Shown here: positions 1 through 64,000 of the stretch, one piece after another | Numbering within the stretch: position 1 is the first letter of the stretch | Layout of the letters: every line of letters begins with the position of its first letter | DNA from: an uncultured Candidatus Saccharibacteria bacterium | Lineage (GTDB): Bacteria; Patescibacteriota; Doudnabacteria; UBA920 | Direction of reading: 5' to 3' | DNA: 64,000 nucleotides | Assembly (NCBI GenBank): GCA_964453405.1 | Contig: CAYVOF010000003.1 | Span: forward strand, 4,286-68,285 | The notes under the pieces: model-generated | What the model saw: only the letters and a program-made list of their open reading frames with translations | Database searches by the model: none | What the model was told of the DNA's origin: nothing | Position numbers and translations under genes: made by a program

Positions 1-262
1 AACAAGTGACTTTTACGTCAGTGTAATATTGAGGATGGATTGCTGTTTTCATGTTTCTAGATTAGATTTCCGCCACGCTGTGGGCTTTGCCCTATACGTA
101 GCAATTAATTAGAACTTTAATCATTATAGTACTACTTGCGCGTTTCGTCAAGGCCTGCTATACTTTTACGGTAATTAATCAAACATACTTTGCATTAACT
201 CCTGTCGCTTTGGGCCCACTGGCTAAAGAACGACCCGCAAAGTAGAAGTTAAAGGAAACAAT

Positions 263-994
263 ATGAAAGACATTAGTCTATTAGACCTGCTTAAAAGCGG
301 GGCACATTTTGGGCATAAAACATCCCGTTGGAACCCAAAGATGAAGCCGTATATTTTTGCATCTCGCAATAACATTCACATCATTGATTTAGAAAAGACT
401 CGAGCGAGTCTTCAAAAGGCAACAACTTTCGTCGCTGAAATTGCTAAATCAGGTGGAACAGTTTTGTTTATCGGCACCAAGCGCCAATCTCGCGAAATTG
501 TTAAGCAACAAGCAGAAGCCTGTGGTATGCCTTACGTTAACTTACGCTGGTTGGGTGGAACATTCACTAACTTCCGCACAATTCAAAAAACTGTTCGTAA
601 GTTAGAAAAGTTACAGCAACGCAAAGATTCTCCTGACTTTGAACAAAAGTACACTAAAAAAGAACGTCTCTTAATCGAACGTGAAATCGAAAAGCTTACA
701 AAGTTGTTCGAAGGTATAAAGAACATGAAGCGAATTCCACAAGCTGTATTTATCACTGATATTCATCACGACAATATTGCTCTCACAGAAGCTCGCAAGA
801 TGAAGGTTCCAGTAATTGCTATTACTGATACCAACACTGATCCAAGCTTGGTAGATTATCCTATTCCAGCTAATGATGATGCTAGCAGTGCCGTATCATT
901 GATCACTGAATTTATTTCTACAGCTGTTAAAGTAAACAAGACTGTAGAAACTTCTGCACCAGCACCAGTCGTGGAAAAAACAGAAGTAGCTTAA
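263..994 (+). CDS. rpsB: 30S ribosomal protein S2
   Basis: N-terminal LLKSGAHFGHKTSRWNPKM and overall S2 architecture. An AAGGAAA RBS precedes the ATG. Confidence 0.95.
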   Translation: MKDISLLDLLKSGAHFGHKTSRWNPKMKPYIFASRNNIHIIDLEKTRASLQKATTFVAEIAKSGGTVLFIGTKRQSREIVKQQAEACGMPYVNLRWLGGTFTNFRTIQKTVRKLEKLQQRKDSPDFEQKYTKKERLLIEREIEKLTKLFEGIKNMKRIPQAVFITDIHHDNIALTEARKMKVPVIAITDTNTDPSLVDYPIPANDDASSAVSLITEFISTAVKVNKTVETSAPAPVVEKTEVA

Positions 995-1035
995 CCAGCT
1001 CGTTTATCAACAAAAAGAATTAACTATTTATAAAA

Positions 1036-1620
1036 ATGTCTGACGCAAATACAATTAAACAACTTAGAGAACAAACTGGCGCTGGAATTATGGATGTAAA
1101 AGAAGCCTTAACCGAAGCTGGTGATGATGTAGAAAAAGCTGTTGAGATTCTCCGAAAAAAAGGATTAGCTAAGCAAGCTAAAAAAGCAGATCGCGCTGCT
1201 AACGAAGGTATCGTTGAAAGTTACATTCACGCAGGTGGCCGCATTGGTGTGTTAGTAGAAGTAAACTGTGAAACCGACTTCGTAGCTCGCACAGATGACT
1301 TTAAAGCTTTAGTTAAAGAAATCGCGCTACATATTGCAGCTGCAAACCCATTATATATTTCTAGCGAAGATGTTCCAATAGAAGTAATCGAAAAAGAAAA
1401 GGAAATTTATAAAGAACAGTTTGCTGGCAAGCCTGATGATGTAATTGCAAAAATGCTTGAAGGCAAGATTGCTAAGTACTACGAAGAAGCTTGTCTACTA
1501 AATCAGCCGTTCGTCAAAGATGGGGATAAAACCATCGGCGAATTGCTCGGAGAAGCAACTGGAAAGATGGGGGAGAATATTCAGGTCCGCCGCTTTACCC
1601 GCTATATGTTGGGAAATTAA
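1036..1620 (+). CDS. tsf: elongation factor Ts (short ~194-aa form)
   Basis: Sits immediately downstream of rpsB, the conserved rpsB-tsf pairing. Carries the UBA-like N-terminus IKQLREQTGAGIMDVKEAL. Confidence 0.9.
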   Translation: MSDANTIKQLREQTGAGIMDVKEALTEAGDDVEKAVEILRKKGLAKQAKKADRAANEGIVESYIHAGGRIGVLVEVNCETDFVARTDDFKALVKEIALHIAAANPLYISSEDVPIEVIEKEKEIYKEQFAGKPDDVIAKMLEGKIAKYYEEACLLNQPFVKDGDKTIGELLGEATGKMGENIQVRRFTRYMLGN

Positions 1621-1633
1621 TCTATCAAAACAA

Positions 1634-1670
1634 AAAGACCTTGTGTCGCTAACGCGTTCGAGGTCTTTTT
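1634..1670 (+). terminator. rho-independent terminator after tsf
   Basis: AAAAAGACC...GGTCTTTTT hairpin followed by a T-run. Confidence 0.6.
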
Positions 1671-1734
1671 AAACCAAATTTTTAATCAATTTAGAATTAT
1701 AGGCTATAATGTAGGTAATTAATTTTGCCCAAAA

Positions 1735-2514
1735 GTGCCTTATAACACTATCATGAACATAACTTTTATTGTCTCGATTGTTGGGGTGATTTTGATGGTC
1801 CTACGTCGCCTTCCCGAAGCAACAGTTGCAGACAAACAAGCCAAAATTAATAAACAAACTTCTGTGGTATCTGCTACCACTGCAGGCTCTTTATTGTTTG
1901 CCAAAGGTTTGCCTGTTAAGGCTTATTCTAAAACTAAAGTCTTGTTCAAATTGATTGGCCACAAGATTTGGCAATTCTTGCTAGAAGCAAAAGGTCTTAA
2001 GCAGGCTCCAAAGATTAGTTACAACTTTCAAAAAGTGTTTTCTAAAATCAAGTCTGACGCTACAACTCCTTTAGTTAAGGATGAAAAATACTATATAAAT
2101 CTTATTAAGCGTAATCCAAAAGATGATTCATATTACGACCTGTTAGGGCAGTACTACTTAGAAGAAAAGAAAATGGAAGACGCGCAAAATGTATATGAGT
2201 ATTTAGTCAATCACGCACCAACACAAACTACATATTGGGTGCGCTTAGGGTTGGCGGCGCTATTCTTAAAAGATTTTAAAAAGGCCGAACATGCTTATCA
2301 AAAAGCTGTGAATTTAGATCCTACTAACCCGAGTCGGTTTTATAATTTAGCTTTATCACAGCAAGGGCTTAAAAAGTTTAATCTCGCTGTCACTGCTTTA
2401 AAAAAAGCTTTAGAGTTGGAACCAAAAAACCAAAAATATATTGATTTTCATTTTGAGATGGAGTCTAAAGCCAAGGTGGCAGTTCCTCTTGAAAATATTC
2501 ACAAAAAGCAGTAA
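1735..2514 (+). CDS. TPR-repeat protein with N-terminal TM helix
   Basis: Hydrophobic N-terminus, then degenerate TPR units (YYDLLGQYYLEEKKMEDAQNVYEYLV..., AEHAYQKAVNLDPTNP). Confidence 0.6.
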   Translation: MPYNTIMNITFIVSIVGVILMVLRRLPEATVADKQAKINKQTSVVSATTAGSLLFAKGLPVKAYSKTKVLFKLIGHKIWQFLLEAKGLKQAPKISYNFQKVFSKIKSDATTPLVKDEKYYINLIKRNPKDDSYYDLLGQYYLEEKKMEDAQNVYEYLVNHAPTQTTYWVRLGLAALFLKDFKKAEHAYQKAVNLDPTNPSRFYNLALSQQGLKKFNLAVTALKKALELEPKNQKYIDFHFEMESKAKVAVPLENIHKKQ

Positions 2515-2543
2515 ACTAATTGAGTTACTTGCACGCGCTACAT

Positions 2544-2619
2544 GCCGTTGTAGCTCAGTTGGTAGAGCATCTCCATGGTAAGGAGAAGGTCTGCGGTTCG
2601 ATCCCGCACAACGGCTCCA
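2544..2619 (+). tRNA. tRNA-Thr (anticodon GGU)
   Basis: Cloverleaf folded by hand. Acceptor GCCGTTG/CAACGGC, anticodon loop A-T-GGT-A-A, T-loop TTCGATC, 3' CCA encoded. Followed by a hairpin plus T-run at 2623-2650. Confidence 0.85.
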
Positions 2620-2789
2620 GAAAACAGTCTTCAAAAGAAGGCTTTTTTTTGATGCAAAAGTGTGCTTGACAAAATACCATAAACATGGTACTCTTAGATG
2701 TTTGTTTGCAACATAACAAACCACCCTGGTCCAAAAAAGTCATAAGTGACTGCAGGATTGGGATGAAATCTCTACTGGAGGAAAATCAA

Positions 2790-3854
2790 ATGCCAATTTC
2801 ATTTGAATTTTTGGTGATAGTTTTAGCGATAGTTTTTTTCGTGCTGTATCTGTTATGCAATTTCGGCTTAGAACCACTTGTGATAAATGCCGCTAACAAG
2901 CGACTGCTTGTGATAGAGGGGCGAAATAATGTTTATGCAGTATGTAAACTCAGTGATTATCTTTTGCAAGCAGGAAAGGATGATGCAATGAGTTTCGCAT
3001 ATGAAAAAAAGACACAAAGCTTACCAGTTAAAGTTAAAGAGACTATGATCTTCACAGATCAAGACCTCCCACAACGCACTGGCACTATAGAGGACATGAA
3101 TAAGTTGATCCAGGAAAATTACCCAATGATTTACGGATCTCCTCGCGGTCATTACCATGGTGTTAAACGACACTTATTTGTGCCTTTTGTGGAAACAGCA
3201 ATCTACTCAGAGATTGAGCAGAAAACTTTTTACACCAAAATTATAAGTCTTGAAGAGGCTCATAAAAAAGTCTATGGTTATGCTGCTGATGAAAAAGTAG
3301 GAGTTGCTAGAAAAGTTTTTAATTACTTCGTAAAGCAGTTTGCGGATGAACGAAGTGAAACGAAATCGATCGTAAAGTTGCGACAAAGTCTTGCCTTGGC
3401 AACCATTTGCGCTGGTGGTTTAGTACTTATTCAGCACGCAGACTGGATTATAAAAAAATTACCAAACCCTACAAAAACTTCCACTTCACTTAAAATCGAA
3501 AATGGTAAAGTGGTTGCAGAAACGATCGCTGCACCCCCCGGTACTATCCCTATGATGCCAGACGACACCATGAAAGGCGGTAATATAATCGATCTTTGTA
3601 TCATTGTCGAAGCTCCTAAGTATGCTGGGAATGGATTATCTATGGTTAGAGTGAAACGAAAGTTTAATAACGATGACACTTTTGATATTCTAACTATTGC
3701 TTCTCCAGAATACATTCCGGGTGCTGAGGTTTTAGTCCGAAGTAGTCTGATTAGAGGCTCTGGAAATGTCAACGTACTGGAGTTTTGGATTGTTTCTCAA
3801 GAGGAAGCTGATGCATTAGTTTCGACTGGTCACTTTAACTTTCGTGAACCGTGA
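2790..3854 (+). CDS. hypothetical membrane-anchored protein
   Basis: GGAGG RBS 8 nt before the ATG at 2790 (MPISFEFLVIVLAIVFF...). The ORF track starts it at 2685. TGA stop. No recognisable family. Confidence 0.5.
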   Translation: MPISFEFLVIVLAIVFFVLYLLCNFGLEPLVINAANKRLLVIEGRNNVYAVCKLSDYLLQAGKDDAMSFAYEKKTQSLPVKVKETMIFTDQDLPQRTGTIEDMNKLIQENYPMIYGSPRGHYHGVKRHLFVPFVETAIYSEIEQKTFYTKIISLEEAHKKVYGYAADEKVGVARKVFNYFVKQFADERSETKSIVKLRQSLALATICAGGLVLIQHADWIIKKLPNPTKTSTSLKIENGKVVAETIAAPPGTIPMMPDDTMKGGNIIDLCIIVEAPKYAGNGLSMVRVKRKFNNDDTFDILTIASPEYIPGAEVLVRSSLIRGSGNVNVLEFWIVSQEEADALVSTGHFNFREP

Positions 3855-3876
3855 AATTAGATCCAGTGCTGGATCC

Positions 3877-3906
3877 CCGACTCAAACAAGAGTCGGGTTT
3901 TTTTAT
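3877..3906. terminator. bidirectional terminator between convergent genes
   Basis: CCCGACTC-aaacaa-GAGTCGGG followed by TTTTTTT. Confidence 0.5.
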
Positions 3907-3918
3907 TTCACAAAAAAT

Positions 3919-4935
3919 TCAGGCTACTGTCTCTTCGGTCTTAGCAGGAAAAATTTCTCTAAACCTGGTGTGTATAGCATCCAAATTTTTTACTAAGGTT
4001 TCATCTAACTTAAAAGATGGATTATCTATGTTCGGGTGCTTCATGGCATTTATTTGATCAAATAAGGATTTAAAAAAGGTAAGGGCTAATTGTTTTTCTA
4101 AATCAGAAATCTCTTCAGAATCAGGGTTTGTATATTCGTCCAAGATACCATTAAGCTGTTCAGTGTTAAGTGCAAAGTAAAAAGAAGGTAAGTGTTCGAT
4201 GGGAGCACCTAATAATTTTCGCTCGGTAATTTCAAGTCCAAAATTGATATCAGAACCCCCATTCCATAACTGGTGGAGCTGCTTTTGTTTTTTACTTTCT
4301 AATCTTGAATTTGATCCAGACTGGTATTCAGGTCCAGTGTGAACAGTATCGAGAGCAAAAATAATTTTCCCGGTTTTCTCGTCAATAAAAAATAGGTCTG
4401 TTCCATTAAAAATATCATCAAAATCGGTGGCGCCGACAACTTTAAAATCTTTTCCAAAGACGCGGTTGAGCAATACTGTGGCAGCCATTTCTAATTGTCG
4501 GTTCTTCTCTAGATTTTTTTCTTGTTCCCAATACTCCAATACTTGATCCAAAGTGGGTAGTTCAGTTAGTTTGTACTTGGTTTGATAGGCCTGTTGAATA
4601 AAGTTTATTTCTTCTTCGTTAAGATCAGATCTATCATCATCCATGTGATCACGAATGGCTAACTTTTTACCAATAAAAGTGATTTGGCGACGTTTTATGG
4701 CGTCAATAAATTCCTTATTTTTGTCTTTATCACCATAAAAACGTTTTTGAATACTACATTCATCATTTAAGAGGTTGTCGATGCCATACTTTTCCTTAAA
4801 ATCAGAGTTAAAAGCCTTGGCGTTAATAGACAGTTTACTTTGTAGTCGCTCAGAAGTTAGCTCTGATTTTTCTTTTGTTGAGAGGGGATATCTGGCTTCT
4901 TGCGGGACATGACCACTAGTTTCTGTAAAAGGCAT
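3919..4935 (-). CDS. hypothetical protein (338 aa)
   Basis: Long intact ORF co-directional with the upstream HD gene. No family recognised. Confidence 0.55.
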   Translation of the reverse strand: MPFTETSGHVPQEARYPLSTKEKSELTSERLQSKLSINAKAFNSDFKEKYGIDNLLNDECSIQKRFYGDKDKNKEFIDAIKRRQITFIGKKLAIRDHMDDDRSDLNEEEINFIQQAYQTKYKLTELPTLDQVLEYWEQEKNLEKNRQLEMAATVLLNRVFGKDFKVVGATDFDDIFNGTDLFFIDEKTGKIIFALDTVHTGPEYQSGSNSRLESKKQKQLHQLWNGGSDINFGLEITERKLLGAPIEHLPSFYFALNTEQLNGILDEYTNPDSEEISDLEKQLALTFFKSLFDQINAMKHPNIDNPSFKLDETLVKNLDAIHTRFREIFPAKTEETVA

Positions 4936-4985
4936 TGATTTAGTAGAATTCTTAATTTATCTAATTATATCAAAAAAAGACCAAA

Positions 4986-5585
4986 CTAGTTGGCCTTACT
5001 CCGTATCGCTCCAGCCCATGGATCATTTTCGGCGAGAGGGTATTCCGGTACCACTCTAGCACTACATACGTCCATCATGTGACAAAAGCCAGCCAGCTCG
5101 TTCATAACTCGGCCGCGTTCGTTGTATTTATCAAATTCACCTTCAACATATTTAAATGCGTTAAGCAGCTGTTTGGTAAGTGAAATGAAGTACTCTCGAA
5201 TCTTGGCTAACCTGAACTTGTGTTGAGCAACCTTTGATCGCAAACTGGGGATTACCTCAAGATCTCCTTTTTTATTACGACGGTACTTCCACGGTTTTTC
5301 TATGTCGTGAATAAACAGAATAAGTAAGACATCTGACAGACTAAAGTTAACCGGTCGGCCGGTTGAAAGTAGTGTGGCATAGAAGATCACCGCGTAATTC
5401 ATTATTTCAACGAGATGATCGAGATAGCCTCCAGGCCAGGCTTGGTGATTATGAACCGAACCATACGCTTCTGTAAAAAGCTTGCGGTTGTTATGCAACA
5501 GCATCTTACAGCCGATGCGATTGGGTTCATCTATTAGCTCAAGTAATTCGTCTATGGTGAGACGAGTAGGTTGTTTATTGTTCAT
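4986..5585 (-). CDS. HD-domain phosphohydrolase (YfbR-like nucleotidase fold)
   Basis: H...HD motifs (SVHNHQAWPGGYLDHLVEIM, LILFIHDIEKP) arranged as in HD 5'-deoxynucleotidases. Confidence 0.55.
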   Translation of the reverse strand: MNNKQPTRLTIDELLELIDEPNRIGCKMLLHNNRKLFTEAYGSVHNHQAWPGGYLDHLVEIMNYAVIFYATLLSTGRPVNFSLSDVLLILFIHDIEKPWKYRRNKKGDLEVIPSLRSKVAQHKFRLAKIREYFISLTKQLLNAFKYVEGEFDKYNERGRVMNELAGFCHMMDVCSARVVPEYPLAENDPWAGAIRSKAN

Positions 5586-5640
5586 TATTCCTCCTGTAAG
5601 ACTAATTATTCTAACCTAAATTAGTCTGGTTAGCAATACA

Positions 5641-5670
5641 AAAACACCTCAAAATAATTGAGGTGTTTTT
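5641..5670. terminator. perfect inverted-repeat terminator downstream of tRNA-Tyr (minus strand)
   Basis: AAAACACCTC-aaaataatt-GAGGTGTTTTT. Confidence 0.5.
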
Positions 5671-5672
5671 GC

Positions 5673-5759
5673 TGGTGGGCAGGACAGGATTCGAACCTGT
5701 GAAGGCACAAGGCCGGCTGATTTACAGTCAGCTGCGTTTGACCGCTTCGCTACCTACCC
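5673..5759 (-). tRNA. tRNA-Tyr (anticodon GUA), long variable arm
   Basis: Reverse complement folds as GGGTAGG...; anticodon stem GCTGA/TCAGC with loop C-T-GTA-A-A. Long variable arm, T-loop TTCGAAT, CCA encoded. Confidence 0.85.
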
Positions 5760-6050
5760 AAATTACTAACTTCAAAATTCTACCTTATTTTGGTAGTTTT
5801 GGCAACTGCTAATGGTCTATATAAAGAAGAAAAACGCTTGTGAGAGCGTTTTTATATGGTAAGATGCGTGGTTCTACTTGCCCTGAGATAAATCGCTGGT
5901 AAAGTAGAATTCGCGCATTAGTGGAGGGTTTAATCCCTCCTGAGGATTTTTGGTAGGATTACTTTCGTAACTACTTTTATCTTAAGGCGTAATCTAGACA
6001 AAGTCAAGGAGATATGTTAAACTTTGAAAGTTATTTATGCATCTACCCGG

Positions 6051-6126
6051 GCCGGCTTAGCTCATCCGGTAGAGCAACGGTTTTGTAAACCGTAGGTGGT
6101 CGGTTCGAGTCCGACAGCCGGCTCCA
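6051..6126 (+). tRNA. tRNA-Thr (anticodon UGU)
   Basis: Acceptor GCCGGCT/AGCCGGC, anticodon stem ACGGT/ACCGT, loop T-T-TGT-A-A, T-loop TTCGAGT, CCA. Confidence 0.85.
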
Positions 6127-6153
6127 GTTTATAGAAATATTAAATTTGATAAT

Positions 6154-6309
6154 ATGTCACAAGATCACAGAATTCAGTTGGAATGCACAATCTGCCGCAA
6201 TATCAATTACAACAGCACCAAGAACAAAAAGAATACCCAAGCGCGCTTGGAGATCAAGAAGTTCTGTAAGCACTGTAAAAAGCAGACTCCGCATAAAGAA
6301 ACTAAATAA
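6154..6309 (+). CDS. rpmG: 50S ribosomal protein L33
   Basis: Hand translation gives [51 protein letters not shown], the Cys-x2-Cys...Cys-x2-Cys L33 signature. The 52-aa gene falls below the ORF-track cutoff. The track's 6146..6379 ORF is the wrong frame. A terminator hairpin sits at ~6316-6340. Confidence 0.85.
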
Positions 6310-6397
6310 AATAATTTCCACTTTAAGTGGATTTTATTTTACTTTGAGGAAATTTTTAGCAAAACTTGAGGATGTGTAAGGTATAATTAGTTTAGGA

Positions 6398-7072
6398 GTG
6401 ATTAAATATATGCAGAGATACAATCAAGAAACCAAACAAGAAAGTTTTCAATTGCGAAAGAAGGGTTATTCCATAATGGCCATTTCCAAAGAATTAGGGA
6501 TTGCTAAGAGTACAGCCTCGTTATGGGTTAGAAATGTTAAGCTTGACACTGAAGCTATTACGACGTTATCAAAAAATCAAAAGATAGGAAGACAAAAAGG
6601 AATCAATTCAAGACAACTTAGACTGTCCAGAGCATATAATTCTATCCAAAATATTGTTACAAATGATTTGAGTAATAAAGATTTGGACATTTTGACTAAG
6701 AGGTTACTCTGCTCATTCTTATATTGGTGCGAAGGGTCAAAAGCCAGAAGTGAGTTAAGGATAACCAACTCTGATCCAAAACTAATAACTGTATTCTTGA
6801 GATTATTCAGAGAGTCATTTTACTTGGATGAAAGTAAATTTGCTGCAACACTTCACCTGCATGAATACCATGATAAAAATGAAAGGTTGCTTTTTTGGTC
6901 AAACCTCACTAAAATACCTAAGAATCGTATAGGAATTTATAATAAGCCAAATACTGGGAAACGCAAGAAAAAAGACTACCCAGGGTGTATTGCAATTCAT
7001 TATTATGATGTAAAGATGTATGATATTTTAACTGCTTATTATACAAAGTTTTATGAAAATATGGGGGCGTAG
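6398..7072 (+). CDS. HTH-domain protein of unknown function (224 aa)
   Basis: N-terminal resolvase/transposase-like HTH (KKGYSIMAISKELGIAKSTASLWVRN). The last 10 nt overlap the 5' end of tRNA-Trp. It sits at the proximal edge of the cassette array. Confidence 0.5.
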   Translation: MIKYMQRYNQETKQESFQLRKKGYSIMAISKELGIAKSTASLWVRNVKLDTEAITTLSKNQKIGRQKGINSRQLRLSRAYNSIQNIVTNDLSNKDLDILTKRLLCSFLYWCEGSKARSELRITNSDPKLITVFLRLFRESFYLDESKFAATLHLHEYHDKNERLLFWSNLTKIPKNRIGIYNKPNTGKRKKKDYPGCIAIHYYDVKMYDILTAYYTKFYENMGA

Positions 7073-7136
7073 TGTATCGGTCGCACAAATCTCTCCAAAA
7101 GATTTAGGTCGGGTTCAATTCCTGACGCCCCTGCCA
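7063..7136 (+). tRNA. tRNA-Trp (anticodon CCA)
   Basis: Acceptor GGGGGCG/CGCCCCT, anticodon stem AATCT/AGATT, loop C-T-CCA-A-A, T-arm TCGGG-TTCAATT-CCTGA, CCA encoded. Followed by its own terminator hairpin. Confidence 0.85.
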
Positions 7137-7195
7137 CAAGAATCACCGCATAATTGTGCGGTGTTTTTGTATAGGGCAAGTGGAGGTTAGAACTA
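7110..7195 (+). repeat. array repeat R0 (founder copy: tRNA-Trp 3' half + terminator + inverted arm)
   Basis: GGTTCAATTCCTGACGCCCCTGCCA, then CACCGCATAATTGTGCGGTG-TTTTTGT, then ATAGGGCAAGTGGAGGTTAGAACT. Confidence 0.8.
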
Positions 7196-7260
7196 AGTGA
7201 CACAACCAAAATAAAAAAGCTACCGACTTTGATCAGTAGCTTTCACAAAAAGATATCACT

Positions 7261-7833
7261 TTACAGAGAGTAAAAGAAGTAAAGAACTTCTTTAGAAAAC
7301 TTTGTTGGCGGACCATTATGCCATACGTACAATTCTGTCCCAGCGAAGGTAAAACCTTTTCGAAGAAAAAGTTTGCACGCGGAATGTTTAGTTGTATCCA
7401 TTTCTACCCTTATACCATCGCAGTTAGGTTCTTCATTAGCGATTCGTATTAACTCGTCGATAAGAGCATCGGAACAACCTTTGCCTCTAGCTTCGCTAGC
7501 AATAAGGATTCCCCAAACAATCATCACCTTAGTCATTTTTCTCTGTTTCCAAGAGGCGAGCACCCAACCCAGTGGTTTGTCATCTGAACAAACGACTAAA
7601 GCGATATACTCAGGATTATTGATATTAGGAAGAACTTCTTCTGTAATACCTTTGTAGTGGGTAGACTCGATAGTTACTGGTTCAGATAGCTCAACTTCAC
7701 TTAGATCTAGAGTGCTACCATTTAAAGCTAGGGAAAACATTTTGGTGCTAGCTCCAGTATAATTAAGTTTTTGAAGTTCGATACAATCCTGCTCAGTTGC
7801 TTTCCTTACACTGATATTTTTAGAATCATTCAT
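7261..7833 (-). CDS. GNAT family N-acetyltransferase (cassette 1)
   Basis: GNAT core (ALVVCSDDKPLGWVLASW...IASEARGKGCSDALIDELIRIA). GGAGG RBS upstream. Confidence 0.75.
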   Translation of the reverse strand: MNDSKNISVRKATEQDCIELQKLNYTGASTKMFSLALNGSTLDLSEVELSEPVTIESTHYKGITEEVLPNINNPEYIALVVCSDDKPLGWVLASWKQRKMTKVMIVWGILIASEARGKGCSDALIDELIRIANEEPNCDGIRVEMDTTKHSACKLFLRKGFTFAGTELYVWHNGPPTKFSKEVLYFFYSL

Positions 7834-7972
7834 TATTATTTCCTCCAGAAATAAGATTTATATGATATTTCATTATACTATATATTATTAGTTATGTCAA
7901 GTTAGTTTGCATGCGCTCACTTACAGTAATTATAAACTACTTCTAAGTTTTATAATCCAACTTAGTGCAAAT

Positions 7973-8060
7973 AGTTCTAACATCCTCCACCACGCACTGC
8001 CAGCAAAAGCGTCGCATATCTGTGCGGTGTTTTTGTATGGGGCAAGTGTAGGTTAGAACT
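7973..8060 (+). repeat. array repeat R1 (full: left arm + terminator + right arm)
   Basis: AGTTCTAACATCCTCCACCACGCACTGCCAGCAAAAGCGTCGCATATCTGTGCGGTGTTTTTGTATGGGGCAAGTGTAGGTTAGAACT. Confidence 0.85.
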
Positions 8061-8093
8061 GCCGTGGTATAATACAATCAATTAAGAATACAT

Positions 8094-8708
8094 ATGAATA
8101 AAATATTATTATCTATTTCAATTGTTCTTTTCTTGGCAGTAGGTTGCAATCAATCACAACCAAATTCTATTACAAATCCATCTACACAAGATGCAATAGT
8201 GAAAACATCTAATTGGTTGATTTATGGCGATATAAAAATGGGGTATCAGATTAAATATCCTACTGAATTAGTTGCCAGACGTGTTGGTGGAGCATATACA
8301 GGAACCGCAAATAAGGTCCTAAAGGATGATGTGGTCTTTTCCCTATCTTCAGATTGGGCAAAACAGGATGCTATAAGTGAATCCGATACGAAAAGGTGTG
8401 GCAATGACTTTTGTACAGCAACACCGTTTACTCCCATGGGATTGTATCTGAATGTATTCAACAATAGCTCAGTAGGGGGAGGTTACGACGAAGCTGCATC
8501 CCTTTACGCAGCACATAAAGATATTATCAAGGGCTATTTATCGGAATGCACAGCCAATTCAGGGATTGTTCCCCAAGACAAAGCACCTGCAAGTATTTAC
8601 ATAAAACAGATTGAGCCTTCCAAATTCGTTATGGTATGCGCAACCCAAGGCTATGAATCACAAGCCCAGGCAATGTTAAGCACTTTCAATTTTACCAATG
8701 GTTTATAA
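8094..8708 (+). CDS. lipoprotein (cassette 2)
   Basis: Signal peptide with lipobox LAVGC (MNKILLSISIVLFLAVGCNQS). Confidence 0.6.
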   Translation: MNKILLSISIVLFLAVGCNQSQPNSITNPSTQDAIVKTSNWLIYGDIKMGYQIKYPTELVARRVGGAYTGTANKVLKDDVVFSLSSDWAKQDAISESDTKRCGNDFCTATPFTPMGLYLNVFNNSSVGGGYDEAASLYAAHKDIIKGYLSECTANSGIVPQDKAPASIYIKQIEPSKFVMVCATQGYESQAQAMLSTFNFTNGL

Positions 8709-8767
8709 CTTTCATATAAGACAATTCAATTTGCTGGCTCATGAACACACAATTGGCCAATAATGTA

Positions 8768-8833
8768 AGTCCTAACATCCTCCACCACGCCCTGCCACAA
8801 AAGCACCGCATAATTGTGCGGTGTTTTTGTTTT
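8768..8833 (+). repeat. array repeat R2 (left arm + terminator, no right arm)
   Basis: AGTCCTAACATCCTCCACCACGCCCTGCCACAAAAGCACCGCATAATTGTGCGGTGTTTTTGTTTT. Confidence 0.8.
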
Positions 8834-8866
8834 AATAAAAAAAGGGAAGAGTTGCTTCCCATAATA

Positions 8867-9361
8867 TTATCCCCAAATTTTGACATAGATTTTCTTACCC
8901 GAAAAATTATCTTCCTGGTCTTTTTGTTCAAATTGGGTGCCGCAATTTTCGCATTTGTAAAACCCCCAACCTTTATCGTCATGCCCCCAGAGCTTTTGCC
9001 TCTTTTGCTTACATACAGGGCAATCGACACAGTACCAATTTTTTCGGTTTGACTCCGCCTGATGCATTCTCGATAGCAACAGTTCACCGCGTCCAGTCAG
9101 GGAATTCAACTCATACGACTTCATTGCTGTTAGTAACTCAATTAAAGAGCCACTTTCCCCACAATCTGTAACAAATTTGTTTTTTGCGATATCAATATGA
9201 ATGTTACACCCAAACATTTTACAATCTGTGATGACACACCTACCGTGCCAATTCCCGTCCTTGCCCGAATGGCCGTAGGTGTCGAACTCGAATGGTGTTC
9301 TAGTATCAGTAAGCTTTGATTTTGCTGTATCCATTTCGTCCTCCTCATTGAATTTGTCCAT
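8867..9361 (-). CDS. Cys-rich zinc-ribbon protein (cassette 3)
   Basis: Several CxxC pairs (CVDCPVCKQ, CENCGTQ). Start chosen at MDKFNEEDEM; the longer track ORF runs into repeat R3. Confidence 0.5.
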   Translation of the reverse strand: MDKFNEEDEMDTAKSKLTDTRTPFEFDTYGHSGKDGNWHGRCVITDCKMFGCNIHIDIAKNKFVTDCGESGSLIELLTAMKSYELNSLTGRGELLLSRMHQAESNRKNWYCVDCPVCKQKRQKLWGHDDKGWGFYKCENCGTQFEQKDQEDNFSGKKIYVKIWG

Positions 9362-9407
9362 AAATATATCATAGGTCTCAAATATTGACAACTTGCATTT
9401 GTATAAT

Positions 9408-9495
9408 AGTTCTAACATCCTCCACCACGCCCTGCCAGCAAAAGCACCGCATATTTGTGCGGTGTTTTTGTTTGAGGGCAGACAGGAATTGAACT
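9408..9495 (+). repeat. array repeat R3 (full, alternative right arm)
   Basis: The left arm and terminator are as in R1. The right arm GAGGGCAGACAGGAATTGAACT is an inverted copy of a tRNA-Trp-like T-arm/3' end (GTTCAATTCCTG...). Confidence 0.85.
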
Positions 9496-9498
9496 GCT

Positions 9499-10476
9499 GT
9501 GGTATTATTTAATAAAGAATTTAACATTGTGTATATGACTGAAAGAACAAACAATATCAATTTAGAAAACATCGGTATCAACAAAGAGAAAAAGGATATC
9601 CAGTCTGAAAAGCCCATCTTTATAATTTATCGAGAGAATGATCTCTATCGAGATTTTGTACCCAAGCTAGTAAAAAAATTAGAAGAGATGGGTAAAAAAG
9701 TAGAGGTAGAATCCTTCAATCGTGACCAAAATATAGATGAGATTGAACAAAAAGGTTCTGTACTTCTACCCCGCGAAAAGCGAAATGAAATAGCTCTAAA
9801 TACTACAGTCATTATGGATAATACTTCCGCAGAGGCGGTAGGCATGTGGCAACGTCAAGATATAAATCTTGATGACTTAGTAAATCAAATTTACTCCGAT
9901 GTATATTTAGGAAAAGAATTTAACGAACCAAGTCAACTTGAAAATAAAGAAAGTACTTCCTATTCCGAACTGCTAAACATTTTAGGTGGACTTATAGAAG
10001 AAGTGCGAAAAAACTACCCTAATTTAAATACTATAGCCTTAATAAATAATTCATTTGATGTACACGATAAGATTAAGAATACAGACGCAGAGTTACTTGA
10101 TGGGCTAGAAAATAATTTAGAGGCTTTCAACAATTGGGAACGGATGAATACAGAGAGGAAAGGTGCACATGCAGAAAGTCGAGAAATGCGGATATTAATA
10201 AATAGATTGAGTAAACTTATACCAACCGAAAATATTATTGTTTATGACCAGATTACAGATTTTGACAATGACGGACATACTCTAGTTATAGTAGATAGGC
10301 ATCATGTATCTGATGAGGCAAGACTTGAAAAAGCAGGGAAATACCGAATTATTCTTCCGATAGCTAGCGCTATGGAAGATATGGCAAAAAGTGGGCTTTT
10401 GAATCTACCCGAAGAAAAAATTGACCAAAAGCTTTCAGAATTTTTAGAAAGTAAATTTGGGAGTAATGGTCAGTAG
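9499..10476 (+). CDS. hypothetical protein (cassette 4)
   Basis: Intact 325-codon ORF. The start is uncertain: GTG at 9499 or ATG at 9535 (MTERTNNINLENIG). Acidic, no family recognised. Confidence 0.5.
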   Translation: MVLFNKEFNIVYMTERTNNINLENIGINKEKKDIQSEKPIFIIYRENDLYRDFVPKLVKKLEEMGKKVEVESFNRDQNIDEIEQKGSVLLPREKRNEIALNTTVIMDNTSAEAVGMWQRQDINLDDLVNQIYSDVYLGKEFNEPSQLENKESTSYSELLNILGGLIEEVRKNYPNLNTIALINNSFDVHDKIKNTDAELLDGLENNLEAFNNWERMNTERKGAHAESREMRILINRLSKLIPTENIIVYDQITDFDNDGHTLVIVDRHHVSDEARLEKAGKYRIILPIASAMEDMAKSGLLNLPEEKIDQKLSEFLESKFGSNGQ

Positions 10477-10500
10477 CTTGGGCTGCTATACGGTTAATTG

Positions 10501-10566
10501 AGTTCTAACATCATCCACTACGCCCTGCCACAGAGACACTCAACGAAAGTTGGGTGTTTTTGTTTA
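10501..10566 (+). repeat. array repeat R4 (left arm + substituted terminator)
   Basis: AGTTCTAACATCATCCACTACGCCCTGCCA, then a different hairpin CACTCAAC-GAAA-GTTGGGTG, then TTTTTGTTT. Confidence 0.8.
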
Positions 10567-10659
10567 TATGATCGTAAGCTATTGACTCCTACCCGATTTA
10601 TTTGTATAATATTTAGTCTTTAAAATAGACGGAAATCAAAGTTTTTTAGGAGGATATTT

Positions 10660-11805
10660 ATGAAAGAAGCAGTTGCTCCAAAGCGACCAGTCGTGAGGGA
10701 GTTTGAAGTAGAGATAACGCAACTTAACTGGCGTAGTCGCGTTCAGGAAAAAGTTGTTCCGGAAGTTATACCAGACGATATGTTTTACGAAACATCTGAT
10801 CTGGTTAATAAGTTATATCCGGGTAAAGAAATAGTTCATCTGGAACACCCTACAGTTTTTGGTCAACACAATGAAGGTAAGGGAACTTACAGCCTGTTTT
10901 TTAAAACACTGCAGATGTGCTTCAATAAGCACTTTCCATTTGCTTTTAAACCAGAAGCGTTGTGGTACTTAATAGTTCATGAAGTTGCTCAAGCAGTTCT
11001 TCTTAATCCGGAACGTTATCGTTTGTATTTCAGTAATTCAGACGAGCGTCAGGAGATCAAGCTCGATGTTGAATTAGGTCAAGGTGCGAAGATTGAAAAT
11101 TGGGGACCTCATATAATTCAACTTTCAAAATTATTGAAAGAGCAAATTCCTTCTGGTATTGGAGATTTGTTTGCAACTCAGTTTTCAACTTCAACTCCGG
11201 TCAGTGATTCGGCTATGGCTATTACACTGATGCAATCCGCAAGCCCGTTTTACGATTATCGTATGCGTTTATGTTGTGGACTTCCTTTGCTTCGTCTTGA
11301 TGGTCAATCAGGTGACTATGCAGTTTTAGTTGAAAGCGCTAAAGCGCTTAAAACAATCTTTAAGAAAGATCTTGGGTTGTATTTTGATCATCTTATTCCT
11401 GTTCTGGAAAAAATTGCTGATCAAGCGTCGGGTGCGCCAATCGATCATGAGTTTTGGGGATCGTTGTATAATCTGGACAGTGGTTCCGGAGGAAGTAATG
11501 GTTCGGATGGTCTTGGCGGTTGGATGGCATCGTTCATTAATTACTTGCGAGTAGTAAAAGGGAATTTGAATGAAGAGCCTCAAGCTGTAATGCAGGCTAA
11601 GCGTCTTGAGTATTATGATTGGAAAGATAACGACAAGAATCGTATTTCCATAGGTCAAGTTCCTAATCATGTGTCGTCAGTGGACTTTATTTTAGATGAC
11701 TACGGTAAAGAAACTCCAATGCGCTTTATCGGGGGAATGTTATCCGCAGAGGTCATCGATGGGTTTGTTACTCCAGGACTCTCTTATGGAGTTTTGGTAG
11801 ATTAA
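10660..11805 (+). CDS. hypothetical protein (cassette 5, 381 aa)
   Basis: Strong AGGAGG RBS. Gly/Ser-rich internal linker. Its own terminator hairpin lies at 11828-11860 (ATCCTTGG...CCAAGGATTTTTTT). Confidence 0.6.
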   Translation: MKEAVAPKRPVVREFEVEITQLNWRSRVQEKVVPEVIPDDMFYETSDLVNKLYPGKEIVHLEHPTVFGQHNEGKGTYSLFFKTLQMCFNKHFPFAFKPEALWYLIVHEVAQAVLLNPERYRLYFSNSDERQEIKLDVELGQGAKIENWGPHIIQLSKLLKEQIPSGIGDLFATQFSTSTPVSDSAMAITLMQSASPFYDYRMRLCCGLPLLRLDGQSGDYAVLVESAKALKTIFKKDLGLYFDHLIPVLEKIADQASGAPIDHEFWGSLYNLDSGSGGSNGSDGLGGWMASFINYLRVVKGNLNEEPQAVMQAKRLEYYDWKDNDKNRISIGQVPNHVSSVDFILDDYGKETPMRFIGGMLSAEVIDGFVTPGLSYGVLVD

Positions 11806-11971
11806 ACGATCTAAACAACTAGACTTAAATCCTTGGATTTTATCCCAAGGATTTTTTTGTTATTCTTAATACAGAAACCAAGATTTATCACCTCATGAAA
11901 TTATTGGATTTATAAAAAAGTCGATATAAGATGCGATATCAAATATTGTTTATAACGATTTTGGTATAAAT

Positions 11972-12032
11972 AGTTCTAACATCCTCCACCACGCCCTGCC
12001 ACAAAAAAACTCCTTGTAAGGAGTTTTTTTGT
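11972..12032 (+). repeat. array repeat R5 (left arm + substituted terminator)
   Basis: AGTTCTAACATCCTCCACCACGCCCTGCCACAAAAAAACTCCTTGTAAGGAGTTTTTTTGT. Confidence 0.8.
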
Positions 12033-12043
12033 ATAAAATGAAA

Positions 12044-12334
12044 TTATTCTTGACCCGTTTTGATTTCAATGGTTTTGCTTCCCACAGGAGCAGCTTTACA
12101 TCTTCTCATATCAGGAGATCCATACCCATTATCAGGACATATTGTGCCGTTTCTGCAATACCAATCTCCGTGAGGGGAATCGTATTGAGTACACAGGTAT
12201 GAAGGTTCAATATACGCTTTACTATTCAATCCAGCTTTATGAAAAGGTAATCCATATTGTGACCCGTAAATTAGACCTATTACTAAGCCCCCAATCGAGA
12301 GCAGGATACCGTATAAGGCTTCTTTTCTTTTCAT
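12044..12334 (-). CDS. small secreted/membrane Cys-rich protein (cassette 6)
   Basis: N-terminal TM helix, then 5 Cys in 60 residues. 96 aa. Confidence 0.45.
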   Translation of the reverse strand: MKRKEALYGILLSIGGLVIGLIYGSQYGLPFHKAGLNSKAYIEPSYLCTQYDSPHGDWYCRNGTICPDNGYGSPDMRRCKAAPVGSKTIEIKTGQE

Positions 12335-12491
12335 TTTAATGAATTTAATTCTGATAGCTTAATTGTAATTATTATTTTCTTAAATCGCAAGTGGATAACT
12401 TATTTTGTTTTTTATCTTAGTACTAAGCTCATTGCTTATATTCACATTTATCTAAAATCGGATTCTCAAATAAGATTTGATTAGTATAAAT

Positions 12492-12579
12492 AGTTCTAAC
12501 ATCCTTCACCGCGCCCTGCCAGCAAAAGCACCGCATTTTGTGCGGTGTTTTTTGTTTGAGGGCAGACGAGAATCGAACT
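12492..12579 (+). repeat. array repeat R6 (full, alternative right arm)
   Basis: AGTTCTAACATCCTTCACCGCGCCCTGCCAGCAAAAGCACCGCATTTTGTGCGGTGTTTTTTGTTTGAGGGCAGACGAGAATCGAACT. Confidence 0.85.
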
Positions 12580-12597
12580 TTTTGATATAGTTGATTT

Positions 12598-13254
12598 ATG
12601 AAAACAGTTTTAATTACAGGGGTCAGCAGGGGAATTGGGAAAGCTTTGGCTCAAAAGTTTTTAAACGAAGATTACCAGGTAATAGGAACAACTACAGATG
12701 GATTGATAGAATGGCAACACGATAGTTTAAATGTGTTTCCTTTAGATTTATCAAAAGAAGAAAGTATAAAGAGCTGTGCCTCGGAAATTATTAAATTGAA
12801 CAAGCAGATTGATATTCTCATCAATAATGCTGGTATATGGTCTGGTGGTGAAGACGACCCAATGATATATATGGATACTTTTCGTAGGACGATGGAAGTA
12901 AATGTATTTGGCACAGTAGATTTCAGTGAAAGAATTATTCCTATAATGGTAAAGATTGGGCATATTATTAACATCAGCTCGAGAGCTGGCTCAATGTCGT
13001 ATGTGCATGATGCTGAATACCCAGACTACAAGATTTCTAAAGCAGCATTAAATATGGTAAATCGTATGTGGGCAATTAGAATGAAGGACCAAATTATTGT
13101 TTCCTCAGTTCATCCAGGCTGGGTTAAAACGGATATGGGTGGAGATGAGGCTGATATCTATCCAGAAGAGGCAGCTGAGGATATATATAACTTGGCAATA
13201 TCCAAACCTGAAACAGGACAATTTTGGTATAAAGGGCAAAAGTTTAGTTGGTAG
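12598..13254 (+). CDS. short-chain dehydrogenase/reductase (cassette 7)
   Basis: TGVSRGIGKA cofactor motif, NNAG, and catalytic YKISK (YxxxK). Confidence 0.8.
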   Translation: MKTVLITGVSRGIGKALAQKFLNEDYQVIGTTTDGLIEWQHDSLNVFPLDLSKEESIKSCASEIIKLNKQIDILINNAGIWSGGEDDPMIYMDTFRRTMEVNVFGTVDFSERIIPIMVKIGHIINISSRAGSMSYVHDAEYPDYKISKAALNMVNRMWAIRMKDQIIVSSVHPGWVKTDMGGDEADIYPEEAAEDIYNLAISKPETGQFWYKGQKFSW

Positions 13255-13263
13255 TTTGTAGAG

Positions 13264-13351
13264 TAGTTCTAACATCCTTCACTACCCCTGCCAGCAAAAG
13301 CACCGCATATTTGTGCGGTGTTTTTGTGTGGGGCAAGTGGAGGTTAGAACT
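13264..13351 (+). repeat. array repeat R7 (full)
   Basis: AGTTCTAACATCCTTCACTACCCCTGCCAGCAAAAGCACCGCATATTTGTGCGGTGTTTTTGTGTGGGGCAAGTGGAGGTTAGAACT. Confidence 0.85.
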
Positions 13352-13416
13352 GTATCTAATTTTTGACGTCAGTTTAAAAATCATATATTATGAACTTAAG
13401 ATAATCATAAATTTGT

Positions 13417-13629
13417 ATGTCTACAAAAACTTTAGAAAAAATGGTAAAAAATCTCTCTTCCGAAGTAGCCACTCTACGCTCTTTGGTGATTAGTGTTGTC
13501 CGAGAAGAGAAAGACCCAGAAGGAGAATACCGTTCTAAGTTTGTTAAAGACATTCTGAAAGCAGTAAAAGAACCTGTCGTATATGAGTTTAAAGGAAGTA
13601 AGGATTTTCTAAAACTAATTCGTAAGTAA
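13417..13629 (+). CDS. putative antitoxin (cassette 8, gene 1)
   Basis: 70-aa ORF ending 2 nt before the RelE/ParE-like toxin gene. Family not recognisable. Confidence 0.5.
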   Translation: MSTKTLEKMVKNLSSEVATLRSLVISVVREEKDPEGEYRSKFVKDILKAVKEPVVYEFKGSKDFLKLIRK

Positions 13630-13631
13630 TA

Positions 13632-13895
13632 ATGCGAGTAGTTTACACTGAAAAGTTTTTAGCTCAAGCAAAAGAACTTCCTAAAGAAACACAAACTAAA
13701 CTAGCAAGACTATTAGGATTATTAGCAGTAAATCCATTTAATCCTTTATTGCACAGCAAGCGACTCACTGGTAAACTTTCTCAAGAATATTCATTTAGAA
13801 TAACTAGGGATTGGCGAGTCATCTTTATATTCATTTCCAAGGATACCATCAAACTAATTATGGCTCGGCATCGTAAAGACGTTTATCGAAAATAG
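13632..13895 (+). CDS. type II toxin, RelE/ParE (YafQ-like) family (cassette 8, gene 2)
   Basis: Typical C-terminal signature: ...SQEYSFRITRDWRVIFIFI...IKLIMARHRKDVYRK. 87 aa. Confidence 0.7.
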   Translation: MRVVYTEKFLAQAKELPKETQTKLARLLGLLAVNPFNPLLHSKRLTGKLSQEYSFRITRDWRVIFIFISKDTIKLIMARHRKDVYRK

Positions 13896-13981
13896 TTCTA
13901 ACATCCTCTACTACGCCCTGCCAGCAAAAGCATCGCATATTTGTGCGGTGTTTTTGTATGGGGCAAGTGTAGGTTAGAACT
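13894..13981 (+). repeat. array repeat R8 (full, last copy)
   Basis: AGTTCTAACATCCTCTACTACGCCCTGCCAGCAAAAGCATCGCATATTTGTGCGGTGTTTTTGTATGGGGCAAGTGTAGGTTAGAACT. Confidence 0.85.
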
Positions 13982-13997
13982 GGTGTATAACAAATCT

Positions 13998-14711
13998 ATG
14001 AATAGTGAAATAGAAAAACTGATTGAACAGGGTGAGATTGCCCGAGAACAAGATGATTTTCAAACTGCGTTAGTGAGTTTTGATAATGCTATGATTGAAT
14101 CGCTCAAAATTAATGACTATGCTTTAGCGGTTAACGCATTAGGGCATCATTTGCTAGTTTACGATAGATTATATAAACAGACGCAAAATCCTTCGTTTTT
14201 GGAGATGATGTTTATGGACACTCAAACAGGGTTGCGATTGGCAGAAAAAAATAATTTGCACGGACAACCCTTGGCGTTAATGACGATGCGTAGCGCAGAA
14301 TATTATTTGGACACCAAGGATTTTGTGCAAGCCGAACAGCTTTTTCAAAAGGCTTTTGATGAACTAACCCAAGACCAAAATGTTACTAACGAAGAACGGG
14401 CAGAATATTTAGGTCACTTAGCCGAAGCCGTGATCTATCAAGGGGATGTTAATCGATCGAAATCAATTTTTATGAAAGCACATCATTTACTTGAGCAGCA
14501 CTCAAATAAATTAAGAGACTTTCATAAACTAGTTATTCAAAGTGGGTTACTTATGAGAGAAGTTTACGGCTTATATTTAAATCATAAGGTTATTGAAGCT
14601 AAAGAATTAATAAAACAAATCGAACCGTTAGCGGTTAAGTTAAAAAATGAGCATAATATGGACGCGAGATATAATCAGTGGGTTGAGCTTAATGCTAAAT
14701 TGAATTCTTAA
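13998..14711 (+). CDS. TPR-like all-helical protein (distal cassette)
   Basis: Start at MNSEIEKLIEQ; the track's 13941 start lies inside repeat R8. Helical-repeat composition. Confidence 0.55.
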   Translation: MNSEIEKLIEQGEIAREQDDFQTALVSFDNAMIESLKINDYALAVNALGHHLLVYDRLYKQTQNPSFLEMMFMDTQTGLRLAEKNNLHGQPLALMTMRSAEYYLDTKDFVQAEQLFQKAFDELTQDQNVTNEERAEYLGHLAEAVIYQGDVNRSKSIFMKAHHLLEQHSNKLRDFHKLVIQSGLLMREVYGLYLNHKVIEAKELIKQIEPLAVKLKNEHNMDARYNQWVELNAKLNS

Positions 14712-14809
14712 AAATTATTTGATGCAAAATACAATTGACCAAACAGTTTGTAAAAGAGAACTAGGAATCACCTATATCTATATTCCCAATACATAGGTAT
14801 AATAGGTAT

Positions 14810-15202
14810 ATGTCAGCTTTTGAAAAGGAAAAAATCTTTGTTGAGTTAAGAAAGTACCATTTGGAAGAATTCCCAAAACCTCTGGCAACTGAGCAAATGA
14901 CTACTCTTTTAACTGAATATAAAGAAATCGAAGACGCTATTGTCAGCATGATTTTTGGCTTGGTTAATGGTAAGACGGAATTTGTAGATTTTAGGACTCA
15001 ACTTAAAGATTTTAATAAAAAAGTAAAACCTGGATTAACTACAGACAAAGCTGAGACTTCAAATCGTGAACTATTTCTTTCCAAATCTTTTCAACTTTCA
15101 AATATTCTAGATATTGCTTCTGGAGGAAACTTTAAGCTCCGACCGATTCGTAAACCAAAAATTATTCGCAGCACTAATCCCCGCGAAGTCATAGAAAATT
15201 AA
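14810..15202 (+). CDS. hypothetical protein (130 aa)
   Basis: Intact ORF with a TATAAT-like box upstream. No family recognised. Confidence 0.45.
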   Translation: MSAFEKEKIFVELRKYHLEEFPKPLATEQMTTLLTEYKEIEDAIVSMIFGLVNGKTEFVDFRTQLKDFNKKVKPGLTTDKAETSNRELFLSKSFQLSNILDIASGGNFKLRPIRKPKIIRSTNPREVIEN

Positions 15203-15253
15203 ACCGCTAGCCTAGCTTGCGGTTTTTTGATGCATTTTTGATATAATACAAAT

Positions 15254-15802
15254 ATGAACAAACTCGAAGCAAAAGTCTTATTTGATCAAGCCTTAGCCCA
15301 CAAAAATGAGCACAAATGCAGTGCGGCTCCCTATGAACAGTTCGAAAAACTGGAAGAAATTGTGGAAAGGGTAAATCCAAAAACCATTTTAGAAATTGGA
15401 ACGGGAATTGGTTTTAGTGCTGTTGTCATGGCTTCGGTTGTGCCAAATTGTCACATTGATACGATCGAAAAAGACCCTGTGCATGTAGCTACTGCTCGCG
15501 ACTTTATTCATCTTCAGGGTTTTCAAACCATTACAGTTTTAAATGATATCGCCGAAGTTAAATTGCAAGATTTAGTGCTAGAGAATAAATCGTATGATTT
15601 AATCTTTTTTGACGGTCATCAGATTCACCAGGAATTCTTGCCTCATTATGAAAAACTGCTCAAACCAGGTGGAATTTTAATTCTCGCCAACACACATTTG
15701 AACAGTAAAACCAGTCCAGAGTTTTTTGATCAACTAGTTCATAACGGCAATTGGGAAATCGCTAATCAATTTGATGACACTATTGTCGCTCATCGAATTT
15801 AG
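15254..15802 (+). CDS. class I SAM-dependent O-methyltransferase
   Basis: ILEIGTGIGFSAVVMA (motif I), IDTIEKD, and FDLIFFDG, a family-3 O-MT-like arrangement. Confidence 0.7.
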   Translation: MNKLEAKVLFDQALAHKNEHKCSAAPYEQFEKLEEIVERVNPKTILEIGTGIGFSAVVMASVVPNCHIDTIEKDPVHVATARDFIHLQGFQTITVLNDIAEVKLQDLVLENKSYDLIFFDGHQIHQEFLPHYEKLLKPGGILILANTHLNSKTSPEFFDQLVHNGNWEIANQFDDTIVAHRI

Positions 15803-15822
15803 TTTGAGAGTTAAATAAATAT

Positions 15823-16197
15823 ATGTCAGACAAACAGTTAGAAGTATTAGCTACGGAATATGCTGAGTTAGCTAAGGATAAAAATATCGACGCAGCTACT
15901 TTGATGATCAATGCTTTACAGCAGCAGGATCAAAATCGACTCACTCCTAAAACCCGCCGCATAGCATTTTTGATTTCCTTAGGTGTTCCGCCAGTTGGGT
16001 ATCTTTTGGCACTATATTATTTTTTCTTTAAGGAAGAATCTGACGCTAAAACAACTGCTTACTGGTGTGCGGCATTAACTACAATTTCTTTGGTTGGTTC
16101 GATTGTTTTCTTTAATCTAATACTAAGCGGATCTGGGCAAAGCGTTGAGCAGATTCAACAAATTAAGCCATCTGATATTTATGAATTAGTTCAATAA
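15823..16197 (+). CDS. hypothetical membrane protein
   Basis: Two predicted TM helices. Confidence 0.45.
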   Translation: MSDKQLEVLATEYAELAKDKNIDAATLMINALQQQDQNRLTPKTRRIAFLISLGVPPVGYLLALYYFFFKEESDAKTTAYWCAALTTISLVGSIVFFNLILSGSGQSVEQIQQIKPSDIYELVQ

Positions 16198-16239
16198 TTC
16201 ATCTGTAAAGTATGCTAAAATATATTAAAAGTTAAAATA

Positions 16240-16653
16240 ATGTTGTCACTTTTTACTATAATTGAAAACAGAATTCGTCGATGGTTTAGTCATCGCCCAA
16301 TTTTTTATGGATTTTCTGCCGGTGTAGGTATTGTACTTTTTTGGCGCGGGGTTTGGCACACTATGGATATGATTATGATGCACGTTACTCATTGGCGATT
16401 TGGATCTGAAATGGATTTCACAGGTTACTTATGGTGGGATGGACCGTTATCATTATCACTAGGGTTTCTAATTTTACTGTTTACTGGCGTGTATGTTTCG
16501 AGCTTAATTGGGAATGAAGTGATCCTTTCCGGGTTACGTGGCGAAAAGCAATTAACAGAGATGACAGAAAGAGAATTAAAAACCGAAGCAGGTGCAATCG
16601 CCAAGCTTCAACGCACTTTAGACGACCTTAAAGATCATATTAAAAAACACTAA
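16240..16653 (+). CDS. hypothetical membrane protein with C-terminal coiled coil
   Basis: Predicted TM helices followed by a charged helical tail. Confidence 0.45.
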   Translation: MLSLFTIIENRIRRWFSHRPIFYGFSAGVGIVLFWRGVWHTMDMIMMHVTHWRFGSEMDFTGYLWWDGPLSLSLGFLILLFTGVYVSSLIGNEVILSGLRGEKQLTEMTERELKTEAGAIAKLQRTLDDLKDHIKKH

Positions 16654-16660
16654 TTAGTAG

Positions 16661-17350
16661 ATGAATTTAAATCATTTAGCAATAATTCCTGATGGCAACC
16701 GAAGATGGGCGAAAGCTCGTCTTTTATTACCATGGCAAGGCCATGTTGAAGGAGTACAGCGTTTTTGGGAGCTCGCCGAGTATTGCGCTCAGACTGGTAT
16801 AAAACACCTAACTTTTTGGGCCGGCTCATACAGTAATTTACAAAAGCGCAGTAAGGCTGAAGTAGATGTATTGTATAAATTATTAGGTGATGAACTTTCT
16901 AAGCCAGAATTACTAGAAAAGCTAAATAAGAATAAAACTAGTTTAAGAGTAATCGGTGAATGGCCAGATTTTGCTCGAGACGAAAAGTTGGCCGAGGTAT
17001 TAGCGGACGTCGAAGCAAAAACTAAAGATTTTTCTGAACACCACGTTACCATTTTGTTTGGTTATGACGGTCAACGCGAAATGCTTTCCGCTGTACAAAA
17101 GTTGCGGGATAATTGGGGAGAAGTAACTAAAGAGAATCTACAAGCTAACTTATTAACCGCTTCCTTACCAGAAGTTGATTTAACAATTCGCACTGGCGGT
17201 GAACCACACTGGTCTGCAGGATTCTTGATGTGGCAAACAGCCAACAGTCAATTTTATTTTACAGACCAACTATGGCCGGACTTTAAAGTTCCGGAATTAA
17301 AAAAAGCGCTCGAAGATTTCGAGCGCCGTGAACGACGGTTGGGTAAGTGA
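16661..17350 (+). CDS. uppS: undecaprenyl-diphosphate synthase
   Basis: IIPDGNRRWA signature. TGA stop. Confidence 0.85.
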   Translation: MNLNHLAIIPDGNRRWAKARLLLPWQGHVEGVQRFWELAEYCAQTGIKHLTFWAGSYSNLQKRSKAEVDVLYKLLGDELSKPELLEKLNKNKTSLRVIGEWPDFARDEKLAEVLADVEAKTKDFSEHHVTILFGYDGQREMLSAVQKLRDNWGEVTKENLQANLLTASLPEVDLTIRTGGEPHWSAGFLMWQTANSQFYFTDQLWPDFKVPELKKALEDFERRERRLGK

Positions 17351-17360
17351 TCAAGCTGAA

Positions 17361-17576
17361 CTATTTGTGTTCAGCTACTGGACCCATTTCATAAGTAACA
17401 GTGATAAAGTGCAAAGTTCCGCTAGTTATTTGTCCTTGCCAATGAGTAACGGTATGAGTTGTCGATGTGATCTTTTTGAATTTCCCATCCTTCGGGCTAG
17501 ATCTTTGCCATCTTTGAATGGCTTTTATAACATCTTCGTATCTTTCCCCCTGAAATCCTTCAATATTTTCCATATT
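17361..17576 (-). CDS. hypothetical small protein (71 aa)
   Basis: GGAGG RBS before MENIEGFQGERYEDV. Second gene of a two-gene minus-strand unit. Confidence 0.4.
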   Translation of the reverse strand, partial: NMENIEGFQGERYEDVIKAIQRWQRSSPKDGKFKKITSTTHTVTHWQGQITSGTLHFITVTYEMGPVAEHK

Positions 17577-17587
17577 TCCTCCAATAT

Positions 17588-17896
17588 TTATTCCAGTCCT
17601 CCACCCATTTTGCTGTGGGGGTGTGATGTTTCTCCAAAATCTTCCGAAGCTACACATACTTCCTTGCCATTACAGCTGTTTATATAAGTAGCCATTGTAA
17701 GTAATACCAAAGTTTTTTGGACTTCATCAGTAACATTTGCCAAAACACCAATATTAAATATTAGGTTAAGCCGTTGATCAACATTGAGTAGAGTGTCCTG
17801 ATTAATCATATCGACTAGTCTACTCACACCTATTTGTTTCATCATCTCAGGTTGAGAATTTACCATTACCTCTAAAATATCTTTAATTTTATACAT
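17588..17896 (-). CDS. hypothetical small protein
   Basis: AGGAGG RBS 6 nt before the ATG (reverse complement of ...ttcctcct...). Confidence 0.5.
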   Translation of the reverse strand: MYKIKDILEVMVNSQPEMMKQIGVSRLVDMINQDTLLNVDQRLNLIFNIGVLANVTDEVQKTLVLLTMATYINSCNGKEVCVASEDFGETSHPHSKMGGGLE

Positions 17897-17973
17897 TGGT
17901 TCCTCCTAAAAATTTATCTTAAAACTAAAAACAAAAACACATAACAAAAAATGTTGTTGTGTGTTTTTGTTTT

Positions 17974-18323
17974 GCTTCAAGCAGACTCGTAAGCCGAATT
18001 TAGTTTCTAAGCGATAATCAATCTGGGACTGTTGTTGCCAACAGCCTCGTGCTGTCTACCTAATTTGACATTGCACTCAAGTAAGAGTTTAGCCGTTTCA
18101 TCCGCTATGTTGCCATAACGATTAATCCGCACTTTTAAGGGTGTGGACTCCATTACATTTCTGCGTTGGCGTCACTGTTCGCATCTCATAAGTTACCTTA
18201 GACGGGGGTTACCCGCTACTAGTTGTTCATGACTCTATAGAGGCCATCAACGTGAGTGTTCGGACTTTCCTCTGCAGCTGGACTTGCGCCTAACTGAAGT
18301 AATCGCTCGATCTGCTTAAAGCC
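17974..18323 (-). ncRNA. rnpB: RNase P RNA (bacterial type A-like)
   Basis: On the minus strand, GAGGAAAGUCCGAACAC (P4 5' strand with bulged U) pairs with AAAUUCGGCUUACGAG near the 3' end, as in E. coli GGAAAG(U)CCGGG/CCCGGCUU. P1 is CUUUAAGCAGAUCG/CGAGUCUGCUUGAAG. AAAAGUGCGGAUUAA resembles the P10-12 GGUGCGGUAAGA block. ~350 nt, GC-rich, no ORF. Terminator hairpin at 17935-17972. Confidence 0.65.
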
Positions 18324-18328
18324 TCAAT

Positions 18329-18357
18329 ATAATGCCATAGTTACTAGGTTTTGTCAA
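18329..18357 (-). promoter_or_regulatory. sigma70-like promoter for rnpB
   Basis: Minus strand TTGACA, 17 nt, CATTAT, placing the transcription start site near the predicted 5' GGC of rnpB. Confidence 0.4.
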
Positions 18358-18386
18358 TGTCAAACTGCTTAGATCAATGGTATAAT
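18357..18386 (+). promoter_or_regulatory. sigma70-like promoter with extended -10 for the GT4 gene cluster
   Basis: ATGTCA, 18 nt, TGgTATAAT. Confidence 0.4.
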
Positions 18387-18406
18387 ACATAAATAAATAG
18401 GCTAAT

Positions 18407-19540
18407 TTGGCTTATTCCTGTTTTATTAACCTAAATATTTTGAAAACTTCCCAAGTAATCTTAGCTCACGACTCTTTTACTCAATACGGTGGAGCGGAAC
18501 GCGTTATTGGCGCTATCGCCGAAATTTATCCATCATCAGAAATCTACACTTTAGCGGTTGATCCAAGAATTGCTAAACACTTTCCTGGACACAAATTTAA
18601 AACTAGTTTGGTTCAATTTTTTTATTCTATTGTTCCAAAGTTGCAGTGGTGGTTTCCGTTAGCACCAGTTGCTTTAAGATTGCTTAAACTCGAACCAACT
18701 AAAGTTGTAATTAGTAGTAGTTCTGCTTTTATGAAAGGATTGCGCAAACCAGCTGGAAGTATTCATATTGATTATTGTCATACACCGACTCGATTCTTAT
18801 GGAGTGATGTTGTATATGCGGCTGGTGAGGTTCCAAAAGTGATGCGTGGATTTATGCGGATGTACTTACGTTGGTTGCGTCGTTGGGATCTTGCAGCAGC
18901 TAAGCGCGTAGATTATTTTGTAGCTAACTCCAAAGAAGTTCAACAACGCATTAAAACATACTACAAACGGGACAGTGAACTTATTTATCCTTTCATCGAT
19001 GTAGATTTTTGGCACGCGTCTGTAAGCAAGCAGGATTACTTTTTAATGGCTGGCCGCATTACTCCATATAAAGGTTATGAAAATATAATTAAAATTTTTA
19101 ATGAACTGCAAATCCCTTTGCATGTAGTTGGTGAAGGCCGCTACGCCGCATACCTAAGATCGATTGCAAAAAGTAATATTACTTTTTTGGGAAAAGTTTC
19201 TGATACAGTTTTGCGCAATCAGTATAGCGGTGCCAAAGCATTTATTTATCCTCAAATAGAAGACTTTGGACTTATGCCCCTCGAGGCCGCTAGCTGTGGT
19301 ACACCAACTATTGCTTTGGCAAAAGCCGGAAGTTTGGAAACCGTAGTTCTACAAGTGACAGGTGAGTTAATTGAACAATTTGATTTTCAAACCTTATCAC
19401 AGCTAATTAAGAACTGGGACCAATCAAAATATGACGAAAATAAAATGCGTGAGCACGCTAATAAGTTTAGTAAGCAAATTTTTAAAGAAAAGATTGCGCG
19501 ATTTGTAGAACAGCGTATTACTGAAAAGGAGATGAAATGA
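18407..19540 (+). CDS. glycosyltransferase family 4
   Basis: GT4 fold (…ILAHDSFTQYGGAERV…, C-terminal EDFGLMPLEA). Non-ATG start: TTG at 18407, or more likely TTG at 18440 (MKTSQVIL). Confidence 0.7.
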   Translation: MAYSCFINLNILKTSQVILAHDSFTQYGGAERVIGAIAEIYPSSEIYTLAVDPRIAKHFPGHKFKTSLVQFFYSIVPKLQWWFPLAPVALRLLKLEPTKVVISSSSAFMKGLRKPAGSIHIDYCHTPTRFLWSDVVYAAGEVPKVMRGFMRMYLRWLRRWDLAAAKRVDYFVANSKEVQQRIKTYYKRDSELIYPFIDVDFWHASVSKQDYFLMAGRITPYKGYENIIKIFNELQIPLHVVGEGRYAAYLRSIAKSNITFLGKVSDTVLRNQYSGAKAFIYPQIEDFGLMPLEAASCGTPTIALAKAGSLETVVLQVTGELIEQFDFQTLSQLIKNWDQSKYDENKMREHANKFSKQIFKEKIARFVEQRITEKEMK

Positions 19541-20652
19541 ACATTACCATAGATTTGCGTAGCTTACATACTTCAGAGTTCAGTGGTGTCGAATATTCTT
19601 CGGTGCAAATAATTGAACAACTTTTAGAGCTCGATAAACATAATCATTATTTACTTTTCTACAACGGCTTTCAAAAAAAGTCCTTTGATCAGTTTCATTT
19701 TGTAAATGGAAAGTTTAAACAAACCCGAATTCCAAATCGCTTTTTAAACTTAAGCTACAAGTTTTTACACTGGCCAAAGTTAGAAAGCTTAACTAATGGT
19801 AACCAAATAGTCTTATTACCCAATCCGAGCATGGTACGACTGCGCTCTACTACCAAACTAATTCTAGTAGTGCACGACTTGTCACCAGTATTGATGCCGC
19901 AAATGTATTCTTGGAAGGATCAACTTTGGCACAAATTAATTAACATTCCAGCACTTTGCAAGCGCGCCGATAAAATTTTGGCTGTGTCAGAATATACTAA
20001 ACAATCGCTAATAAAAGAATTTGGAATTAGTCCGGATAAAATTCAAGTTGGCTTACTTGGAATTGATCATGATCGATATCATTCTGATTTACCTATCGGG
20101 TTATTGCGGCGGGTTCGCAATATTTATAATTTACCAGGCGAGTTCATTTTATTTGTTGGAACCTTAGAACCACGCAAAAATTTGCCAGCTCTAATCAAAG
20201 CTTTTGAGGCTTTAAAAAGCGATCAAACTTTAGTAATTGCAGGTAAACTTGGTTGGCGTTACAGTGAAGTTATGAAGATGATCGAGAACAGTCCTAAACG
20301 CAAACAAATAATATACTTAGGCTACATTCCAGAGGAACATAAACCTGCGTTAATTAAATTAGCGCGAGTGTTTGCTTGGCCAAGTTTGTACGAAGGATTT
20401 GGTTTACCCGTACTAGAAGCCATGGCTGTTGGTACACCGGTGTTAACTTCGAGTGTTACATCTCTACCAGAAGTAGTTGGGGATAGCGCACTAACAGTTA
20501 GCCCGTATAATGTCTCAGAAATTGCTCGGGGCTTGGAAGTATTGCTAACCGACCAGGCGGTGCGCGATAATTACATACAAAAAGGCTTGGAACGCAGTAA
20601 AAATTTTACTTGGCAACACACTGCGCAAGTGCTTTATAATTTATTAACCTAG
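19537..20652 (+). CDS. glycosyltransferase family 4
   Basis: EPRKN...[17 protein letters not shown] motif. The ATG overlaps the upstream TGA (ATGAAATGA). Confidence 0.8.
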
Positions 20653-20655
20653 ATT

Positions 20656-21816
20656 ATGAAGATAGGCTTTGATTTTAGAATGGGTGGGAGTATAAATGCG
20701 GGAATTGGCCGTTATAGTTTTGAGTTACTCAAAGCGATGCTAGAACGTAATAAGCAAGTTAACAGTCCGGATAATTTTGTAGTCTTTTATAATTCCAATA
20801 ATGTTAACATTGATGACTTAGAAGTTTTAGAAAATTTAGGGGCGGAACTAATGGAAGCCAATTTTAGACACTATTCTTTAGGTGAGCAATTCTTTTTTCC
20901 ACGCTTACTTAATAAGTACAACTTTGATTTAGTTCATTTTCCTAACTTTAATGTTCCAATTTTTTACAAAGGTAAGTATGTCGTGACTATTCATGATATG
21001 GTGCATCATCAGTTAAGCGGTCATAAAAAGAGTCGTTATTATAAATTTTTGGCTTATAAATATATTATTGCTCAAGCCGCTAAGCGATCCGAAGCAATCT
21101 TTACAGTTACCGAAGCAGCAAAAAAAAGTATCACTCAATTATTAAGCGTTGAATCCGACAAAGTTATAGTTACTTACGAAGCCCCAGGTCAAATAATAAA
21201 AAACCCTGGAGATTTTACCAAACTTAAAGAAACTTACTTAATTAAAGGTCCCTACTTACTTTTTGTGGGATCGTTAGAGCGTAAAAAGAATATCATAAAC
21301 CTCTGTTTAGGGTTTGATAAGTTAATTTCTAAATATCATTATGATTTAGATTTAGTTTTATTGGGTAAAGTAGATCCTTACTATCCAGAAGTCAAAGAGC
21401 AAGCTTTGACTATTCAAAATAGCAATCACTTAATTTTTACCGGCTATGTAAACAATATAGATCAAGCAAATTTTTATCAAAACGCGTTTGGTTTTATAAC
21501 CGCTTCGATGCACGAAGGATTTGGTTTACCAGGATTAGAAGCTATGCAGTACGGTATCCCTGTGCTAGCAAGCAATATTGAAGTATTTAACGAAGTATAC
21601 GACAATGCAGCAATATATTTTGACGGCTTAAATCCTGATGATATTGCTGATAAAATACAATTACTGGTTAGCGATCAGCCATTTTATGAATCTATGCAAA
21701 AAAAAGGTTTAAAACGGGCAAGTTTGTTTTCTTGGGAACGGGCCGCTGATCAAACTTTAAAGGTATATCACTCACAACCAGCACCAGCACTAAACTTAGA
21801 ACCAGAACTCGAATAA
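20656..21816 (+). CDS. glycosyltransferase family 4
   Basis: HEGFGLPGLEAMQYGIPV motif. Confidence 0.8.
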   Translation: MKIGFDFRMGGSINAGIGRYSFELLKAMLERNKQVNSPDNFVVFYNSNNVNIDDLEVLENLGAELMEANFRHYSLGEQFFFPRLLNKYNFDLVHFPNFNVPIFYKGKYVVTIHDMVHHQLSGHKKSRYYKFLAYKYIIAQAAKRSEAIFTVTEAAKKSITQLLSVESDKVIVTYEAPGQIIKNPGDFTKLKETYLIKGPYLLFVGSLERKKNIINLCLGFDKLISKYHYDLDLVLLGKVDPYYPEVKEQALTIQNSNHLIFTGYVNNIDQANFYQNAFGFITASMHEGFGLPGLEAMQYGIPVLASNIEVFNEVYDNAAIYFDGLNPDDIADKIQLLVSDQPFYESMQKKGLKRASLFSWERAADQTLKVYHSQPAPALNLEPELE

Positions 21817-21822
21817 TTATTT

Positions 21823-22965
21823 ATGTCTTATCCATCTAACCCAAAGTATGTTGTTTTAGCCGGAGGTCTTACAGGCGGACCAATCGCTCCACTTTTAGGC
21901 GTGGTTAATTTTTGGCGTACAAAAGACGAACGAATCACTCCGGTAATAATTGACGTTGCTCACAGTTTTGGCCAAGCAATTTCGGATAAACATCAAATTA
22001 AATTTTTTAGAATAATAACTGGTAAGCTTCGTCGCTATCGAACATGGAAAAATTTACTGTTTCCGTTGTGGTTGTTCATCGGATTTATTCAGTCACTATT
22101 TATTTTATACAAAGTTAAACCACGAATTGTTTTAGGTGCCGGAGGTTTTGCACAATTGCCTGTGATGTATGCAGCTTGGATCTTGCGAATTCCGAGAGTT
22201 ATTCACCAACAAGATGTTTTGGTAACAATGTCAAACCGTTTATGTTCGCCAATTGCAAATATCATTACTACAACTTTTGAATCTTCAATCAGAGATTTTT
22301 ATCAAGAAACCGGATTAGGTTCAAAGTACATCAAAGGAACGAAAGTTTTTTGGACGGGCAACCCATCGGAATATGAACACTTTGACTACAATAATAAAAA
22401 ACAATTACAGCTTCCTCAAAACATCCAACTTCATAATGAGTTGCCAGTATTGCTAGTGTTTGGCGGTGCCAGTGGAGCTCAAGGAATCAACATACCAATT
22501 ATCAAAGCTTTGCCAGAGCTAATTAAAGTTGTACAAATTATTCATGTTACAGGACCCAATAATGAACACCCAACGGCCTCGACCAACTATCATCCAATTG
22601 AACTATCAAAAAATATGGCAGCACTATATAATGCCGCAGATTTAGTCATAGGCCGTGCTGGCATTAATACCCTCACAGAGTTGGCAGAATTCGAAAAACC
22701 GAGTATAATTGTGCCGATGCCAGATTCTCATCAAGAATTAAATGCAGAGTTGTTGTATAACTGTAAAGCCGCTTTGATTTTGGATCAGAGTAATTTACCA
22801 CCGGATATTTTAATACGATCCATCCGCAAAGTCATGTTTGATGCTGATTTGCAAAAAAATTACATTACCAATATGCGCAAATTGTTTCCAAAGAAAGCTT
22901 CAAGTAATATTGTAGATTTAATAGAAAAACTATTAGCCACTCGCAATGCCAAACAAAAAAAATAA
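21823..22965 (+). CDS. MurG-like GT28 glycosyltransferase
   Basis: N-terminal VVLAGGLTGG...PRIVLGAGGFAQLP and C-terminal GGASGAQ...ADLVIGRAGINTLTELA match the MurG two-domain layout. Divergent, so the substrate is uncertain. Confidence 0.55.
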   Translation: MSYPSNPKYVVLAGGLTGGPIAPLLGVVNFWRTKDERITPVIIDVAHSFGQAISDKHQIKFFRIITGKLRRYRTWKNLLFPLWLFIGFIQSLFILYKVKPRIVLGAGGFAQLPVMYAAWILRIPRVIHQQDVLVTMSNRLCSPIANIITTTFESSIRDFYQETGLGSKYIKGTKVFWTGNPSEYEHFDYNNKKQLQLPQNIQLHNELPVLLVFGGASGAQGINIPIIKALPELIKVVQIIHVTGPNNEHPTASTNYHPIELSKNMAALYNAADLVIGRAGINTLTELAEFEKPSIIVPMPDSHQELNAELLYNCKAALILDQSNLPPDILIRSIRKVMFDADLQKNYITNMRKLFPKKASSNIVDLIEKLLATRNAKQKK

Positions 22966-23995
22966 CGTCAAAGTCGGTCTAGCTTTTAGCGGCGCTTCAA
23001 CTCGTTCTATTTTTTATATTGGTTTTTTAGAAGTATTAAAGGAAAATGATTTTCCAATCGATTATATTGCAGCTTTGTCCGGTGGTACTATAGTAGCAGC
23101 CAGCTTTGCCAGCGGCACAATGCACAAGCTTAAAGAGATGGCTTTTAAAATTAATAAAGAAGTAATCTTTAGTTTGATCGAAAGAAGCAAAGGTAAAGGC
23201 GGTTTGTACCATTTGGATAGAGTAGAGGAACTACTCCGCAGTTTTACTAAAAATTATAACTTCGAAGATGTTACTCCACGACTAGGTTTTATTGCCACAG
23301 ACATTGTTGCTGGTGAAGAAGTAGTTCTGCAAGTTGGAGATTTAGCTCAGGCGGTTTGTGCTTCATGTTCATTACCAGTTGTATTCCAGCCGCGTGAGTG
23401 GGGAAATAAAGTTTTAGTTGATGGCGGAATTATTAACATTGTTCCAGGTAATGTTGCCAGACAGGCTGATATGGATTTAGTAATTGGGATTGATCTCCGC
23501 GCCACCCGGCATATTTTTAGCCCATGGCAAATTTTAGCGCGCAGAATTGTAAATAAAATAAAAACTCTTATTTGGCCGGAGCAGGTAGAAAAATTATGGC
23601 AATTAATATTGAATAAATTTCGTTTATCAGACTTTTGGCAAAATAATTTTTATTTAGGTCAATCTGGGCACAAACTAAAAGGGACAAATCTATTCACTGT
23701 GATTGGTCGTTCATTGGATATTGCTATTAAAGCTCAGCAGGAACAAGACCCGAGTGGTAATTTTGATTGTGACTTAATTATTTCGCCTGAACTAGAAATT
23801 CCTTTTTGGAAGAAGATGCTGTTTATTCGATTCGCGCATATCGCTAATACTCGGGATTATTATTTAGAAGGACGTAAAGCTGCAGAAGAAAATTTGCCAA
23901 AGATGTGGCAACTACTGAAAAACAAGGAATTATCAAAACTAGAGACTCCCATTGTTGCACAAGAAGAAATGTTAAAGCAATTATTTACAAAATAG
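22946..23995 (+). CDS. patatin-like phospholipase
   Basis: GLAFSGASTRS (oxyanion G-rich loop), ALSGGT nucleophile elbow, VDGGIIN (DGG). Confidence 0.75.
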   Translation: MPNKKNNVKVGLAFSGASTRSIFYIGFLEVLKENDFPIDYIAALSGGTIVAASFASGTMHKLKEMAFKINKEVIFSLIERSKGKGGLYHLDRVEELLRSFTKNYNFEDVTPRLGFIATDIVAGEEVVLQVGDLAQAVCASCSLPVVFQPREWGNKVLVDGGIINIVPGNVARQADMDLVIGIDLRATRHIFSPWQILARRIVNKIKTLIWPEQVEKLWQLILNKFRLSDFWQNNFYLGQSGHKLKGTNLFTVIGRSLDIAIKAQQEQDPSGNFDCDLIISPELEIPFWKKMLFIRFAHIANTRDYYLEGRKAAEENLPKMWQLLKNKELSKLETPIVAQEEMLKQLFTK

Positions 23996-23997
23996 CC

Positions 23998-25419
23998 ATG
24001 AACTTAACTGAACAATCAAAAATTTATTTTATAGGAATTGGTGGCATCGCTATGTCTGCTGCGGCTGGTATAGCTAAGGAGTTAAAATATGAAGTCTCCG
24101 GAAGTGACAGTAAGGCTATTTATGACCCTGCTAAATCTGTCTTAGATGAGCTAGATATTCCTTATAACGTTGGTTATGATGCCTCACATATAACTCCAGA
24201 ACTGCAGTTGCACGGCATTTTTATTGCGTCAGCTGGGGAGGATCTCTCCAATCCAGAAGTTGCTTATTTGCGAGAACATGACATGGAAATTAATTCCTTG
24301 AGCGAACTGTTATTTGAGCTGTCAAAAAATCAGTTGCGCATAGTCGTGACTGGCACTCATGGTAAATCCACTACTACAGCCATGCTAGGACAAAGTTTAA
24401 AGCAAATCGATGATAGTTCTTTTATGACCGGCGCAGTACTTCAAGATACAAAACGCAATTTTTATTTTGGCGACGGTCATTATTTTACCTTTGAGGGCGA
24501 CGAATATAAGGCTTTGTTTGATGACCCGACCCCGAAGTTCCAGCAATATAAACCTGATATTGTTGTTTTAACAAATTTGGAATTTGATCATCCGGATATT
24601 TTCTCTTCCGTCGAAGAAATAAAAGCTGAGCTAGCAGAATTATTAGACAAGATGCCAGATGACGGTATAATTTTTTACAACGCTGACGCAAGTGAGCTAA
24701 TCAAGACTGTTCATCACAGTAATTTAGGACAAGTAAGTTTTGGTTTGCATAACCCGGCAGATTTTATTGCGACTAATATTCAAACTTTGCCAGAGAAGAC
24801 TAGTTTTACTGTTGAGCGGGTTGACCCAGTTAGTAAGCAGCAATCTACAGAAGAATATAACATCAATGCCTTTGGTCAGATGAATGTATACAATGCTTTA
24901 GCTGTAATAACTACTTTACGCACTCTAGGATTCAGCCATGAACAAGTTCAGATGGGATTAGATTCTTACCATGGAATTAAGCGCCGTTTTGAATATTTAG
25001 GTGAACATAAAAACGCAAAAATCTTTGATGATTATGCTCATCACCCAACCGCTATCAAAGAAACTTTATCCGCTGCCCGATTGCGCTTTCCGCAATCTAG
25101 AATTTGGGCAGTGTTTGAACCTCATACTTTTAGCCGCACTAGCACAGTTTTAGAGAACCTAGCAAAAAGTTTTGAATCAGCTGACAAAGTCTTATTGGCA
25201 GAAATTTATCCGGCACGAGAAAAGAAAACAGACAACTCTATTACCGGACAGCAAGTAGTAAATGAAATTTCCAAAACTCATTCGGATGTTCGCTTGGTCG
25301 CTGATAAGCAGTCGGCTTTTAATATTCTAAAAACAGAATTAGAGCCCAATGATGTGGTAATAGTCATGGCAGTCGGCAGCTTTAATACTCTTGGTAACGA
25401 ATTGGTTGATTTAAAATAA
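23998..25419 (+). CDS. murC: UDP-N-acetylmuramate--L-alanine ligase
   Basis: IYFIGIGGIAMSAAAG and VTGTHGKSTTTAML. Start at MNLTEQ, not the upstream in-frame extension. Confidence 0.85.
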   Translation: MNLTEQSKIYFIGIGGIAMSAAAGIAKELKYEVSGSDSKAIYDPAKSVLDELDIPYNVGYDASHITPELQLHGIFIASAGEDLSNPEVAYLREHDMEINSLSELLFELSKNQLRIVVTGTHGKSTTTAMLGQSLKQIDDSSFMTGAVLQDTKRNFYFGDGHYFTFEGDEYKALFDDPTPKFQQYKPDIVVLTNLEFDHPDIFSSVEEIKAELAELLDKMPDDGIIFYNADASELIKTVHHSNLGQVSFGLHNPADFIATNIQTLPEKTSFTVERVDPVSKQQSTEEYNINAFGQMNVYNALAVITTLRTLGFSHEQVQMGLDSYHGIKRRFEYLGEHKNAKIFDDYAHHPTAIKETLSAARLRFPQSRIWAVFEPHTFSRTSTVLENLAKSFESADKVLLAEIYPAREKKTDNSITGQQVVNEISKTHSDVRLVADKQSAFNILKTELEPNDVVIVMAVGSFNTLGNELVDLK

Positions 25420-25424
25420 TTACT

Positions 25425-26519
25425 ATGGAGATTTTAGAAAATATTCCCTTAGCTCGTTATACAACTTTTTATATCGGCGGTCCTAGTCGGTATTTAATTT
25501 TTGCGTTGGAAGTAAAAGATATTATTGAAGCAATAAATTTTGCTAAAGATAAGCAATTACCTTACTTAATTATTGGTGGCGGAAGTAATTGTTTAGTTAG
25601 CGAGAAAGGTTTTGTTGGAATCACAATCAAGATTGAAAATTTAGGTATGGATTTAGTTGAAGAAACTGATCAAACCGTAACTCTAAAAATTTCCAGCGGA
25701 GAAAAGTGGGATGATGTTGTTCGTTTTGCAACCAAAGAGAACTGGTGGGGAATAGAGAATTTGTCCCACATACCAGGCTGCACAGGTGCCTTAACTGTGC
25801 AGAATGTTGGCGCATATGGACAAGAGGCGAGTCTGGTAGTTAAAGAAGTGGAAGTAATTGACACAAAGGATAATCAAATTAAAACTTTATCTAATGAGCA
25901 AATAGAATTCGATTACAGAAAAAGCATTTTTAACAGCATTCAAAAAGGACGTTATATAATTTTATCTACGACTTTAGTATTACAAAAACAACCGCAACCT
26001 AATTTAAGTTACGGAGATTTATCTAAAAAATTTGCGGATAATGTAGAACCAACAATAAATCAAATTCGCGAAGCTGTAATTCAAATTCGCAATCAAAAGT
26101 TTCCTTACCCAGATTCACCCGAGAGAGGTAATAGCGGTTCATTCTTTAAAGGTCAGATTTTGACCGAAGATCAATTCAATTTACTCTTTGAAAAACTCAA
26201 AGCAAACTTCTCAGAAGAAGTAGTAAGTAGATTACAATCTATGCGTGATCGCTTACAAGTCAAGCAAGGATACAAGACCCCGTCAGCATTTTTAATCGAG
26301 CTTTGTGGTTTTAAAGAGCTCACCATTGGTGGAGCAAAAATTAACCCCAACCAACCAGCTATAATTATCAATTATACTGGCACTGCAACAAGCTCGGATG
26401 TATTAGCGTTGTATAAGCAAGTAAGCAGTGAGGTCTTTAATAAAACAGGGGTAAAATTAGGAATTGAACCTGAGCTAATTGGCTTCGATCAAGAAGAATT
26501 GACCAACCTAATGGTATAA
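25425..26519 (+). CDS. murB: UDP-N-acetylenolpyruvoylglucosamine reductase
   Basis: YTTFYIGGP...IIGGGSNCL FAD-binding N-terminus. Confidence 0.85.
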   Translation: MEILENIPLARYTTFYIGGPSRYLIFALEVKDIIEAINFAKDKQLPYLIIGGGSNCLVSEKGFVGITIKIENLGMDLVEETDQTVTLKISSGEKWDDVVRFATKENWWGIENLSHIPGCTGALTVQNVGAYGQEASLVVKEVEVIDTKDNQIKTLSNEQIEFDYRKSIFNSIQKGRYIILSTTLVLQKQPQPNLSYGDLSKKFADNVEPTINQIREAVIQIRNQKFPYPDSPERGNSGSFFKGQILTEDQFNLLFEKLKANFSEEVVSRLQSMRDRLQVKQGYKTPSAFLIELCGFKELTIGGAKINPNQPAIIINYTGTATSSDVLALYKQVSSEVFNKTGVKLGIEPELIGFDQEELTNLMV

Positions 26520-26540
26520 TTAATATAGAAAGGAAACCTT

Positions 26541-26873
26541 ATGAATATTAATATCAAAGCCACTAATACCACCCTTACAGATTCGATTCGTGCCAATGTT
26601 CAAGCTAAACTAGAGCCTTTAGAAAAGTTTATCCGCCCAGAAGATGTCATTCACCTCGAATTAGCAGAAGATACCAAGCACCACAGCGGTCAATTCTTTC
26701 ATGTCGATATTCAAATTAGCCCACGCGGATTTTACGCCGAAGCTCGCGCTAATGATTTTTATGAAGCCATGGATCTATTGGTTCCAAAAATTAAGCACCA
26801 ATTCACTAAAGAAAAAGATAAGAGTTTGAGTCTTCGCAAGAGATTGGGTAAATGGTTCAGTAAAGGACAATAA
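26541..26873 (+). CDS. hpf: ribosome hibernation-promoting factor (RaiA/HPF family)
   Basis: MNINIKATN...HVDIQISPRG matches the S30AE fold. A bidirectional terminator hairpin lies at ~26886-26912 (AACAGCTG-gcaa-CAGCTGTT). Confidence 0.8.
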   Translation: MNINIKATNTTLTDSIRANVQAKLEPLEKFIRPEDVIHLELAEDTKHHSGQFFHVDIQISPRGFYAEARANDFYEAMDLLVPKIKHQFTKEKDKSLSLRKRLGKWFSKGQ

Positions 26874-26919
26874 AATATACAAAAAAAACAGCTGGCAACA
26901 GCTGTTTTATAAATTTACT

Positions 26920-27258
26920 TTAGCGAACATTTTTGCCGCCAGTTTGAATATAATCATCGATAACACCACAAGCATTATCGAATTCCTCGTGAATATATCC
27001 AAATTTTGCTAAACGTATACTCCACTTGTAAGTGTCGATTTCAACACCTTCTGAGTCTAGTAATACTGACAATAGAGCTAGTTTGTAGATCGTGTCCGCT
27101 AATTGAGGACCAAGCGGATCCTGGTAAGGAGTACATAGCTCTCTATCTCTTTCGAGCCGACGTTTATATTGTTCCCGCTTAGATCTTAGAAAGTCCAAGT
27201 CACTATGTGGCATTAACTTTATGATCGGTGCTTCTTGATTTAAAATAGTTTCTTCCAT
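26920..27258 (-). CDS. hypothetical protein (112 aa)
   Basis: GAGGAG RBS. Second gene of a minus-strand pair. Confidence 0.5.
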   Translation of the reverse strand: MEETILNQEAPIIKLMPHSDLDFLRSKREQYKRRLERDRELCTPYQDPLGPQLADTIYKLALLSVLLDSEGVEIDTYKWSIRLAKFGYIHEEFDNACGVIDDYIQTGGKNVR

Positions 27259-27277
27259 AATAGTTTACTCCTCGGCT

Positions 27278-27604
27278 TTAACTAAAGTTGTTGACAGACA
27301 TCAGGATTAAGCCGTCATGGCCCATCGAGTTGTTTGTAGTAAAAATACTGCCAAGTGTTTCGTCATCTTTTATTAATGACATTGATCTGGGGTCACCTTT
27401 GATCTGGCAATCAATACCTTCGGAGTTTTTTAATTCCTCAGCGATAACCTTATAAATCTCAGTAGTATCGACTGGCTTTTCTGCGACAAATCTAAATCAT
27501 CTCTCATCTCCAGATTTGAGATAATTTTTTTGAAGCTTTATATCCGGGAATTTTGATTCGACGAGCTTGCCAAGCCCTTCTGTTATATCCAATATGTTAT
27601 CCAT
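27278..27604 (-). pseudogene. 108-codon ORF interrupted by a single in-frame TGA (codon 36)
   Basis: GGAGG RBS before MDNILDITEGLGKLVESKFPDIKLQKNYLKSGDER, then TGA, then FRFVAEKPVDTTEIYKVIAEELKNSEGIDCQIKGDPRSMSLIKDDETLGSIFTTNNSMGHDGLILMSVNNFS. There is no alternative start after the TGA. Its stop is followed directly by the RBS of the next gene. Confidence 0.4.
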
Positions 27605-27721
27605 AGTTTCCTCCTTAACTAACCACGAAGTATAGCGAAAACCAGCTAAACCGTCAATATGGCCATTTATTGTTAAAATCCTCCGATTTAGGTATACTAA
27701 ACAGGTACTATTTTATACATT

Positions 27722-30481
27722 ATGTCTATATTTAAACGTGTTTTTTCATTTGCTTCTTCGGATCCGCTAACCAAATATAGCGCTGAATTGGCTAAAATTA
27801 ATGGCTTTGCAGAAGAAGTTGCTAAGCTCTCCGATGAAGAACTAAAGCAAGAAATTGCTGATTTTAAAACTGAGCTTACCGAGATTAAAGATACCCAGGC
27901 TGTTATTAAGAAATTAGTTGAAATCCGTCCGCGCGTGTTTGCCTTAACCCGTGAAGGTGCAAAGCGCGCCATTGGTCAATTCCATTACGACGTACAAATT
28001 GTCGGAGGGATCGCTCTGTCCGAAGGTACGATTGCCGAAATGAAAACCGGTGAAGGTAAAACTTTAACTGCTACTTTACCATTGGCGCTTTATGCTTTGG
28101 CTGGACGCGGCGCACACATTGTAACTGTTAACGATTACTTAGCGCGGTGGCAGGCAAGTTTGATGGGAAAAGTTTTCCATCAACTTGGACTATCAACTGC
28201 AAGCATTCAACACGAAGCCTCCTTTTTATACGACACTACTTATCAGCCTGAGCAGGAAGAAATTGATGCGCTCGAAGGTGGTACTCAAGGTTTGGTTTTG
28301 GATGTAAAACATATGCGTCCAATTACTCGTCGCCAAGCATACGAAGCTGATATCACTTATGGTACCAACAATGAATATGGTTTTGATTACCTTCGCGACA
28401 ACATGGTGCAATCGATGGACCAACTTCGTCAGCGTGATTTGTTCTATGCCATTGTGGACGAAGTCGACAGTATTTTAATTGACGAAGCTCGTACACCATT
28501 AATTATTTCGCAGCCTGACACCGAACCAACTGACAAGTACTACCAATTTGCCAAGATGGTGGATCGTCTTCAAGAAGAAGTTGATTATACTGTAGATGAA
28601 AAACACAAAGCTGCCAGTTTAACTGACGATGGTATTAACAACATCGAAAGTATTTTAAAAATTCCTAATATTTATGACACCAGCCAAGGTGTGACTACTT
28701 TACACCATATCGAACAAGCTTTGCGTGCCAAAACTTTGTTTAAAAATGACCGTGATTACGTTATTCGTGACGGTGAGATCATTATTGTAGATGAATTCAC
28801 TGGTCGTTTGATGTTTGGTCGTCGTTATAGTCAGGGTCTTCATCAAGCTATTGAAGCCAAAGAGAACGTAAAGATTCAACAAGAAAGTAAAACTTTAGCA
28901 ACTATCACATTCCAGAATTTATTCCGTTTGTACGACAAATTGTCTGGTATGACTGGTACTGCCAAAACCGAAGAAGAAGAATTCTTTAAGATTTATCAAT
29001 TACATGTTTTGCAAATTCCTACTAACCAGCAAATGGTTCGCGAAGATTTGTCAGACTTGGTGTTTAAAAATGAAGCTGGCAAGTTTGCTGCAATTGCAAA
29101 AGATGTTAAAGAACGCAACAAACGCGGTCAACCGGTATTGATCGGTACTGTAAGTATCGCCAAAAATGAACTCCTCGCTGAACATCTTAAAAAAGAAGGC
29201 GTTCCTTTTGAACTGTTGAACGCTAAAAACCACGAACGTGAAGCGCAGATTGTAGCACAGGCCGGTCGGTTTGGTGCTGTAACTTTGGCTACCAACATTG
29301 CTGGTCGTGGTGTGGATATTCTTTTGGGTGGTAACCCTATTGATAAAGAAGAAGCGGCTAAAGTGCGAGAAGCCGGTGGTTTAGCTGTAATCGGTACCGA
29401 ACGCCATGAATCTCGCCGTATTGATAATCAGTTACGTGGTCGTGCTGGACGTCAGGGTGACCCAGGGTTGAGCCGTTTTTACGTATCCATGGAAGATGAC
29501 CTCATGCGCCTATTTGGTGGTGGTCGTATGCAAGGTTTAATGGAAACTCTCAAGGTACCGGACGATCAACCGATCGAAGCTAAGATGGTGTCCCGTTCAA
29601 TTGAATCTGCACAAAAGAAGATCGAAGGCATTAACTTTGACACTCGTAAGAGCGTGTTGGAATTTGATGACGTCTTAAACCATCAACGTAAAAATATTTA
29701 CACTCGTCGCCGCAACTACTTGGCTGGTTTAGAAAAAGAAGGCAAAGAGGATAATTTGATTCGCCAAGAAGTATTAGAACTTATAAAGAGAGACTTAACC
29801 GAAACTATAACCTTTAATTTAGGTAGTTTAGAACTGGATGAAGCTTTACCAAAAATTTTTGAAGTTGCCAGCGGAATTTTGCCAACTCTAAACGCTAACA
29901 AGCAAGCATTGATTAACGAAGCAATGAGCAATGCCGCTGATCGAGAATTTGTATTGATTGATGAACTAAATAAGCTTGCCGAAGAAGAAATGATTGCTAA
30001 AGCGGCAGAAGTTGGGGACGAACTCTATGATAACGTTCTTCGTTCTTTGATGTTGTCTTCAATAGATCGCTTATGGATGGAGCATTTAGATACAATGGAT
30101 CACTTACGTGACTCGGTACGTTTACGTGGTTATGGTCAACGCGATCCATTAGTTGAATATAAAAAAGAAGGTTACGCATTATTCCAAACTTTACTGGCCG
30201 AAATCGACAAGCAAGTTGTATCCGCAGCTTTGCGTATTGGTGTGCAAGTTCATGAAGAAAATGGACAGACTCATCAGCACATTACTTTGTCAGGCGGCGG
30301 TGCTCCAGAAGCAGGTAGTGCTAATAACAGTGGCGCTGTCCAACAAGCTTCGCTTGAGCCAGAGGACCCACGCGCAGCCGGCATTGGCCGCAATGATCAG
30401 TGTTTTTGTGGAAGCGGTAAGAAGTATAAAAAGTGTGGATTGCTTAATACACAAGAGCATCAACAGAATTTGGCAAAGTAA
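27722..30481 (+). CDS. secA: preprotein translocase ATPase SecA
   Basis: 919 aa; DEAD motor motifs (TGEGKTL, DEVDSILIDEARTPLIIS) and a C-terminal zinc finger CFCGSGKKYKKC. Confidence 0.95.
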   Translation: MSIFKRVFSFASSDPLTKYSAELAKINGFAEEVAKLSDEELKQEIADFKTELTEIKDTQAVIKKLVEIRPRVFALTREGAKRAIGQFHYDVQIVGGIALSEGTIAEMKTGEGKTLTATLPLALYALAGRGAHIVTVNDYLARWQASLMGKVFHQLGLSTASIQHEASFLYDTTYQPEQEEIDALEGGTQGLVLDVKHMRPITRRQAYEADITYGTNNEYGFDYLRDNMVQSMDQLRQRDLFYAIVDEVDSILIDEARTPLIISQPDTEPTDKYYQFAKMVDRLQEEVDYTVDEKHKAASLTDDGINNIESILKIPNIYDTSQGVTTLHHIEQALRAKTLFKNDRDYVIRDGEIIIVDEFTGRLMFGRRYSQGLHQAIEAKENVKIQQESKTLATITFQNLFRLYDKLSGMTGTAKTEEEEFFKIYQLHVLQIPTNQQMVREDLSDLVFKNEAGKFAAIAKDVKERNKRGQPVLIGTVSIAKNELLAEHLKKEGVPFELLNAKNHEREAQIVAQAGRFGAVTLATNIAGRGVDILLGGNPIDKEEAAKVREAGGLAVIGTERHESRRIDNQLRGRAGRQGDPGLSRFYVSMEDDLMRLFGGGRMQGLMETLKVPDDQPIEAKMVSRSIESAQKKIEGINFDTRKSVLEFDDVLNHQRKNIYTRRRNYLAGLEKEGKEDNLIRQEVLELIKRDLTETITFNLGSLELDEALPKIFEVASGILPTLNANKQALINEAMSNAADREFVLIDELNKLAEEEMIAKAAEVGDELYDNVLRSLMLSSIDRLWMEHLDTMDHLRDSVRLRGYGQRDPLVEYKKEGYALFQTLLAEIDKQVVSAALRIGVQVHEENGQTHQHITLSGGGAPEAGSANNSGAVQQASLEPEDPRAAGIGRNDQCFCGSGKKYKKCGLLNTQEHQQNLAK

Positions 30482-30485
30482 AACA

Positions 30486-30749
30486 ATGAGTACCGTCACG
30501 AAGAAAATTCAAACAAAATACTTCGAACTAATATTAGCTGGTAAAAAGAATTTTGAGCTTCGATTAAATGATTTTGACATTGAAGAAGGGGACACTTTAA
30601 TTCTTGCCGAGCATGATGAAAACCGAAACCTTACTGGGCGCACTATCGAAAAACAGGTTAGTTATGTCGGTAAAGTAATGATTGATGAATTACACTGGCC
30701 GAAGGATGAAGTTTTAGAGAAGGGGTTGCAGATTATTTCCTTGAAATAA
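30486..30749 (+). CDS. ASCH/DUF3850-like small protein
   Basis: KYFELILAGKKNFELRLNDFDIEEGDTLIL pattern. The track's longer ORF (30153) overlaps secA and is rejected. Confidence 0.45.
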   Translation: MSTVTKKIQTKYFELILAGKKNFELRLNDFDIEEGDTLILAEHDENRNLTGRTIEKQVSYVGKVMIDELHWPKDEVLEKGLQIISLK

Positions 30750-30794
30750 AAAGAGACCACAATATTTTGTGATCCCTATGTCTTGTAAAGTAAT

Positions 30795-31034
30795 TTACTC
30801 CATATCTACATCTGGAAGTTTTCTTATACCACAGACTTCACAAAACCAACCAGTACATCCTAACTTTTTGATTCCTTGATCCTCATGTTTTGTGAAAGCA
30901 ATAACTCTTCTCATGTACATCTTACAATGTCGATGGAATAATGTAATGCTTCCCAAAACTTCTTTCCATTCACCACGTCGATAAGTATCAGATTTCCAGT
31001 CATTTTGGATTGGTGTAGACTTTAAATAACTCAT
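30795..31034 (-). CDS. small Cys-containing hypothetical protein
   Basis: AGGAGG RBS 6 nt before the ATG. 79 aa. Confidence 0.5.
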   Translation of the reverse strand: MSYLKSTPIQNDWKSDTYRRGEWKEVLGSITLFHRHCKMYMRRVIAFTKHEDQGIKKLGCTGWFCEVCGIRKLPDVDME

Positions 31035-31100
31035 TACTACCTCCTATGATCTCTATTTTGAATTACTACTGACATAAAAGTATACAAATAAACCTCACTA

Positions 31101-31658
31101 ATGTCAATACTAAATAAACAAAATTCATTACAAACCATTACTACAGAAATTTTAGCTTGCCCCATTTGTATAAAAGCAGGAAAAAGCAAACTAGTTCCGG
31201 GTGAAGGCAGTGCTAATGCAAAAATAGTTTTTGTTGGTGAAGCACCAGGTAAAAATGAAGTTATTACCGGACTACCGTTTATTGGCCAAGCTGGAAAACT
31301 ACTAGATTCTTTATTAGCAACAATCAAATTAGATCGAAAAGATATTTTTATTACTAGTGCGGTAAAGTATTTACCCAAAAAATATATCACTCCAAAGCCA
31401 AAGGATATCGAACATGGCCGCATTCATTTGTTTAAGCAGTTGGATGTGATTCAACCTAAAGTAATTGTATTGCTAGGAAATATCGCAGCACAGGCTGTAT
31501 TAGGAGAAAAGTTTTCTATCGCAGAACAGCACGGCACTTTTATAAAAAGTAATAATCTAATTTACTTTTTAAGCTATCATCCCGCCGCGCCATTATACAG
31601 TCCAAAACTTCGCGAAGTAATTACGAAAGATTTCAAAGAGTTAAAAAAATATGTCTAA
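31101..31658 (+). CDS. uracil-DNA glycosylase, family 4
   Basis: ACPICIKAG...IVFVGEAPGKNE...GLPFIGQAG motifs. Confidence 0.8.
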   Translation: MSILNKQNSLQTITTEILACPICIKAGKSKLVPGEGSANAKIVFVGEAPGKNEVITGLPFIGQAGKLLDSLLATIKLDRKDIFITSAVKYLPKKYITPKPKDIEHGRIHLFKQLDVIQPKVIVLLGNIAAQAVLGEKFSIAEQHGTFIKSNNLIYFLSYHPAAPLYSPKLREVITKDFKELKKYV

Positions 31659-34236
31659 ACACCGTTTACCAAGTCATGTAAAACCTCTTAAATACCAATT
31701 GCAAATTGTCCCAAATTTGTCTGAGTTTACTTTTACAGGAAGTGAAAAAATTCAATTAAAAATTTCAAAATCAACCACAGAATTAACTTTGCACTCTTTG
31801 GATTTGCAAATTACTTCGGCTTTATGGAAGGCGGGGAAATTAGAGTACAAATCAGTTAAAATTATTTTTGACAAAAAATCCGAAACAGTAAAATTTATTT
31901 TCACCAAACCAATAAGCGGAAATGGTATCTTAGAATTAGAATTCTCCGGTCTAATTATCGACGGACTCCAAGGATTTTATCGCAGCAAGTATGTTCAGAA
32001 TAAACAAGAAAAATATCTAGCAACTACTCAGCTCGAAGTGACTGATGCACGACGATTCTTTCCATGTTTTGACGAACCTGCACACAAAGCTATATTCCAT
32101 GTCTCTGTAGTCGTTCCAAAAAAATTACAAGTTATTTCTAATACAATCGAATCCCAAGTGCTACCACATCATGATCCGCATTTAAAGATTGTCCACTTTG
32201 CCGCAACGCCAAAAATGTCTACGTACTTATTGGCATTAATAATTGGTGAGCTTGAGCATGTTCAAACTAAGTCTAAACGAGGTGTAAAAATTCGCATCCA
32301 TACAACAGTAGGTAAAAAATCTCAAACTAAATTCGCCTTAGACGTAACGAAACGCGCATTAGACTACCTCGAAGACTATATTGGTATCCCATATCCACTA
32401 CCAGTTTTGGATCTTATTGCCATTCCAGATTTTAGTGCTGGTGCAATGGAAAACTGGGGCGCAATCACTTTTCGAGAAACTGCGCTATTAGTAGATGAAC
32501 AACACACCACTTTTATTGGCCGCCAGCGCGTTGCCGAAGTTATTGCACACGAACTGGTTCACCAATGGTTTGGTAACTTAGTTACCATGGAATGGTGGAC
32601 ACATCTCTGGCTTAACGAGAGCTTTGCTACTTATATGGCTTATTTAGTAGTGGACAAATTGTTCCCTGGGTGGAATTTTTGGACCAAGTTTGTACTTCAA
32701 GAACAAAGCATTGCCTTAAGTAAGGATGCATTACATACTTCGCAACCAATAGAGGTCGAAGTCAAACTACCTAGCGAAATTTCGGAAAGCTTTGACCCGG
32801 CAATTGTTTACGCCAAAGGTGCAAGCGTAATTCGCATGCTTGCAGGGTATATTGGCCCAGAAGATTTTCGAACCGGACTCTCTTACTATCTTAAAAAGCA
32901 CTCGTACAAAAATACCGAGTCTGTTCATCTATGGGATGCATTCGAAAAATCTTCTGGTAAACCTGTCCGCAAATTTATGGCAACTTGGACTAAAAAAATT
33001 GGTTATCCAGTTGTAGATGTAGAAATAAAAAATGTGAACAATAAAAGTTATTTACTTACTTCGCAAACAAAATTTAATCAACTTCCTAAAAAAACTAAAT
33101 CAAACCAATTATGGTCGGTGCCGTTGCTTCCAATTTTTAATCCAAAATCAGAACAAAGTTTAAATTACACACTAATCAAACAGTCGCAAAAATTTACGTT
33201 TCCAATACAGCAAGAGTTATTCAAACTTAATTATTTAGAAGAAAGTTTTTTTATCACCAATTACAGCCCATCTTTGCTGTCAAAAATCTTTCTAGAACTT
33301 CGAGAGCAAAATATCTCTAGCATAGAAAGACTAGCCATTGTCAGAAACGCATTTTTACTAGCTAAATCAGGTCATATACCAACGGATGTCTATTTAGAGA
33401 TGCTTTCTTATCTCAACAACGAAACAAGCTATATTGTTTGGTCGCAAGTTGCTAACGATCTGTATCAATTAGGTCAGTTAACTTTTGCTACTAAAGCCAC
33501 CGTCTCATTTGCGAATTTTCAAAAACAAATTTTTAGCAAGTTAATTGAACATAAAGAAATCGGCTTTAAGCCTAGATCATCAGAATCACACAATCATAAA
33601 ACTTTGCGTGCATTGGCCTTTATGGAATCAGGTTTAGCTGGCTATAAACCCAGTATTAAACAAGCAAAACGGTTGTTTATGATTAAAAAATCTGGTAAAA
33701 ATATCGAAGCAGATTTGCGATTGTCAGTGTACTGCATTATTGCTAAATGGGGGAGTCAAGCTGCCTACATTCAACTGCTAAAAATTTATCGAGAAACTTC
33801 ATTAGCTCAAGAAGCTCAACAAGTTTTACTTGCTTTGACTTATTTAGGTAATTCAAACTTACAAACCAAAGCATTAAAATTATTTTTTAGCACCGAAGTA
33901 CGCGATCAGGATCGAACTATGGTTTTAGGGCAAGCATTAAATAACCCTTCTCTAAAAAATCAGGCATGGCAAGCCGTTCAAAGCAACTGGCCTATGCTAG
34001 AGAAAAAATTTGGTGCCAACAAAGGACTGGGTCGGATTATCTCAGGTGCAAGTAGCTTTAATTCGACAAAAGAGCTACAAGCTTTTACTCAATTTGCTAA
34101 AACTCATAATCTATCCACGGCTAAACAATCAACAGCTCAAACCAAAGAAAAAATTCAAATTAAAGTCGCTTGGAAGGCTCGTGATCTAGAATTAATTACA
34201 CGATATTTAAAGCAATATAGCAAGGCTAAAAAATAG
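31651..34236 (+). CDS. pepN: M1-family aminopeptidase N
   Basis: GAMENWG exopeptidase motif and HELVHQWFGNLVT-x18-E zinc site. Confidence 0.85.
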   Translation: MSKHRLPSHVKPLKYQLQIVPNLSEFTFTGSEKIQLKISKSTTELTLHSLDLQITSALWKAGKLEYKSVKIIFDKKSETVKFIFTKPISGNGILELEFSGLIIDGLQGFYRSKYVQNKQEKYLATTQLEVTDARRFFPCFDEPAHKAIFHVSVVVPKKLQVISNTIESQVLPHHDPHLKIVHFAATPKMSTYLLALIIGELEHVQTKSKRGVKIRIHTTVGKKSQTKFALDVTKRALDYLEDYIGIPYPLPVLDLIAIPDFSAGAMENWGAITFRETALLVDEQHTTFIGRQRVAEVIAHELVHQWFGNLVTMEWWTHLWLNESFATYMAYLVVDKLFPGWNFWTKFVLQEQSIALSKDALHTSQPIEVEVKLPSEISESFDPAIVYAKGASVIRMLAGYIGPEDFRTGLSYYLKKHSYKNTESVHLWDAFEKSSGKPVRKFMATWTKKIGYPVVDVEIKNVNNKSYLLTSQTKFNQLPKKTKSNQLWSVPLLPIFNPKSEQSLNYTLIKQSQKFTFPIQQELFKLNYLEESFFITNYSPSLLSKIFLELREQNISSIERLAIVRNAFLLAKSGHIPTDVYLEMLSYLNNETSYIVWSQVANDLYQLGQLTFATKATVSFANFQKQIFSKLIEHKEIGFKPRSSESHNHKTLRALAFMESGLAGYKPSIKQAKRLFMIKKSGKNIEADLRLSVYCIIAKWGSQAAYIQLLKIYRETSLAQEAQQVLLALTYLGNSNLQTKALKLFFSTEVRDQDRTMVLGQALNNPSLKNQAWQAVQSNWPMLEKKFGANKGLGRIISGASSFNSTKELQAFTQFAKTHNLSTAKQSTAQTKEKIQIKVAWKARDLELITRYLKQYSKAKK

Positions 34237-34309
34237 TCCAAACTTTTTGCATAATTCTTTAAAATTGAATATAATTCCTAGGAGATTATGTAACGATTAA
34301 ACAATACTT

Positions 34310-35797
34310 ATGAAACCATTTATGAAGAGAGTTTTGGTTTTTTTATTTGTAATTTTGCTGGGCGCTGGAGCAGCTTGGATTGCTTACCCTCACGGCAGCA
34401 GAATTAACTTAGAAAAATTAAAGATCAATTACAAAAAAGATTTCTTTGTCCACTTAGGACTCGACCTTAAAGGTGGAGCGCATTTAGTTTATAAAGCTGA
34501 TTTTAAAGATATTGCGGAAGGGGATAAAAAAGACGCTATTACCAGTGTTCGCGACACTATTGAGCGCCGTGTTAACAGTTTTGGCGTGTCCGAACCATTA
34601 GTGCAGGTACAAGGAACTGATCAGATCGTAGTTGAACTTCCAGGGGTTAGCGATGTAAACGAAGCAATTAACCAGATCGGACAAACTCCGTTATTGGAAT
34701 TCCGCACACAAGGCGACCCTAATGCACCACAGAATGCTACTGTCGTGGATGGAAAGGTTACTATTGACCCGCTTTCTAACTGGAATAAGACTGGTTTGTC
34801 AGGTAAACAGCTTAAAAAAGCAACCGCTGATGTGCAACAAGGTCAAAGTGCTGTTAGTTCTAATATTGTTGTGCGTCTTCAATTTGATGACGAAGGAACC
34901 AAACTATTTGCTGATATCACAAAAGCAAACTTAAACAAACAAGTTGCAATTGTTCTTGATGGCCAAATCATTAGTGCGCCAACAGTTCAAAGCGCGATTA
35001 CAGATGGAGAAGCCATTATTTCTGGTAACTTTACTGCTGACGATGCCAAGCAATTAGCAACTCGTCTAAACTCTGGTGCTCTACCAGTGCCAATTAGTTT
35101 GATTTCGCAGCAAAATGTTGGTGCAACACTTGGACAAGAATCAATTCAAAAATCTTTGATTGCTGGTTTAATTGGTTTATTGCTCGTTGTATTGTTTATG
35201 ATTTTCTTCTACCGATACCCAGGCTTGTTGGCAGTATTAGCACTTTTAATTTACACTCTACTATCTATTGCGGTTTTCAAGATTGGAGTATCTATTGCGG
35301 CTATTATTTTGGTGGGTATATTCTTTATGTTAGGCATTTTAGTCAGCAGTTGGTTTGGGGCCTTAGCATTACTCAGCTATATTATTTTGATGCTTATCCC
35401 TAATGGCTTACAACCAGTTACATTAACTTTGGCTGGAATTGCTGGATTCATTCTCTCTATAGGTATGGCTGTAGATGCCAACATCTTGATTTTCGAAAGA
35501 ATGAAAGAAGAAATTCATAATGGTAAAGAACTCACAAAAGCTATCGAAGATGGATTCGACCGTGCGTGGCTATCAATTCGTGATTCGAACGTCTCTAGTT
35601 TAATCACAACATTCATCCTATACATGTTTGGTACTCCGAGTATTAAAGGTTTTGCGATTACCTTATCAATTGGTATTTTAATTTCAATGTTTAGTGCAAT
35701 TACAGCTACTCGAACATTCCTCAGATTATTAATGACTAAGCGAATTTCCAAAATGCCCTGGCTGTTTGGAACAAAGCTTAAAAAATCTAACAGCTAA
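34310..35797 (+). CDS. secD: protein-export membrane protein SecD
   Basis: Periplasmic domain plus C-terminal 6-TM block, followed directly by secF. Confidence 0.9.
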   Translation: MKPFMKRVLVFLFVILLGAGAAWIAYPHGSRINLEKLKINYKKDFFVHLGLDLKGGAHLVYKADFKDIAEGDKKDAITSVRDTIERRVNSFGVSEPLVQVQGTDQIVVELPGVSDVNEAINQIGQTPLLEFRTQGDPNAPQNATVVDGKVTIDPLSNWNKTGLSGKQLKKATADVQQGQSAVSSNIVVRLQFDDEGTKLFADITKANLNKQVAIVLDGQIISAPTVQSAITDGEAIISGNFTADDAKQLATRLNSGALPVPISLISQQNVGATLGQESIQKSLIAGLIGLLLVVLFMIFFYRYPGLLAVLALLIYTLLSIAVFKIGVSIAAIILVGIFFMLGILVSSWFGALALLSYIILMLIPNGLQPVTLTLAGIAGFILSIGMAVDANILIFERMKEEIHNGKELTKAIEDGFDRAWLSIRDSNVSSLITTFILYMFGTPSIKGFAITLSIGILISMFSAITATRTFLRLLMTKRISKMPWLFGTKLKKSNS

Positions 35798-35800
35798 TAT

Positions 35801-36694
35801 ATGAAATTACTTAATTACTACCGTTACTTTTTTATTGCTTCGTTTGTAATCTTGATCGTAGGTTTAATTTCTTTAGGGGTATTTGGCTTAAAATTAGGAA
35901 TTGATTTTAAAGGTGGTTCTGTTACTGAACTACAATTTAATCAAGAAGTTAACATTGATAAAGTAAAAGAAGCTGTTAGTAAGCAGGGAATTGATAACCC
36001 GCAAGTTCAATCTACGGACAACAACGGAGTTATCATCAGATCTGCAGAACAGAATGAAGAAAAACATAAAGCTCTACTGACTTCATTAAAAACTGACGTA
36101 GGCGATTTTACAGAAAAAAGTTATGAGTCAATCGGACCGATCGTAGGGAAGCAACTTACTCAGCAAGCTCTATATCAATTACTACTAGTATCATTAGGGA
36201 TCATCTTTTACATTGCCTACGCTTTTCGCAAAGTTACCAAGCCGATTTCTAGCTGGCAGTTTGGTGTTGCAGCAGTTTTAGCGCTTGTTCATGACTTGTT
36301 AGTAGTATTGGGAATATTTTCTATCCTTGGACACTTCTGGCACATCGAAGTCGACAGCATGTTCGTAACAGCGATGCTAACCGTACTAGGTTTTTCAGTT
36401 CACGATACCATTATTGTGTTCGATAGAATTAGAGAAAACCTACGAGTTTACGCCGGGCAGAGTATTGAGTTCGTTGTTAATCACAGCATTTCACAAACTT
36501 TAGTTCGTTCTCTCAATACTAGCTTGACCGTACTGCTTGTTTTGCTCGCACTTCTATTATTTGGCGGAGAAACCATTCGATACTTCGTCTTAGCTCTCTT
36601 TATCGGTATCATTGCTGGTACATATTCTTCTATTTTTGTGGCCAGTCCAACACTTGTACTGTGGCAAAATTGGAAACAAAAACGTCGAAAGTAA
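35801..36694 (+). CDS. secF: protein-export membrane protein SecF
   Basis: SecF TM topology, adjacent to secD. Confidence 0.9.
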   Translation: MKLLNYYRYFFIASFVILIVGLISLGVFGLKLGIDFKGGSVTELQFNQEVNIDKVKEAVSKQGIDNPQVQSTDNNGVIIRSAEQNEEKHKALLTSLKTDVGDFTEKSYESIGPIVGKQLTQQALYQLLLVSLGIIFYIAYAFRKVTKPISSWQFGVAAVLALVHDLLVVLGIFSILGHFWHIEVDSMFVTAMLTVLGFSVHDTIIVFDRIRENLRVYAGQSIEFVVNHSISQTLVRSLNTSLTVLLVLLALLLFGGETIRYFVLALFIGIIAGTYSSIFVASPTLVLWQNWKQKRRK

Positions 36695-36727
36695 AAAAAT
36701 CCCCTTATTTAAGGGGTTTTTTTTGCA
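36695..36727 (+). terminator. rho-independent terminator after secF
   Basis: AAAAAAATCCCCTTATTTAAGGGGTTTTTTTT. Confidence 0.6.
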
Positions 36728-36746
36728 AAAATGGTATAATAAATAT

Positions 36747-36775
36747 TTGACCAACTCAAATATATATGTTATAAT
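36747..36775 (+). promoter_or_regulatory. near-consensus sigma70 promoter with extended -10
   Basis: TTGACC, 17 nt, TGtTATAAT, ending ~22 nt before the ATG at 36797. Confidence 0.5.
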
Positions 36776-36796
36776 TTTGTATATTAACATTTTGAT

Positions 36797-37885
36797 ATGG
36801 GAATTTTAGATACAATCATCGACACACATCAGCGAGAATCTTTGCAAGAATTTGAGTTAAACTTGATCATTGCCAAGATCCTTGAACCACTAAAAGAGCG
36901 TGAAAAGCTCATTCTTTCAAAGCGCTATGGTTTAAACAATGAACCATTGCAAACGCTTAAGGTTGTAGGCGAAGAACAAGGTTTAACCCGTGAGCGTGTT
37001 CGTCAAATCGAAAAAGAATTACTCAAAAACCTCAAGCGTGGCGTAAACCAACTAGAAGACTTTATTTCTGCTCGTGATTTATTGTTAACTACAATTTCCG
37101 AACACGGTGGATTGATGTCCGAAGAGGCTCTGATTAATTACTTAGGCTATTCCGAAGAGTCTGATATTCAAGCTCTAAAGTTTTTATTGCGCTTAATTAC
37201 CGAAATCGAAGAACATAGCGAAGATGAGCATATCCGACAATCTTGGTCTAAGCTTGGCTTTGACAAAGACTTTTTGCATGACTTTGTTAAGACCACTAAG
37301 AAACTATTAGACAACCACGGACAACCCTTAGACTCAGATAAATTTATCGAAAAATTTGAACAATCAGAATTTTTTAAGAACAACCAAGATAAACTTAGTC
37401 CTAAAGTTGTACTTAACTACTTACAAGCATCTAGCGGCATCAAAAAGAATCCTTATGGTGAATTTGGGTTAGGCCACTGGAACGAAATTAAACCTAAAGA
37501 TGTTGGTGACAAAGCTTATTTAGTAATGAAGCACCACAAAAAACCAGAACATTATTCAGCTATTACTGATTTAATCAACGAACACAACATTGACGGCCGC
37601 AAAGCTTACAAAGAAACTGTTCATAATAAATTAATTAAAGATAAACGATTTGTATTAGTTGGCCGCGGTATCTACGCTCTTACTGAGTGGGGATACCAAC
37701 CAGGAGTTGTTTCGGACATTATCGCCGAAATCCTAAAAGACTCTGGTCAACCTATGACACGTGATCAAATTGTAGAAAAAGTTTTAGAACGCCGCATGGT
37801 TAAAAAGAACACTGTATTAGTAGGTCTTTCTAACAAGAAACTGTTCAAAAAGGTTGGTAAGAACCTTTACGCATTAGTGGCTTAA
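36797..37885 (+). CDS. sigma-70 region-4-like HTH fused to a C-terminal HARE-HTH domain
   Basis: N-terminus LSKRYGLNNEPLQTLKVVGEEQGLTRERVRQIEKELLKNL (region 4.2-like). C-terminus DKRFVLVGRGIYALTEWGY matches the HARE-HTH (RNAP delta-like) signature. Confidence 0.5.
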   Translation: MGILDTIIDTHQRESLQEFELNLIIAKILEPLKEREKLILSKRYGLNNEPLQTLKVVGEEQGLTRERVRQIEKELLKNLKRGVNQLEDFISARDLLLTTISEHGGLMSEEALINYLGYSEESDIQALKFLLRLITEIEEHSEDEHIRQSWSKLGFDKDFLHDFVKTTKKLLDNHGQPLDSDKFIEKFEQSEFFKNNQDKLSPKVVLNYLQASSGIKKNPYGEFGLGHWNEIKPKDVGDKAYLVMKHHKKPEHYSAITDLINEHNIDGRKAYKETVHNKLIKDKRFVLVGRGIYALTEWGYQPGVVSDIIAEILKDSGQPMTRDQIVEKVLERRMVKKNTVLVGLSNKKLFKKVGKNLYALVA

Positions 37886-37928
37886 AAGCATTTAATCAAA
37901 CGCAGAAACAAACACCATATTAAATAAT

Positions 37929-39161
37929 ATGACAAACGGATCTACCTTCGACATAATCTATATATTAAATATTATATGGTTCCTATTCAGTCATGGAGGA
38001 TGGGTCCTTTTTGTTTTGTTGGCAATTTATCTTCTATATCAGATGTATATGGGAGAAATCCAAGGGCAGTATCTAAGTAGTATTGAATGGGTACTTTTAG
38101 AAATTAAGCCTCCTAAGGACAATCCTACCAGTTTTTATAATGCTGAACAGGTCTTTATTCAATTACATCAGTTATTTGATAACTGGACTTTTCAAGAAAA
38201 GTATTTAGAGGGGAAAATAGTATTTACTGTTTCATTTGAAATTGTTAGCTTGGGTGGAAAAATTTCTTATTTAATTCGCGCTCCAAAAAAGCAACAAGAT
38301 TTAATAGAAGCAGCTTTATATGCCAACTACCCAAGTATTGAAATTACCGAAGTTAAAGATTATTTAGAAAATTTTCACTATAGTCCTGATGATCCTCGCT
38401 ATGACCTGTTTGGCGCTGAATTTATACCAGTTAAAAGCCAAGCTTTTCCGATTCGAACTTATCGAGAATTTGAAAGTTTAAAAGGTCCCGAATTAAGCGA
38501 AATTGTGGTTGACCCACTTGCGCCATTGCTAGAAACCTATACCAAAATTGGTAGTCAGGAATTTTACGGTTTGCAAATTATTATTCAACCTGTAATGGAT
38601 AACTCCTGGAAAGAAGAAGTTGAAAATGAAGTTGAAAAAGTATTAGGCGAAAAAACTGTTGTTAGCGCTGACGGTAAAAAAACCAAGGTAAAGAATGATA
38701 TGATGGGTATAGACGAAATTGTTAAACAGCAAGTTACGGCTATGAAAAATAAGCTTAACCGTCCAGGTTTTAGTACCAAGATTCGTTTTTTGCATTTAGG
38801 AACAGCAGAGCAATTTAACAAGAACGCTAAAAAATTGGTGCTAAGTCCGTTCAGAATTTTTTCATCTGGAAACTTTAACAGTCTTAAACCTGCGTTTGGA
38901 CCAAAAAAAGATTACAGAATTTCCCCCAATTTAGAAGCAGCGTATATTAACTATTGGGTTAAAAATAGAAAGAAAGATATTTTTAATGGTTATAAAGGAC
39001 GTAGCACATGGGTAGGTGAAAAAACATTTATTCTTAATACGGAAGAGTTGGCTACTCTATATCACTTTCCGATCACAACACCTGGTTCTAATCAAACAGT
39101 GGAGTCATTGGACACAAAGAAAATCCAACCACCAGCCAACTTACCAATTGATGATTTATAA
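37929..39161 (+). CDS. hypothetical membrane protein (410 aa) upstream of the T4CP-like ATPase
   Basis: N-terminal TM helix pair, then a large soluble domain. No family recognised. Confidence 0.5.
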   Translation: MTNGSTFDIIYILNIIWFLFSHGGWVLFVLLAIYLLYQMYMGEIQGQYLSSIEWVLLEIKPPKDNPTSFYNAEQVFIQLHQLFDNWTFQEKYLEGKIVFTVSFEIVSLGGKISYLIRAPKKQQDLIEAALYANYPSIEITEVKDYLENFHYSPDDPRYDLFGAEFIPVKSQAFPIRTYREFESLKGPELSEIVVDPLAPLLETYTKIGSQEFYGLQIIIQPVMDNSWKEEVENEVEKVLGEKTVVSADGKKTKVKNDMMGIDEIVKQQVTAMKNKLNRPGFSTKIRFLHLGTAEQFNKNAKKLVLSPFRIFSSGNFNSLKPAFGPKKDYRISPNLEAAYINYWVKNRKKDIFNGYKGRSTWVGEKTFILNTEELATLYHFPITTPGSNQTVESLDTKKIQPPANLPIDDL

Positions 39162-39166
39162 ATTTT

Positions 39167-41029
39167 ATGGAAACAACCTCAGGACAACCTAAAGAACATA
39201 TTAATTTCTTCGCTAAGACCAACTTCCGCAACAAGCAGGTGCCTTTTGGTATTAAGCCAGATGACCGACGCCGTCACATGTACGTTATCGGTAAGACCGG
39301 TATGGGAAAAACTTCCATGATGGAAAACATGGTTGTTCAGGATATCCGCAATGGTAACGGAGTTTGTTTTATTGATCCTCATGGCGACTCGATTCAAAAA
39401 CTTCTAGATTATGTACCACCAAGCCGCATTAATGACGTGGTGTATTTTAACCCAGCCGATCAGGACTTTCCGATTGCTTTAAATATTTTAGAATCTGTTG
39501 ATCCTAAGTACCAGCATTTAGTGGCTTCGGGATTGATGGGTGTATTTACCAAAATTTGGGCAGGAGTTTGGTCGCCACGTATGGAATACATCTTAAACAA
39601 CACTATTTTGGCGTTGTTAGATAGCCCAGGCAATACAATGCTTGGGATTGTGCGCATGTACGTAGACAAAAAGTATCGCAAAAAAATAGTTGATGCTATT
39701 AAAGATCCGATGGTCCGAGCCTTTTGGGTAGAAGAATTTGCTAACTACGCCGAAAAGTATCGTACAGAAGCCGTAGCTCCGATTCAAAACAAAGTCGGAC
39801 AATTTTTATCGTCTTCAATTATTAGAAACATTATTGGGCAACCAAAGTCTACGATAGATTTGCGTGAGATTATGGACAACCAAAAAATTCTCTTAATGGA
39901 TTTGTCCAAAGGTAAAGTAGGTGAAGATAGCTCGGCTTTGCTTGGTGCTATGATTATCACCAAACTCCAGTTAGCTGCTTTATCTCGTGTGGATATTCCA
40001 GAACCTGACCGAAAAGATTTTTATTTATACGTAGATGAGTTCCAAAACTTTGTAACAGACAGTTTTGCTACTATTTTGTCCGAAGCGCGTAAATATCGCC
40101 TAAATTTAACCGTTGGCCATCAGTATATCGGACAGTTAACTCCGGACAATAACACTAAAGTGCGCGATGCTGTGTTTGGTAACGTTGGAAGTATGATTGT
40201 ATTTCGTGTTGGTGCTGCTGACGCCGAATATCTAGAAACAGAATTTGAACCAGCATTTACCCCGGTAGATATTGTAAACTTACCTAAGTGGCACATTGTG
40301 TTAAAACTGATGATCAATGGTATCGCTAGTGATCCGTTTACAGCCGTGACTGTTCCTATAAATGAAGAGTGGAAAATAGGGAATGGTGAGAAGATAATTA
40401 AAGTTTCTCGAGAACGATACGCCAATCCTCGCGCTGACGTAGAGGATAAGATCCAGCGTTGGATGGGTACAGAATTTCATGAAGCTTCTGCCGAATCTCA
40501 CAGCTCCGAAAACGGCGAGCAGTCTTTGCGTCGCCAAGAAGCCACCAAGCGTGAATTTAAGCCAAAGCCACCAACTGGTTTTACTAATGCAATGCGTGAT
40601 GCAGCGCAATCTCAAGCTCCAGCACCAAGATCAGAACCTAAAATTCAAGTAGCTGAAGACTTTTTAGAAAGGGTTAAGGCCGTACCTAAGCCTGTTGTTG
40701 AACCTATCGCACCAGCACCTAGACAACTACCAAAACAGCAAGCACCAAAATCTAATGACTCATGGCCCTCTCCAAAAAAGTTTAACACTTCTCCAAAGCC
40801 ATTTAAAAAAGATAATAAACCTGCGAAACCAAAAAAACCTATTAATGATGTATGGAAAACAGTACAAAATTTACAGGACGCCAAACAGGAAGATTTAGCA
40901 GATAATATTGCCAGCGCCATGGAGACAGTATTCTCTTCACCTAAACCTGCTCAAGCAGAACAACCAGTTCAACCAAAACCGCAAGAAAATAATTCTATAG
41001 TGGAAGAAGGTAAGACATACGATTTATAG
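39167..41029 (+). CDS. VirD4/TraD-like type IV coupling protein-family P-loop ATPase (cytoplasmic, no TM)
   Basis: Walker A YVIGKTGMGKTS...CFIDPHGD, Walker B FYLYVDEFQNF, and a T4CP-like RKYRLNLTVGHQYIGQL. C-terminal low-complexity tail rich in P/K/Q. Confidence 0.55.
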   Translation: METTSGQPKEHINFFAKTNFRNKQVPFGIKPDDRRRHMYVIGKTGMGKTSMMENMVVQDIRNGNGVCFIDPHGDSIQKLLDYVPPSRINDVVYFNPADQDFPIALNILESVDPKYQHLVASGLMGVFTKIWAGVWSPRMEYILNNTILALLDSPGNTMLGIVRMYVDKKYRKKIVDAIKDPMVRAFWVEEFANYAEKYRTEAVAPIQNKVGQFLSSSIIRNIIGQPKSTIDLREIMDNQKILLMDLSKGKVGEDSSALLGAMIITKLQLAALSRVDIPEPDRKDFYLYVDEFQNFVTDSFATILSEARKYRLNLTVGHQYIGQLTPDNNTKVRDAVFGNVGSMIVFRVGAADAEYLETEFEPAFTPVDIVNLPKWHIVLKLMINGIASDPFTAVTVPINEEWKIGNGEKIIKVSRERYANPRADVEDKIQRWMGTEFHEASAESHSSENGEQSLRRQEATKREFKPKPPTGFTNAMRDAAQSQAPAPRSEPKIQVAEDFLERVKAVPKPVVEPIAPAPRQLPKQQAPKSNDSWPSPKKFNTSPKPFKKDNKPAKPKKPINDVWKTVQNLQDAKQEDLADNIASAMETVFSSPKPAQAEQPVQPKPQENNSIVEEGKTYDL

Positions 41030-41035
41030 ACACAA

Positions 41036-41070
41036 TCAAAAACAGCCACAAATTAATGTGGCTGTTTTTG
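41036..41070. terminator. bidirectional terminator between the ATPase gene and trxA
   Basis: AAAACAGCCACA-aattaa-TGTGGCTGTTTTT. Confidence 0.5.
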
Positions 41071-41079
41071 ATTTGAAAA

Positions 41080-41403
41080 TTATTCTAGATGTTTTGCTAG
41101 CTCGGCTTCGATAGTAGCTTTTGGAGCTGCTCCTACGATTTCACCTACGATCTGTCCGGCTTTAAAGAACTTCATAGTAGGGATACTGAGGATATTATAT
41201 TGCTGGGTTAATTCAGGCTCTTCATCTACATTGACTTTAGCCACAACAAGCTTTTCAGGATAAGCCTCGGCAAGTTCAGTTACAATTGGGCCTAAAATCT
41301 TACACGGACCACACCAAACTGCCCAAAAATCTACTAAAACTACCTTATCAGATTTGAGCACATCTTGGTCAAAATTAGCTTTTGTTACTTTGATTTCATT
41401 CAT
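41080..41403 (-). CDS. trxA: thioredoxin
   Basis: WAVWCGPCK active site. 107 aa. Confidence 0.9.
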   Translation of the reverse strand: MNEIKVTKANFDQDVLKSDKVVLVDFWAVWCGPCKILGPIVTELAEAYPEKLVVAKVNVDEEPELTQQYNILSIPTMKFFKAGQIVGEIVGAAPKATIEAELAKHLE

Positions 41404-41521
41404 AAATTTAGTTTAATGATGCCTAATCATTTTATTAAAATTTAAGGTTGGTGTCAATAATTCAAAATAAGGTGATAAAAAATTAAAGACTAGATTTATC
41501 TAGTCTTAATATTGAATTTGC

Positions 41522-41944
41522 TTATGTTGTCAGGAACTCAAAAAACTCCTCTGAGATCCTTAACTCATTTGCAGGGAATAATTCCCATAATTCTATGGTT
41601 CTGTGGTGTACCATCGGAATAATCTTATGAGTTAAATCTGGGGCTTTTACCTTCATAAACACACTAGGAATATATAATATTGAACCCTTTTTGGAAGGAA
41701 AAGAAAATAATAATACTTTCCCTGGGATGTAAAAGCCATACCCAGTTTGAATTAGCATTTTCTCTTCTATATTGCGAATTAACTCTTCTCCGATGTTAAG
41801 ATCTGTAAATTTAAAAAACTCTTTCGACGTTGAGCAGTCAGGGACATTCTCCATTCCAAAAATCATTTCTGCAATATACTGAAAAGCTTTGGGAACTCTA
41901 TCATTTGCCGATGGACTAACATATCCAAAAACATCATCGGGCAT
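41522..41944 (-). CDS. hypothetical protein (140 aa)
   Basis: Intact ORF. The RBS is ~30 nt from the ATG, so the start is uncertain. Confidence 0.4.
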   Translation of the reverse strand: MPDDVFGYVSPSANDRVPKAFQYIAEMIFGMENVPDCSTSKEFFKFTDLNIGEELIRNIEEKMLIQTGYGFYIPGKVLLFSFPSKKGSILYIPSVFMKVKAPDLTHKIIPMVHHRTIELWELFPANELRISEEFFEFLTT

Positions 41945-42107
41945 TTCTGAAATTCTTTGAACCGTAACTATCTATCCTCCTAAATTATCTTGATCAACGA
42001 GACATATCATTAAATCATCAATTTTTGATATTGTCAATTACTCCATGATTTAGCCTAAGCTTAATATGGGTTTGCACAAAACCTAAATCAACCTTATCAT
42101 TACTGTA

Positions 42108-43037
42108 ATGTTGAGAATTTTAAAGTTCATATCCCTAAGCATAGTTGGCGTTTTGCTCCTGTATGGAGTGTCTTTTTTGTTTTCTAATGCTGGCCTGAGT
42201 CCAAGCAATGAATCTAAAACTATTACAGGTCAAATCGATGAGGTTAAAAATAAGGCCTCAAGTTACATACTTTCCAACAAGGACATTCCTGAGGTCAAAG
42301 CAGCCAGTTACGAAGTTGTAGATTTATCTAATAATCAAGTACTTCTGAGCAAACGGCCTGACAGCGCATTATTAGTAGCCAGTCTAACCAAACTAATGAC
42401 TACTTGGATCGTACTTAACTACGGCAAACTTAACGACACATATCAAATTACTGCTCAAGATGTAAAGTCATTCAGCCCCTCCCTGGGTTTAGTAGTAGGA
42501 GATAAAGTATTAGTTTCAGATTTGCTAAATAGCATGCTAATTGGTTCAGCCAATGATGCAGCTTTGTCTTTGTCGCACTACGTAGAGAAGAAGCAAACCA
42601 AAACTTTTGCTGACCTGATGAATCTAGAGGCACAAAGTTTAAACTTAACCGATACTCGTTTTAGCAATCCAAATGGTTTTGACAGTGACACAAATTATTC
42701 TTCTAGTAATGATCTTAAAATTTTATTTGCTAAATTGAATGAACGTCACGTTTTTGATTCTACCTCACGAGCCACCAGTTACTCCTTTTCTGGATTACTG
42801 CAAAAAACTTACAAAATTTCGGCTACAAATGTATTGCTCGCCAAGTACAAAGACCTCTATGCAGTCAAAACTGGTTTTACAAATGAGGCTCAAGGGAGCA
42901 TGATCAATTTACTCAAAATCGGACAAAAACAGTACTTAATTATTGTATTAGGTAGTCCTGATAGGGAAGCAGACACACTAGAACTTAGGCAAATTATTTT
43001 AGATTCTAACTTAAGCAATCGTAACGGTAATATATAG
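42108..43037 (+). CDS. D-alanyl-D-alanine carboxypeptidase (peptidase S11, PBP5/6-like)
   Basis: SxxK (ASLTK), SxN (GSANDA) and KTG (KTGFT) motifs, with an N-terminal signal/TM. Confidence 0.8.
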   Translation: MLRILKFISLSIVGVLLLYGVSFLFSNAGLSPSNESKTITGQIDEVKNKASSYILSNKDIPEVKAASYEVVDLSNNQVLLSKRPDSALLVASLTKLMTTWIVLNYGKLNDTYQITAQDVKSFSPSLGLVVGDKVLVSDLLNSMLIGSANDAALSLSHYVEKKQTKTFADLMNLEAQSLNLTDTRFSNPNGFDSDTNYSSSNDLKILFAKLNERHVFDSTSRATSYSFSGLLQKTYKISATNVLLAKYKDLYAVKTGFTNEAQGSMINLLKIGQKQYLIIVLGSPDREADTLELRQIILDSNLSNRNGNI

Positions 43038-43060
43038 AACAATATGGTATAATAAATCTA

Positions 43061-44101
43061 ATGATCACAGATTTATTAATCAAAATTTTCTCGCTAACCA
43101 CGATTGCTTTTTTGTTTGCTATTGCCATTACACCATTTGTGACTAATATTCTGTATCGGTTTAATTTAGGCAAACAAATTCGTAATGATGGCTCTACGCC
43201 ACTGTTTTCGCGCATGCATGCTGGCAAAGAAGGTACTCCAACCATGGGTGGAGTGATTGTTTGGGGAACAACTTTAGTCCTAGGAACGGTGTTTTGGATA
43301 TTTGACCGCGTTGTTGGTATAGAAAATTTCCATATTCTCAATTTTTTAACACGTAAAGAAACCTTATTACCACTGGGTGCCTTGCTCGGAGCTGCGGTTG
43401 TAGGTTTAATGGATGACTATTTAGATATTCGTCGCTTAGGACACATGGGTCGTGGTTTTAGGTTTCGATTTAAAATCCTACTCTATACTGCTGTGGCTTT
43501 AATTGGAGCCTGGTGGTTTTACTACAAACTTGGTTTTGATTTTTTGCATATTCCTTTTTATGGCGACATTACTTTAGGTTGGTTGTTTATTCCTTTTTTC
43601 TTGTTGGTAACAATTGGAACCAGCTTTGCGGTTAACCAAACTGATGGTTTAGATGGATTAGCAGGCGGCGTTTTGCTAATTGCTTTTATTTGTTTTGCTC
43701 TGATTTCTTTCATGCTAGGAAAAGACAACTTAGCGGCGATGCTAGGGGTGGTCTCTGGTTCGCTGCTAGCGTTTTTATGGTTTAATGTTCACCCCGCTAG
43801 ATTCTTTATGGGGGACACAGGCTCGATGGGGCTTGGTACACTGCTTGCCATCGTAGCGTTCCTTACTAATAGTGTCTTGTTACTACCATTAATAGGTCTC
43901 GTATTTATTGTGGAGGCGGGTAGCTATTTTATTCAACTCTTTTGGAAAGTAGCTTTTAAGAAAAAGTTCTTCTTATCAGCACCCATTCATCATCATCTCG
44001 AAGCTATAGGTTGGCCAGAAGCGAAAGTCACAATGCGATTTTGGATTCTTTCGAGTATTGCTGGAATTATGGCTATTATTATTTTCTTCTTAGATCGCTA
44101 A
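43061..44101 (+). CDS. mraY: phospho-N-acetylmuramoyl-pentapeptide transferase
   Basis: DDxxD (MDDYLDI), NQTDGLDGLAGG, and FFMGDTGSMGLG. Confidence 0.9.
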   Translation: MITDLLIKIFSLTTIAFLFAIAITPFVTNILYRFNLGKQIRNDGSTPLFSRMHAGKEGTPTMGGVIVWGTTLVLGTVFWIFDRVVGIENFHILNFLTRKETLLPLGALLGAAVVGLMDDYLDIRRLGHMGRGFRFRFKILLYTAVALIGAWWFYYKLGFDFLHIPFYGDITLGWLFIPFFLLVTIGTSFAVNQTDGLDGLAGGVLLIAFICFALISFMLGKDNLAAMLGVVSGSLLAFLWFNVHPARFFMGDTGSMGLGTLLAIVAFLTNSVLLLPLIGLVFIVEAGSYFIQLFWKVAFKKKFFLSAPIHHHLEAIGWPEAKVTMRFWILSSIAGIMAIIIFFLDR

Positions 44102-44104
44102 ATT

Positions 44105-45664
44105 ATGTATTCATTGGTAATTAAAAATGCGACTGTCATCGATGGTTCTGGTAAGCTGGGCGCTATTCAGGATGTAGCAGTTGAAGACGATAAGATTGTT
44201 GCGGTCGGACCAAATATCACCACAGGTGGGAAAACTGTTTTTGATGGCGCGGGCTTAATTTTAGCACCGGGCTTTATTGATATTCAAAACCACAGCGACA
44301 GTTATTGGCAGTTGTTCGACAACCCTCCTTTACACAGCTTGGTCACACAAGGATTCACTACTATCTTAGTTGGGAATTCTGGATCAAGTTTGGCGCCGTT
44401 AATTTCGGAACATAGTATTTTGTCGATTCAAAAATGGAAGCCGCTAACTGGTATAAACATAGATTGGCGAACCTACCCTGAATACAAGCAACATATGCTG
44501 TCCAACACCTACGGCACCAATGTAGCCACTATGATTGGCTATTCTACAGTACGACGTGGTATGTTGGGAGACTCTGATAAATCTCCATCCAAAGCCGAAA
44601 TGGACTCAATCCTCGCTGTCCTAGAAAAGTGTTTATTAGATGGGGCAAAAGGAATTTCTGTAGGTTTGCAATACTCGCACGAACTAAATGTCACTCAAGC
44701 TGAACTATTTAGCTTAGCCGAACTCTGCGCAAAGCACGACAAGTTATTTTCTGTAGCTATGCGCCGCGAAAGCAAAACAATAGTTAGCTCTGCCCAAGAA
44801 CTTTGCGCTATTGCCGAACAAACCGGAGTCAAACTTAAAATTTCACATTTAAAAATTCGTTACAAAGAAAATAGCTTATTACTGGTTGACTTGCTCGACA
44901 CTATCGAATCCAGTTGGCATCGCGGGGCAAAAATTATGTTTGATTCGTATCCATATGACTTTACCTGGCAACCACTGTTTAACTACTTACCAAACTGGGC
45001 AGTTGAAGGCGGTCGCAAACCATTACTAGAAAGACTTCAATCACCAGACACTCGGGATAAAATTTTGACTTATCTTCGTAATCATTCAGCGAATATTGCA
45101 GAGTTGATTATTGCTTCTACTGGCCAAGGATTAAAAGTAAATGGTCGCACCATGTCGAGCATTGCCAAGGATATGAATCTCACCAGCGAAGAAGCTGTGT
45201 TAAACATTGTTCAAGCAGGTGGTAGCGGGACATTGGTTTTTGATCATTGCATCGACCCAAAGATGGTAGCTGTATTTAATAATCACAGTTTGGGATTGAT
45301 CGCCACAAGTGGGGGAGGATTTAATTTAGAAAATGTTACTAACTTAGTTCATCCACGAAGCTTTGGAACAGCTACAAAGTTTTTGCATAACGTAATTGAA
45401 AAGAAAGAAATAGCTTTAGAGGAAGCTATTGCAAAACTCACCAGCCGACCAGCACAAATGATTAATTTAGATAATCGTGGTTTAATTAAAACCGGCAATT
45501 TTGCAGATTTAGTTTTATTTGATCCTCTAGAAATAAACTCTTTGGCTAGTATAAATAACCCTTACCAATACTCACTCGGAATTAAAGCCGTTTGGGTGAA
45601 TGGCAAATTAACTGTGAGAAGTTCCAGTCCATTAGGTACTCAAGCAGGGCAATTTTTAAGTTAA
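44105..45664 (+). CDS. amidohydrolase (D-aminoacylase-like)
   Basis: IKNATVIDGSG...APGFIDIQNHSD metal-binding N-terminus of the amidohydrolase-3/D-aminoacylase family. Confidence 0.65.
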   Translation: MYSLVIKNATVIDGSGKLGAIQDVAVEDDKIVAVGPNITTGGKTVFDGAGLILAPGFIDIQNHSDSYWQLFDNPPLHSLVTQGFTTILVGNSGSSLAPLISEHSILSIQKWKPLTGINIDWRTYPEYKQHMLSNTYGTNVATMIGYSTVRRGMLGDSDKSPSKAEMDSILAVLEKCLLDGAKGISVGLQYSHELNVTQAELFSLAELCAKHDKLFSVAMRRESKTIVSSAQELCAIAEQTGVKLKISHLKIRYKENSLLLVDLLDTIESSWHRGAKIMFDSYPYDFTWQPLFNYLPNWAVEGGRKPLLERLQSPDTRDKILTYLRNHSANIAELIIASTGQGLKVNGRTMSSIAKDMNLTSEEAVLNIVQAGGSGTLVFDHCIDPKMVAVFNNHSLGLIATSGGGFNLENVTNLVHPRSFGTATKFLHNVIEKKEIALEEAIAKLTSRPAQMINLDNRGLIKTGNFADLVLFDPLEINSLASINNPYQYSLGIKAVWVNGKLTVRSSSPLGTQAGQFLS

Positions 45665-45667
45665 CTT

Positions 45668-47062
45668 ATGACCATAGAAGATTTACAACAAAAAAAAGTT
45701 GCTGTGTTGGGATTTGGTCAAGAAGGCCAAGCCATTGCTGAATATTTGATTAACCATAAAATTGCGCCAGCGATTTATGATGGCAAAGATTTAGCTAGCT
45801 GGAAGCCCGCTAACCTAGCCAAGTTACAACACTTAAAACTAACAGCTAATTGTGCGGAAGATTTTATTGACCAAGCTATTAATCAGGTGGATGTAATTTT
45901 TCGTAGTCCCGGGATCAAAATTTCTGATGATCAATACAATATTGCTGACAAAAAAAATCTTTTAATCACTAGTCAGACTCAGTGGTTTTTTGAACACTGC
46001 CCAGCCAAAATTATTGGCGTAACTGGTACAAAAGGAAAAGGTACAACGGCAAGTCTGTTATACAAAATGCTTGTAAAGCAGTTTACTGGATCAAACCAAA
46101 TTTTTTTGACTGGCAATATTGGAAAAATTCAACCTTTAGAATTTTTAGAAAAACTGACTGAGATTGATTTGGTAGTTTATGAACTATCTAGCTTTCAATT
46201 GCAGAACCTGTTGCTAAGTCCGCAAATCGGAATTTGCTTGATGGTGACATCTGATCATTTAGATTATCATCATGACTTAACAGAATACCACTCGGCTAAA
46301 TACGCGGTTTCTAAATTCCAAAATAAGTCCGATGTTTTGATTTATAACGCTGATTACGAAGCAACTCGACATATTGCTCAGCAAGGCCAAGGCCAAAAAT
46401 TAGCAGTGACTAAATTAGAAAAGCTCCCGACTGAATTTGGTACAAAAATTTTTGCAGAACAAGAAAAGATTGATATCCATCTACAGTCTGGCAAAGGGCT
46501 AATACTCGCAACTCAACCGCGTTTATTAATGGGCAAACATAATTTGGAGAATATAGCCGCTGCAAGCACTGCGGCAGCGATTCTAGAAGTGAGTTCAGAA
46601 AATATCCAACAACAAATTCAAACCTTTGCAGGATTAGAGCATCGTTTACAATTTGTTTCCGAAGTAGGTGGAGTAAAATATTATAATGACTCGGTTTCTA
46701 CTAATCCTGACACTACAATTGCTGCGATCAAATCTTTCGAGCAACCAATCATTCTAATTGTTGGTGGTGCGGTTAAAAATTTAGATTACACAAACTTAGT
46801 GAACGAAATTATTACCGCCGAACATATTAAAGCAGTAGTGACCATGGGTCCAGCAGGTGAAGTAATAAAAAGGCTGCTGTTAGAAGAAAACTTTGATAAG
46901 CCAATGTCCGGACCATTATATGAATTTAAGCAAGTAGTAGATTCAGCTAATAAGTTTGTTGCAAGTGGCGACATTGTGTTACTCAGCCCAGGCGCGACCT
47001 CTTTTGACATGTTTAATAGCTACGCAGAACGAGGAGATCAATTTATAAAATTAGTATCGTAG
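45668..47062 (+). CDS. murD: UDP-N-acetylmuramoylalanine--D-glutamate ligase
   Basis: VAVLGFGQEGQA and GVTGTKGKGTT, located between mraY and ftsW. Confidence 0.85.
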   Translation: MTIEDLQQKKVAVLGFGQEGQAIAEYLINHKIAPAIYDGKDLASWKPANLAKLQHLKLTANCAEDFIDQAINQVDVIFRSPGIKISDDQYNIADKKNLLITSQTQWFFEHCPAKIIGVTGTKGKGTTASLLYKMLVKQFTGSNQIFLTGNIGKIQPLEFLEKLTEIDLVVYELSSFQLQNLLLSPQIGICLMVTSDHLDYHHDLTEYHSAKYAVSKFQNKSDVLIYNADYEATRHIAQQGQGQKLAVTKLEKLPTEFGTKIFAEQEKIDIHLQSGKGLILATQPRLLMGKHNLENIAAASTAAAILEVSSENIQQQIQTFAGLEHRLQFVSEVGGVKYYNDSVSTNPDTTIAAIKSFEQPIILIVGGAVKNLDYTNLVNEIITAEHIKAVVTMGPAGEVIKRLLLEENFDKPMSGPLYEFKQVVDSANKFVASGDIVLLSPGATSFDMFNSYAERGDQFIKLVS

Positions 47063-47066
47063 ATTC

Positions 47067-48176
47067 ATGACTAAAGGAAAATCAAAAATTAATTATTCCA
47101 TACTTGTTCCTACGATAGCTTTGCTATTGATTGGTTTAAGCACGCTTTGGTCCGCCTCTACAGCAGAGTCACAACAAAATTACGGGAACTCTAGTTATTA
47201 TTTGATTCACCAGCTAACTAGGGGAGTATTATTAGGGTTAATTGGCATGTACTTTTTTAGTAAGTTTGACTATCAAAAACTAAAAAAGCCAGCAGGAATT
47301 TTTATTGCTGCTGTGTTAGTTCTTTTGGTGTTAGTAAAGATGCCTGGTCTTGGCGTGACAGCCAATGGTGCCACGCGATGGATTAGCTTTGGACCTATTT
47401 TTTTTCAACCAGCAGAATTAGCCAAGTTAGCTTTGGTAATATACTTAGCTGCTTGGACAGCAAAGCCTAACAAAGGCAGCTCTAACAATTTTTGGGAATC
47501 TATTTTTCCGCCATTATTAATTTTAGGAGTTATGTCCTTGTTGGTAATCTGGCAACCTGATTTGGGTTCGACTATTTCTTTAGTCTCAATTGCAATGGCT
47601 ATGTTTTTTGCTGGGGGCGCCAAGCTTAAATATTTAGCATGGGTGACGGCTTCTGGAATTGTAGGAATTTTAGGATTAGCATGGCTGGAACCTTATCGAT
47701 TACAGCGCTTAACTGTTTTTCTTAATCCAGGTGGTGACACATTAGGAATTGGCTATCAGATTAACCAGGCCTTGATTGCCGTGGGCAGTGGAGGATTATT
47801 TGGCTATGGGTATGGTTTTTCGAGACAAAAACATTTTTACCTCCCCGAAACCATCAATGACTCAATTTTTGCTATAATCGCAGAAGAGCTTGGATTCATT
47901 CGAGTTACTCTAATCCTGCTTATCTTTGCCTTTCTACTCTATAAATGCTTGCAAGTGGCTCTAAAAAGCAATGATAATTTTGGAAGAATGCTTGCCTTTG
48001 GAATTACTGCTATGATTGGGATTAACGTGATTATTAACGTGGGTGCCATTATTGGCCTAATTCCGTTAACAGGTATTCCTTTGCCATTCTTTAGTTACGG
48101 AAGTACTGCAATGGTTATTGCGCTATCTGTGATTGGAATACTGTTGAACATTTCAAAACAAAATCGCGCGACTTAA
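47067..48176 (+). CDS. ftsW: SEDS-family peptidoglycan glycosyltransferase FtsW
   Basis: 10-TM SEDS pattern (RWISFGPIFFQPAELAKLALVIYLA) in the dcw position. Confidence 0.8.
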   Translation: MTKGKSKINYSILVPTIALLLIGLSTLWSASTAESQQNYGNSSYYLIHQLTRGVLLGLIGMYFFSKFDYQKLKKPAGIFIAAVLVLLVLVKMPGLGVTANGATRWISFGPIFFQPAELAKLALVIYLAAWTAKPNKGSSNNFWESIFPPLLILGVMSLLVIWQPDLGSTISLVSIAMAMFFAGGAKLKYLAWVTASGIVGILGLAWLEPYRLQRLTVFLNPGGDTLGIGYQINQALIAVGSGGLFGYGYGFSRQKHFYLPETINDSIFAIIAEELGFIRVTLILLIFAFLLYKCLQVALKSNDNFGRMLAFGITAMIGINVIINVGAIIGLIPLTGIPLPFFSYGSTAMVIALSVIGILLNISKQNRAT

Positions 48177-48196
48177 TTAGCAGCGCAAAAATATAA

Positions 48197-50365
48197 ATGA
48201 AAAAAACTGTAAAAATTATTCTTCACCATAGAGTAAACCAACAGGTGCACACGAACCGAGTTTTTTCATTTTGGAAAAGTTTAAATCAGTTATTTGCAAC
48301 TCTACTTAATGTTGTAGTCGGTGCAAGTTATTATGTAGGGGTATTTATTTTATCTATTCCCAAGTGGCCAAAATTAATAATAAGACTTTTTACTTACGCG
48401 AAACCGATTACTTTTAGCAGACCTAGCTTCAAAAAAGCTCTTGGCTTTGCTTTGCTTGTTATATTTGCTATGACACCAATCTTGCTACTACGTGTAGCGT
48501 CTGAAGGACAAAAAATTGGTGGCCGTGTATTAGGAATTAGTGATTCAGTAATTAACGATGTTAACTCAGCTCAAGACGCCCTTAAACGACAAGATTTTAG
48601 TACAGCGCAAAATAATTTTGCTAGCGTTTTAAATAATCTCAACTCAGTTCAAAGCCAACTTGATCAATCGAGTATATTTTTAAAATCTATAACAAAGTTT
48701 GCACCAGCTAGCTACAACACTTCCAATGCCTTAGAAGCTGCGCAACTTTTAACTGAATCTGCTCAGATCGGTAGCGGTATTCTTGTTCAAGTTGATCAGT
48801 TTCGTTTCTCTCCAGGGGGGTTAGCAATGGCAGATGGTAAGGATCCCAAGCAGGCGTTAATCAACATCAACAACGATGTAAAAAATATTGATGCCAAACT
48901 AACTCGAGCAAATCAATTACTAGCACCATTAGACAGTAGCTCTTTGCCGGCCAACTACCAAGCACCACTTAAAGACAGTCAAAGTGTAGTAGCGGAACTA
49001 AGCAATCAAATGCACTCCCTGCAAGCTGCTTCTGATTTACTGACTAATTTGCTGTTAGGTAACAAAAGATTTTTGGTTCTATTGCAAAATAATAATGAAC
49101 TCAGAGCAACGGGTGGCTTTATCGGTACTATTGCTCAAGGTCAATTGTCTGACAGCGCCATTAAAAATCTAGATATTCGTAGTGTGTATGATTTAGATGG
49201 ACAAATGATGAACTGGATAACACCCCCCTATCCCATGAGAGCCGTTAATAACCGCTGGTTTTTGCGCGACGCCAATTGGCTAGCTAGTTTTCCGGATAGC
49301 GCTCAAAGGCTCAGCGTGATGTACGAAATAGAGGGAGGCGAAACTCCAGATTTAGTGCTAGCAATCACTCCAGATTTTTTTATTGACCTGCTCAATAAAA
49401 CTGGACCAATAACTTTACCACGTTACAATGTGACGGTTTCGAGTACAAATTTTATTGAACAGATCCAAACTACTACTTCGGTGGCTTATGATAAAAACCT
49501 CAACCAGCCAAAACAACTTTTAGCAGACTTATACCCGATATTGCTCCAAAAAATTGGCCAAGATAAAGCTGGAATTTTAGGCCTACTAGAATTGGTTCAA
49601 AAAAATCTAACCGCTAGAAACTTGCTGATTTACTCCAGAGATCCGGCATTGCAACAAAAGTTAACAGACTTTAGATGGACTGGGGAGCTTTCTTCTACTG
49701 ATAAAGATTATTTGCAGATCAACAGTTCTAATTTGGGTGGAACAAAAACCGATCGAGCATTAGAAAGATCGGCAAAAATTCAAACTACTTTGCAATCTGA
49801 CGGCACAATAATCGATCAAGTAAGTTACACAGTTACCAATCCATTACCTAACAGTTCAGGATTACTTAATCGCAGTTTTTTGAGATTCTATGTTCCGCAG
49901 GGTAGTAAAGTTTTGGCGGCCGATGGTTTTTCAGAATTAGCCATGCCTGAACTAATAAAAAACCAAAAATATACCAGTGATACAATGATTGATAATTGGA
50001 ACCGTAACTTACAGTATGACCAAAGCCATAAAATTTATACTGGTCAAGAAAGCGACAAGACAGTAATTGGCAGTTGGCTAGAAGTAGCAGGTGGTCAAAC
50101 TAAAACTGTCACCATTACTTATATGCCGAATTTTAAAATTCAAAGCTTAGACAACTACAGCTTGTTATGGCAAAAACAAAGCGGAATGATGCCGTTTTCG
50201 GTCAGCCAGCAAATAACTCACGAAGAGAAGAGTATTCTATGGGATAATTTAGGTAGTCAGAGTCGGGAAGTTGATAAAAGTAATGATCAAGTAGTAGGGT
50301 GGAAATTAAAAAACTTTAACCAAGATCAATTTATAGGTTTAGTTTTGAGTAATAGGACGAAATAA
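48197..50365 (+). CDS. DUF4012-like membrane-anchored extracytoplasmic protein
   Basis: N-terminal TM, then LLQNNNELRATGGFIGT, which I recall as DUF4012-type. The family assignment is tentative. Confidence 0.45.
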   Translation: MKKTVKIILHHRVNQQVHTNRVFSFWKSLNQLFATLLNVVVGASYYVGVFILSIPKWPKLIIRLFTYAKPITFSRPSFKKALGFALLVIFAMTPILLLRVASEGQKIGGRVLGISDSVINDVNSAQDALKRQDFSTAQNNFASVLNNLNSVQSQLDQSSIFLKSITKFAPASYNTSNALEAAQLLTESAQIGSGILVQVDQFRFSPGGLAMADGKDPKQALININNDVKNIDAKLTRANQLLAPLDSSSLPANYQAPLKDSQSVVAELSNQMHSLQAASDLLTNLLLGNKRFLVLLQNNNELRATGGFIGTIAQGQLSDSAIKNLDIRSVYDLDGQMMNWITPPYPMRAVNNRWFLRDANWLASFPDSAQRLSVMYEIEGGETPDLVLAITPDFFIDLLNKTGPITLPRYNVTVSSTNFIEQIQTTTSVAYDKNLNQPKQLLADLYPILLQKIGQDKAGILGLLELVQKNLTARNLLIYSRDPALQQKLTDFRWTGELSSTDKDYLQINSSNLGGTKTDRALERSAKIQTTLQSDGTIIDQVSYTVTNPLPNSSGLLNRSFLRFYVPQGSKVLAADGFSELAMPELIKNQKYTSDTMIDNWNRNLQYDQSHKIYTGQESDKTVIGSWLEVAGGQTKTVTITYMPNFKIQSLDNYSLLWQKQSGMMPFSVSQQITHEEKSILWDNLGSQSREVDKSNDQVVGWKLKNFNQDQFIGLVLSNRTK

Positions 50366-50367
50366 CT

Positions 50368-51993
50368 ATGACAAAAGCTTTCAAATTTTTTAACCGTTTT
50401 GAACAAGATTTTCATCTTGGCCGTGCTACTGTAATCATCGCTATCCTAGCTTTGCTTTCTCGACTAACTGGTTTTCTGCGAGACATGCTATTAGCCTCAA
50501 ATCTAGGACTAAGCACTCAAACTGATATTTATTTTACAGCCTTTAGAGTTCCGGACTTTATTTATAACTTGCTAATTTTAGGTACTCTAAGCGCTGCTTT
50601 TGTTCCAATATTCACTAAGTACTACCTTAAAGATAAAGAAGATGCTTGGCGAATGGCTAACTCTGTGTTTAATATGGCCCTAGCTGGTATGACCTTAATC
50701 AGCCTCGTAGTATTTATATTTGCTTATCCATTAACCCAACTAGTTGCTCCTGGATTTAACCCCGAAGAAATTGCACAAACTGCTGCATTGACTCGCATCT
50801 TTTTACTTTCGCCAATTATTTTTACAGCTTCGAGCGTGCTATCTAGTACCTTACTGAGTTTTAAAAAATTTATATGGGTTAATACTGCGCCGCTTTTATA
50901 CAACTTAGGAATTTTAATCGGAATAATATTCTTACTACCTCGCTATGGTCTTAAAGGCTTGGCAATCGGAGTAATCTTTGGGGCTCTTCTTCATGTAGGA
51001 ATTCAAATACCGCAGCTCATCCAGTTAGGTTGGAAGTGGCGACCAATATGGGACTGGCGCCACAAAGGCTTACAACAAATTGTGAAGTTATTTGTCCCGA
51101 GATTAATGGGTTTAGATATTTCTTACATCAATTTAATTATTGTTACAATTATTGGATCCACTTTGGCGCGGGGTACAATTGCTGCCTATAACTTTGCTAA
51201 CAATATACAAGCAGTGCCATTTGGAATCTTTGCGATCTCTACTGCTCTAGCTGTATTTCCAGTTATGTCAGAACAGTATGCGAAAAAGGAATTAAAATCT
51301 TTTATAAATACTTTTAATCATGCCTTTGTAAGAATTGTTTATTTAATTTTACCAATGAGCGTATTATTACTATTGCTCAGAGCTTACATTGTTCGTTTAC
51401 TACTCGGATATGGAAAATGTGATTGGGTTTGCACAATTACTACTTTAGATACATTAGGTATATTAGCGTTTAGTTTAATTGCGCAAAGTTTAATCCCTCT
51501 ACTCTCGCGTGCTTTTTACGCCCGTCAAAACACCAAGACACCTGTAATAATTGGTCTCTTCGCTATGGCAATTAACGCGGGTCTATCATACTCACTCTCA
51601 TTTAGTATGGGAATTATCGGCGTTGCAATAGGTTTTGTTATTGCCTCAATTTTTCAGGTGATGATGTTAATAATTTACTTACACAAAAGTATCCAGGCCG
51701 ACCTCAAAAACCTGCAACTTATTAGGGACAGTGATTATTTTGTGGTATTTAATACGGGTAAAATTTTACTGAGCTGTGTGATTACTGGATTCTTTGCTTA
51801 CGGCTTACTCTACTTCTTTAGCTTTGTGTTTAATACTCAAACTGTAATAGGAATCTTTTTACAAACTGGCTTTTCGGTGCTGATAGCGGGTATAGCTTAT
51901 ATAACCCTAACTGCGGCCTTGGGCTTGCCAGATGCGATTAAAATTAAGTCAGCTTTAGCGCGCATGGTGTCGTTCTTGAATGTATCTGCCTAA
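50368..51993 (+). CDS. murJ: lipid II flippase MurJ
   Basis: 14-TM MVF/MviN pattern (AFRVPDFIYNLLILGTLSAAFVPIF). Confidence 0.85.
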   Translation: MTKAFKFFNRFEQDFHLGRATVIIAILALLSRLTGFLRDMLLASNLGLSTQTDIYFTAFRVPDFIYNLLILGTLSAAFVPIFTKYYLKDKEDAWRMANSVFNMALAGMTLISLVVFIFAYPLTQLVAPGFNPEEIAQTAALTRIFLLSPIIFTASSVLSSTLLSFKKFIWVNTAPLLYNLGILIGIIFLLPRYGLKGLAIGVIFGALLHVGIQIPQLIQLGWKWRPIWDWRHKGLQQIVKLFVPRLMGLDISYINLIIVTIIGSTLARGTIAAYNFANNIQAVPFGIFAISTALAVFPVMSEQYAKKELKSFINTFNHAFVRIVYLILPMSVLLLLLRAYIVRLLLGYGKCDWVCTITTLDTLGILAFSLIAQSLIPLLSRAFYARQNTKTPVIIGLFAMAINAGLSYSLSFSMGIIGVAIGFVIASIFQVMMLIIYLHKSIQADLKNLQLIRDSDYFVVFNTGKILLSCVITGFFAYGLLYFFSFVFNTQTVIGIFLQTGFSVLIAGIAYITLTAALGLPDAIKIKSALARMVSFLNVSA

Positions 51994-52011
51994 AAATGCT
52001 AGTATTCTTAT

Positions 52012-53808
52012 ATGCATATCGATTTAGACCAGATTCGCAACTTCTGTATTATTGCTCATATTGACCATGGTAAATCCACTTTGGCAGACCGTTTGCTCGA
52101 GATTACACATACAGTTTCGAGCCGGGAAATGAAGTCCCAGGTTTTAGATCAGATGGATCTCGAACGGGAACGCGGTATCACAATCAAACTGCAACCGGTT
52201 CAAATGGATTATAAGTTAGAAGGCAAAGATTACACTCTAAATCTTATTGATACTCCTGGTCACGTTGACTTTAGCTACGAAGTATCCCGAAGCTTAGCCG
52301 CCTGTGAAGGCGCTATTTTAGTTGTGGATTCTACCCAAGGAATCGAAGCACAGACTTTGGCAAATGCATACTTAGCAATTGAAAATAATTTAACAATTAT
52401 TCCGGTAATCAATAAAATTGATTTACCAAACAGCGACCGCGCTAAAGTTGCCGAAGAAATGAAGTCTGTATTTGGTTTTAAGGAAGAAGAATTTATTTAT
52501 GCTTCTGGTAAATCTGGTGAAGGCGTAGAAGATATCTTAAAAGCAATTATTGCACGAGTACCAGCTCCAACTGGAAAAGCAGAAGAACCATTACAAGCTT
52601 TAATTTTTGATTCTAGTTATGATGCACATCGCGGTGTAATTGCTTATGTGCGCGTAATGAACGGTGCTCTTGAATCTAGACAGAAAATTTTAATGATGGG
52701 CAGTAATACCGAGTCGGAAAGTATTGAAGTCGGTGTATTTAAACCACGCATGTTAAAAGGAGAAGCAATCCCTACTGGAAGCGTGGGTTACATCGTTACG
52801 GGTTTACGCGAAGTCAGTAAAGCCAGCGTAGGGGATACAATAACTTTAATAAAAAATAAAGCAGTAGAGCCACTTGGTGGATACAAACAAGTACGACCTA
52901 TGGTGTACGCAAGTATTTTTCCTGTGTCTGGTGACGACTATCCATTACTTCGCGAAGCTATGGAAAAACTAAAACTGAATGACGCAGCCTTGACCTTTGA
53001 ACCAGAGAATATTCCAAGCATTGGTTTTGGTTTTAGAACTGGATTTTTAGGTTTGCTGCACATGGATATCGTCCAGGAGCGTTTGACCCGCGAATACGAT
53101 TTAGATCTAGTCTTAACCGCACCAAGTGTAGTTTACGAAATCTTAATGAGCACTGGGGAAACCATTACTATTTATAATCCAGCAGGGTTTCCTGATCCAT
53201 CACTTATCACAAGTATTAAAGAACCATGGGCAACGGTGGCGGTTTTGTCGCCAGCACAATATATTGGTCCAATAATGGAAATTGTTAACCAGCGCCGAGG
53301 TATTAGTATGGGCATGGAGTATGTTGGTACAGACCGAGTAGAACTAAAATTTGAAATGCCTTTGGCTACGATTATAATGGACTTTTATGATAAACTAAAA
53401 AGTGTTTCTAGTGGCTATGCTTCACTTAATTACGAAGTAAAAGAGATGCGGATCGGCACTTTGGTTAAGCTAGACATTTTAGTAGCGGGTGAAAAAGTTG
53501 ATGCCCTTTCTGCAATTGTTCACCGTAGCACTGCAGAAAGTGACGGCCGCGAACTAGTATCCAAATTAAAAAAACTAATTCCAAGACAACAATTCGAAAT
53601 TGCAATTCAGGCGGCTATTGGAGGTAAGGTTGTTGCTCGCGAAAGTATCTCAGCATTACGCAAAGATGTAACAGGTTATTTATACGGCGGAGATGTTACT
53701 CGTAAAATGAAATTACTGAAGAAACAAAAAATAGGTAAGAAGCGGATGAAAAAAGTCGGTAAAGTTGATATCCCACAAGAAGCATTCTTAGCCGTTTTAA
53801 AAAAATAG
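52012..53808 (+). CDS. lepA: elongation factor 4
   Basis: IRNFCIIAHIDHGKSTLADRLL G-domain and the LepA C-terminus. Confidence 0.95.
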   Translation: MHIDLDQIRNFCIIAHIDHGKSTLADRLLEITHTVSSREMKSQVLDQMDLERERGITIKLQPVQMDYKLEGKDYTLNLIDTPGHVDFSYEVSRSLAACEGAILVVDSTQGIEAQTLANAYLAIENNLTIIPVINKIDLPNSDRAKVAEEMKSVFGFKEEEFIYASGKSGEGVEDILKAIIARVPAPTGKAEEPLQALIFDSSYDAHRGVIAYVRVMNGALESRQKILMMGSNTESESIEVGVFKPRMLKGEAIPTGSVGYIVTGLREVSKASVGDTITLIKNKAVEPLGGYKQVRPMVYASIFPVSGDDYPLLREAMEKLKLNDAALTFEPENIPSIGFGFRTGFLGLLHMDIVQERLTREYDLDLVLTAPSVVYEILMSTGETITIYNPAGFPDPSLITSIKEPWATVAVLSPAQYIGPIMEIVNQRRGISMGMEYVGTDRVELKFEMPLATIIMDFYDKLKSVSSGYASLNYEVKEMRIGTLVKLDILVAGEKVDALSAIVHRSTAESDGRELVSKLKKLIPRQQFEIAIQAAIGGKVVARESISALRKDVTGYLYGGDVTRKMKLLKKQKIGKKRMKKVGKVDIPQEAFLAVLKK

Positions 53809-53983
53809 AAAAAAATAAAGTTATCAACAGGCCATATTATCAAATTAAAAAATATTGTCAAGAAATTTTTAAAATAAACATTTATAAAAAATATGCGCAA
53901 CCGAAAAGCCCTCAATAGAATAATGATTATCATATCTATACTGATTATCGCCTCGATGATTAGCACCTTTTTACTTTACACTA

Positions 53984-54547
53984 ATGCATAAATTTGCCCA
54001 GCTCGAAGATGAACACTTAAAAAACGTTTACCGTCAAAGTAAATTATTTTTGTTTAAGGGATTTGTCATTCCTTTTGCGAGTTTGTTCGTTCCAACTTAT
54101 TTCTTGTGGAAGTACGAACTGCTAAGTCAATTTAGAACTATAGTTTTATTGGCAGCAATAGTGATCGGTGTATGGTTCTTACGTAATTCTATAATATGGT
54201 TTCGTAATTGTTACGTACTAACCAACCAGAGATTGATTGTTTTTTCTCACGATGGTTTATTTAAACGCACAGTCATAGAAACACCACTAGAAAGAGTTCT
54301 TAACGTAAGTTATAAAACTACTGGTGTAATGTCTGCAATATTTGGATACGGTGATGTCGAAGTCCAGGTAGTGGGTTTGGTAGAACCAATCATCCTTAAA
54401 CATATTTCCAACCCCGCAGGAATCAAAGACTACTTATGGGAAATGCACAAGCGTGTTGTAACTAAACCTATTGCTTTTGATGCAGAAAATCTTGCTCATG
54501 TTCAGGAACAGATTGGTTATACTAAAAAGAATCAGAAGGTTTTATGA
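53984..54547 (+). CDS. membrane protein with bacterial PH (YdbS/YdbT-like) domain
   Basis: Two TM helices, then YVLTNQRLIVFSHDGLFKRTVIETPLERVLNVSY, bPH_2-like. Confidence 0.5.
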   Translation: MHKFAQLEDEHLKNVYRQSKLFLFKGFVIPFASLFVPTYFLWKYELLSQFRTIVLLAAIVIGVWFLRNSIIWFRNCYVLTNQRLIVFSHDGLFKRTVIETPLERVLNVSYKTTGVMSAIFGYGDVEVQVVGLVEPIILKHISNPAGIKDYLWEMHKRVVTKPIAFDAENLAHVQEQIGYTKKNQKVL

Positions 54548-54909
54548 AGCTACCGCCAATATTTTACAACAGAATTTTTTTGATTGGCTTAATAATTGCA
54601 TTTTTAATTTTTGTAGGTTTAGAATATAATCAATACAGACAGCGTAGCAAAATCGATGCCGAAATTGCCGACCTCAAAAAACAGGAAAACGACTTACAAG
54701 GTTCAAACCAGCAACTCGAGCAATCTATTAACTTTTTATCTTCACCAGAATATCAGGATAAATTAGCACGTCTTCAGTTGAACCTAAAAAAGGAAGGTGA
54801 AATAGTAGTCAATTTTTCAGAAAAACCTGAACAACAAGATTCGCAAAATAACAATCATTCTGCCAAATCAAATTTAATTAAGTGGTGGGAATATATATTC
54901 ATTAACTAA
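54544..54909 (+). CDS. septum formation initiator (FtsB/DivIC-like)
   Basis: Single TM plus a leucine-zipper-like coiled coil (IDAEIADLKKQENDLQGSNQQLEQSINFL). Confidence 0.6.
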   Translation: MKLPPIFYNRIFLIGLIIAFLIFVGLEYNQYRQRSKIDAEIADLKKQENDLQGSNQQLEQSINFLSSPEYQDKLARLQLNLKKEGEIVVNFSEKPEQQDSQNNNHSAKSNLIKWWEYIFIN

Positions 54910-54916
54910 GTAATTT

Positions 54917-55870
54917 ATGACCAAACATATGTCGGAAAAAATTGTAGACGAAGAAGTTGAGGTTAGCGAAAGCCGACCAAAAAAAAGAAAACTAGCTAAA
55001 AAACATAAACTACGAATTTTAATCGCTGTTATTGTTATCATTTTAGTCTTAGCAGGTGGATCAGCTTGGCTGTATACTGGGACACTAACTAGCGGTAAGG
55101 AAAAAGTTTTTCGAAATTTGCCTTTGCCAGTAGCAATGGTTCAGTCAACTAACATTACCAGCAAGCAACTTTTTGCAAGAGTAGACTTAGCAAAAAAAGT
55201 GCTAGAAGCTACGGGCCAACCAACAACCGATATTACCGGTCAACTTTTAGATCAATTAATTGAAACTAAAAAAATTAATGTTGTCGCTGATAATCACAAA
55301 GTTAAAGTTAGTGGCGATGACCTAGATAACAGCTACAAAGCAATTCTCAAAAAATTTCCAGACAATGACGAGCAAGAATTTGTAAAGACTCTACAAGAAA
55401 ACTACGGTATGGATATAAATACCTTTAAAAATGAAGTTGTTAGACAACAAGTCTTGCAAGATAATTTAAAGCTGTGGTTTGCTCAACAGGAATCTTTGAA
55501 CAACGACCAGTATAATAAAGCACGTGATCTTATTAAACAATTAGATTCTGGTACCAGCTTTGAAGAGGTTGCTAAAAAGTACAGCCAAGATACAGCTAGC
55601 AAGGAATTTGCCGGAGATAATGGATTTGTTAAATACGGGGACATGTTGCCAGAATTTAAAGCAGCAATTAAAGATCTTTCAGTTGGCAATACTAAAATTG
55701 TCGCCAGCCGTTATGGAATTCATGTTATCAAAGTCAACGGTATCGAAGGGGATAGCGCCAATCAAGATGACCGTAACTACAACCTGATGCAAATCTTTAT
55801 CCAACCAGCAGACTTTAGCAATTGGCTTAAGTCGCAAACTGATTCGATTCGTGCCGTCAAGCTACTATAA
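54917..55870 (+). CDS. parvulin-type peptidyl-prolyl isomerase (PrsA/SurA-like)
   Basis: N-terminal TM. C-terminal PpiC domain (FEEVAKKYSQD...GDNGFVKYGDMLPEFKAAIKDLSVG...YGIHVIKV). Terminator at ~55878-55910. Confidence 0.75.
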   Translation: MTKHMSEKIVDEEVEVSESRPKKRKLAKKHKLRILIAVIVIILVLAGGSAWLYTGTLTSGKEKVFRNLPLPVAMVQSTNITSKQLFARVDLAKKVLEATGQPTTDITGQLLDQLIETKKINVVADNHKVKVSGDDLDNSYKAILKKFPDNDEQEFVKTLQENYGMDINTFKNEVVRQQVLQDNLKLWFAQQESLNNDQYNKARDLIKQLDSGTSFEEVAKKYSQDTASKEFAGDNGFVKYGDMLPEFKAAIKDLSVGNTKIVASRYGIHVIKVNGIEGDSANQDDRNYNLMQIFIQPADFSNWLKSQTDSIRAVKLL

Positions 55871-55928
55871 ATAAACTAAAACCCTGCGAGTTACGACTCC
55901 AGGGGTTTTTTGTTATACTTTAATTTAT

Positions 55929-56002
55929 GCGGGCGTAGTACAATGGTAGTATGCGACCTTCCCAAGGTTGAGACGTGGGTCCGATTCCCATCGTCCGCTC
56001 CA
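55929..56002 (+). tRNA. tRNA-Gly (anticodon CCC)
   Basis: Acceptor GCGGGCG/CGTCCGC, anticodon stem CGACC/GGTTG, loop T-T-CCC-A-A, CCA encoded. Confidence 0.8.
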
Positions 56003-56017
56003 ACTAATTTTTAACCC

Positions 56018-56093
56018 GCCGACTTAGCTCAGCTGGTAGAGCAGCGGTATCGTAAACCGCAGGTCATCGGTTCGATCCCGATAGTCGGCTCCA
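56018..56093 (+). tRNA. tRNA-Thr (anticodon CGU)
   Basis: Acceptor GCCGACT/AGTCGGC, anticodon loop A-T-CGT-A-A, T-loop TTCGATC, CCA. Confidence 0.85.
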
Positions 56094-56112
56094 GAAAAGT
56101 TTATTTAATTTC

Positions 56113-56685
56113 ATGTCCAAACTTCCGAAAGAATCCAAAATAGTTTTCCAAGGTGTAAGTTTTGTAGTGCATCAGTGGCGCCAAATAATGTTCGACAAAT
56201 CGGTGCGAACTTTTGAAGTTGCTCAAAATTTAGATACAGTTTCGATAATTGCGACAAAAGGAAACAAAATTGCTGTGCTTTACCAAAAACAGCCGGGCAC
56301 CAAGTGGTACTACACTTTACCTGGCGGTTATATGGACATCGAAGGTGAAACACCTAAACAGACTGCGCTTCGTGAACTTCTAGAAGAAACCGGACTTAAA
56401 CCCAAAACTATCAAACTATACAAAAAACATACTCGCCTGGGCCGTATCCGTCACACGCTACACATGTTTGTAGCAAATGAATGCGTATATACAGGTCAAC
56501 AGAAGCTTGATGGAGGCGAAATTATTCAGGTTAAATACTACTCATTTGAAAGATTCTTAAAACTGTCAGATAATCCGCATTTTCACAATAGCGAGCTCAT
56601 AATCGAGATGCTTCAGGCTCGACTCTCAAAGGCTGCAGCCAAAAAATTCAAAGCCAAAATATTCGGAAAAGCCTTGTCAAAATAG
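56113..56685 (+). CDS. NUDIX hydrolase
   Basis: Nudix box GGYMDIEGETPKQTALRELLEETGL. Confidence 0.75.
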   Translation: MSKLPKESKIVFQGVSFVVHQWRQIMFDKSVRTFEVAQNLDTVSIIATKGNKIAVLYQKQPGTKWYYTLPGGYMDIEGETPKQTALRELLEETGLKPKTIKLYKKHTRLGRIRHTLHMFVANECVYTGQQKLDGGEIIQVKYYSFERFLKLSDNPHFHNSELIIEMLQARLSKAAAKKFKAKIFGKALSK

Positions 56686-56692
56686 GGCTTTT

Positions 56693-56962
56693 TTGATAGT
56701 TTTAATAGGTATGAGCGACCAAATCCCACCCAATAACGAGAAATACACGCTGACCACAGCAAAAACCCTCGCTATTGCGCTAGAATTTGGTTTTATTATT
56801 GCTATTCCGCTATTAGCCTTCACAATAGCTGGTAAATGGCTCTCGACTAGATATCAAAACGAACTATTTTTATATGGAGGAATTGTGCTCGCTATCATGG
56901 CTAGTACAATATTTCTAGTTTTGAGAATCCGTAAAATCTACAAAGAATTAATTAATAAATAA
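56693..56962 (+). CDS. putative ATP synthase protein I (AtpI/AtpZ-like)
   Basis: Small 2-TM protein immediately upstream of atpB. Confidence 0.4.
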   Translation: MIVLIGMSDQIPPNNEKYTLTTAKTLAIALEFGFIIAIPLLAFTIAGKWLSTRYQNELFLYGGIVLAIMASTIFLVLRIRKIYKELINK

Positions 56963-56972
56963 TAGGCAAGCA

Positions 56973-57824
56973 ATGCTGGCACTTCCACCAATATCAGCTG
57001 AACCGATTTTTTACATCTCAAACTTCGGAGTCACAAATACTATCATCAACTCCACACTAACTATGATTGGGTTTGTGATTTTTGCATTCTTAATTAGGGC
57101 GGCTGTAAAAAAATATGGTAATGGCGCTCCAAAAGGCTTGCTAAACTTTTTTGAATCAATTTTAGAACAGCTCTTTGGCTACTTTGACACTGTTACCGGG
57201 GACCGCCAAAAAACAGTCCGTTTTCTCCCATTAATTGGTGCGCTATTTTTATTTATTTTAGTTTCAAACTGGATTGGTTTATTGCCAGGCATAGGCAGCG
57301 TTGGTCGTTATTTAATGCACGAAGGTCATGTTGAATTGATTCCTTTATTCCGTCCGGCAAATACAGATCTAAACATGACTTTAGCAATGTCTGTAATCGT
57401 TGTAATTACATCCCATGTTTTAGGTATTGCTATGATCGGATTCTTTAAATACGCTAACAAATTTATTAAGCTAGGTGATATCTGGCACGCGCTTAAAACC
57501 TTTAAGCCAATGGATATTGCAATTGCATTTATTGAATTCGGCGTCGGCATATTAGAAGTAATTTCTGAAGTAGCAAAGCTACTATCCCTCTCTTTGCGTT
57601 TGTTTGGAAACATTTTTGCCGGCGAAGTACTACTAACAGTTTTAGCAGGAATTTTGCCAGTATTTTTACCTTTACCTTTTATGGCTCTAGAAATTATTGT
57701 TGGGGTGGTTCAAGCAACTGTATTTGCCATGTTATCATTAGTTTACTTAACTATTGCGACTACAGAGGTTCACAGCCAGCATAGCGCAGAAGAAGGCGAT
57801 CTCGAACCAACGCCAACAGTATAA
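56973..57824 (+). CDS. atpB: F-type ATP synthase subunit a
   Basis: LSLSLRLFGNIFAGE with the essential Arg. Confidence 0.9.
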   Translation: MLALPPISAEPIFYISNFGVTNTIINSTLTMIGFVIFAFLIRAAVKKYGNGAPKGLLNFFESILEQLFGYFDTVTGDRQKTVRFLPLIGALFLFILVSNWIGLLPGIGSVGRYLMHEGHVELIPLFRPANTDLNMTLAMSVIVVITSHVLGIAMIGFFKYANKFIKLGDIWHALKTFKPMDIAIAFIEFGVGILEVISEVAKLLSLSLRLFGNIFAGEVLLTVLAGILPVFLPLPFMALEIIVGVVQATVFAMLSLVYLTIATTEVHSQHSAEEGDLEPTPTV

Positions 57825-57907
57825 AATAGGTGCTGCGCTGATTGGCTTAAAAACTTTAAGGTAATCAGGGCAACGTCTCAAAAACGCGTCCGTTCAAATT
57901 AATTTAA

Positions 57908-58165
<258 letters not shown>

Positions 58166-58184
58166 TTTTAAATTTATAATAGCA

Positions 58185-58901
58185 GTGAAAATCAGCAACC
58201 GAATAAAATCGTTTAGTTTAGTATTGATGTTTGGGCTTCTGTTAGTAAGCACAGCAACTTTTGTTATTCCTAATCATCATGCACAAGCTGCTACTAAAAC
58301 AACAGCAAAACCTATTACAGAAGCTCCGGCAACGGCTACAGAACCAGCCGTCACCTCAGAAACAGAGCACACCACCGAAGCAGAAGAAAAAGATGCTGGA
58401 GTGATTGGCCTATTCGGGTTAAACTGGAAGTTATTTTTAGCGCAGTTAGTAAACTTTGCTATTGTGTTATTTGTATTATGGAAATGGGTATTTAAACCAG
58501 TTGTCGCTGGAATGGATGCTCGCACTAAAAAGATTGAAGATTCACTTAACACTGCAGACAAGGTTAATAAAGAACGTGAAGAATTTGATCAATGGAAGGC
58601 AAAGGAAATGGTTAGTGCTCGCCATGAAGCCACCGCAATTATTGCTGCTGCAAAAACTACTGCTACTCAAACCAAAGATCAAATCTTAGAACAAGCTAAA
58701 CTAGAACAGCAACAAATCTTAGATCAATCCAAGGCTGAGTTAGAATTACAAAAGCAAAAAACTTTAGAAGAAGCTAAGGCTAGTATTGCTGACTTAGTTG
58801 TTCAATCTACAGAAAAACTTTTGCGGGCAAAATTGGACGGCAAAACAGATGCCAAATTAATTAAAACAGTTCTTGGAGAAACTGATCAAGAACTCTCTTA
58901 A
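58185..58901 (+). CDS. atpF: F-type ATP synthase subunit b with ~80-aa N-terminal extension
   Basis: Extra N-terminal TM and an Ala/Thr/Glu-rich linker, then the canonical b TM (LAQLVNFAIVLFVLWKWVFKPV) and a long helix. Confidence 0.8.
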   Translation: MKISNRIKSFSLVLMFGLLLVSTATFVIPNHHAQAATKTTAKPITEAPATATEPAVTSETEHTTEAEEKDAGVIGLFGLNWKLFLAQLVNFAIVLFVLWKWVFKPVVAGMDARTKKIEDSLNTADKVNKEREEFDQWKAKEMVSARHEATAIIAAAKTTATQTKDQILEQAKLEQQQILDQSKAELELQKQKTLEEAKASIADLVVQSTEKLLRAKLDGKTDAKLIKTVLGETDQELS

Positions 58902-58905
58902 CTAT

Positions 58906-59322
58906 ATGGCCGATAAAACTACAACGAAAATTACCATCCAACAATACGCGCAAAGTTTGCACGCAGCGATATCCGATAGCAATCCTAAGGATCACGACAA
59001 AGTTATTGATAATCTGATCAAGATTCTCAAAACTAACGGCGACCTAGGTCATTACGAAAAAATTGTCGACGCTTACGAAAAACTCCTCGAGCAAGAAGGC
59101 AATACCACCAAGATAGAAGTTACTACTACCTCACAGACCGAAGTTAGTCCTTCACTCCTTAAAGAGTTAAATAACTTTGCCCACCAAAGCAAAAAGACGG
59201 AAGTGACAACTAAAAAAGACGATTCTATCATAGGAGGTGTACTCATAAAAGTCGACGACACCCTCATAGACGCAAGTCTAAAAAACCAACTCGATAACTT
59301 ACATTCACATTTACAGAAATAA
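58906..59322 (+). CDS. atpH: F-type ATP synthase subunit delta
   Basis: OSCP-like, sitting between atpF and atpA. Start at MADKTTTK (the track's 58873 start overlaps atpF). Confidence 0.75.
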
Positions 59323-59327
59323 TATAT

Positions 59328-60833
59328 ATGAAGACAGACGCAATAATTCAAAAACTTAAAGAACAGATTCAAGGCTTTGACCCAAAGTCTGATGTTAGTC
59401 ATGTGGGTACAGTTATCGAAGTAGGGGATGGTATTGCCAAGATCTCTGGTTTGTCAGAAGTTAAAGCTATGGAAATGCTTGATTTTGGTAACGAAACTTT
59501 TGGTGTAGCTCTAAACTTAGAAACTCGTAGTGTTGGTGCAATCATTTTAGGAAACTACGAAAGCATTAAGCAAGGAGATACTGTTAAATCTACTGGTAAA
59601 ATTTTGTCTGTACCAGTTGGCGACGCGCTTATCGGCCGCGTAGTTGGTGCGCTAGGTAACCCAAAAGATGGAAAAGGTGAAATTGCTCAAAGCGATTTTT
59701 ATCCAGTAGAAAAGTTGGCTCCGGGTGTAATCACTCGTCAATCAGTTTTCCAACCAGTACAAACAGGTATTAAAGCTATTGATGCCTTGATCCCGATTGG
59801 TCGTGGTCAGCGAGAACTTATTATTGGTGACCGTCAAACTGGTAAAACTGCAGTAGCTATCGACACGATTATCAATCAAAAAGGTCAGAACATGATTTGT
59901 GTTTACGTAGCCGTTGGCCAAAAAGAAAGTAAGATTGCCAAGATCGTTGCTGAATTAGAAGCTCGCGGGGCTATGGAATATAGTATTGTAGTTTCTGCGG
60001 GTGCATCTGAGTCCGCATCACTATCATATATTGCCCCTTACGCCGGTTGCGCAATGGCAGAATACTTCTTAGACCAAGGCCGAGACGTATTAATCGTATT
60101 TGACGATCTATCTAAACAAGCTGTGGCGTATCGCGAAATTTCTTTGTTGCTCCGCCGTCCACCAGGACGTGAAGCATATCCTGGAGATGTATTCTATCTT
60201 CACTCCCGTTTGTTGGAACGAGCTTGTAAGTTGAATGAAGAAAACGGTGGCGGATCTATAACCGCTTTGCCAATTATTGAAACTCAAGCAGGCGATATTT
60301 CTGCTTACATTCCTACAAACGTTATCTCTATTACTGACGGACAGATTTTCTTGGAAGGCGACTTGTTCTACAAAGGTGTTCGTCCAGCTGTAAACGTAGG
60401 TACCTCTGTATCACGTGTAGGTAGCTCAGCTCAAACTAAGGCTATGAAGAAAGTGGCTGGAAAGTTAAAACTTTCGCTAGCTCAGTTCCGTGAATTAGAA
60501 GCATTCGCCCAGTTCGGTTCTGATTTAGATGAAGCAACCGCCACTCAACTCGAACTTGGTCGCCGGTTAACCGAATTAATGAAGCAACCACAGTACTCGC
60601 CAATATCGATGGAAAAACAAGTTGTCGCGCTGTACGCAGTAAACAATGGTTATATGGATGATGTGGAAGTAGAGCAAATCGGAGCCTTTGAAAAAGACTT
60701 ATACGAATTTATGGAAACTCAAGGCAAGGATGTATTGACCGGAATCGCTGATAAAAAAGAATTAACCGAAGAGATCGAAGGCAAATTAAAAACCTCGCTC
60801 GAACAATTCAAGCAAGGTTGGGGAATAAAATAG
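59328..60833 (+). CDS. atpA: F-type ATP synthase subunit alpha
   Basis: [10 protein letters not shown]-loop. Confidence 0.95.
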
Positions 60834-60840
60834 ATACGTG

Positions 60841-60930
60841 TTATTGCCAATAGTAGTGATTGATGCAACCACCGATTGTACAAATAGCAATTATCAACAA
60901 TACGAAACCAATTTTTCTAAGCTTTTCCAT
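60841..60930 (-). CDS. 29-aa lipoprotein-like/TM peptide
   Basis: GAGGAG RBS, then MEKLRKIGFVLLIIAICTIGGCINHYYWQ. Confidence 0.3.
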   Translation of the reverse strand: MEKLRKIGFVLLIIAICTIGGCINHYYWQ

Positions 60931-60944
60931 AGATATTTCTCCTC

Positions 60945-61172
60945 TTAGATTTTCTTCTGAACAAATCGTTTTACTGGTATAGGCTTGATCTTTACTGCCA
61001 AAAACATCAGCACGCAGGTGATAAAACCAGAACCAACAATGATAAGCGCATCAAGGGGTGTAGGGTCGATTCGCTTTTCTGCGACAAGCCTTAGACCGTT
61101 AAAAAAGAATCCAGCGAAAGGGTAAATTATCGAAGCTAACAGAAACGCGTTCATAAATTTCCTCCAAAACAA
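60945..61172 (-). CDS. small 2-TM membrane protein inside the atp operon (opposite strand)
   Basis: GGAGG RBS. 75 aa. Confidence 0.4.
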   Translation of the reverse strand: MFWRKFMNAFLLASIIYPFAGFFFNGLRLVAEKRIDPTPLDALIIVGSGFITCVLMFLAVKIKPIPVKRFVQKKI

Positions 61173-61241
61173 TTATTTAAAACATATATACTATAGCATA
61201 ATTCACATACTTTGTCAAATAACCTCGTATAACTACAAAAT

Positions 61242-62111
61242 ATGCCCTCAACTCAAGAATTAACCAGACGAATAAAGTCCATTAAAAGCACGCGAAAGAT
61301 TACCAAAGCGATGCAGTTGGTTAGTAGTGCCAAAATGCGTAAAAGCCAAGCTGTGGCTTTGTCGAGCCGCACTTACGCTCACTTGGCATGGGAATTAATT
61401 AATAATATTCGGCAATCTGCTCGTGGGCACGCATTAACTGCCAGCTATCCAAAAGCAAAAAAAGTTGGGGTGATATTGATAACAACCAATAAAGGTTTGG
61501 TCGGAGGCTTCAATAGCAATTTGTTCAAAAAATTATTTCTTCAAGAAGAACAAGACAAAGACCTTCAACCCGAGTTAATTACCGAATTAGTAATCATTGG
61601 TCGCAAAGGGCGAGATAGTATGAACAGACTTGGTAAAAAAATTGTGGCAGACTTTCCTAAACTCGACACAACCATTCCAGTCAAAGATGTTTACCCAGTA
61701 GTAAAATTTATCACAGACGCTTACAAAGCAGGGGAGTACAAAAAAGTTTACATAGTCTACAACCACTTTGTATCGATGCTGGTACAGGATCCAAAAGTTA
61801 AACAGTTACTACCGATCGTTCCAAAGTCCGAAAGTAGTACTCACACAATTGCTCGAGGAACACAGTTCGAACCAAATCCAGCTAAAGTGTTAAATCATTT
61901 ACTGCCTCGTATTCTGGAGTCGCAAATCTATCAGGCAATATTAGAAAGTGATGCTTCCGAACATTCTGCTCGCATGATGATGATGAAGAACGCCACGGAC
62001 GCGGCAGGCGACCTAATCGATGACTTAACCTTAACCTTTAACCAACTTCGCCAAAGCAAGATTACTACCGAACTTTCGGAAATCACTGCTGGTCGAATTG
62101 CACTGGAGTAA
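61242..62111 (+). CDS. atpG: F-type ATP synthase subunit gamma
   Basis: Conserved C-terminal helix (ITTELSEITAG). Confidence 0.9.
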   Translation: MPSTQELTRRIKSIKSTRKITKAMQLVSSAKMRKSQAVALSSRTYAHLAWELINNIRQSARGHALTASYPKAKKVGVILITTNKGLVGGFNSNLFKKLFLQEEQDKDLQPELITELVIIGRKGRDSMNRLGKKIVADFPKLDTTIPVKDVYPVVKFITDAYKAGEYKKVYIVYNHFVSMLVQDPKVKQLLPIVPKSESSTHTIARGTQFEPNPAKVLNHLLPRILESQIYQAILESDASEHSARMMMMKNATDAAGDLIDDLTLTFNQLRQSKITTELSEITAGRIALE

Positions 62112-63530
<1,419 letters not shown>

Positions 63531-63553
63531 TTTTAAGGCCCAAAAAAATATTC

Positions 63554-64000
63554 ATGACTAAACTCCACTTAAAATTAATTACCCCTGAGCGCACAGTTCT
63601 TGATGAAGAAGTGGCCAGTTTAACTTGCCCGACGGAATCTGGTGAGATTACCATTTTACCAAACCACACCCCTCTGGTGGCGACATTAACATCAGGCGAA
63701 TTAATAGCTAAATCGAGTTCTGATAAAAATGCTGAACCACATTTTGTTCACGTCGCTGGAGGCTTTATAGAAATTCGTCCCAATAACGAAATCGTCATCT
63801 TAGCAGATGGTGCTGAGCATCACTTTGAAATTGACATTGCTCGCGCTGAGGAAGCCAAAAAAGAAGCAGAAGCAATCATGAAAAATCAATCAATGGCAAA
63901 CGAAGAGTATGCATTGGCCGCTTGGAACTTGCGAAAAAACTTATCGCGTTTACATATTGCACGTAAACATTCTCACCGACGCAAAGCAGGTATCACTAGC
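63554..64000 (+). CDS. atpC: F-type ATP synthase subunit epsilon (3' end runs off the window)
   Basis: MTKLHLKLITPERTVLDEEVASLTCPTESGEITILPNH; no stop before the window end. Confidence 0.75.
   Translation, partial: MTKLHLKLITPERTVLDEEVASLTCPTESGEITILPNHTPLVATLTSGELIAKSSSDKNAEPHFVHVAGGFIEIRPNNEIVILADGAEHHFEIDIARAEEAKKEAEAIMKNQSMANEEYALAAWNLRKNLSRLHIARKHSHRRKAGITS

Follow-up and report, generated by a model that had tools for sequence, protein, structure and literature searches.

The window, which is the whole 64-kb stretch of Saccharibacteria (CPR) DNA analyzed here, carries nine junction repeats (R0 to R8, positions 7108-13981) directly 3' of a tRNA-Trp gene, where the preliminary description had placed them, with nine compact gene units between and after them. 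Each junction has a 30-base left module (L) that imitates the tRNA-Trp 3' end and terminates the cassette, followed by an A-tract/hairpin/T-tract terminator and, in six of the nine, by an inverted right module (R) ending in GAACT. The features are as follows.

6410-7072, plus strand: HTH and LAGLIDADG-like protein, 220 aa (Pfam HTH_23/HTH_7 below cut-off)
7063-7136, plus strand: tRNA-Trp, CCA anticodon, encoded CCA end (ARAGORN; Rfam tRNA, 50.6 bits)
7108-7194, plus strand: junction R0, left arm formed by the real tRNA-Trp 3' end; the part beyond the tRNA (7137-7194) comprises a spacer, a bidirectional terminator (7144-7163) with T-run, and R type a (7173-7194, ATAGGGCAAGTGGAGGTTAGAACT)
7215-7900, minus strand: cassette 1, GNAT acetyltransferase, gene 7261-7833 (Pfam Acetyltransf_1, E 1e-9), own consensus promoter 7900-7872 (12/12), own terminator 7244-7215
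7972-8060, plus strand: junction R1, L 7973-8002, terminator 8010-8029, R type a 8039-8060 (DNA fold z -3.25)
8094-8708, plus strand: cassette 2, lipoprotein, signal peptide with LAVGC lipobox in the translation, no Pfam hit
8767-8830, plus strand: junction R2, L 8768-8797, terminator 8804-8823, no R
8844-9391, minus strand: cassette 3, Cys-rich protein with CxxC...CxxC motifs (from the translation), gene 8867-9334, own terminator 8860-8844, own promoter 9391-9363
9407-9495, plus strand: junction R3, L 9408-9437, terminator 9445-9464, R type b 9471-9495
9535-10476, plus strand: cassette 4, ORFan protein, 313 aa, no Pfam hit
10500-10563, plus strand: junction R4, L 10501-10530, different terminator hairpin, no R
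10582-11854, plus strand: cassette 5, DUF4419 protein, gene 10660-11805 (Pfam DUF4419, E 3.9e-47), own promoter 10582-10610, Shine-Dalgarno sequence, own terminator 11827-11854
11971-12034, plus strand: junction R5, L 11972-12001, third terminator type, no R
12044-12334, minus strand: cassette 6, small membrane-anchored Cys-rich protein, 96 aa (from the translation)
12491-12579, plus strand: junction R6, L 12492-12521, terminator 12529-12547, R type b'
12598-13254, plus strand: cassette 7, short-chain dehydrogenase (Pfam adh_short, E 1e-35), TATAGT box with the ATG 6 nt on
13264-13351, plus strand: junction R7, L with a 1-nt deletion, terminator, R type a (DNA fold z -6.45)
13363-13895, plus strand: cassette 8, putative antitoxin (13417-13629) and RelE/YoeB-like toxin (13632-13895; Pfam YoeB/HigB/ParE, E 6e-5 to 3e-3, below cut-offs), own promoter 13363-13391, toxin stop codon formed by the TAG of the next L
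13893-13981, plus strand: junction R8, L, terminator, R type a
13998-14711, plus strand: last variable unit, TPR-like protein (Pfam TPR_12, E 2e-5, below cut-off), no L after it
14760-15202, plus strand: conserved right border, promoter region (CTATATCTAT...) and 130-aa core gene 14810-15202 (tblastn and sequence comparison)

The L module (AGTTCTAACATCCTCCACnnnGCCCTGCCA) copies the last ~25 nt of tRNA-Trp in diverged form, imitating positions ~52-76 and sharing the ...GCCC(C)TGCCA end. The alignment contains a 4-5-nt insertion with CCCTGCCA invariant, and identity is limited to ~9-11 nt; the last ~11 nt of the tRNA (CGCCCCTGCCA) are common to every L. At up to three mismatches the 30-mer gave 7 matches against 0.00 expected from shuffles, all on the plus strand within 7973-13923, and the terminator core CCGCAYANNTGTGCGG gave 6 sites, all inside the array, against 0.12 expected; no junction-like sequence was found in the remaining ~57 kb of the window. 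Downstream of the CCA, where a P' arm would lie, the sequence is only A-rich and then forms a variable hairpin. The hairpins score as terminators in both directions, and those of R0 and R2 are identical. R repeats, in inverted orientation, either L (type a: R0, R1, R7, and R8) or the tRNA 3' end (type b: R3 and R6), corresponding in R3 to the reverse complement of this genome's own tRNA-Trp T-arm/acceptor and in R6 (type b') to the complement of a TTCGATT-type tRNA-Trp T-arm, as in the related locus L003. R2, R4, and R5 consist of L and terminator only. The repeats, described earlier as conserved palindromes, are thus conserved in all nine junctions and palindromic in six. The conserved block has sharp edges (AGTTC and GAACT), with the payload of every complete unit placed exactly between GAACT and AGTTC.

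The units are functionally unrelated, and a promoter scan showed that they have their own promoters and mixed orientation (three of nine reversed). Some cassette stop codons fall within the repeat. The assertion that each unit has its own ribosome-binding site holds for three or four genes with a Shine-Dalgarno sequence; in several genes a -10 box precedes the ATG by 6-7 nt, an arrangement that looks leaderless from the sequence. One product previously listed as unknown is the DUF4419 protein, the RelE/YoeB and TPR assignments lie under the Pfam curated cut-offs, and the start of the "zinc-ribbon" gene (cassette 3) was corrected from 9418 to 9334. The cassette 4 protein retrieved only itself among 5.8e9 proteins. 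The GC content of the array equals that of the surrounding genome.

At the left border, R0 does overlap a genuine tRNA-Trp 3' end, as had been noted. The stop codon of the HTH protein gene lies inside the first 10 nt of the tRNA, an overlap repeated in loci L024, L025, L026, and L029. This protein has 170 homologues in CPR. Its AF2 model (pLDDT 95.7) shows one LAGLIDADG-like domain, in which an acidic motif is invariant, and members of the family accompany tRNA genes in five lineages. It had been proposed as the candidate local factor; however, it stands at tRNA-Trp without arrays in L026 and L029 and is missing from the array-bearing L003 and L030. It follows the tRNA 5' end, not the arrays, and is probably a neighbor of the array rather than cassette machinery. 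The CCA/A-tract/hairpin/T-tract layout was also observed at tRNA-Tyr.

About 20 other Saccharibacteria-like contigs also contain L, and the exact pattern gave one match per metagenome-assembled genome (185,579 genomes searched). In every locus holding both, tRNA-Trp lies upstream of L and co-oriented (the window, L003, L007, L008/L017, L009, L020, and L030); L010 gave a weak L hit only, and the L002 contig starts inside the tRNA. Across about 30 junctions, on contigs of 30-48% GC, L is conserved while the terminators differ, and R is absent from most junctions. The content between conserved flanks varies: the window has nine units, L003 one cassette and three genes, and L025 four other genes, with the right-border promoter region and core gene closing the variable region in L003 and L025 too; L024 and L030 also have the same flanks and other cassettes. 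Since L is confined to a single locus and the cassettes differ among sister genomes, a generic REP-like terminator element and a static gene content are both refuted. The array is a real, locus-specific set of cassettes anchored on tRNA-Trp.

One cassette was followed through three contexts. Between L001, L009, and L030, the HAM1/ITPase units share 86-94% identity over the stretch from R up to and including L. Homology is lost exactly at the CCA of L, immediately beyond which the flanks are unrelated, and the terminator and R lying 3' of L do not travel with the gene. In L020 the tRNA's own terminator is duplicated after an L (26 nt identical), and L030 1173-1216 resembles the terminator 3' of tRNA-Trp in L009. 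Junctions of L002, L003, and L025 are mosaic, having the tRNA terminator and promoter box in common and differing in R types and genes. The window arrangement was 100% identical in three read sets, which gives no sign of ongoing rearrangement, and neither a circular cassette nor an empty site was observed. No tyrosine or serine recombinase, including IntI, was detected in the 64-kb window, in agreement with the preliminary description, or in ~250 kb of related loci (10 or more arrays), the sensitivity of the tblastn screen being limited by the query sequences used.

We considered the best reading, adopted tentatively and with slightly less than even confidence, to be accretion of integrase-less cassettes at an att-like core in the tRNA 3' end, mobilized in trans. 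The tRNA-Trp 3' end would be an accretion hot-spot at which small cassettes encoding no integrase stack in tandem, each its own transcription unit with a promoter often near the ATG and L at the distal end. A circular or incoming cassette would recombine with the chromosome at the shared core, either in the tRNA or in an existing L, so that each insertion would restore a tRNA-like target with a bidirectional terminator behind it, allowing further units to be stacked, each transcriptionally insulated. With R, many junctions become long imperfect palindromes, and R may supply the site with its second binding arm. We infer site-specific recombination, the position of the crossover, and a putative recombinase acting in trans. 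The reading is favored by the observed junction anatomy and its confinement to one locus, the likeness of L to the tRNA end, the conservation of L across lineages, the differing cassettes between conserved flanks, the HAM1 unit in three contexts, and a known precedent of tandem tRNA-anchored elements. The tRNA-terminator copies after L (L020, L030, and window R0/R2) are as expected for attR and favor it too. Counted against it are the failure to find a recombinase, the short tRNA identity, the stable read sets, and the lack of circular or empty forms, together with the mosaic junctions, which a single fixed crossover point does not predict.

The claim that such an array had not been described was overstated, as tandem tRNA-anchored elements separated by partial tRNAs are known from Prochlorococcus tycheposons (bioRxiv 10.1101/2020.12.28.424599). 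Tycheposons and tRNA-anchored islands likewise have a tRNA 3'-end anchor, partial-tRNA-like direct repeats between units with newer units pushing older ones outward, diverse strain-variable cargo, and many units lacking an integrase. However, the window units are single genes of 0.5-1.5 kb instead of multi-kb elements, the repeat is a lineage-independent 30-mer sharing ~9-11 nt rather than a true copy of the resident tRNA end, the junctions have a bidirectional terminator and often an inverted arm, and no integrase-bearing parent element turned up at any locus. Xer-dependent modules (pdif modules of Acinetobacter plasmids; IMEX such as CTX phage, with a folded hairpin attP) are also recombinase-less, bounded by inverted recombination sites alternating in orientation, and served by a host enzyme in trans, CTX phage folding two inverted half-sites ~90 nt apart into its site. 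By contrast, inspection revealed no recognizable 11-6-11 XerC/XerD layout in L and R, and the locus targets a tRNA gene end, not dif, and is not at a GC-skew switch or terminus.

The main rival, which we regard as unlikely, is homologous recombination after natural transformation, with the ~60-90-nt junction serving as portable homology through which RecA would insert, delete, and swap cassettes between arrays, and no dedicated recombinase. DNA would be taken up by Saccharibacteria, which are reportedly naturally competent, and a circularized fragment would integrate by a Campbell-type single crossover. Such exchange fits the mosaic junctions (one terminator combined with more than one R type; hybrids of tRNA with R(a) and of L with R(b)), the duplication of entire junctions beyond a short core around units, the negative recombinase search, and the equal GC content. 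A homology patch should drift with its lineage, whereas L is near-identical at 30% and 48% GC among unrelated terminators; the sharp AGTTC/GAACT edges and the loss of homology exactly at the CCA in three contexts look site-like. Neisserial minimal mobile elements and intergenic mosaic elements similarly exchange whole-gene cassettes between conserved flanks with short junction repeats in a competent organism, but their repeats are genome-wide, whereas the window repeat, an imitation of a tRNA end, occurs at a single locus.

It is improbable that L and its terminator are a static duplication of the tRNA-Trp 3' end that insulates neighbors, the array growing by ordinary duplication and unrelated insertions. 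The bidirectional terminator scores, the tRNA-Tyr layout, and the stable read sets would suit it, but it leaves unexplained why L rather than the true tRNA end is conserved in distant lineages and confined to one locus, why sister genomes have different cassettes, and why the HAM1 unit sits between different neighbors. Still less probable is a split homing site, in which R and L would be halves of a palindromic target (...GGTTAGAACT/AGTTCTAACC...) cut by a dimer of the HTH-LAGLIDADG protein, with repair copying the payload in via R/L homology arms. The exact payload placement, the single LAGLIDADG-like domain with its acidic motif, and the linkage of the family to tRNA genes point this way; against it, protein and array occur without each other, no locus has an empty R-L palindrome, many units have no R, and the protein gene is inserted at the tRNA 5' end, which suggests that this end is the protein's own target.

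The layout is integron-like, with a dense array of mostly single-gene unrelated units (a toxin-antitoxin pair and ORFans among them), conserved imperfect-palindrome junctions whose ends are of the AAC/GTT type, and species-level uniform repeats, but membership is not supported. The least probable of the readings is a true integron remnant (CALIN), with L-terminator-R as an attC whose folded single strands were recombined in the GTTAGAA box by an IntI encoded elsewhere. The termini TTCTAAC/GTTAGAA do fit RYYYAAC/GTTRRRY at six of seven positions each, some stop codons lie inside the repeat, and the L-terminator-R DNA folds into an extended, imperfect hairpin bulged by 2-3 nt (z -3 to -6.5), 74.6% of L/R cells pairing against 32-52% when the partner is slid. 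However, L pairs poorly with R type b, the L/R covariation score is below that of shuffles, with no compensatory change, and RNAalifold found no consensus structure across junctions. R is dispensable, missing from three of nine window junctions and most elsewhere; no intI was found in the window or related arrays, nor does the array have an attI or Pc; the cassettes have promoters and are partly reversed; and a platform anchored on a tRNA gene is not in the integron definition. The homology of an attC unit would continue through the terminator and R body, whereas the HAM1 homology ends at the CCA and not at the R box, placing the apparent unit boundary there. Finally, attC sites are conserved in structure only, whereas the left arm described here is conserved in sequence across lineages.

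The preliminary description of this stretch had reported a nine-repeat array at tRNA-Trp, and this was borne out: nine related junction elements (R0 to R8) were found between 7108 and 13981, downstream of the tRNA-Trp gene, each splitting off a cassette (unit).

Features of the array.
7063-7136: tRNA-Trp
7261-7833, minus strand: unit 1, GNAT acetyltransferase
8094-8708, plus strand: unit 2, lipoprotein with a LAVGC lipobox
8867-9334, minus strand: unit 3, CxxC-rich protein
9535-10476, plus strand: unit 4, ORFan of 313 aa
10660-11805, plus strand: unit 5, DUF4419 protein
12044-12334, minus strand: unit 6, small membrane-anchored Cys-rich protein
12598-13254, plus strand: unit 7, short-chain dehydrogenase
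13417-13895, plus strand: unit 8, putative antitoxin and RelE/YoeB-like toxin (sub-threshold)
13998-14711, plus strand: unit 9, TPR-like protein (sub-threshold)

The unit 4 protein matched only itself among 5.8 billion proteins (E <= 1e-5), and none of the cassette proteins matched a defence system in a PADLOC scan. Several units carried their own consensus promoters, the -10 box was located 6-7 nt before the start in some cassette genes, and reversed genes had their own terminators. The units are autonomous transcription units, unlike integron cassettes.

The junctions are composed of a left module (L), a terminator and, in six of the nine, an inverted right module (R), which always ends in GAACT. 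When the window was searched with the 30-nt L module (AGTTCTAACATCCTCCACCACGCCCTGCCA), seven matches with at most 3 mismatches were obtained (0.00 expected), all on the plus strand within the array; an eighth copy, with a 1-nt deletion, is present in R7. The module reads (T)AGTTCTAACATCCTCCACnnnGCCCTGCCA, and in R0 its position is held by the genuine tRNA 3' end. The terminator comprises a short A-rich spacer, a G+C-rich hairpin and a T-run, and scored in both directions in a terminator scan; the hairpin core CCGCAYANNTGTGCGG occurred at six sites, every one in the array (0.12 expected). This junction style copies the ordinary tRNA terminators of this genome, with a different hairpin sequence. 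R modules of type a (R0, R1, R7 and R8; GGGGCAAGTGGAGGTTAGAACT) are an imperfect complement of L, those of type b (R3 and R6; GAGGGCAGACAGGAATTGAACT) are the complement of a tRNA-Trp T-arm and acceptor strand (inverted repeat I1), and R2, R4 and R5 have none. Elsewhere, the window holds ordinary core-genome content (rpsB, tsf, glycosyltransferases, mur genes, secDF, ftsW and ATP synthase), and GC content (0.36-0.38) and GC skew showed no shift at the array.

Alignment of L with the last ~25 nt of the tRNA-Trp genes of five genomes revealed GTTC.A...TCC...CCCTGCCA in common, with CCCTGCCA accounting for 9-11 nt and with a similar overall T-loop/acceptor layout; in L, the T-loop region is longer by an insertion of 4-5 nt. 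On the basis of this alignment, L appears to be a diverged tRNA-Trp 3' end. It was identical across lineages irrespective of the resident tRNA sequence. Three of the comparison loci taken from other genomes or metagenomes (L001 1200-1350, L009 190-283 and L030 490-604) also have, in the stretch from the tRNA-Trp terminator to the first cassette, a ~100-nt non-coding element whose end resembles the 3' acceptor strand of tRNA-Trp plus CCA, with a terminator of its own behind it. These elements matched neither tRNA nor any Rfam family and may be either degenerate copies of a tRNA or cassettes for small RNAs.

An exact-pattern scan covering one genome per species returned three loci, two of them in Saccharibacteria MAGs and the third on a 1.8-kb contig that begins inside tRNA-Trp and holds three cassettes; in the genome collection, there was one exact-pattern match per MAG. 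A looser pattern recovered 19 metagenome loci with 30-48% GC, and three scans of viral collections with the L and R patterns gave 0 matches. In every locus with both features, tRNA-Trp was located upstream of L and co-oriented with it. Across ~30 distinct junctions, L was nearly invariant, while a dozen or more kinds of hairpin sequence occurred and a minority had R. What defines the array is therefore L, which is confined to one locus; this removes the explanation against which the preliminary description had set its own, namely a generic REP-like terminator scattered genome-wide. A REP/BIME-like or MITE-like dispersed repeat was likewise rejected, given the single match per MAG and a profile search that found no further junction copy in the remaining ~57 kb of the window; inspection of the window sequence found no short target duplications flanking the R...L units. 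Other roles were discarded as well: L as an RNA 3'-UTR element, since it keeps one orientation even after genes on the opposite strand; a DNA uptake role for L, since it is present at a single locus only; the locus as dif/terminus, since a GC-skew switch is absent; and R as a -35 element or Shine-Dalgarno sequence, since the spacing is wrong. Inspection by eye revealed no dif-like 11-6-11 pattern of the 28-bp XerC-spacer-XerD type. An Rfam scan of the region and of L001-L003 identified tRNAs only, with weak GcvB/RNAI-type matches below threshold.

The window and two comparison loci (L003 and L025) share a left flank (tRNA cluster, rpmG and tRNA-Trp) and a right flank (a conserved promoter region and a 130-aa gene, at 14810 in the window, followed by a methyltransferase). 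The genes between these flanks were wholly different in all three, and different again in L024 and L030, so the identical gene content that would have spoken against cassette gain or loss was not observed. An ITPase (HAM1) unit was present in L001, L009 and L030, with 86% identity over 675 nt between L001 and L009 and 94% over 614 nt between L009 and L030. In both comparisons, the homology started at or within R and ended exactly at the CCA of L; beyond this L, the terminator and the next gene were wholly different, and R was either another one or absent. L030 contains two more genes between the tRNA and the HAM1 unit, and downstream of the L that comes after the first one lies a copy of the tRNA-Trp terminator of L009. 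In L020, the same 26-nt terminator occurs after the tRNA and after an L. Judged from these sequences, the HAM1 boundaries and duplicated terminators would be the expected leftovers of insertion at a tRNA-end core, and not of an attC unit; attL would then consist of the tRNA plus the element, and attR of L plus the native flank. Genes can also sit between the terminator and R, since L030 has a 199-aa gene (1319-1935) between an L-terminator and the R of the next cassette, with its stop codon inside R; this placement may indicate that the junction has a second site of insertion. On another CPR contig, free of L modules (L033, 804-1922), a conserved ITPase gene is followed by a Shedu (SduA_C) defence-domain protein.

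The array was 100% identical in three independent read sets, the window segments 7014-8050, 12202-13315 and 13480-14228 being matched by 100%-identical short contigs from SRR8893623, SRR8893622 and ERZ27258510; the same strain and arrangement recur in public read sets. Exact-protein look-ups with the SDR, GNAT and RelE cassettes gave only window-identical contigs and thus no population variants, and an empty R|L palindrome was absent from all loci searched, with no circular or empty-site form seen. Two Logan contigs (SRR8893622 and SRR8893623) end inside junction repeats. The junction repeats break up short-read assemblies, and arrays of this kind are therefore probably under-represented among MAGs.

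The reading that we tentatively prefer, to which we give somewhat less than an even chance, is that cassettes lacking an integrase accumulate through recombination at the ...CCCTGCCA core that L and the tRNA have in common. The enzyme would act in trans, L would recreate the target after each insertion, and the terminator would insulate each unit. The main rival, in our judgement rather unlikely, is RecA-mediated exchange after natural transformation, with the junction serving as portable homology. It would fit the mosaic junctions better than site-specific accretion does, given that one tRNA terminator and one promoter box are common to L002, L003 and L025, which differ in R type and in genes; it fits the cross-lineage conservation of L and the sharp unit boundaries less well.

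A true integron is less likely. The array had been described as integron-like, specifically a CALIN with attC-like repeats, and as far as layout goes it is integron-like. The junction termini TTCTAAC and GTTAGAA each agreed with the R-box consensus (RYYYAAC / GTTRRRY) at 6/7 positions, complete junctions folded as long imperfect hairpins (z -3.2 to -6.5), and L and R paired in 74.6% of cells compared to 32-52% in slid controls. Against it, no L/R covariation was detected, every measure being at or below shuffles; RNAalifold gave no consensus structure for 12 complete junctions; the right arm was missing from three of the nine window junctions and from most junctions elsewhere; and L remained constant while R switched type or vanished. 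An integron cassette consists of a gene and a downstream attC, with crossover in R' (G|TT), whereas here the homology of the HAM1 unit ends at the CCA of L; integron cassettes are promoterless and co-oriented, read from Pc, whereas here there are internal consensus promoters and three of nine genes lie on the opposite strand. The suggested search for an IntI-like or other recombinase found none in the window or beside the arrays of other loci. Pfam identified no Phage_integrase-type match among the scanned window proteins or the array-flanking ORFs of six loci, and an element-encoded tyrosine integrase was found in no array locus. Searching 248 kb by tblastn with XerD, IntI1 and resolvase queries, a screen of limited sensitivity, gave nothing credible; the only two matches, both weak, were in L013, where it falls in an unrelated 93-aa ORF and was rejected, and in L005 (E 0.023, ~9 kb from L). 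In view of the missing covariation and recombinase, the variable R, the promoters and the unit boundary, the array is therefore not filed as an integron or CALIN.

Also less likely is a split homing site that would be cleaved by the LAGLIDADG-like product of the HTH gene just upstream of tRNA-Trp (6410-7072). The protein belongs to a family of ~220-aa CPR proteins (170 matches) with a LAGLIDADG-like C-terminal fold and has an invariant W..E-G-K motif at the position of the LAGLIDADG acidic residue, with an invariant E108 in 'YWCEGxK'; its C-terminal domain had no Pfam LAGLIDADG match and no covering Pfam family, and Foldseek found nothing. In five lineages (window; L024 10001-10669; L025 10001-10651; L026 4001-4663; L029 4001-4672), it follows rpmG and its stop codon lies within the first ten bases of tRNA-Trp. 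The family was present without arrays in L026 and L029 and missing from the array genomes L003 and L030; the protein, earlier proposed as the sole candidate local factor, is not a cis-linked cassette recombinase. The gene resembles a stand-alone one of homing-endonuclease type whose target would be the 5' side of tRNA-Trp, and it may render the locus prone to breaks. Less likely too is a purely static terminator repeat; static content is removed as an explanation by the different genes between the same flanks.

The array had been presented as not previously described, which holds in part. Neither the array, L, nor integrons in Saccharibacteria/Patescibacteria were found described in the literature searched; the principle of tandem tRNA-anchored elements parted by partial tRNA copies, including integrase-less remnants, is known from tycheposons (bioRxiv 10.1101/2020.12.28.424599). 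New here are the single-gene units, the lineage-independent tRNA mimic as opposed to true tRNA copies, the terminator-centred and often palindromic junction, the lack of an associated recombinase in the loci searched, and the host phylum. There is a modest but real chance that the array is an independent gene-capture platform in Saccharibacteria, analogous but unrelated to the integron and perhaps reaching other CPR bacteria too. The tRNA-Trp 3' end would take the role of attI, and that of attC would fall to L, a bidirectional terminator and, where present, the inverted R on its other side; cassettes would be self-expressed single genes, and recombination would occur in trans, by a so-far unrecognised recombinase or by a host enzyme, e.g., a resident Xer-type recombinase whose substrate would be folded single strands brought in by natural transformation. 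If a recombinase does act in trans on a tRNA mimic, the integron principle would have been invented a second time, independently.

The genomes of CPR bacteria are tiny and contain few recognisable mobile elements, and the ways in which these bacteria acquire accessory genes are poorly understood. The conserved single-locus array suggests that an uncultivated, host-dependent phylum has a dedicated channel for gene flux at the strain level. The array's 30-nt signature is directly searchable, offers a handle for mining metagenome cassettes, many of them ORFans, and can help locate the responsible enzyme via co-occurrence analysis. Saccharibacteria are now transformable, and L may serve as a natural landing site for genetic tools.

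Two observations concern tRNA-Tyr. In the window (5600-5672, minus strand), this gene is followed by the layout of an array junction (CCA, GCAAAAA, hairpin and TTTTTGT), and a second inverted repeat, with AGGTTAGAAT, lies beyond its terminator. In L024 (8663-9560), a paralogue of the HTH family (30% identity) is located directly upstream of a tRNA-Tyr gene that ARAGORN did not call and that is interrupted in the anticodon region by ~200 nt of inserted sequence, probably a group I intron.

Follow-up and report, generated by a model that had tools for sequence, protein, structure and literature searches.

The tRNA-Trp locus and its cassettes

The window (the whole 64-kb stretch of DNA analyzed here) contains an intact tRNA-Trp gene followed by an array of nine repeat units, R0 to R8, which separate eight cassettes (Table 1). 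R0 is fused to the tRNA gene itself, and the other units are eight further direct copies. The cassettes hold eight mutually unrelated accessory genes or gene pairs, measure 0.5-1.5 kb and mostly contain a single gene. Three of the eight are on the minus strand, and consensus promoters and terminators occur inside cassettes. For the ORF of cassette 4, a homologue search of 5.8 billion proteins came back empty, and other arrays contain no homologue. The TAG stop of the cassette 8 toxin overlaps the first bases of R8, the distal end of the array. The sequence GGTGTATAAC, a −10 box, follows R8 directly, as does a TPR gene at 13998-14711. On the other side of the array, the HTH/LAGLIDADG-like ORF is found at the same position in seven other loci.

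Table 1. Features of the tRNA-Trp array, in coordinates of the window.
Feature	Position	Strand	Description
Neighboring ORF	6398..7072	+	HTH domain and LAGLIDADG-like fold; stop overlaps 5' end of tRNA-Trp
tRNA-Trp(cca)	7063..7136	+	ARAGORN; Rfam tRNA, 50.6 bits
Putative recombination core (attB side)	7127-7136	+	GCCCCTGCCA; last 10 nt of tRNA-Trp; breakpoints in related loci
Unit R0	7108..7195	+	tRNA 3' half, terminator 7144-7163, standard right arm ending in GAACT 7174-7194; putative attL
Cassette 1	7196..7972	-	GNAT acetyltransferase ORF 7261-7833; Pfam PF00583, E = 1e-9
Cassette 1, own consensus promoter and terminator	7900-7872; 7244-7215	-	Promoter/terminator scan
Unit R1	7973..8060	+	Left arm, core (CACTGCCA), terminator, standard right arm; extended −10 box TGGTATAAT next
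Cassette 2	8061..8767	+	Predicted lipoprotein ORF 8094-8708, without known family
Unit R2	8768..8830	+	Left arm, core, terminator (both strands); no right arm
Cassette 3	8831..9407	-	Cys-rich ORF 8867 to about 9340
Cassette 3, own terminator and promoter	8860-8844; 9391-9363	-	
Unit R3	9408..9495	+	Left arm, core, terminator, T-type right arm
Cassette 4	9496..10500	+	ORFan, 313-325 aa
Unit R4	10501..10563	+	Left arm, core, different terminator hairpin; no right arm
Cassette 5	10564..11971	+	DUF4419 protein 10660-11805; Pfam PF14388, E = 4e-47
Cassette 5, own promoter and terminator	10582-10610; 11827-11854	+	
Unit R5	11972..12034	+	Left arm, core, different bidirectional terminator that also ends cassette 6; no right arm
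Cassette 6	12035..12491	-	96-aa membrane or secreted ORF 12044-12334
Unit R6	12492..12579	+	Left arm, core, terminator, T-type right arm (GACGAGAATCGAACT)
Cassette 7	12580..13264	+	Short-chain dehydrogenase 12598-13254; Pfam PF00106, E = 1e-35
Unit R7	13265..13351	+	Left arm (1-nt deletion), core, terminator, standard right arm
Cassette 8	13352..13893	+	Toxin-antitoxin pair 13417-13629, 13632-13895 (RelE/YoeB/ParE-like); Pfam
Unit R8	13894..13981	+	Left arm, core, terminator, standard right arm; distal end of array

Structure of the repeat units

Units R1 to R8 begin with a 30-nt left arm (AGTTCTAAC..CGCCCTGCCA), present in eight direct copies between 7973 and 13923, all on the plus strand and downstream of tRNA-Trp; the number expected by chance is 0. 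The left-arm sequence AGTTCTAACATCCTCCACCACGCCCTGCCA gave seven matches at up to three mismatches and none in shuffled sequences, and the eighth copy, in R7 (13265), has a 1-nt deletion. A profile search of the 64-kb window found no left arm outside the array. Because the copies are confined in this way, a role for the left arm as a DNA-uptake sequence was rejected. Units within the same genome are 87-100% identical across 30-88 nt. Boxes resembling −10 elements precede several left arms, and CCTCC is found in the left arm and GGAGG in the right arm.

The original prediction described the left arm as a look-alike of a tRNA 3' end. This description applies to the last ~11 nt, which constitute the core and correspond to the 3' end of tRNA-Trp; tRNA similarity rises above chance in these last 11 nt only (p = 0.003). 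It does not extend to the first 19 nt, where similarity to the T-arm is no greater than that of shuffled sequence (p = 0.63). A T-arm fold and a 5' acceptor partner are both absent from the left arm, and Rfam detects no tRNA there. More broadly, Rfam searches of the window at the gathering threshold, of positions 6900-14300 at permissive settings and of ten related loci returned only tRNAs, chance hits driven by the terminators, and one LOOT RNA (in locus L016). An intermediate form in a related locus suggests that the left arm and the tRNA end share descent. The core CGCCCTGCCA is repeated eight times in direct orientation and tRNA-Trp is intact, as expected of an element that targets a tRNA gene.

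Each left arm is followed by a terminator hairpin that scores on both strands in a terminator scan, and the central hairpin shows compensatory changes in 10 of its 15 pairs. R0 reads as had been claimed, with the tRNA 3' half (the tRNA is confirmed by ARAGORN and Rfam) followed by the hairpin CACCGCATAATTGTGCGGTG with its T-run and then by the right-arm sequence ATAGGGCAAGTGGAGGTTAGAACT. Its proposed status as a founder copy carrying the tRNA's own terminator was not borne out: the R0 hairpin is of the unit type, identical to that of R2, and the terminator next to tRNA-Trp in three related loci (L002, L003 and L034) differs from it. This pattern fits a terminator and right arm brought in by the newest cassette, so that the terminator of R0 probably has its origin in a cassette and not in the tRNA gene. 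Terminator type in the window tracks what stands to its right, which points to an exchange point left of the terminator. The same three related loci share one common tRNA-proximal terminator with different right arms, a pattern that an exchange point right of the terminator would fit equally well.

An inverted right arm was predicted for R1 to R8, making every boundary a palindrome around a bidirectional terminator. The terminator is indeed present on both strands, and the right arm is an imperfect inverse in six of the nine units, R0 included, but not every boundary is a palindrome since R2, R4, and R5 consist of left arm and terminator without a right arm. The right arms of R3 and R6 are of a separate T-type and, as predicted, are inverse copies of a tRNA T-arm; in R3, the arm when reverse-complemented has 12 consecutive bases (GTTCAATTCCTG) in common with the window's own tRNA-Trp. 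These T-type arms (ATTGAAC, ATCGAAC) contain no GTT.

The inverted arms are ~70 bp apart, the distance from the core to the GAACT end is 55-59 nt (58 nt in R0), and the length of full units is constant at 86-89 nt though the hairpin sequence varies between lineages. Single-strand folding, one of the checks that had been suggested, shows that full units form long, imperfect, bulged hairpins with z between −2.6 and −6.4; for example, R3 folds at −18.4 kcal/mol (z = −4.5) and R7 at −24.9 kcal/mol (z = −6.4). The outer stem AGTTC/GAACT is invariant and shows no covariation, so its pairing is neither supported nor opposed. A −10 box occurs after the right arm, and transcription is predicted to start at or close to the ATG behind the GGTGTATAAT box. 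Along with the terminators, the predicted promoters agree with the proposal that cassettes are transcriptionally insulated, in both orientations.

Breakpoints in related loci

The loci compared for breakpoints come from Saccharibacteria relatives and a Paceibacteria-like lineage, which are other species than the window's own. In two Patescibacteria classes, unrelated islands meet a common flank precisely where tRNA-Trp ends on its 3' side, at (G)CCCCTGCCA, in support of the earlier suggestion of a tRNA-targeting attachment site. For example, the strain pair L038 and L039 have identical MetRS and share a 13.8-kb flank of 99% identity that starts at CCTGCCA. Upstream of it their islands differ (type III restriction-modification versus KAP NTPase/DUF3644), and one island terminates in a left arm and the other in a tRNA-like fragment. 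The left arm of L010 equals that of L004 and L009, with divergence immediately after CCCCTGCCAA, and in L009 the segment behind the tRNA CCA recurs behind the left-arm CCA. A HAM1 cassette is homologous from core to core between L001 and L012. Furthermore, inserts of 20-50 nt bracketed by duplicated CCTGCCA are found in related loci.

Saccharibacteria have the 30-nt left arm in common with a Paceibacteria/Falkowbacteria-like lineage, where it is conserved within surrounding sequences that are unrelated, and most units in other lineages have no right arm. Eight metagenome loci have a left arm 0.7-4.5 kb downstream of tRNA-Trp. Arrays of several kinds were seen: L002 has tRNA-Trp and two methyltransferase cassettes with full units, L003 a single cassette between a tRNA-plus-arm and a left-arm-plus-terminator, L008 at least six left arms, and L029 four. 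Saccharibacteria relatives keep the gene order around tRNA-Trp, with different genes downstream and decayed left arms; L032-L034 are among the loci whose arms have decayed.

The search for a recombinase

All six-frame ORFs from the 64-kb window were searched by phmmer with IntI1 and XerD as queries, giving no match at E <= 1; the Xer-like gene of L038/L039, recovered by the same queries at 1e-43 and 1e-18, served as a positive control. The window encodes no integron integrase and no tyrosine or serine recombinase, Pfam found no recombinase among the neighboring ORFs, and none of the eight cassettes, nor any cassette in related arrays, encodes an integrase. Across ~450 kb of related loci, the only recombinase of a tested kind beside an array is the Xer-like gene of L038/L039, located 11 kb from the core and inside the conserved flank. 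A RAYT/IS200-type gene was not found. Viral contigs were scanned for the left arm, seeking a phage or plasmid with the site beside an integrase, with 0 hits.

Two further ideas were considered and rejected. The HTH/LAGLIDADG-like ORF is missing from most loci with left arms and is present in Nealsonbacteria/Harrisonbacteria loci that have none. The likeness of the left arm to a dif-like (Xer) site is limited to the 6 nt TAACAT, judged by eye.

Proposed serial insertion at the tRNA-Trp 3' end

We propose, with a probability of roughly 0.6, that the nine units are attachment-site junctions and that the eight integrase-less cassettes were inserted serially and site-specifically at the 3' end of tRNA-Trp. 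Exchange would take place inside the last 7-10 nt of the tRNA, at (G)CCCCTGCCA. A free cassette, presumably a circular intermediate, would carry a complete site made of left arm, core, and terminator, with the right arm, whatever part it may play, being optional. Insertion would restore the tRNA and set the cassette's terminator and right arm beside it, as seen in R0, and the cassette's left arm and core copy would land at the far side, as seen in R1 to R8. Repeated insertion next to the tRNA would then drive older cassettes outward. The recombinase would act in trans from a gene outside the window, and is most likely a tyrosine recombinase.

In the Saccharibacteria lineage the site appears to have grown into a hairpin-capable module of ~88 nt that supplies a terminator and a promoter. 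The module is predicted to stop transcription from both sides and often to provide a −10 promoter abutting the next ORF, which would make each cassette an insulated expression unit. Several observations sit less easily with the model. Among the assembled contigs, neither a circular form nor an empty site was seen, and no recombinase lies in the window. Simple tRNA-proximal insertion predicts a single T-type arm at the distal end, versus the two observed in mid-array (R3 and R6) with a standard arm last. Furthermore, a plain core-type site does not account for a spacing fixed at 55-59 nt or for ends that are always AGTTC/GAACT.

Alternative explanations

Different explanations can be put forward for the same observations. 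It is unlikely that the array was assembled without a dedicated recombinase, through natural transformation and RecA homologous exchange in which units and flanks serve as anchors and the core is a relic of an old integration. The high identity of the units would provide short homology on either side of every cassette, mixed units, in which a left arm is combined with a T-type arm or the tRNA with a standard arm, resemble products of exchange between units, and the difference between L038 and L039 could have spread by replacement via their long identical flank. However, the conservation of the left arm across lineages amid unrelated sequence points to sequence-specific recognition, unrelated islands stop at one 7-nt position, and the short inserts between duplicated CCTGCCA are unexpected from such exchange. 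Distinctly unlikely, in our judgement, is an integron-like system, in which the 88-nt units are attC-type single-strand hairpins, folding on incoming transforming DNA or the lagging strand, for example, and their paired outer arms are recombined by an IntI-like enzyme encoded elsewhere. The original prediction had also seen features of attC hairpins here, and the likeness of shape stands: full units, of steady length despite lineage-specific hairpin sequences, fold as long imperfect hairpins with bulges on one strand, and in standard units the outer arms TTCTAAC/GTTAGAA each match 6/7 positions of RYYYAAC/GTTRRRY, the attC core consensus. Single-ORF cassettes, ORFans, toxin-antitoxin pairs, and some stops that overlap the site would also be at home in an integron. 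The likeness does not carry over to the position of exchange or the parts involved, as breakpoints fall in the core that derives from the tRNA, which ends 55-59 nt before the GAACT end, instead of at the right-hand core site. The right arm is dispensable, being missing from three window units and most units elsewhere, and where it is T-type it has no GTT; the outer stem is without covariation. There is no integrase in the window and no attI-type promoter arrangement, with a terminator in each unit and cassettes of mixed orientation that have their own promoters.

The units might alternatively be a local repeat of the REP/BIME or MITE type that provides termination and promoters, spreads by duplication and has no role in moving genes. 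A terminator strongly backed by covariation and bidirectional by its sequence, the −10 box behind the right arm, and inverted AGTTC...GAACT ends that resemble terminal inverted repeats are all in keeping with this idea. We nevertheless regard it as highly unlikely given that the copies occur solely in the tRNA-Trp array and in one orientation, the first unit is fused to the tRNA, left arms without right arm or promoter persist in many lineages, strain-level differences in content break at the core, and the search for a RAYT/IS200-type gene was negative. Least credible of all is a function at the RNA level, with left arm and terminator forming a tRNA-like 3' UTR or small RNA that acts as a mimic of the CCA end or through pairing of an anti-Shine-Dalgarno CCUCC with the GGAGG of the right arm. 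This draws on the position of the left arm in the 3' UTR of plus-strand cassettes, on the −10-like boxes ahead of several left arms and on the CCTCC and GGAGG motifs. Against it, the left arm has neither T-arm fold nor 5' acceptor partner, Rfam was empty, and the left arm is not co-transcribed with genes of minus-strand cassettes. In addition, the cassette promoters begin only downstream of the right arm, which is therefore outside the mRNA and leaves an anti-Shine-Dalgarno or small-RNA role unsupported.

Wider significance

Patescibacteria (CPR) have tiny genomes and few recognized mobile elements, and their routes of gene exchange are poorly understood. A literature search on integrons/attC, gene cassettes, tRNA-Trp, and integrases in Saccharibacteria/Patescibacteria/CPR found no prior description of such arrays. 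A broader and rather doubtful reading is that these bacteria own a phylum-wide platform for gene capture at tRNA-Trp, with an unlinked recombinase and, in Saccharibacteria, the 88-nt module. It would be recognizable by the conserved 30-nt arm AGTTCTAAC.TC....AC..(G)CCCCTGCCA. The Saccharibacteria site would be attC-like, with fixed geometry and a terminator and abutting promoter for each captured ORF, so that the platform could work as a functional analogue of integrons whose cassettes are insulated and individually expressed. The recombinase might be the single host Xer or an undescribed enzyme, and its substrate might be single-stranded DNA that these naturally competent cells take up.

A single conserved hotspot for accessory and defence genes would explain much of the strain-level variation in gene content. 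Genes at the site in the window and its relatives comprise acetyltransferases, toxin-antitoxin pairs, methyltransferases, restriction-modification systems, KAP NTPases, and ORFans. For engineering these organisms, which are hard to manipulate, it would also provide a landing site that is natural and transcriptionally insulated. Metagenomes can be searched for such arrays simply by means of the conserved 30-nt arm. With the enzyme unlinked, the system poses the question of which recombinase recognizes the site.

Comparison with known systems

The units are like REP/BIME elements in being intergenic imperfect palindromes that hold a terminator hairpin. Unlike these, they form one array at a tRNA gene, in one orientation, and coincide with breakpoints in gene content. 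The pdif modules of Acinetobacter plasmids, and IMEX at dif, are moved by a host recombinase that they do not carry. Similarities to them include small gene modules, toxin-antitoxin pairs among them, between short recombination sites, and the fact that the only recombinase near any array (L038/L039) is Xer-like. In contrast to pdif sites, inspection of the unit sequences revealed no 28-bp dif-like 11-6-11 inverted structure; pdif sites alternate and those in the array are all direct, and the target is a tRNA 3' end instead of dif.

In integrons, attC palindromes are 57-141 nt long with the core consensus RYYYAAC/GTTRRRY, and a cluster of attC sites without an integrase is termed a CALIN, so an intI next to the array is not required. 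Like an integron, the tRNA-Trp array strings together single-gene cassettes, among them many ORFans and toxin-antitoxin pairs, and every cassette is followed by a site of similar size (86-89 nt) that, in full units, is an imperfect palindrome able to form a bulged single-strand hairpin. Its outer arms are similar to the core consensus and, as in a CALIN, no integrase is nearby. It differs from integrons in that crossover is placed at the tRNA-derived core instead of at G/TT in the right arm, an arm that is itself dispensable, and the array is anchored on a tRNA gene. Neither intI nor attI/Pc adjoins the array, every unit contains a terminator, and the cassettes, far from being co-oriented and promoterless, have their own promoters and lie in both orientations.

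In the way it would work, the array is like tRNA-targeted islands. A CIME, the cis-mobilizable element of Streptococcus ICEs, is defined as an att-flanked element without recombination genes, and the cassettes are CIME-like in being bounded by putative att sites and in carrying no recombination or transfer genes. Since they have no integrase of their own, we class them as satellite or CIME-like elements and not as an ordinary island. In tycheposons, successive insertions at one site displace older elements and leave further partial tRNAs (bioRxiv 10.1101/2020.12.28.424599). As in tRNA-targeted islands, CIMEs, and the tycheposon arrays of Prochlorococcus, insertion would occur in the 3' part of the tRNA gene with the tRNA rebuilt, and a partial tRNA 3' end is found as a direct repeat at the far end. 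Content varies between close relatives and breaks at the repeat (L038/L039; L004/L009/L010), again as in such islands. The array departs from them in that its cassettes are 0.5-1.5 kb, compared with several kb to tens of kb, and that 0/8 cassettes have an integrase, with none in the 64-kb window. It departs from them too in the design of the attachment site, which has a conserved non-tRNA arm common to classes of the phylum and to which, in this lineage, a terminator, a promoter, and an inverted arm spaced at a constant distance have been added.

Organization of the repeat

Of nine repeat units, R0 is fused to the tRNA-Trp gene and R1 to R8 lie downstream, one at the far end of each cassette. 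In R0, the 3' portion of the tRNA is followed by a G+C-rich hairpin, CACCGCATAATTGTGCGGTG, flanked by an A-tract upstream and a T-run downstream, and then by a closing 24-nt segment, ATAGGGCAAGTGGAGGTTAGAACT. Downstream units start with a 30-nt left arm, AGTTCTAACATCCTCCACCACGCCCTGCCA, found seven times with ≤3 mismatches and never in shuffled sequence; an eighth copy carries a 1-nt deletion. All copies are on the plus strand, with starts from 7973 to 13894 and a spacing of 520–1471 nt, and a profile search of the 64-kb window found none beyond the array. With seven matches against zero in shuffles, and none elsewhere in the window, the repeat is far beyond chance and real, as the original prediction claimed. 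Its likeness to a tRNA 3' end, proposed for the whole left arm, holds for the last 11 nt (p = 0.003) and fails for the first 19 nt (p = 0.63).

The hairpin that follows every left arm was recognised as a terminator in both directions by the scan, in line with the bidirectional terminator proposed. Compensatory changes affect 10 of its 15 pairs among 11 full units from six genomes, showing that it is under selection as a structure. The right arm is more variable. It is an imperfect inverse of the left arm, ending GAACT, in R0, R1, R7, and R8; in R3 and R6 it is, as predicted, the inverse of a tRNA T-arm (T-type) with the same ending, and the R3 arm, once reverse-complemented, matches the window's own tRNA-Trp over an uninterrupted run of 12 bases. 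Inspection of R2, R4, and R5 showed no right arm, so that the palindrome envisaged at every boundary exists only at the other six units. Full units fold into long, bulged single-strand hairpins (z-scores −2.6 to −6.4), in agreement with the original prediction. The outer stem bases, AGTTC/GAACT, are invariant, and covariation therefore says nothing for or against their pairing. Wherever a right arm exists, in the window and related loci, 55–59 nt separate the end of the tRNA-derived core from the end of GAACT, despite differing hairpin sequences. A −10 box usually stands directly after the right arm where one is present, only ∼6–20 nt before the ATG; by sequence, the unit therefore acts as a terminator plus promoter adaptor. 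Overall, the original observation is confirmed with corrections, and its interpretation is partly supported.

Cassettes and genomic neighbourhood

The eight cassettes between the units carry mutually unrelated accessory genes. Consensus promoters and terminators of their own are present in the minus-strand cassettes and some plus-strand ones. Several cassette ORFs end in a TAG stop made of a T and the AG that opens the left arm, and the arm additionally supplies an in-frame TAA (TAGTTCTAA); stop codons formed in this way recall those inside integron attC sites.

Core genes are found in the remainder of the window (rpsB, tsf, mur genes, secA, secDF, ATP synthase). Right of the variable region are a small ORF and an O-methyltransferase gene, and a similar pair occupies this position in L034; by gene content, the pair may mark a conserved right-hand limit of the hotspot.

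Features of the array and of related loci (L numbers; coordinates of each locus are its own)
Feature	Location	Strand	Remarks
tRNA-Trp(cca) gene	7063-7136	+	ARAGORN and Rfam
T-arm and acceptor 3' strand of tRNA-Trp, G+C-rich hairpin, 24-nt segment	7110-7195	+	
Cassette: GNAT acetyltransferase		-	
Cassette: lipoprotein		+	
Cassette: Cys-rich protein		-	
Cassette: 313-aa ORFan		+	no homologue among 5.8 billion proteins searched
Cassette: DUF4419 protein		+	
Cassette: 96-aa protein		-	
Cassette: short-chain dehydrogenase		+	
Cassette: RelE/YoeB-like toxin-antitoxin pair		+	
TAG stop made with left arm AG	window 13893-13895; L002 729-731, 1531-1533; L003 5153-5155; L012 917-919		
Small ORF and O-methyltransferase	window 14810-15802		PF01596
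120-aa ORF and methyltransferase	L034 13023-13915		PF01596
Xer-like tyrosine recombinase	L038 18915-19874; L039 16965-17924		NCBIfam XerD, 229 bits, under equivalog cut-off
Additional tRNA-Trp 3'-end fragments	L001 1250-1351, 2150-2175; L012 180-290		e.g. GACCGATTCCTTCAGCCCCTGCCA
ORF-free stretch, ∼430 nt	L029 ∼12700-12280 (minus-strand numbering)		
LOOT RNA (RF03000)	L016 13971-14082		78 bits

Related loci

Three related loci came from a scan with one genome per species and 28 from a metagenome scan. In L002, tRNA-Trp is followed by a terminator, a right arm, and then two methyltransferase cassettes with full 86–88-nt units. In L003, a Saccharibacteria MAG contig whose RpsB and Tsf are 84–87% identical to the window's, one cassette is bounded by the tRNA, a terminator, and a T-type arm on one side, and by a left arm and another terminator, with no right arm there, on the other; this looks like a single insertion. 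L002, L003, and L034 have one common tRNA-proximal terminator and differing right arms. At least six left arms were counted in L008 and four in L029, and in eight metagenome loci tRNA-Trp lies 0.7–4.5 kb upstream of a left arm. Within any one array, left arms are in direct orientation throughout. The G+C content of the loci ranges from 26% to 52%, and the nearest proteins to the MetRS of the L004 lineage come from Falkowbacteria, Parcubacteria, and Paceibacterota; conservation of the left arm thus extends over at least two Patescibacteria classes. Units outside Saccharibacteria mostly comprise left arm, core, and terminator alone.

Among side observations, the additional tRNA-Trp fragments in L001 and L012 are preceded by 100–140 nt of non-coding, possibly structured sequence, and ARAGORN and Rfam made no call in these regions. 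The ORF-free stretch of L029 immediately follows the first left arm and terminator, with no Rfam match at the gathering threshold. The LOOT RNA, which lies ∼9 kb away from that contig's left arm, is probably unrelated to the array.

Breakpoints and proposed mechanism

Several comparisons place exchange in the tRNA-derived core. In L009, ∼130 nt after the tRNA CCA are found again after the left arm CCA (∼75% identity), and the similarity of L010 to L004 and L009 covers the left arm and stops right past CCCCTGCCAA. Contigs with identical MetRS contain two island types: one (L038, L040) combines a type III restriction-modification system with small ORFs and terminates in a left arm; the other (L039, L041, L042), with a KAP NTPase and DUF3644 among its genes, terminates in a tRNA-like fragment, GGGGTTCTAGACCTTCCTTGCCTGCCA. 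Their right flanks (13.8 kb, 99% identical) start exactly at CCTGCCA. L001 and L012 have a HAM1 cassette in common, and its homology extends from one core to the next. In the window, terminator type tracks what stands on its right: the GCAAAAGC... type is followed by a right arm in every case, and unique terminators stand before armless cassettes, one of which also terminates minus-strand cassette 6 from the other side. In form, the L039 fragment stands between T-arm and left arm, suggesting descent of the left arm from a tRNA-Trp 3' half.

In several loci, 20–50-nt inserts lie between duplicated CCTGCCA right after the left arm or tRNA. These look like footprints of the same exchange process; those in L016, L023, L008 (∼11659), and L018 are often hairpin-forming and G+C-rich. 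They may be minimal cassettes or excision footprints.

We favour, with a probability of roughly 0.6, the reading that the units are recombined attachment sites in a cassette array at tRNA-Trp. In the mechanism inferred from these comparisons, a complete cassette site (a left arm, core, and terminator, with or without a right arm) would recombine with the tRNA-Trp 3' end inside (G)CCCCTGCCA. Insertion would restore the tRNA and place beside it the terminator and right arm of the cassette, matching R0; the far end would keep the left arm and one core copy, and repeated insertions would build the array. R0 had been taken as the founder, with a terminator native to the tRNA. On this reading it is probably not one: R0 and R2 have identical hairpins, and three relatives have another tRNA-proximal terminator. 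Features that the mechanism does not explain are the T-type arms inside the array (R3, R6), the constant spacing and invariant ends of full units, and the tRNA-proximal terminator that L002, L003, and L034 share despite differing right arms. They leave room for the right arm to have a function, which could involve folding in the manner of attC.

The recombinase would be unlinked to the array, with a tyrosine recombinase in trans as the default. Searches of the window and ∼450 kb of related loci for tyrosine or serine recombinases and IS200-type transposases returned only a Xer-like gene in L038 and L039, and a Pfam search of unknown ORFs adjoining the array found no recombinase. The negative is meaningful because the same queries detected that gene (XerD 1e-43, IntI1 1e-18). 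It lies 11 kb downstream of the core, within the conserved flank, and is the sole recombinase seen near any array, a candidate by position.

Homologous exchange alone, which would involve no such enzyme, is an unlikely explanation of the array. An integron-like single-strand mechanism is slightly less probable still. The array resembles attC arrays in shape and cargo. However, three of four integron hallmarks are absent: no linked integrase was found in the window, the breakpoints differ from crossover in an integron's right core site, and the cassettes are not co-oriented behind a Pc promoter. The fourth, the attC core consensus, gave a mixed picture, with 6 of 7 positions matching in each outer arm of standard units, no GTT in T-type arms, and no right arm at all in three units. 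Of the mixture of tRNA attachment site and attC first proposed, the tRNA part fits the breakpoints and the attC part is a likeness of shape. A purely regulatory repeat, whose whole role would be the adaptor function, is improbable beside these breakpoints, and an RNA role of the units is very improbable.

Comparison with known systems

A dif-like site was rejected as the identity of the unit, and literature searches, one of them with the left arm sequence itself, turned up no description of such an array. Judged from sequence, the tRNA-Trp cassette array would be a variant of the known tRNA-targeted kind, previously undescribed in the literature searched. It functions in the manner of the integrase-less CIMEs and of tRNA-targeted islands that accrete in tandem, such as tycheposons, which are described as stacking at tRNAs and leaving partial tRNAs behind (bioRxiv 10.1101/2020.12.28.424599). 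In contrast to these elements, the window's array has no integrase, its cassettes are the size of single genes, a conserved non-tRNA arm recurs across classes, and the site in this lineage is an 88-nt hairpin-capable module with its own terminator and promoter.

Follow-up and report, generated by a model that had tools for sequence, protein, structure and literature searches.

The window examined here, meaning the whole 64-kb stretch of DNA that was analysed, carries an array of short repeats and small genes that starts at a tRNA-Trp gene. The tRNA gene (7063-7136) is followed by eight copies of a left arm, designated A (AGTTCTAACATCCTCCACnnnnCCCTGCCA), which are placed between about nine unrelated cassettes (C1-C9). 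In the full repeats the left arm is followed by a terminator and by a right arm, which is either A-like (A′) or tRNA-like (B′). The features of the locus, in their order along the window, are as follows.

6398-7072, plus strand: HTH-X, conserved in Patescibacteria, located between rpmG and tRNA-Trp and adjoining the array
7063-7136, plus strand: tRNA-Trp(cca), detected by ARAGORN (Rfam tRNA, 50.6 bits), intact, anchoring the array
7137-7194, plus strand: right half of R0, with the bidirectional terminator T0 (hairpin 7144-7163) and an A′-type right arm at 7174-7194, GGGCAAGTGGAGGTTAGAACT
7261-7833, minus strand: C1, GNAT acetyltransferase (Pfam PF00583, 1e-09)
7973-8060, plus strand: R1, full; A 7973-8002, terminator 8003-8038, A′ 8039-8060
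8094-8708, plus strand: C2, putative lipoprotein without a Pfam family
8768-8833, plus strand: R2; A 8768-8797 (AGTCC variant) and a terminator with a TAATTG loop as in T0, without right arm
8867-9334, minus strand: C3, Cys-rich protein with its own terminator at 8844-8860
9408-9495, plus strand: R3, full; A 9408-9437, terminator, B′-type right arm 9474-9495
9535-10476, plus strand: C4, ORFan, its sole match among 5.8 billion proteins being itself
10501-10566, plus strand: R4; A 10501-10530, a foreign hairpin (CACTCAAC-GAAA-GTTGGGTG) and a T-tract, without right arm
10660-11805, plus strand: C5, DUF4419 protein; promoter, Shine-Dalgarno sequence and terminator (11827-11854) of its own
11972-12032, plus strand: R5; A 11972-12001 (the same as the A of R3) and a perfect bidirectional terminator, A7-ACTCCTT..AAGGAGT-T7, without right arm
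12044-12334, minus strand: C6, small membrane protein, the ORF ending at 12044
12492-12579, plus strand: R6, full; A 12492-12521, terminator, B′ 12558-12579
12598-13254, plus strand: C7, short-chain dehydrogenase (SDR)
13265-13351, plus strand: R7, full; A 13265-13293 (1-nt deletion), terminator, A′ 13330-13351
13417-13895, plus strand: C8, two-gene toxin-antitoxin pair (RelE/YoeB)
13894-13981, plus strand: R8, full and last; A 13894-13923, terminator, A′ 13960-13981
13998-14711, plus strand: C9, TPR protein after the last repeat, with no A arm 3′ of it

The 30-nt A arm is matched seven times in the window at up to three mismatches, against 0.00 expected, and the eighth copy is that of R7 with its deletion. 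All eight arms (0 expected) are confined to 7.97-13.92 kb. Seven of them terminate in CCCTGCCA, the final octamer of the tRNA, the exception being R1 with CACTGCCA in this position; the arms and the end of tRNA-Trp thus have their final 7-8 bases in common. The octamer occurs eight times in the window against 0.79 expected, once at the tRNA 3′ end and seven times in the left arms. When R0 is aligned with R1-R8, the tRNA 3′ end, ...CGCCCCTGCCA, stands where the left arm would be. The B′ arm of R3, when reverse-complemented, corresponds to a tRNA T-arm/acceptor-like 3′ end. The first-pass annotation, which was concerned with the copies R2, R4 and R5, missed the resemblance between the end of the left arm and that of the neighbouring tRNA-Trp gene, and the start of the array at this gene. 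It also overlooked a difference at the junction, where TGCCA is followed by CA in R2, R4, R5 and the tRNA copy R0, and by GCA in all full copies.

The distance between the end of a cassette and the next A arm is 0-15 nt, and three of the eight cassettes (C1, C3 and C6) are inverted. C5 has a promoter, TTGACT-17-TATAAT, at 10582-10610, just 3′ of R4. The ATG of C7 lies about 6 nt past a -10-like box, so its mRNA is probably leaderless. The toxin of C8 gives weak matches to the YoeB, HigB and ParE families, all under the Pfam cut-off, and its TAG stop codon overlaps the 5′ start of the R8 A arm. On the 3′ side of R8, TGTATAAC is followed by 6 nt and the ATG of the TPR gene. At the other end of the array, the stop codon of HTH-X, a protein without known fold, falls within the tRNA-Trp gene.

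The copies R2, R4 and R5 had been described as retaining the left arm and the terminator and lacking the right arm, and their coordinates and sequences are as described. Both right-arm types and the reverse complement of the left arm were aligned, with gaps, to the 150 nt 3′ of each copy. The scores reach 5-8 in R2, R4 and R5 (p=0.08-0.99) and 20-22 in R1, R3, R6, R7 and R8 (p=0.00); the absence is therefore real and not an artefact of boundaries drawn by eye. The CACCGCA/TGCGGTG hairpin is retained in R2. As had been noted, it is replaced in R4 and in R5 (ACTCCTT-GT-AAGGAGT), where each of the new hairpins folds and is followed by a T-tract.

The A-arm pattern is spread across other Patescibacteria loci. 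Of the 35 further loci from which it was retrieved, 31 are metagenomic, 3 belong to Saccharibacteria MAGs and one is a short contig assigned to a Peribacteria bin; it was absent from viral contigs. A match in an Alteromonas genome (L002) was rejected as a chance match to the degenerate pattern. In all 15 loci in which a tRNA-Trp is visible, the A arm lies 3′ of it on the same strand, at a distance of 0.6-6.3 kb. The cassette content, which includes ORFan and toxin-antitoxin modules, differs in every genome. Exact-protein look-ups of the present cassettes returned only short contigs of the same strain with 100% identity, which gave neither another context for a cassette nor a presence/absence polymorphism between near-identical strains. 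SDR homologues in other CPR genomes are not adjacent to A arms. We found no published description of the array or of its motif in the literature.

Most copies outside the window are devoid of a right arm of any kind, and a solitary left arm is therefore the usual state, the right arm being an optional module. This bears directly on the proposal that R2, R4 and R5 are decayed half-sites, which were once full palindromic sites and lost their right arms after the neighbouring cassettes had been fixed. Repeats can decay, since degenerate A arms are found at array ends elsewhere, e.g., at about 6850 in L006 and close to the 3′ end of L003 read on the reverse strand. In R2, R4 and R5, however, no trace of either right-arm type is left within 150 nt, the A arms themselves are intact (0-2 mismatches), and the different hairpins of R4 and R5 indicate replacement rather than erosion. 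A check on whether the cassettes beside such repeats are older had also been proposed. The base composition gives no signal in that direction: C3 is an outlier (GC3 0.44 vs 0.32 ± 0.03), and C5 and C6 are ordinary. Decay is thus a very improbable origin of the three copies. To call them truncated is to use the wrong frame, as they are complete copies of a 30-base motif which ends like tRNA-Trp. Such left-arm-only copies represent the basic unit rather than damaged sites.

The terminator has a different distribution. Judged by custom hairpin and T-tract criteria applied within 70 nt of the A arm, intrinsic-terminator features (a G+C-rich hairpin and then a T-tract) are predicted in 8/8 window copies, including R4 and R5. 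A built-in consensus scan gives 12 terminator-like sites against 5.5 expected; it catches the hairpins of R0, R2, R3, R6 and R7, and those of R1, R4, R5 and R8 are not among its sites. The earlier claim that a terminator at this position is conserved, with the hairpin sequence free to vary, holds throughout the window and weakens over the whole set, in which 30 of 45 copies have a terminator-like hairpin, compared with 10% of random positions.

This enrichment is what would be expected if the A arm and its intrinsic terminator formed an RNA module, acting as a 3′-UTR element or a small RNA, with homologous recombination between modules shuffling the genes. A is rich in C and poor in G, contains a CCUCC core and ends like tRNA-Trp in ...CCCUGCCA, and the copies without right arm would represent the minimal RNA unit. 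All 30 nt are conserved, as if read by a macromolecule. Where the upstream sequence is non-coding, as in R3, R5, R6 and numerous metagenome loci, the A arm is directly preceded by a TGnTATAAT-like box, and an AT-rich palindrome, GGTATATAAATATACC, which is operator- or promoter-like, lies about 35 nt upstream. However, about one third of the copies are without a terminator, and there are zero Rfam matches even at E<=1. RNA function alone also leaves unexplained the confinement downstream of tRNA-Trp, the tRNA-like end and a long direct repeat, described below, that starts with CCCTGCCA. We regard an RNA module as a rather unlikely basis of the array, and it could hold together with a cassette array, the two not being exclusive. 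The A arm was also considered as a tRNA-like RNA, a tmRNA or another known RNA and rejected as such, with ARAGORN and Rfam negative and the manual tRNA framing failing.

The boundary of the conserved sequence is sharp. Over 44 copies, the information content falls from about 2 bits to about 0 exactly after ...CTGCCA. The 30 nt of A carry 1.5-1.6 bits per position, and the 30 nt beyond carry 0.16-0.24 bits; the drop at the flanks alone is unbiased, the conservation within the arm being partly by construction because the loci were retrieved with the A-arm pattern. The sequences on both sides of this boundary are exchanged as modules, and tRNA-Trp and the A arm are interchangeable as left partners. 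The module CAAAAAT-ACTCAGCA... stands 3′ of tRNA-Trp in L004 and L005 and 3′ of an A arm in L003; similarly, GACAAAT-TCACCCAAG... stands 3′ of tRNA-Trp in L003 and L006 and 3′ of an A arm in L006. The terminator of the tRNA is repeated after an A arm in L034 and L026. In L014, a 167-bp direct repeat starting from CCCTGCCA occurs after the tRNA and after an A arm, flanking a 6.3-kb type I R-M island. Within the window, R3 and R5 have identical A arms with unrelated continuations. The 30-nt A arm is the only invariant module.

The first-pass annotation had placed a likely crossover at the junction of left arm and terminator, and four agreeing results (the drop in information content, the diverging continuations of R3 and R5, the exchanged modules and the repeat of L014) put the breakpoint there, directly after ...CCCTGCCA; the crossover point is thus supported, and decay is not. 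The sharp boundary, the copies without right arm elsewhere, the swapped terminators and the repeat of L014 together identify R2, R4 and R5 as junctions between an A arm and the downstream cassette. The terminator belongs with that cassette, because the terminator of R5 is the sole one available to the minus-strand C6.

The right arms are also exchanged. The A′ and B′ types reassort freely, and all four arm combinations are present (tRNA-T-A′, tRNA-T-B′, A-T-A′ and A-T-B′). The duplex of a site's own arms is no more stable than swapped pairs, and the hybrid sites tRNA-T-A′ and A-T-B′ pair poorly (-6 to -9 kcal/mol vs -13 to -18 kcal/mol for matched arms). These data weigh on the reading of the locus as an integron CALIN, in which the full repeats would be attC sites folded as single strands, IntI would be encoded elsewhere and the shorter repeats would be dead attC. 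In favour of it, the site is an imperfect palindrome of 88 nt with extra bases on the left arm, the array is made up of short cassettes without relation to each other (GNAT, toxin-antitoxin and ORFan genes among them), and in A/A′ sites TTCTAAC and GTTAGAA each agree with the attC R″/R′ core consensus at 6/7 positions, AGTTCTAAC being similar to R″ (RYYYAAC) and GTTAGAACT to R′ (GTTRRRY). However, the B′ arms have no GTT, their sequence being ATTGAAC or ATCGAAC in R3, R6 and throughout L003, L005 and L006, R′ is missing altogether in R2, R4, R5 and most other loci, and the tRNA itself is the left arm of the first site. Since the arms reassort and own arms pair no better than swapped ones, the data are incompatible with a crossover at the outer edge of R′. 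No IntI was found among the window ORFs. Membership in the attC class was rejected on the missing IntI, the reassorting arms and the B′ arms without GTT, and a CALIN is scarcely probable here.

The inverted arrangement of A′ and A around single genes can also be read as transposon-like, i.e., as non-autonomous units bounded by a right arm (left end) and A (right end), which inserted into the terminator 3′ of tRNA-Trp and duplicated it as a long target-site duplication. Near-identical terminators on both sides of a cassette (the T family of the window; L034, L026 and L014) and matching changes in both arms of L007 (CGTTTAC and GTAAAG) are consistent with such units, and duplication of the terminator as a target site fits the sequence outcome equally well as recombination at the tRNA-like ends. 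The left inverted repeat is, however, missing in many cassettes (C3, C5, C6 and most other loci), and no transposase was found among the window ORFs or in the loci near A arms. Duplications of 35-167 bp far exceed, to our knowledge, any known transposase target duplication. Transposition of this kind is therefore improbable.

The reading that we favour, with a probability of roughly 0.55, is that the tRNA-Trp 3′ end anchors a cassette array in which cassettes are gained and lost by recombination at sites ending in ...CCCTGCCA. Cassettes would join the tRNA, or an earlier A arm, exactly after ...CCA, and a cassette would therefore read: terminator, optional right arm with an extended -10 promoter, gene or genes, and A arm. 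What appears as a full repeat would be composed of two parts, the A arm of the upstream cassette and, contributed by a standard cassette downstream, a terminator, a right arm and a promoter. R2, R4 and R5 would be the same junction with a non-standard downstream cassette that brought a terminator and no right arm; these would be the minus-strand C3 and C6, and C5 with its own sigma-70 promoter, Shine-Dalgarno sequence and terminator. The hairpins of R4 and R5 are foreign to the terminator family of this genome. Entry and exit may proceed by a Campbell-type reaction at the shared core CCCTGCCA, possibly extended by the adjoining terminator. The agent could be a site-specific enzyme acting in trans, or RecA acting on a shared repeat of 60-170 bp after natural transformation. 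No tyrosine- or serine-recombinase domain was found in the approximately 40 window ORFs scanned, those flanking the array included. The window array and the L014, L020 and L032 islands yielded no integrase, and no enzyme family recurs near the A arms of 45 loci.

A crossover core of 7-8 bp alone leaves the conservation of all 30 nt across lineages unexplained. We tentatively propose, with the odds somewhat against it, a dedicated gene-capture platform at the tRNA-Trp 3′ end in Saccharibacteria and other Patescibacteria, in which the 30-nt motif would recombine with the tRNA end or with other copies by way of an enzyme unrelated to known integrases, or would serve as a homology anchor kept for the exchange of cassettes by transformation. 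HTH-X is a candidate component of such a platform. If this holds, the array would be an independently evolved functional analogue of the integron in ultra-small bacteria, a second solution to the same problem. Patescibacteria (CPR) have tiny genomes and depend on hosts, and it is poorly understood how they come by their accessory genes; with a conserved array at a single tRNA gene, there would be a concrete and testable route for this gene flux. The array described here holds defence, toxin-antitoxin, modification and orphan genes, and its base-precise junction pinpoints where DNA joins. The 30-nt motif is a simple marker with which such arrays can be mined from any metagenome.

The locus shares features with several known systems. 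Like integron arrays and CALINs, it consists of small unrelated cassettes in tandem, often orphan or toxin-antitoxin genes, each ending in a repeat that resembles a recombination site; the full repeats are imperfect palindromes of about 90 nt with RYYYAAC/GTTRRRY-like ends, and related genomes differ in their content. It is not an integron because no integrase is recognisable nearby, its arms do not stay paired and its cassettes have their own promoters. There is no attI, and the array is anchored instead at the tRNA-Trp 3′ end. The junction separates the left arm from the remainder of the site instead of lying at the outer edge of the right arm. In addition, the arms are often absent, one-armed sites predominating in other genomes, and the cassettes carry terminators as well as promoters, often with leaderless mRNAs, and may be inverted.

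The second group is formed by integrative elements at tRNA 3′ ends, including integrase-less elements of the CIME type. As in these, the inserted DNA directly abuts the 3′ end of an intact tRNA gene, the tRNA 3′ end recurs distally as a direct repeat, units accrete in tandem, and a direct repeat flanks the island of L014. Here, in contrast, the units are of single-gene size (0.5-1.5 kb) and none has an integrase. The distal repeat and the tRNA have only 7-8 nt in common, yet the repeat is a 30-nt motif conserved across the retrieved Patescibacteria loci, and the identity runs downstream into the terminator of the tRNA and not upstream into the gene.

The pdif (XerC/D) modules of Acinetobacter plasmids are likewise small gene modules with inverted recombination sites, and their host recombinase is encoded elsewhere. 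No 11-6-11 Xer-type site is apparent here, and the present sites differ in being 30 nt long, asymmetric and limited to one chromosomal locus. Finally, the conserved intergenic repeat with an A-tract, hairpin and T-tract is similar to REP/BIME-like bidirectional terminators. A dispersed REP/MITE repeat was rejected, since 8/8 copies lie inside 6 kb of the 64-kb window and those elsewhere lie 3′ of tRNA-Trp. Unlike REP/BIME, the repeats form one array 3′ of tRNA-Trp, in which the A arm, which is not palindromic, is conserved and the hairpin varies.

The array opens at tRNA-Trp(cca), a gene that the first-pass annotation did not mention. The 3′ end of this tRNA (...CGCCCCTGCCA) runs into the same CACCGCA/TGCGGTG terminator and then into a right arm of the A′ type, so that R0, a ninth repeat, has the tRNA itself in place of a left arm. 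The left arm itself, a 30-nt motif referred to as the A arm (AGTTCTAACATCCTCCACCACGCCCTGCCA), has seven matches in the window at no more than three mismatches, against 0.00 expected, and an eighth copy, R7, carries a 1-nt deletion. Seven of the eight A arms end in CCCTGCCA and that of R1 in CACTGCCA; each is directly followed by a terminator composed of an A-tract, a hairpin and a T-tract. The genes between the repeats are unrelated to one another.

Repeats of the array, with the start of each A arm, the right arm and the gene that follows
7063-7136, R0: tRNA-Trp(cca); A′ right arm; GNAT gene (minus strand)
7973, R1: A′ right arm; lipoprotein gene
8768, R2: no right arm; Cys-rich protein gene C3 (minus strand, 8867-9334)
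9408, R3: B′ right arm; ORFan gene C4 (plus strand, 9535-10476)
10501, R4: no right arm; DUF4419 gene C5
11972, R5: no right arm; small membrane protein gene C6 (minus strand)
12492, R6: B′ right arm; SDR gene
13265, R7: A′ right arm; RelE/YoeB-like gene pair
13894, R8: A′ right arm; TPR gene
A′ right arm, GGGGCAAGTGGAGGTTAGAACT: the A arm inverted and shortened
B′ right arm, GAGGGCAGACAGGAATTGAACT: reverse complement of a tRNA T-arm/acceptor-like 3′ end

The window is a mix of A′-lineage and B′-lineage cassettes. The 313-aa product of C4 matches only itself among 5.8 billion proteins, and the RelE/YoeB-family matches of the last cassette's gene pair are weak.

Re-reading of the sequence places R2, R4 and R5 where the first-pass annotation had put them, with the same sequences, and its statement that they lack the right arm holds. 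The two right-arm types, aligned locally with gaps to the 150 nt after each copy, scored 20-22 (p=0.00) at R1, R3, R6, R7 and R8 and at chance level, 5-8, at R2, R4 and R5, where no right arm was recovered. The hairpins of R4 and R5 are indeed unrelated substitutes, each followed by a T-tract, and are foreign to the terminator family of this genome; the terminator of R2 has the TAATTG loop and the CCA-CA linker of the tRNA copy R0. Decay of half-sites, which had been offered as one origin of these copies, is unlikely, because nothing of a right arm survives beside their intact A arms, and the hairpins have been swapped rather than eroded. Nor was the expected older, more ameliorated composition found in the adjoining cassettes: C3, the only compositional outlier of the array, has a GC3 of 0.44 versus 0.32 ± 0.03 across 31 long window ORFs, and neither C5 nor C6 stands out. 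Each of R2, R4 and R5 is a complete A arm that meets, at CCA, a downstream cassette with a terminator and neither a right arm nor a promoter module.

A degenerate A-arm pattern, searched in 185,579 species genomes, was found at three loci of Candidatus Saccharibacteria MAGs and on one short Peribacteria-binned contig, and a slightly looser pattern matched 31 metagenome loci (loci carry L-numbers below). In all 15 loci where tRNA-Trp is visible, the A arm shares its strand and lies 0.6-6.3 kb downstream. The genes in between vary by locus and include methyltransferases, peptidase E, NUDIX, EamA, a type I R-M system, Fic, Fur and HigBA/HicAB modules; no integrase was present among them. A terminator-like hairpin occurs within 70 nt after 30 of 45 A arms, compared with 10% of random positions, and nearly all of these hairpins differ in sequence. 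The right arm is missing from most A-arm copies outside the clade of the window and recurs in scattered lineages (L007, L010, L013, L016, L034, L036 and the Parcubacteria locus L041), which makes it old but optional. One A-arm-bearing contig, L022, also holds a LOOT RNA (Rfam RF03000, 78 bits) at 13971-14082, and the two are probably unrelated.

The crossover had been proposed to lie at the junction of left arm and terminator, and four independent observations put the join right after ...CCCTGCCA. First, when copies are anchored at CCA, the information content falls from ~1.5-1.6 bits per position over the 30 nt of the A arm to 0.16-0.24 over the next 30 nt; the conservation within the arm is partly built in by the search pattern, and the abrupt loss at both flanks is not. 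Second, the A arms of R3 and R5 are identical, and the sequences that follow them are unrelated. Third, right-hand modules are shared: CAAAAAT-ACTCAGCA... follows tRNA-Trp in L004 and L005 and the A arm in L003, and GACAAAT-TCACCCAAG... follows tRNA-Trp in L003 and L006 and the A arm in L006. Fourth, L014 contains a 167-bp direct repeat (562-730 and 6928-7094) that begins at exactly CCCTGCCA, one copy behind the tRNA and the other behind the A arm, with a 6.3-kb type I R-M island in between; in L034 and L026 the tRNA's own terminator is present again after the A arm. Only CCTGCCA/CCCTGCCA is common to tRNA-Trp and the A arms, and the bases upstream do not covary.

Two details concern the same loci. 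The loop of the first hairpin of the L014 repeat is inverted between the copies (TGTAAAC versus GTTTACA), while the remainder is ~98% identical. A higA antitoxin cassette is common to L033 (1250-1270) and L036 (9117-9444) at 86.6% identity; its L036 copy has a complete A arm at the end, and its L033 copy runs as far as AGTTCTAA and diverges from there, which suggests a second possible breakpoint within the GTTCTAAC box.

Of the six right-arm repeats, all but R0 (R1, R3, R6, R7 and R8) are followed by a plus-strand gene, and in these five a -10 or TGnTATAAT-like box lies directly 3′ of the arm. In some of them an ATG follows ~6 nt past the box, a distance that would imply a leaderless mRNA. TG(n)TATAAT after right arms, often with this ATG, is seen at 8061-8094, 12580-12600 and 13982-14000 of the window and in L003-L006; judged from these motifs, such cassette genes appear to yield leaderless mRNAs, the right arm bringing along an extended -10 promoter. 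The neighbours of the arm-less copies are non-standard: C3 and C6 are minus-strand genes, and C5 has its own predicted TTGACT-17-TATAAT promoter, Shine-Dalgarno sequence and terminator. The sole terminator available to C6 is the R5 hairpin, 12 nt from the end of the ORF, which ties the terminator to the downstream cassette.

A cassette unit would comprise a terminator, an optional right arm with promoter, the gene or genes and an A arm, and would be gained or lost by recombination between CCCTGCCA-ended sites, either the tRNA or any of the A arms. Such an exchange would be of the Campbell type, with CCCTGCCA, with or without the adjoining terminator, as the shared core. Terminators are homogeneous inside one genome and different from one genome to another, a pattern to be expected of elements that participate in the exchange or undergo conversion through it. 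The arms are found in all four combinations, and those of one site pair no better than swapped ones; therefore, an attC-like folded hairpin is not required. Neither a tyrosine nor a serine recombinase was found in ~40 window ORFs scanned, nor a recurrent enzyme family near A arms among the retrieved loci. A sufficient alternative agent would presumably be RecA, if it used 60-170 bp of repeat once DNA had been taken up by natural transformation.

Conservation of the whole motif suggests that something reads all 30 nt of the A arm. The reader could be a protein, or cellular machinery reading an RNA, the latter because many A arms are adjoined by a -10-like box, with an AT-rich palindrome ~35 nt upstream. 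This palindrome (GGTATATAAATATACC, or GTGGGTATATAAATATACCCAC in L033), with a TGnTATAAT-like box adjoining the arm, is seen in L033 (505-545), L028, L025, L014 (6870-6905) and others, and is absent at the A-arm copies of the window. The layout resembles an operator plus a promoter firing into the A arm.

The gene preceding the array has homologues in several loci.

6398-7072, plus strand: HTH-X, an N-terminal HTH_23/HTH_7 followed by a 130-aa domain of unknown fold
Loci with HTH-X or a homologue: the window, L038, L039, L040, L041, L012, L026

HTH-X is conserved in Patescibacteria: it has 101 homologues, on contigs of up to ~0.8 Mb, and lineage-specific source names are all Patescibacteria except one Paludibacteraceae MAG. 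It lies between rpmG and tRNA-Trp in 4/4 independent contexts fetched, and in three of these, as in the window, its stop is the TAG of tRNA positions 8-10. Invariant residues are W..E-G-x-K, S (in a near-invariant N-S-D-P), H-x-H-x-Y-H, K and Y-x-G. Confident AF2 models (pLDDT 93-96) had no matching fold in PDB or BFVD, and a LAGLIDADG reading was withdrawn. HTH-X occurs without A arms in L038 and L039 and is missing from the rpmG-tRNA-Trp position in the A-arm loci L003, L005, L006 and L014; as a component of the array it is therefore no more than a lead.

Other variable spots were encountered. At 2620-6050 of the window, the minus strand encodes tRNA-Tyr, and tRNA-Thr(ggt) is separated from tRNA-Thr(tgt) by three unannotatable ORFs (389, 338 and 199 aa), while in L005, L006 and L038 the same tRNAs are adjacent on the plus strand; from this arrangement the region is read as another variable or inverted spot, immediately before the array. 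The complete Nealsonbacteria genomes L039 and L040, 97-99% identical, differ by small-ORF replacements near rpsP and a MacB/FtsX operon (~5.0-7.8 kb and 14.7-15.2 kb), with no A arms there; these are putatively other cassette-like variable spots in CPR genomes.

Full-text literature searches found no published description of the array, and a reading of its repeats as dispersed REP/MITE elements was rejected. In its workings the array resembles both an integron cassette array and integrase-less elements accreted in tandem at the 3′ end of a tRNA, but it fails the defining tests of both: it has no IntI and its arms do not stay paired, and its units encode no integrase and carry a 30-nt site that is not tRNA-derived. 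The reading of it as a dedicated capture system that evolved independently is given roughly one chance in three.
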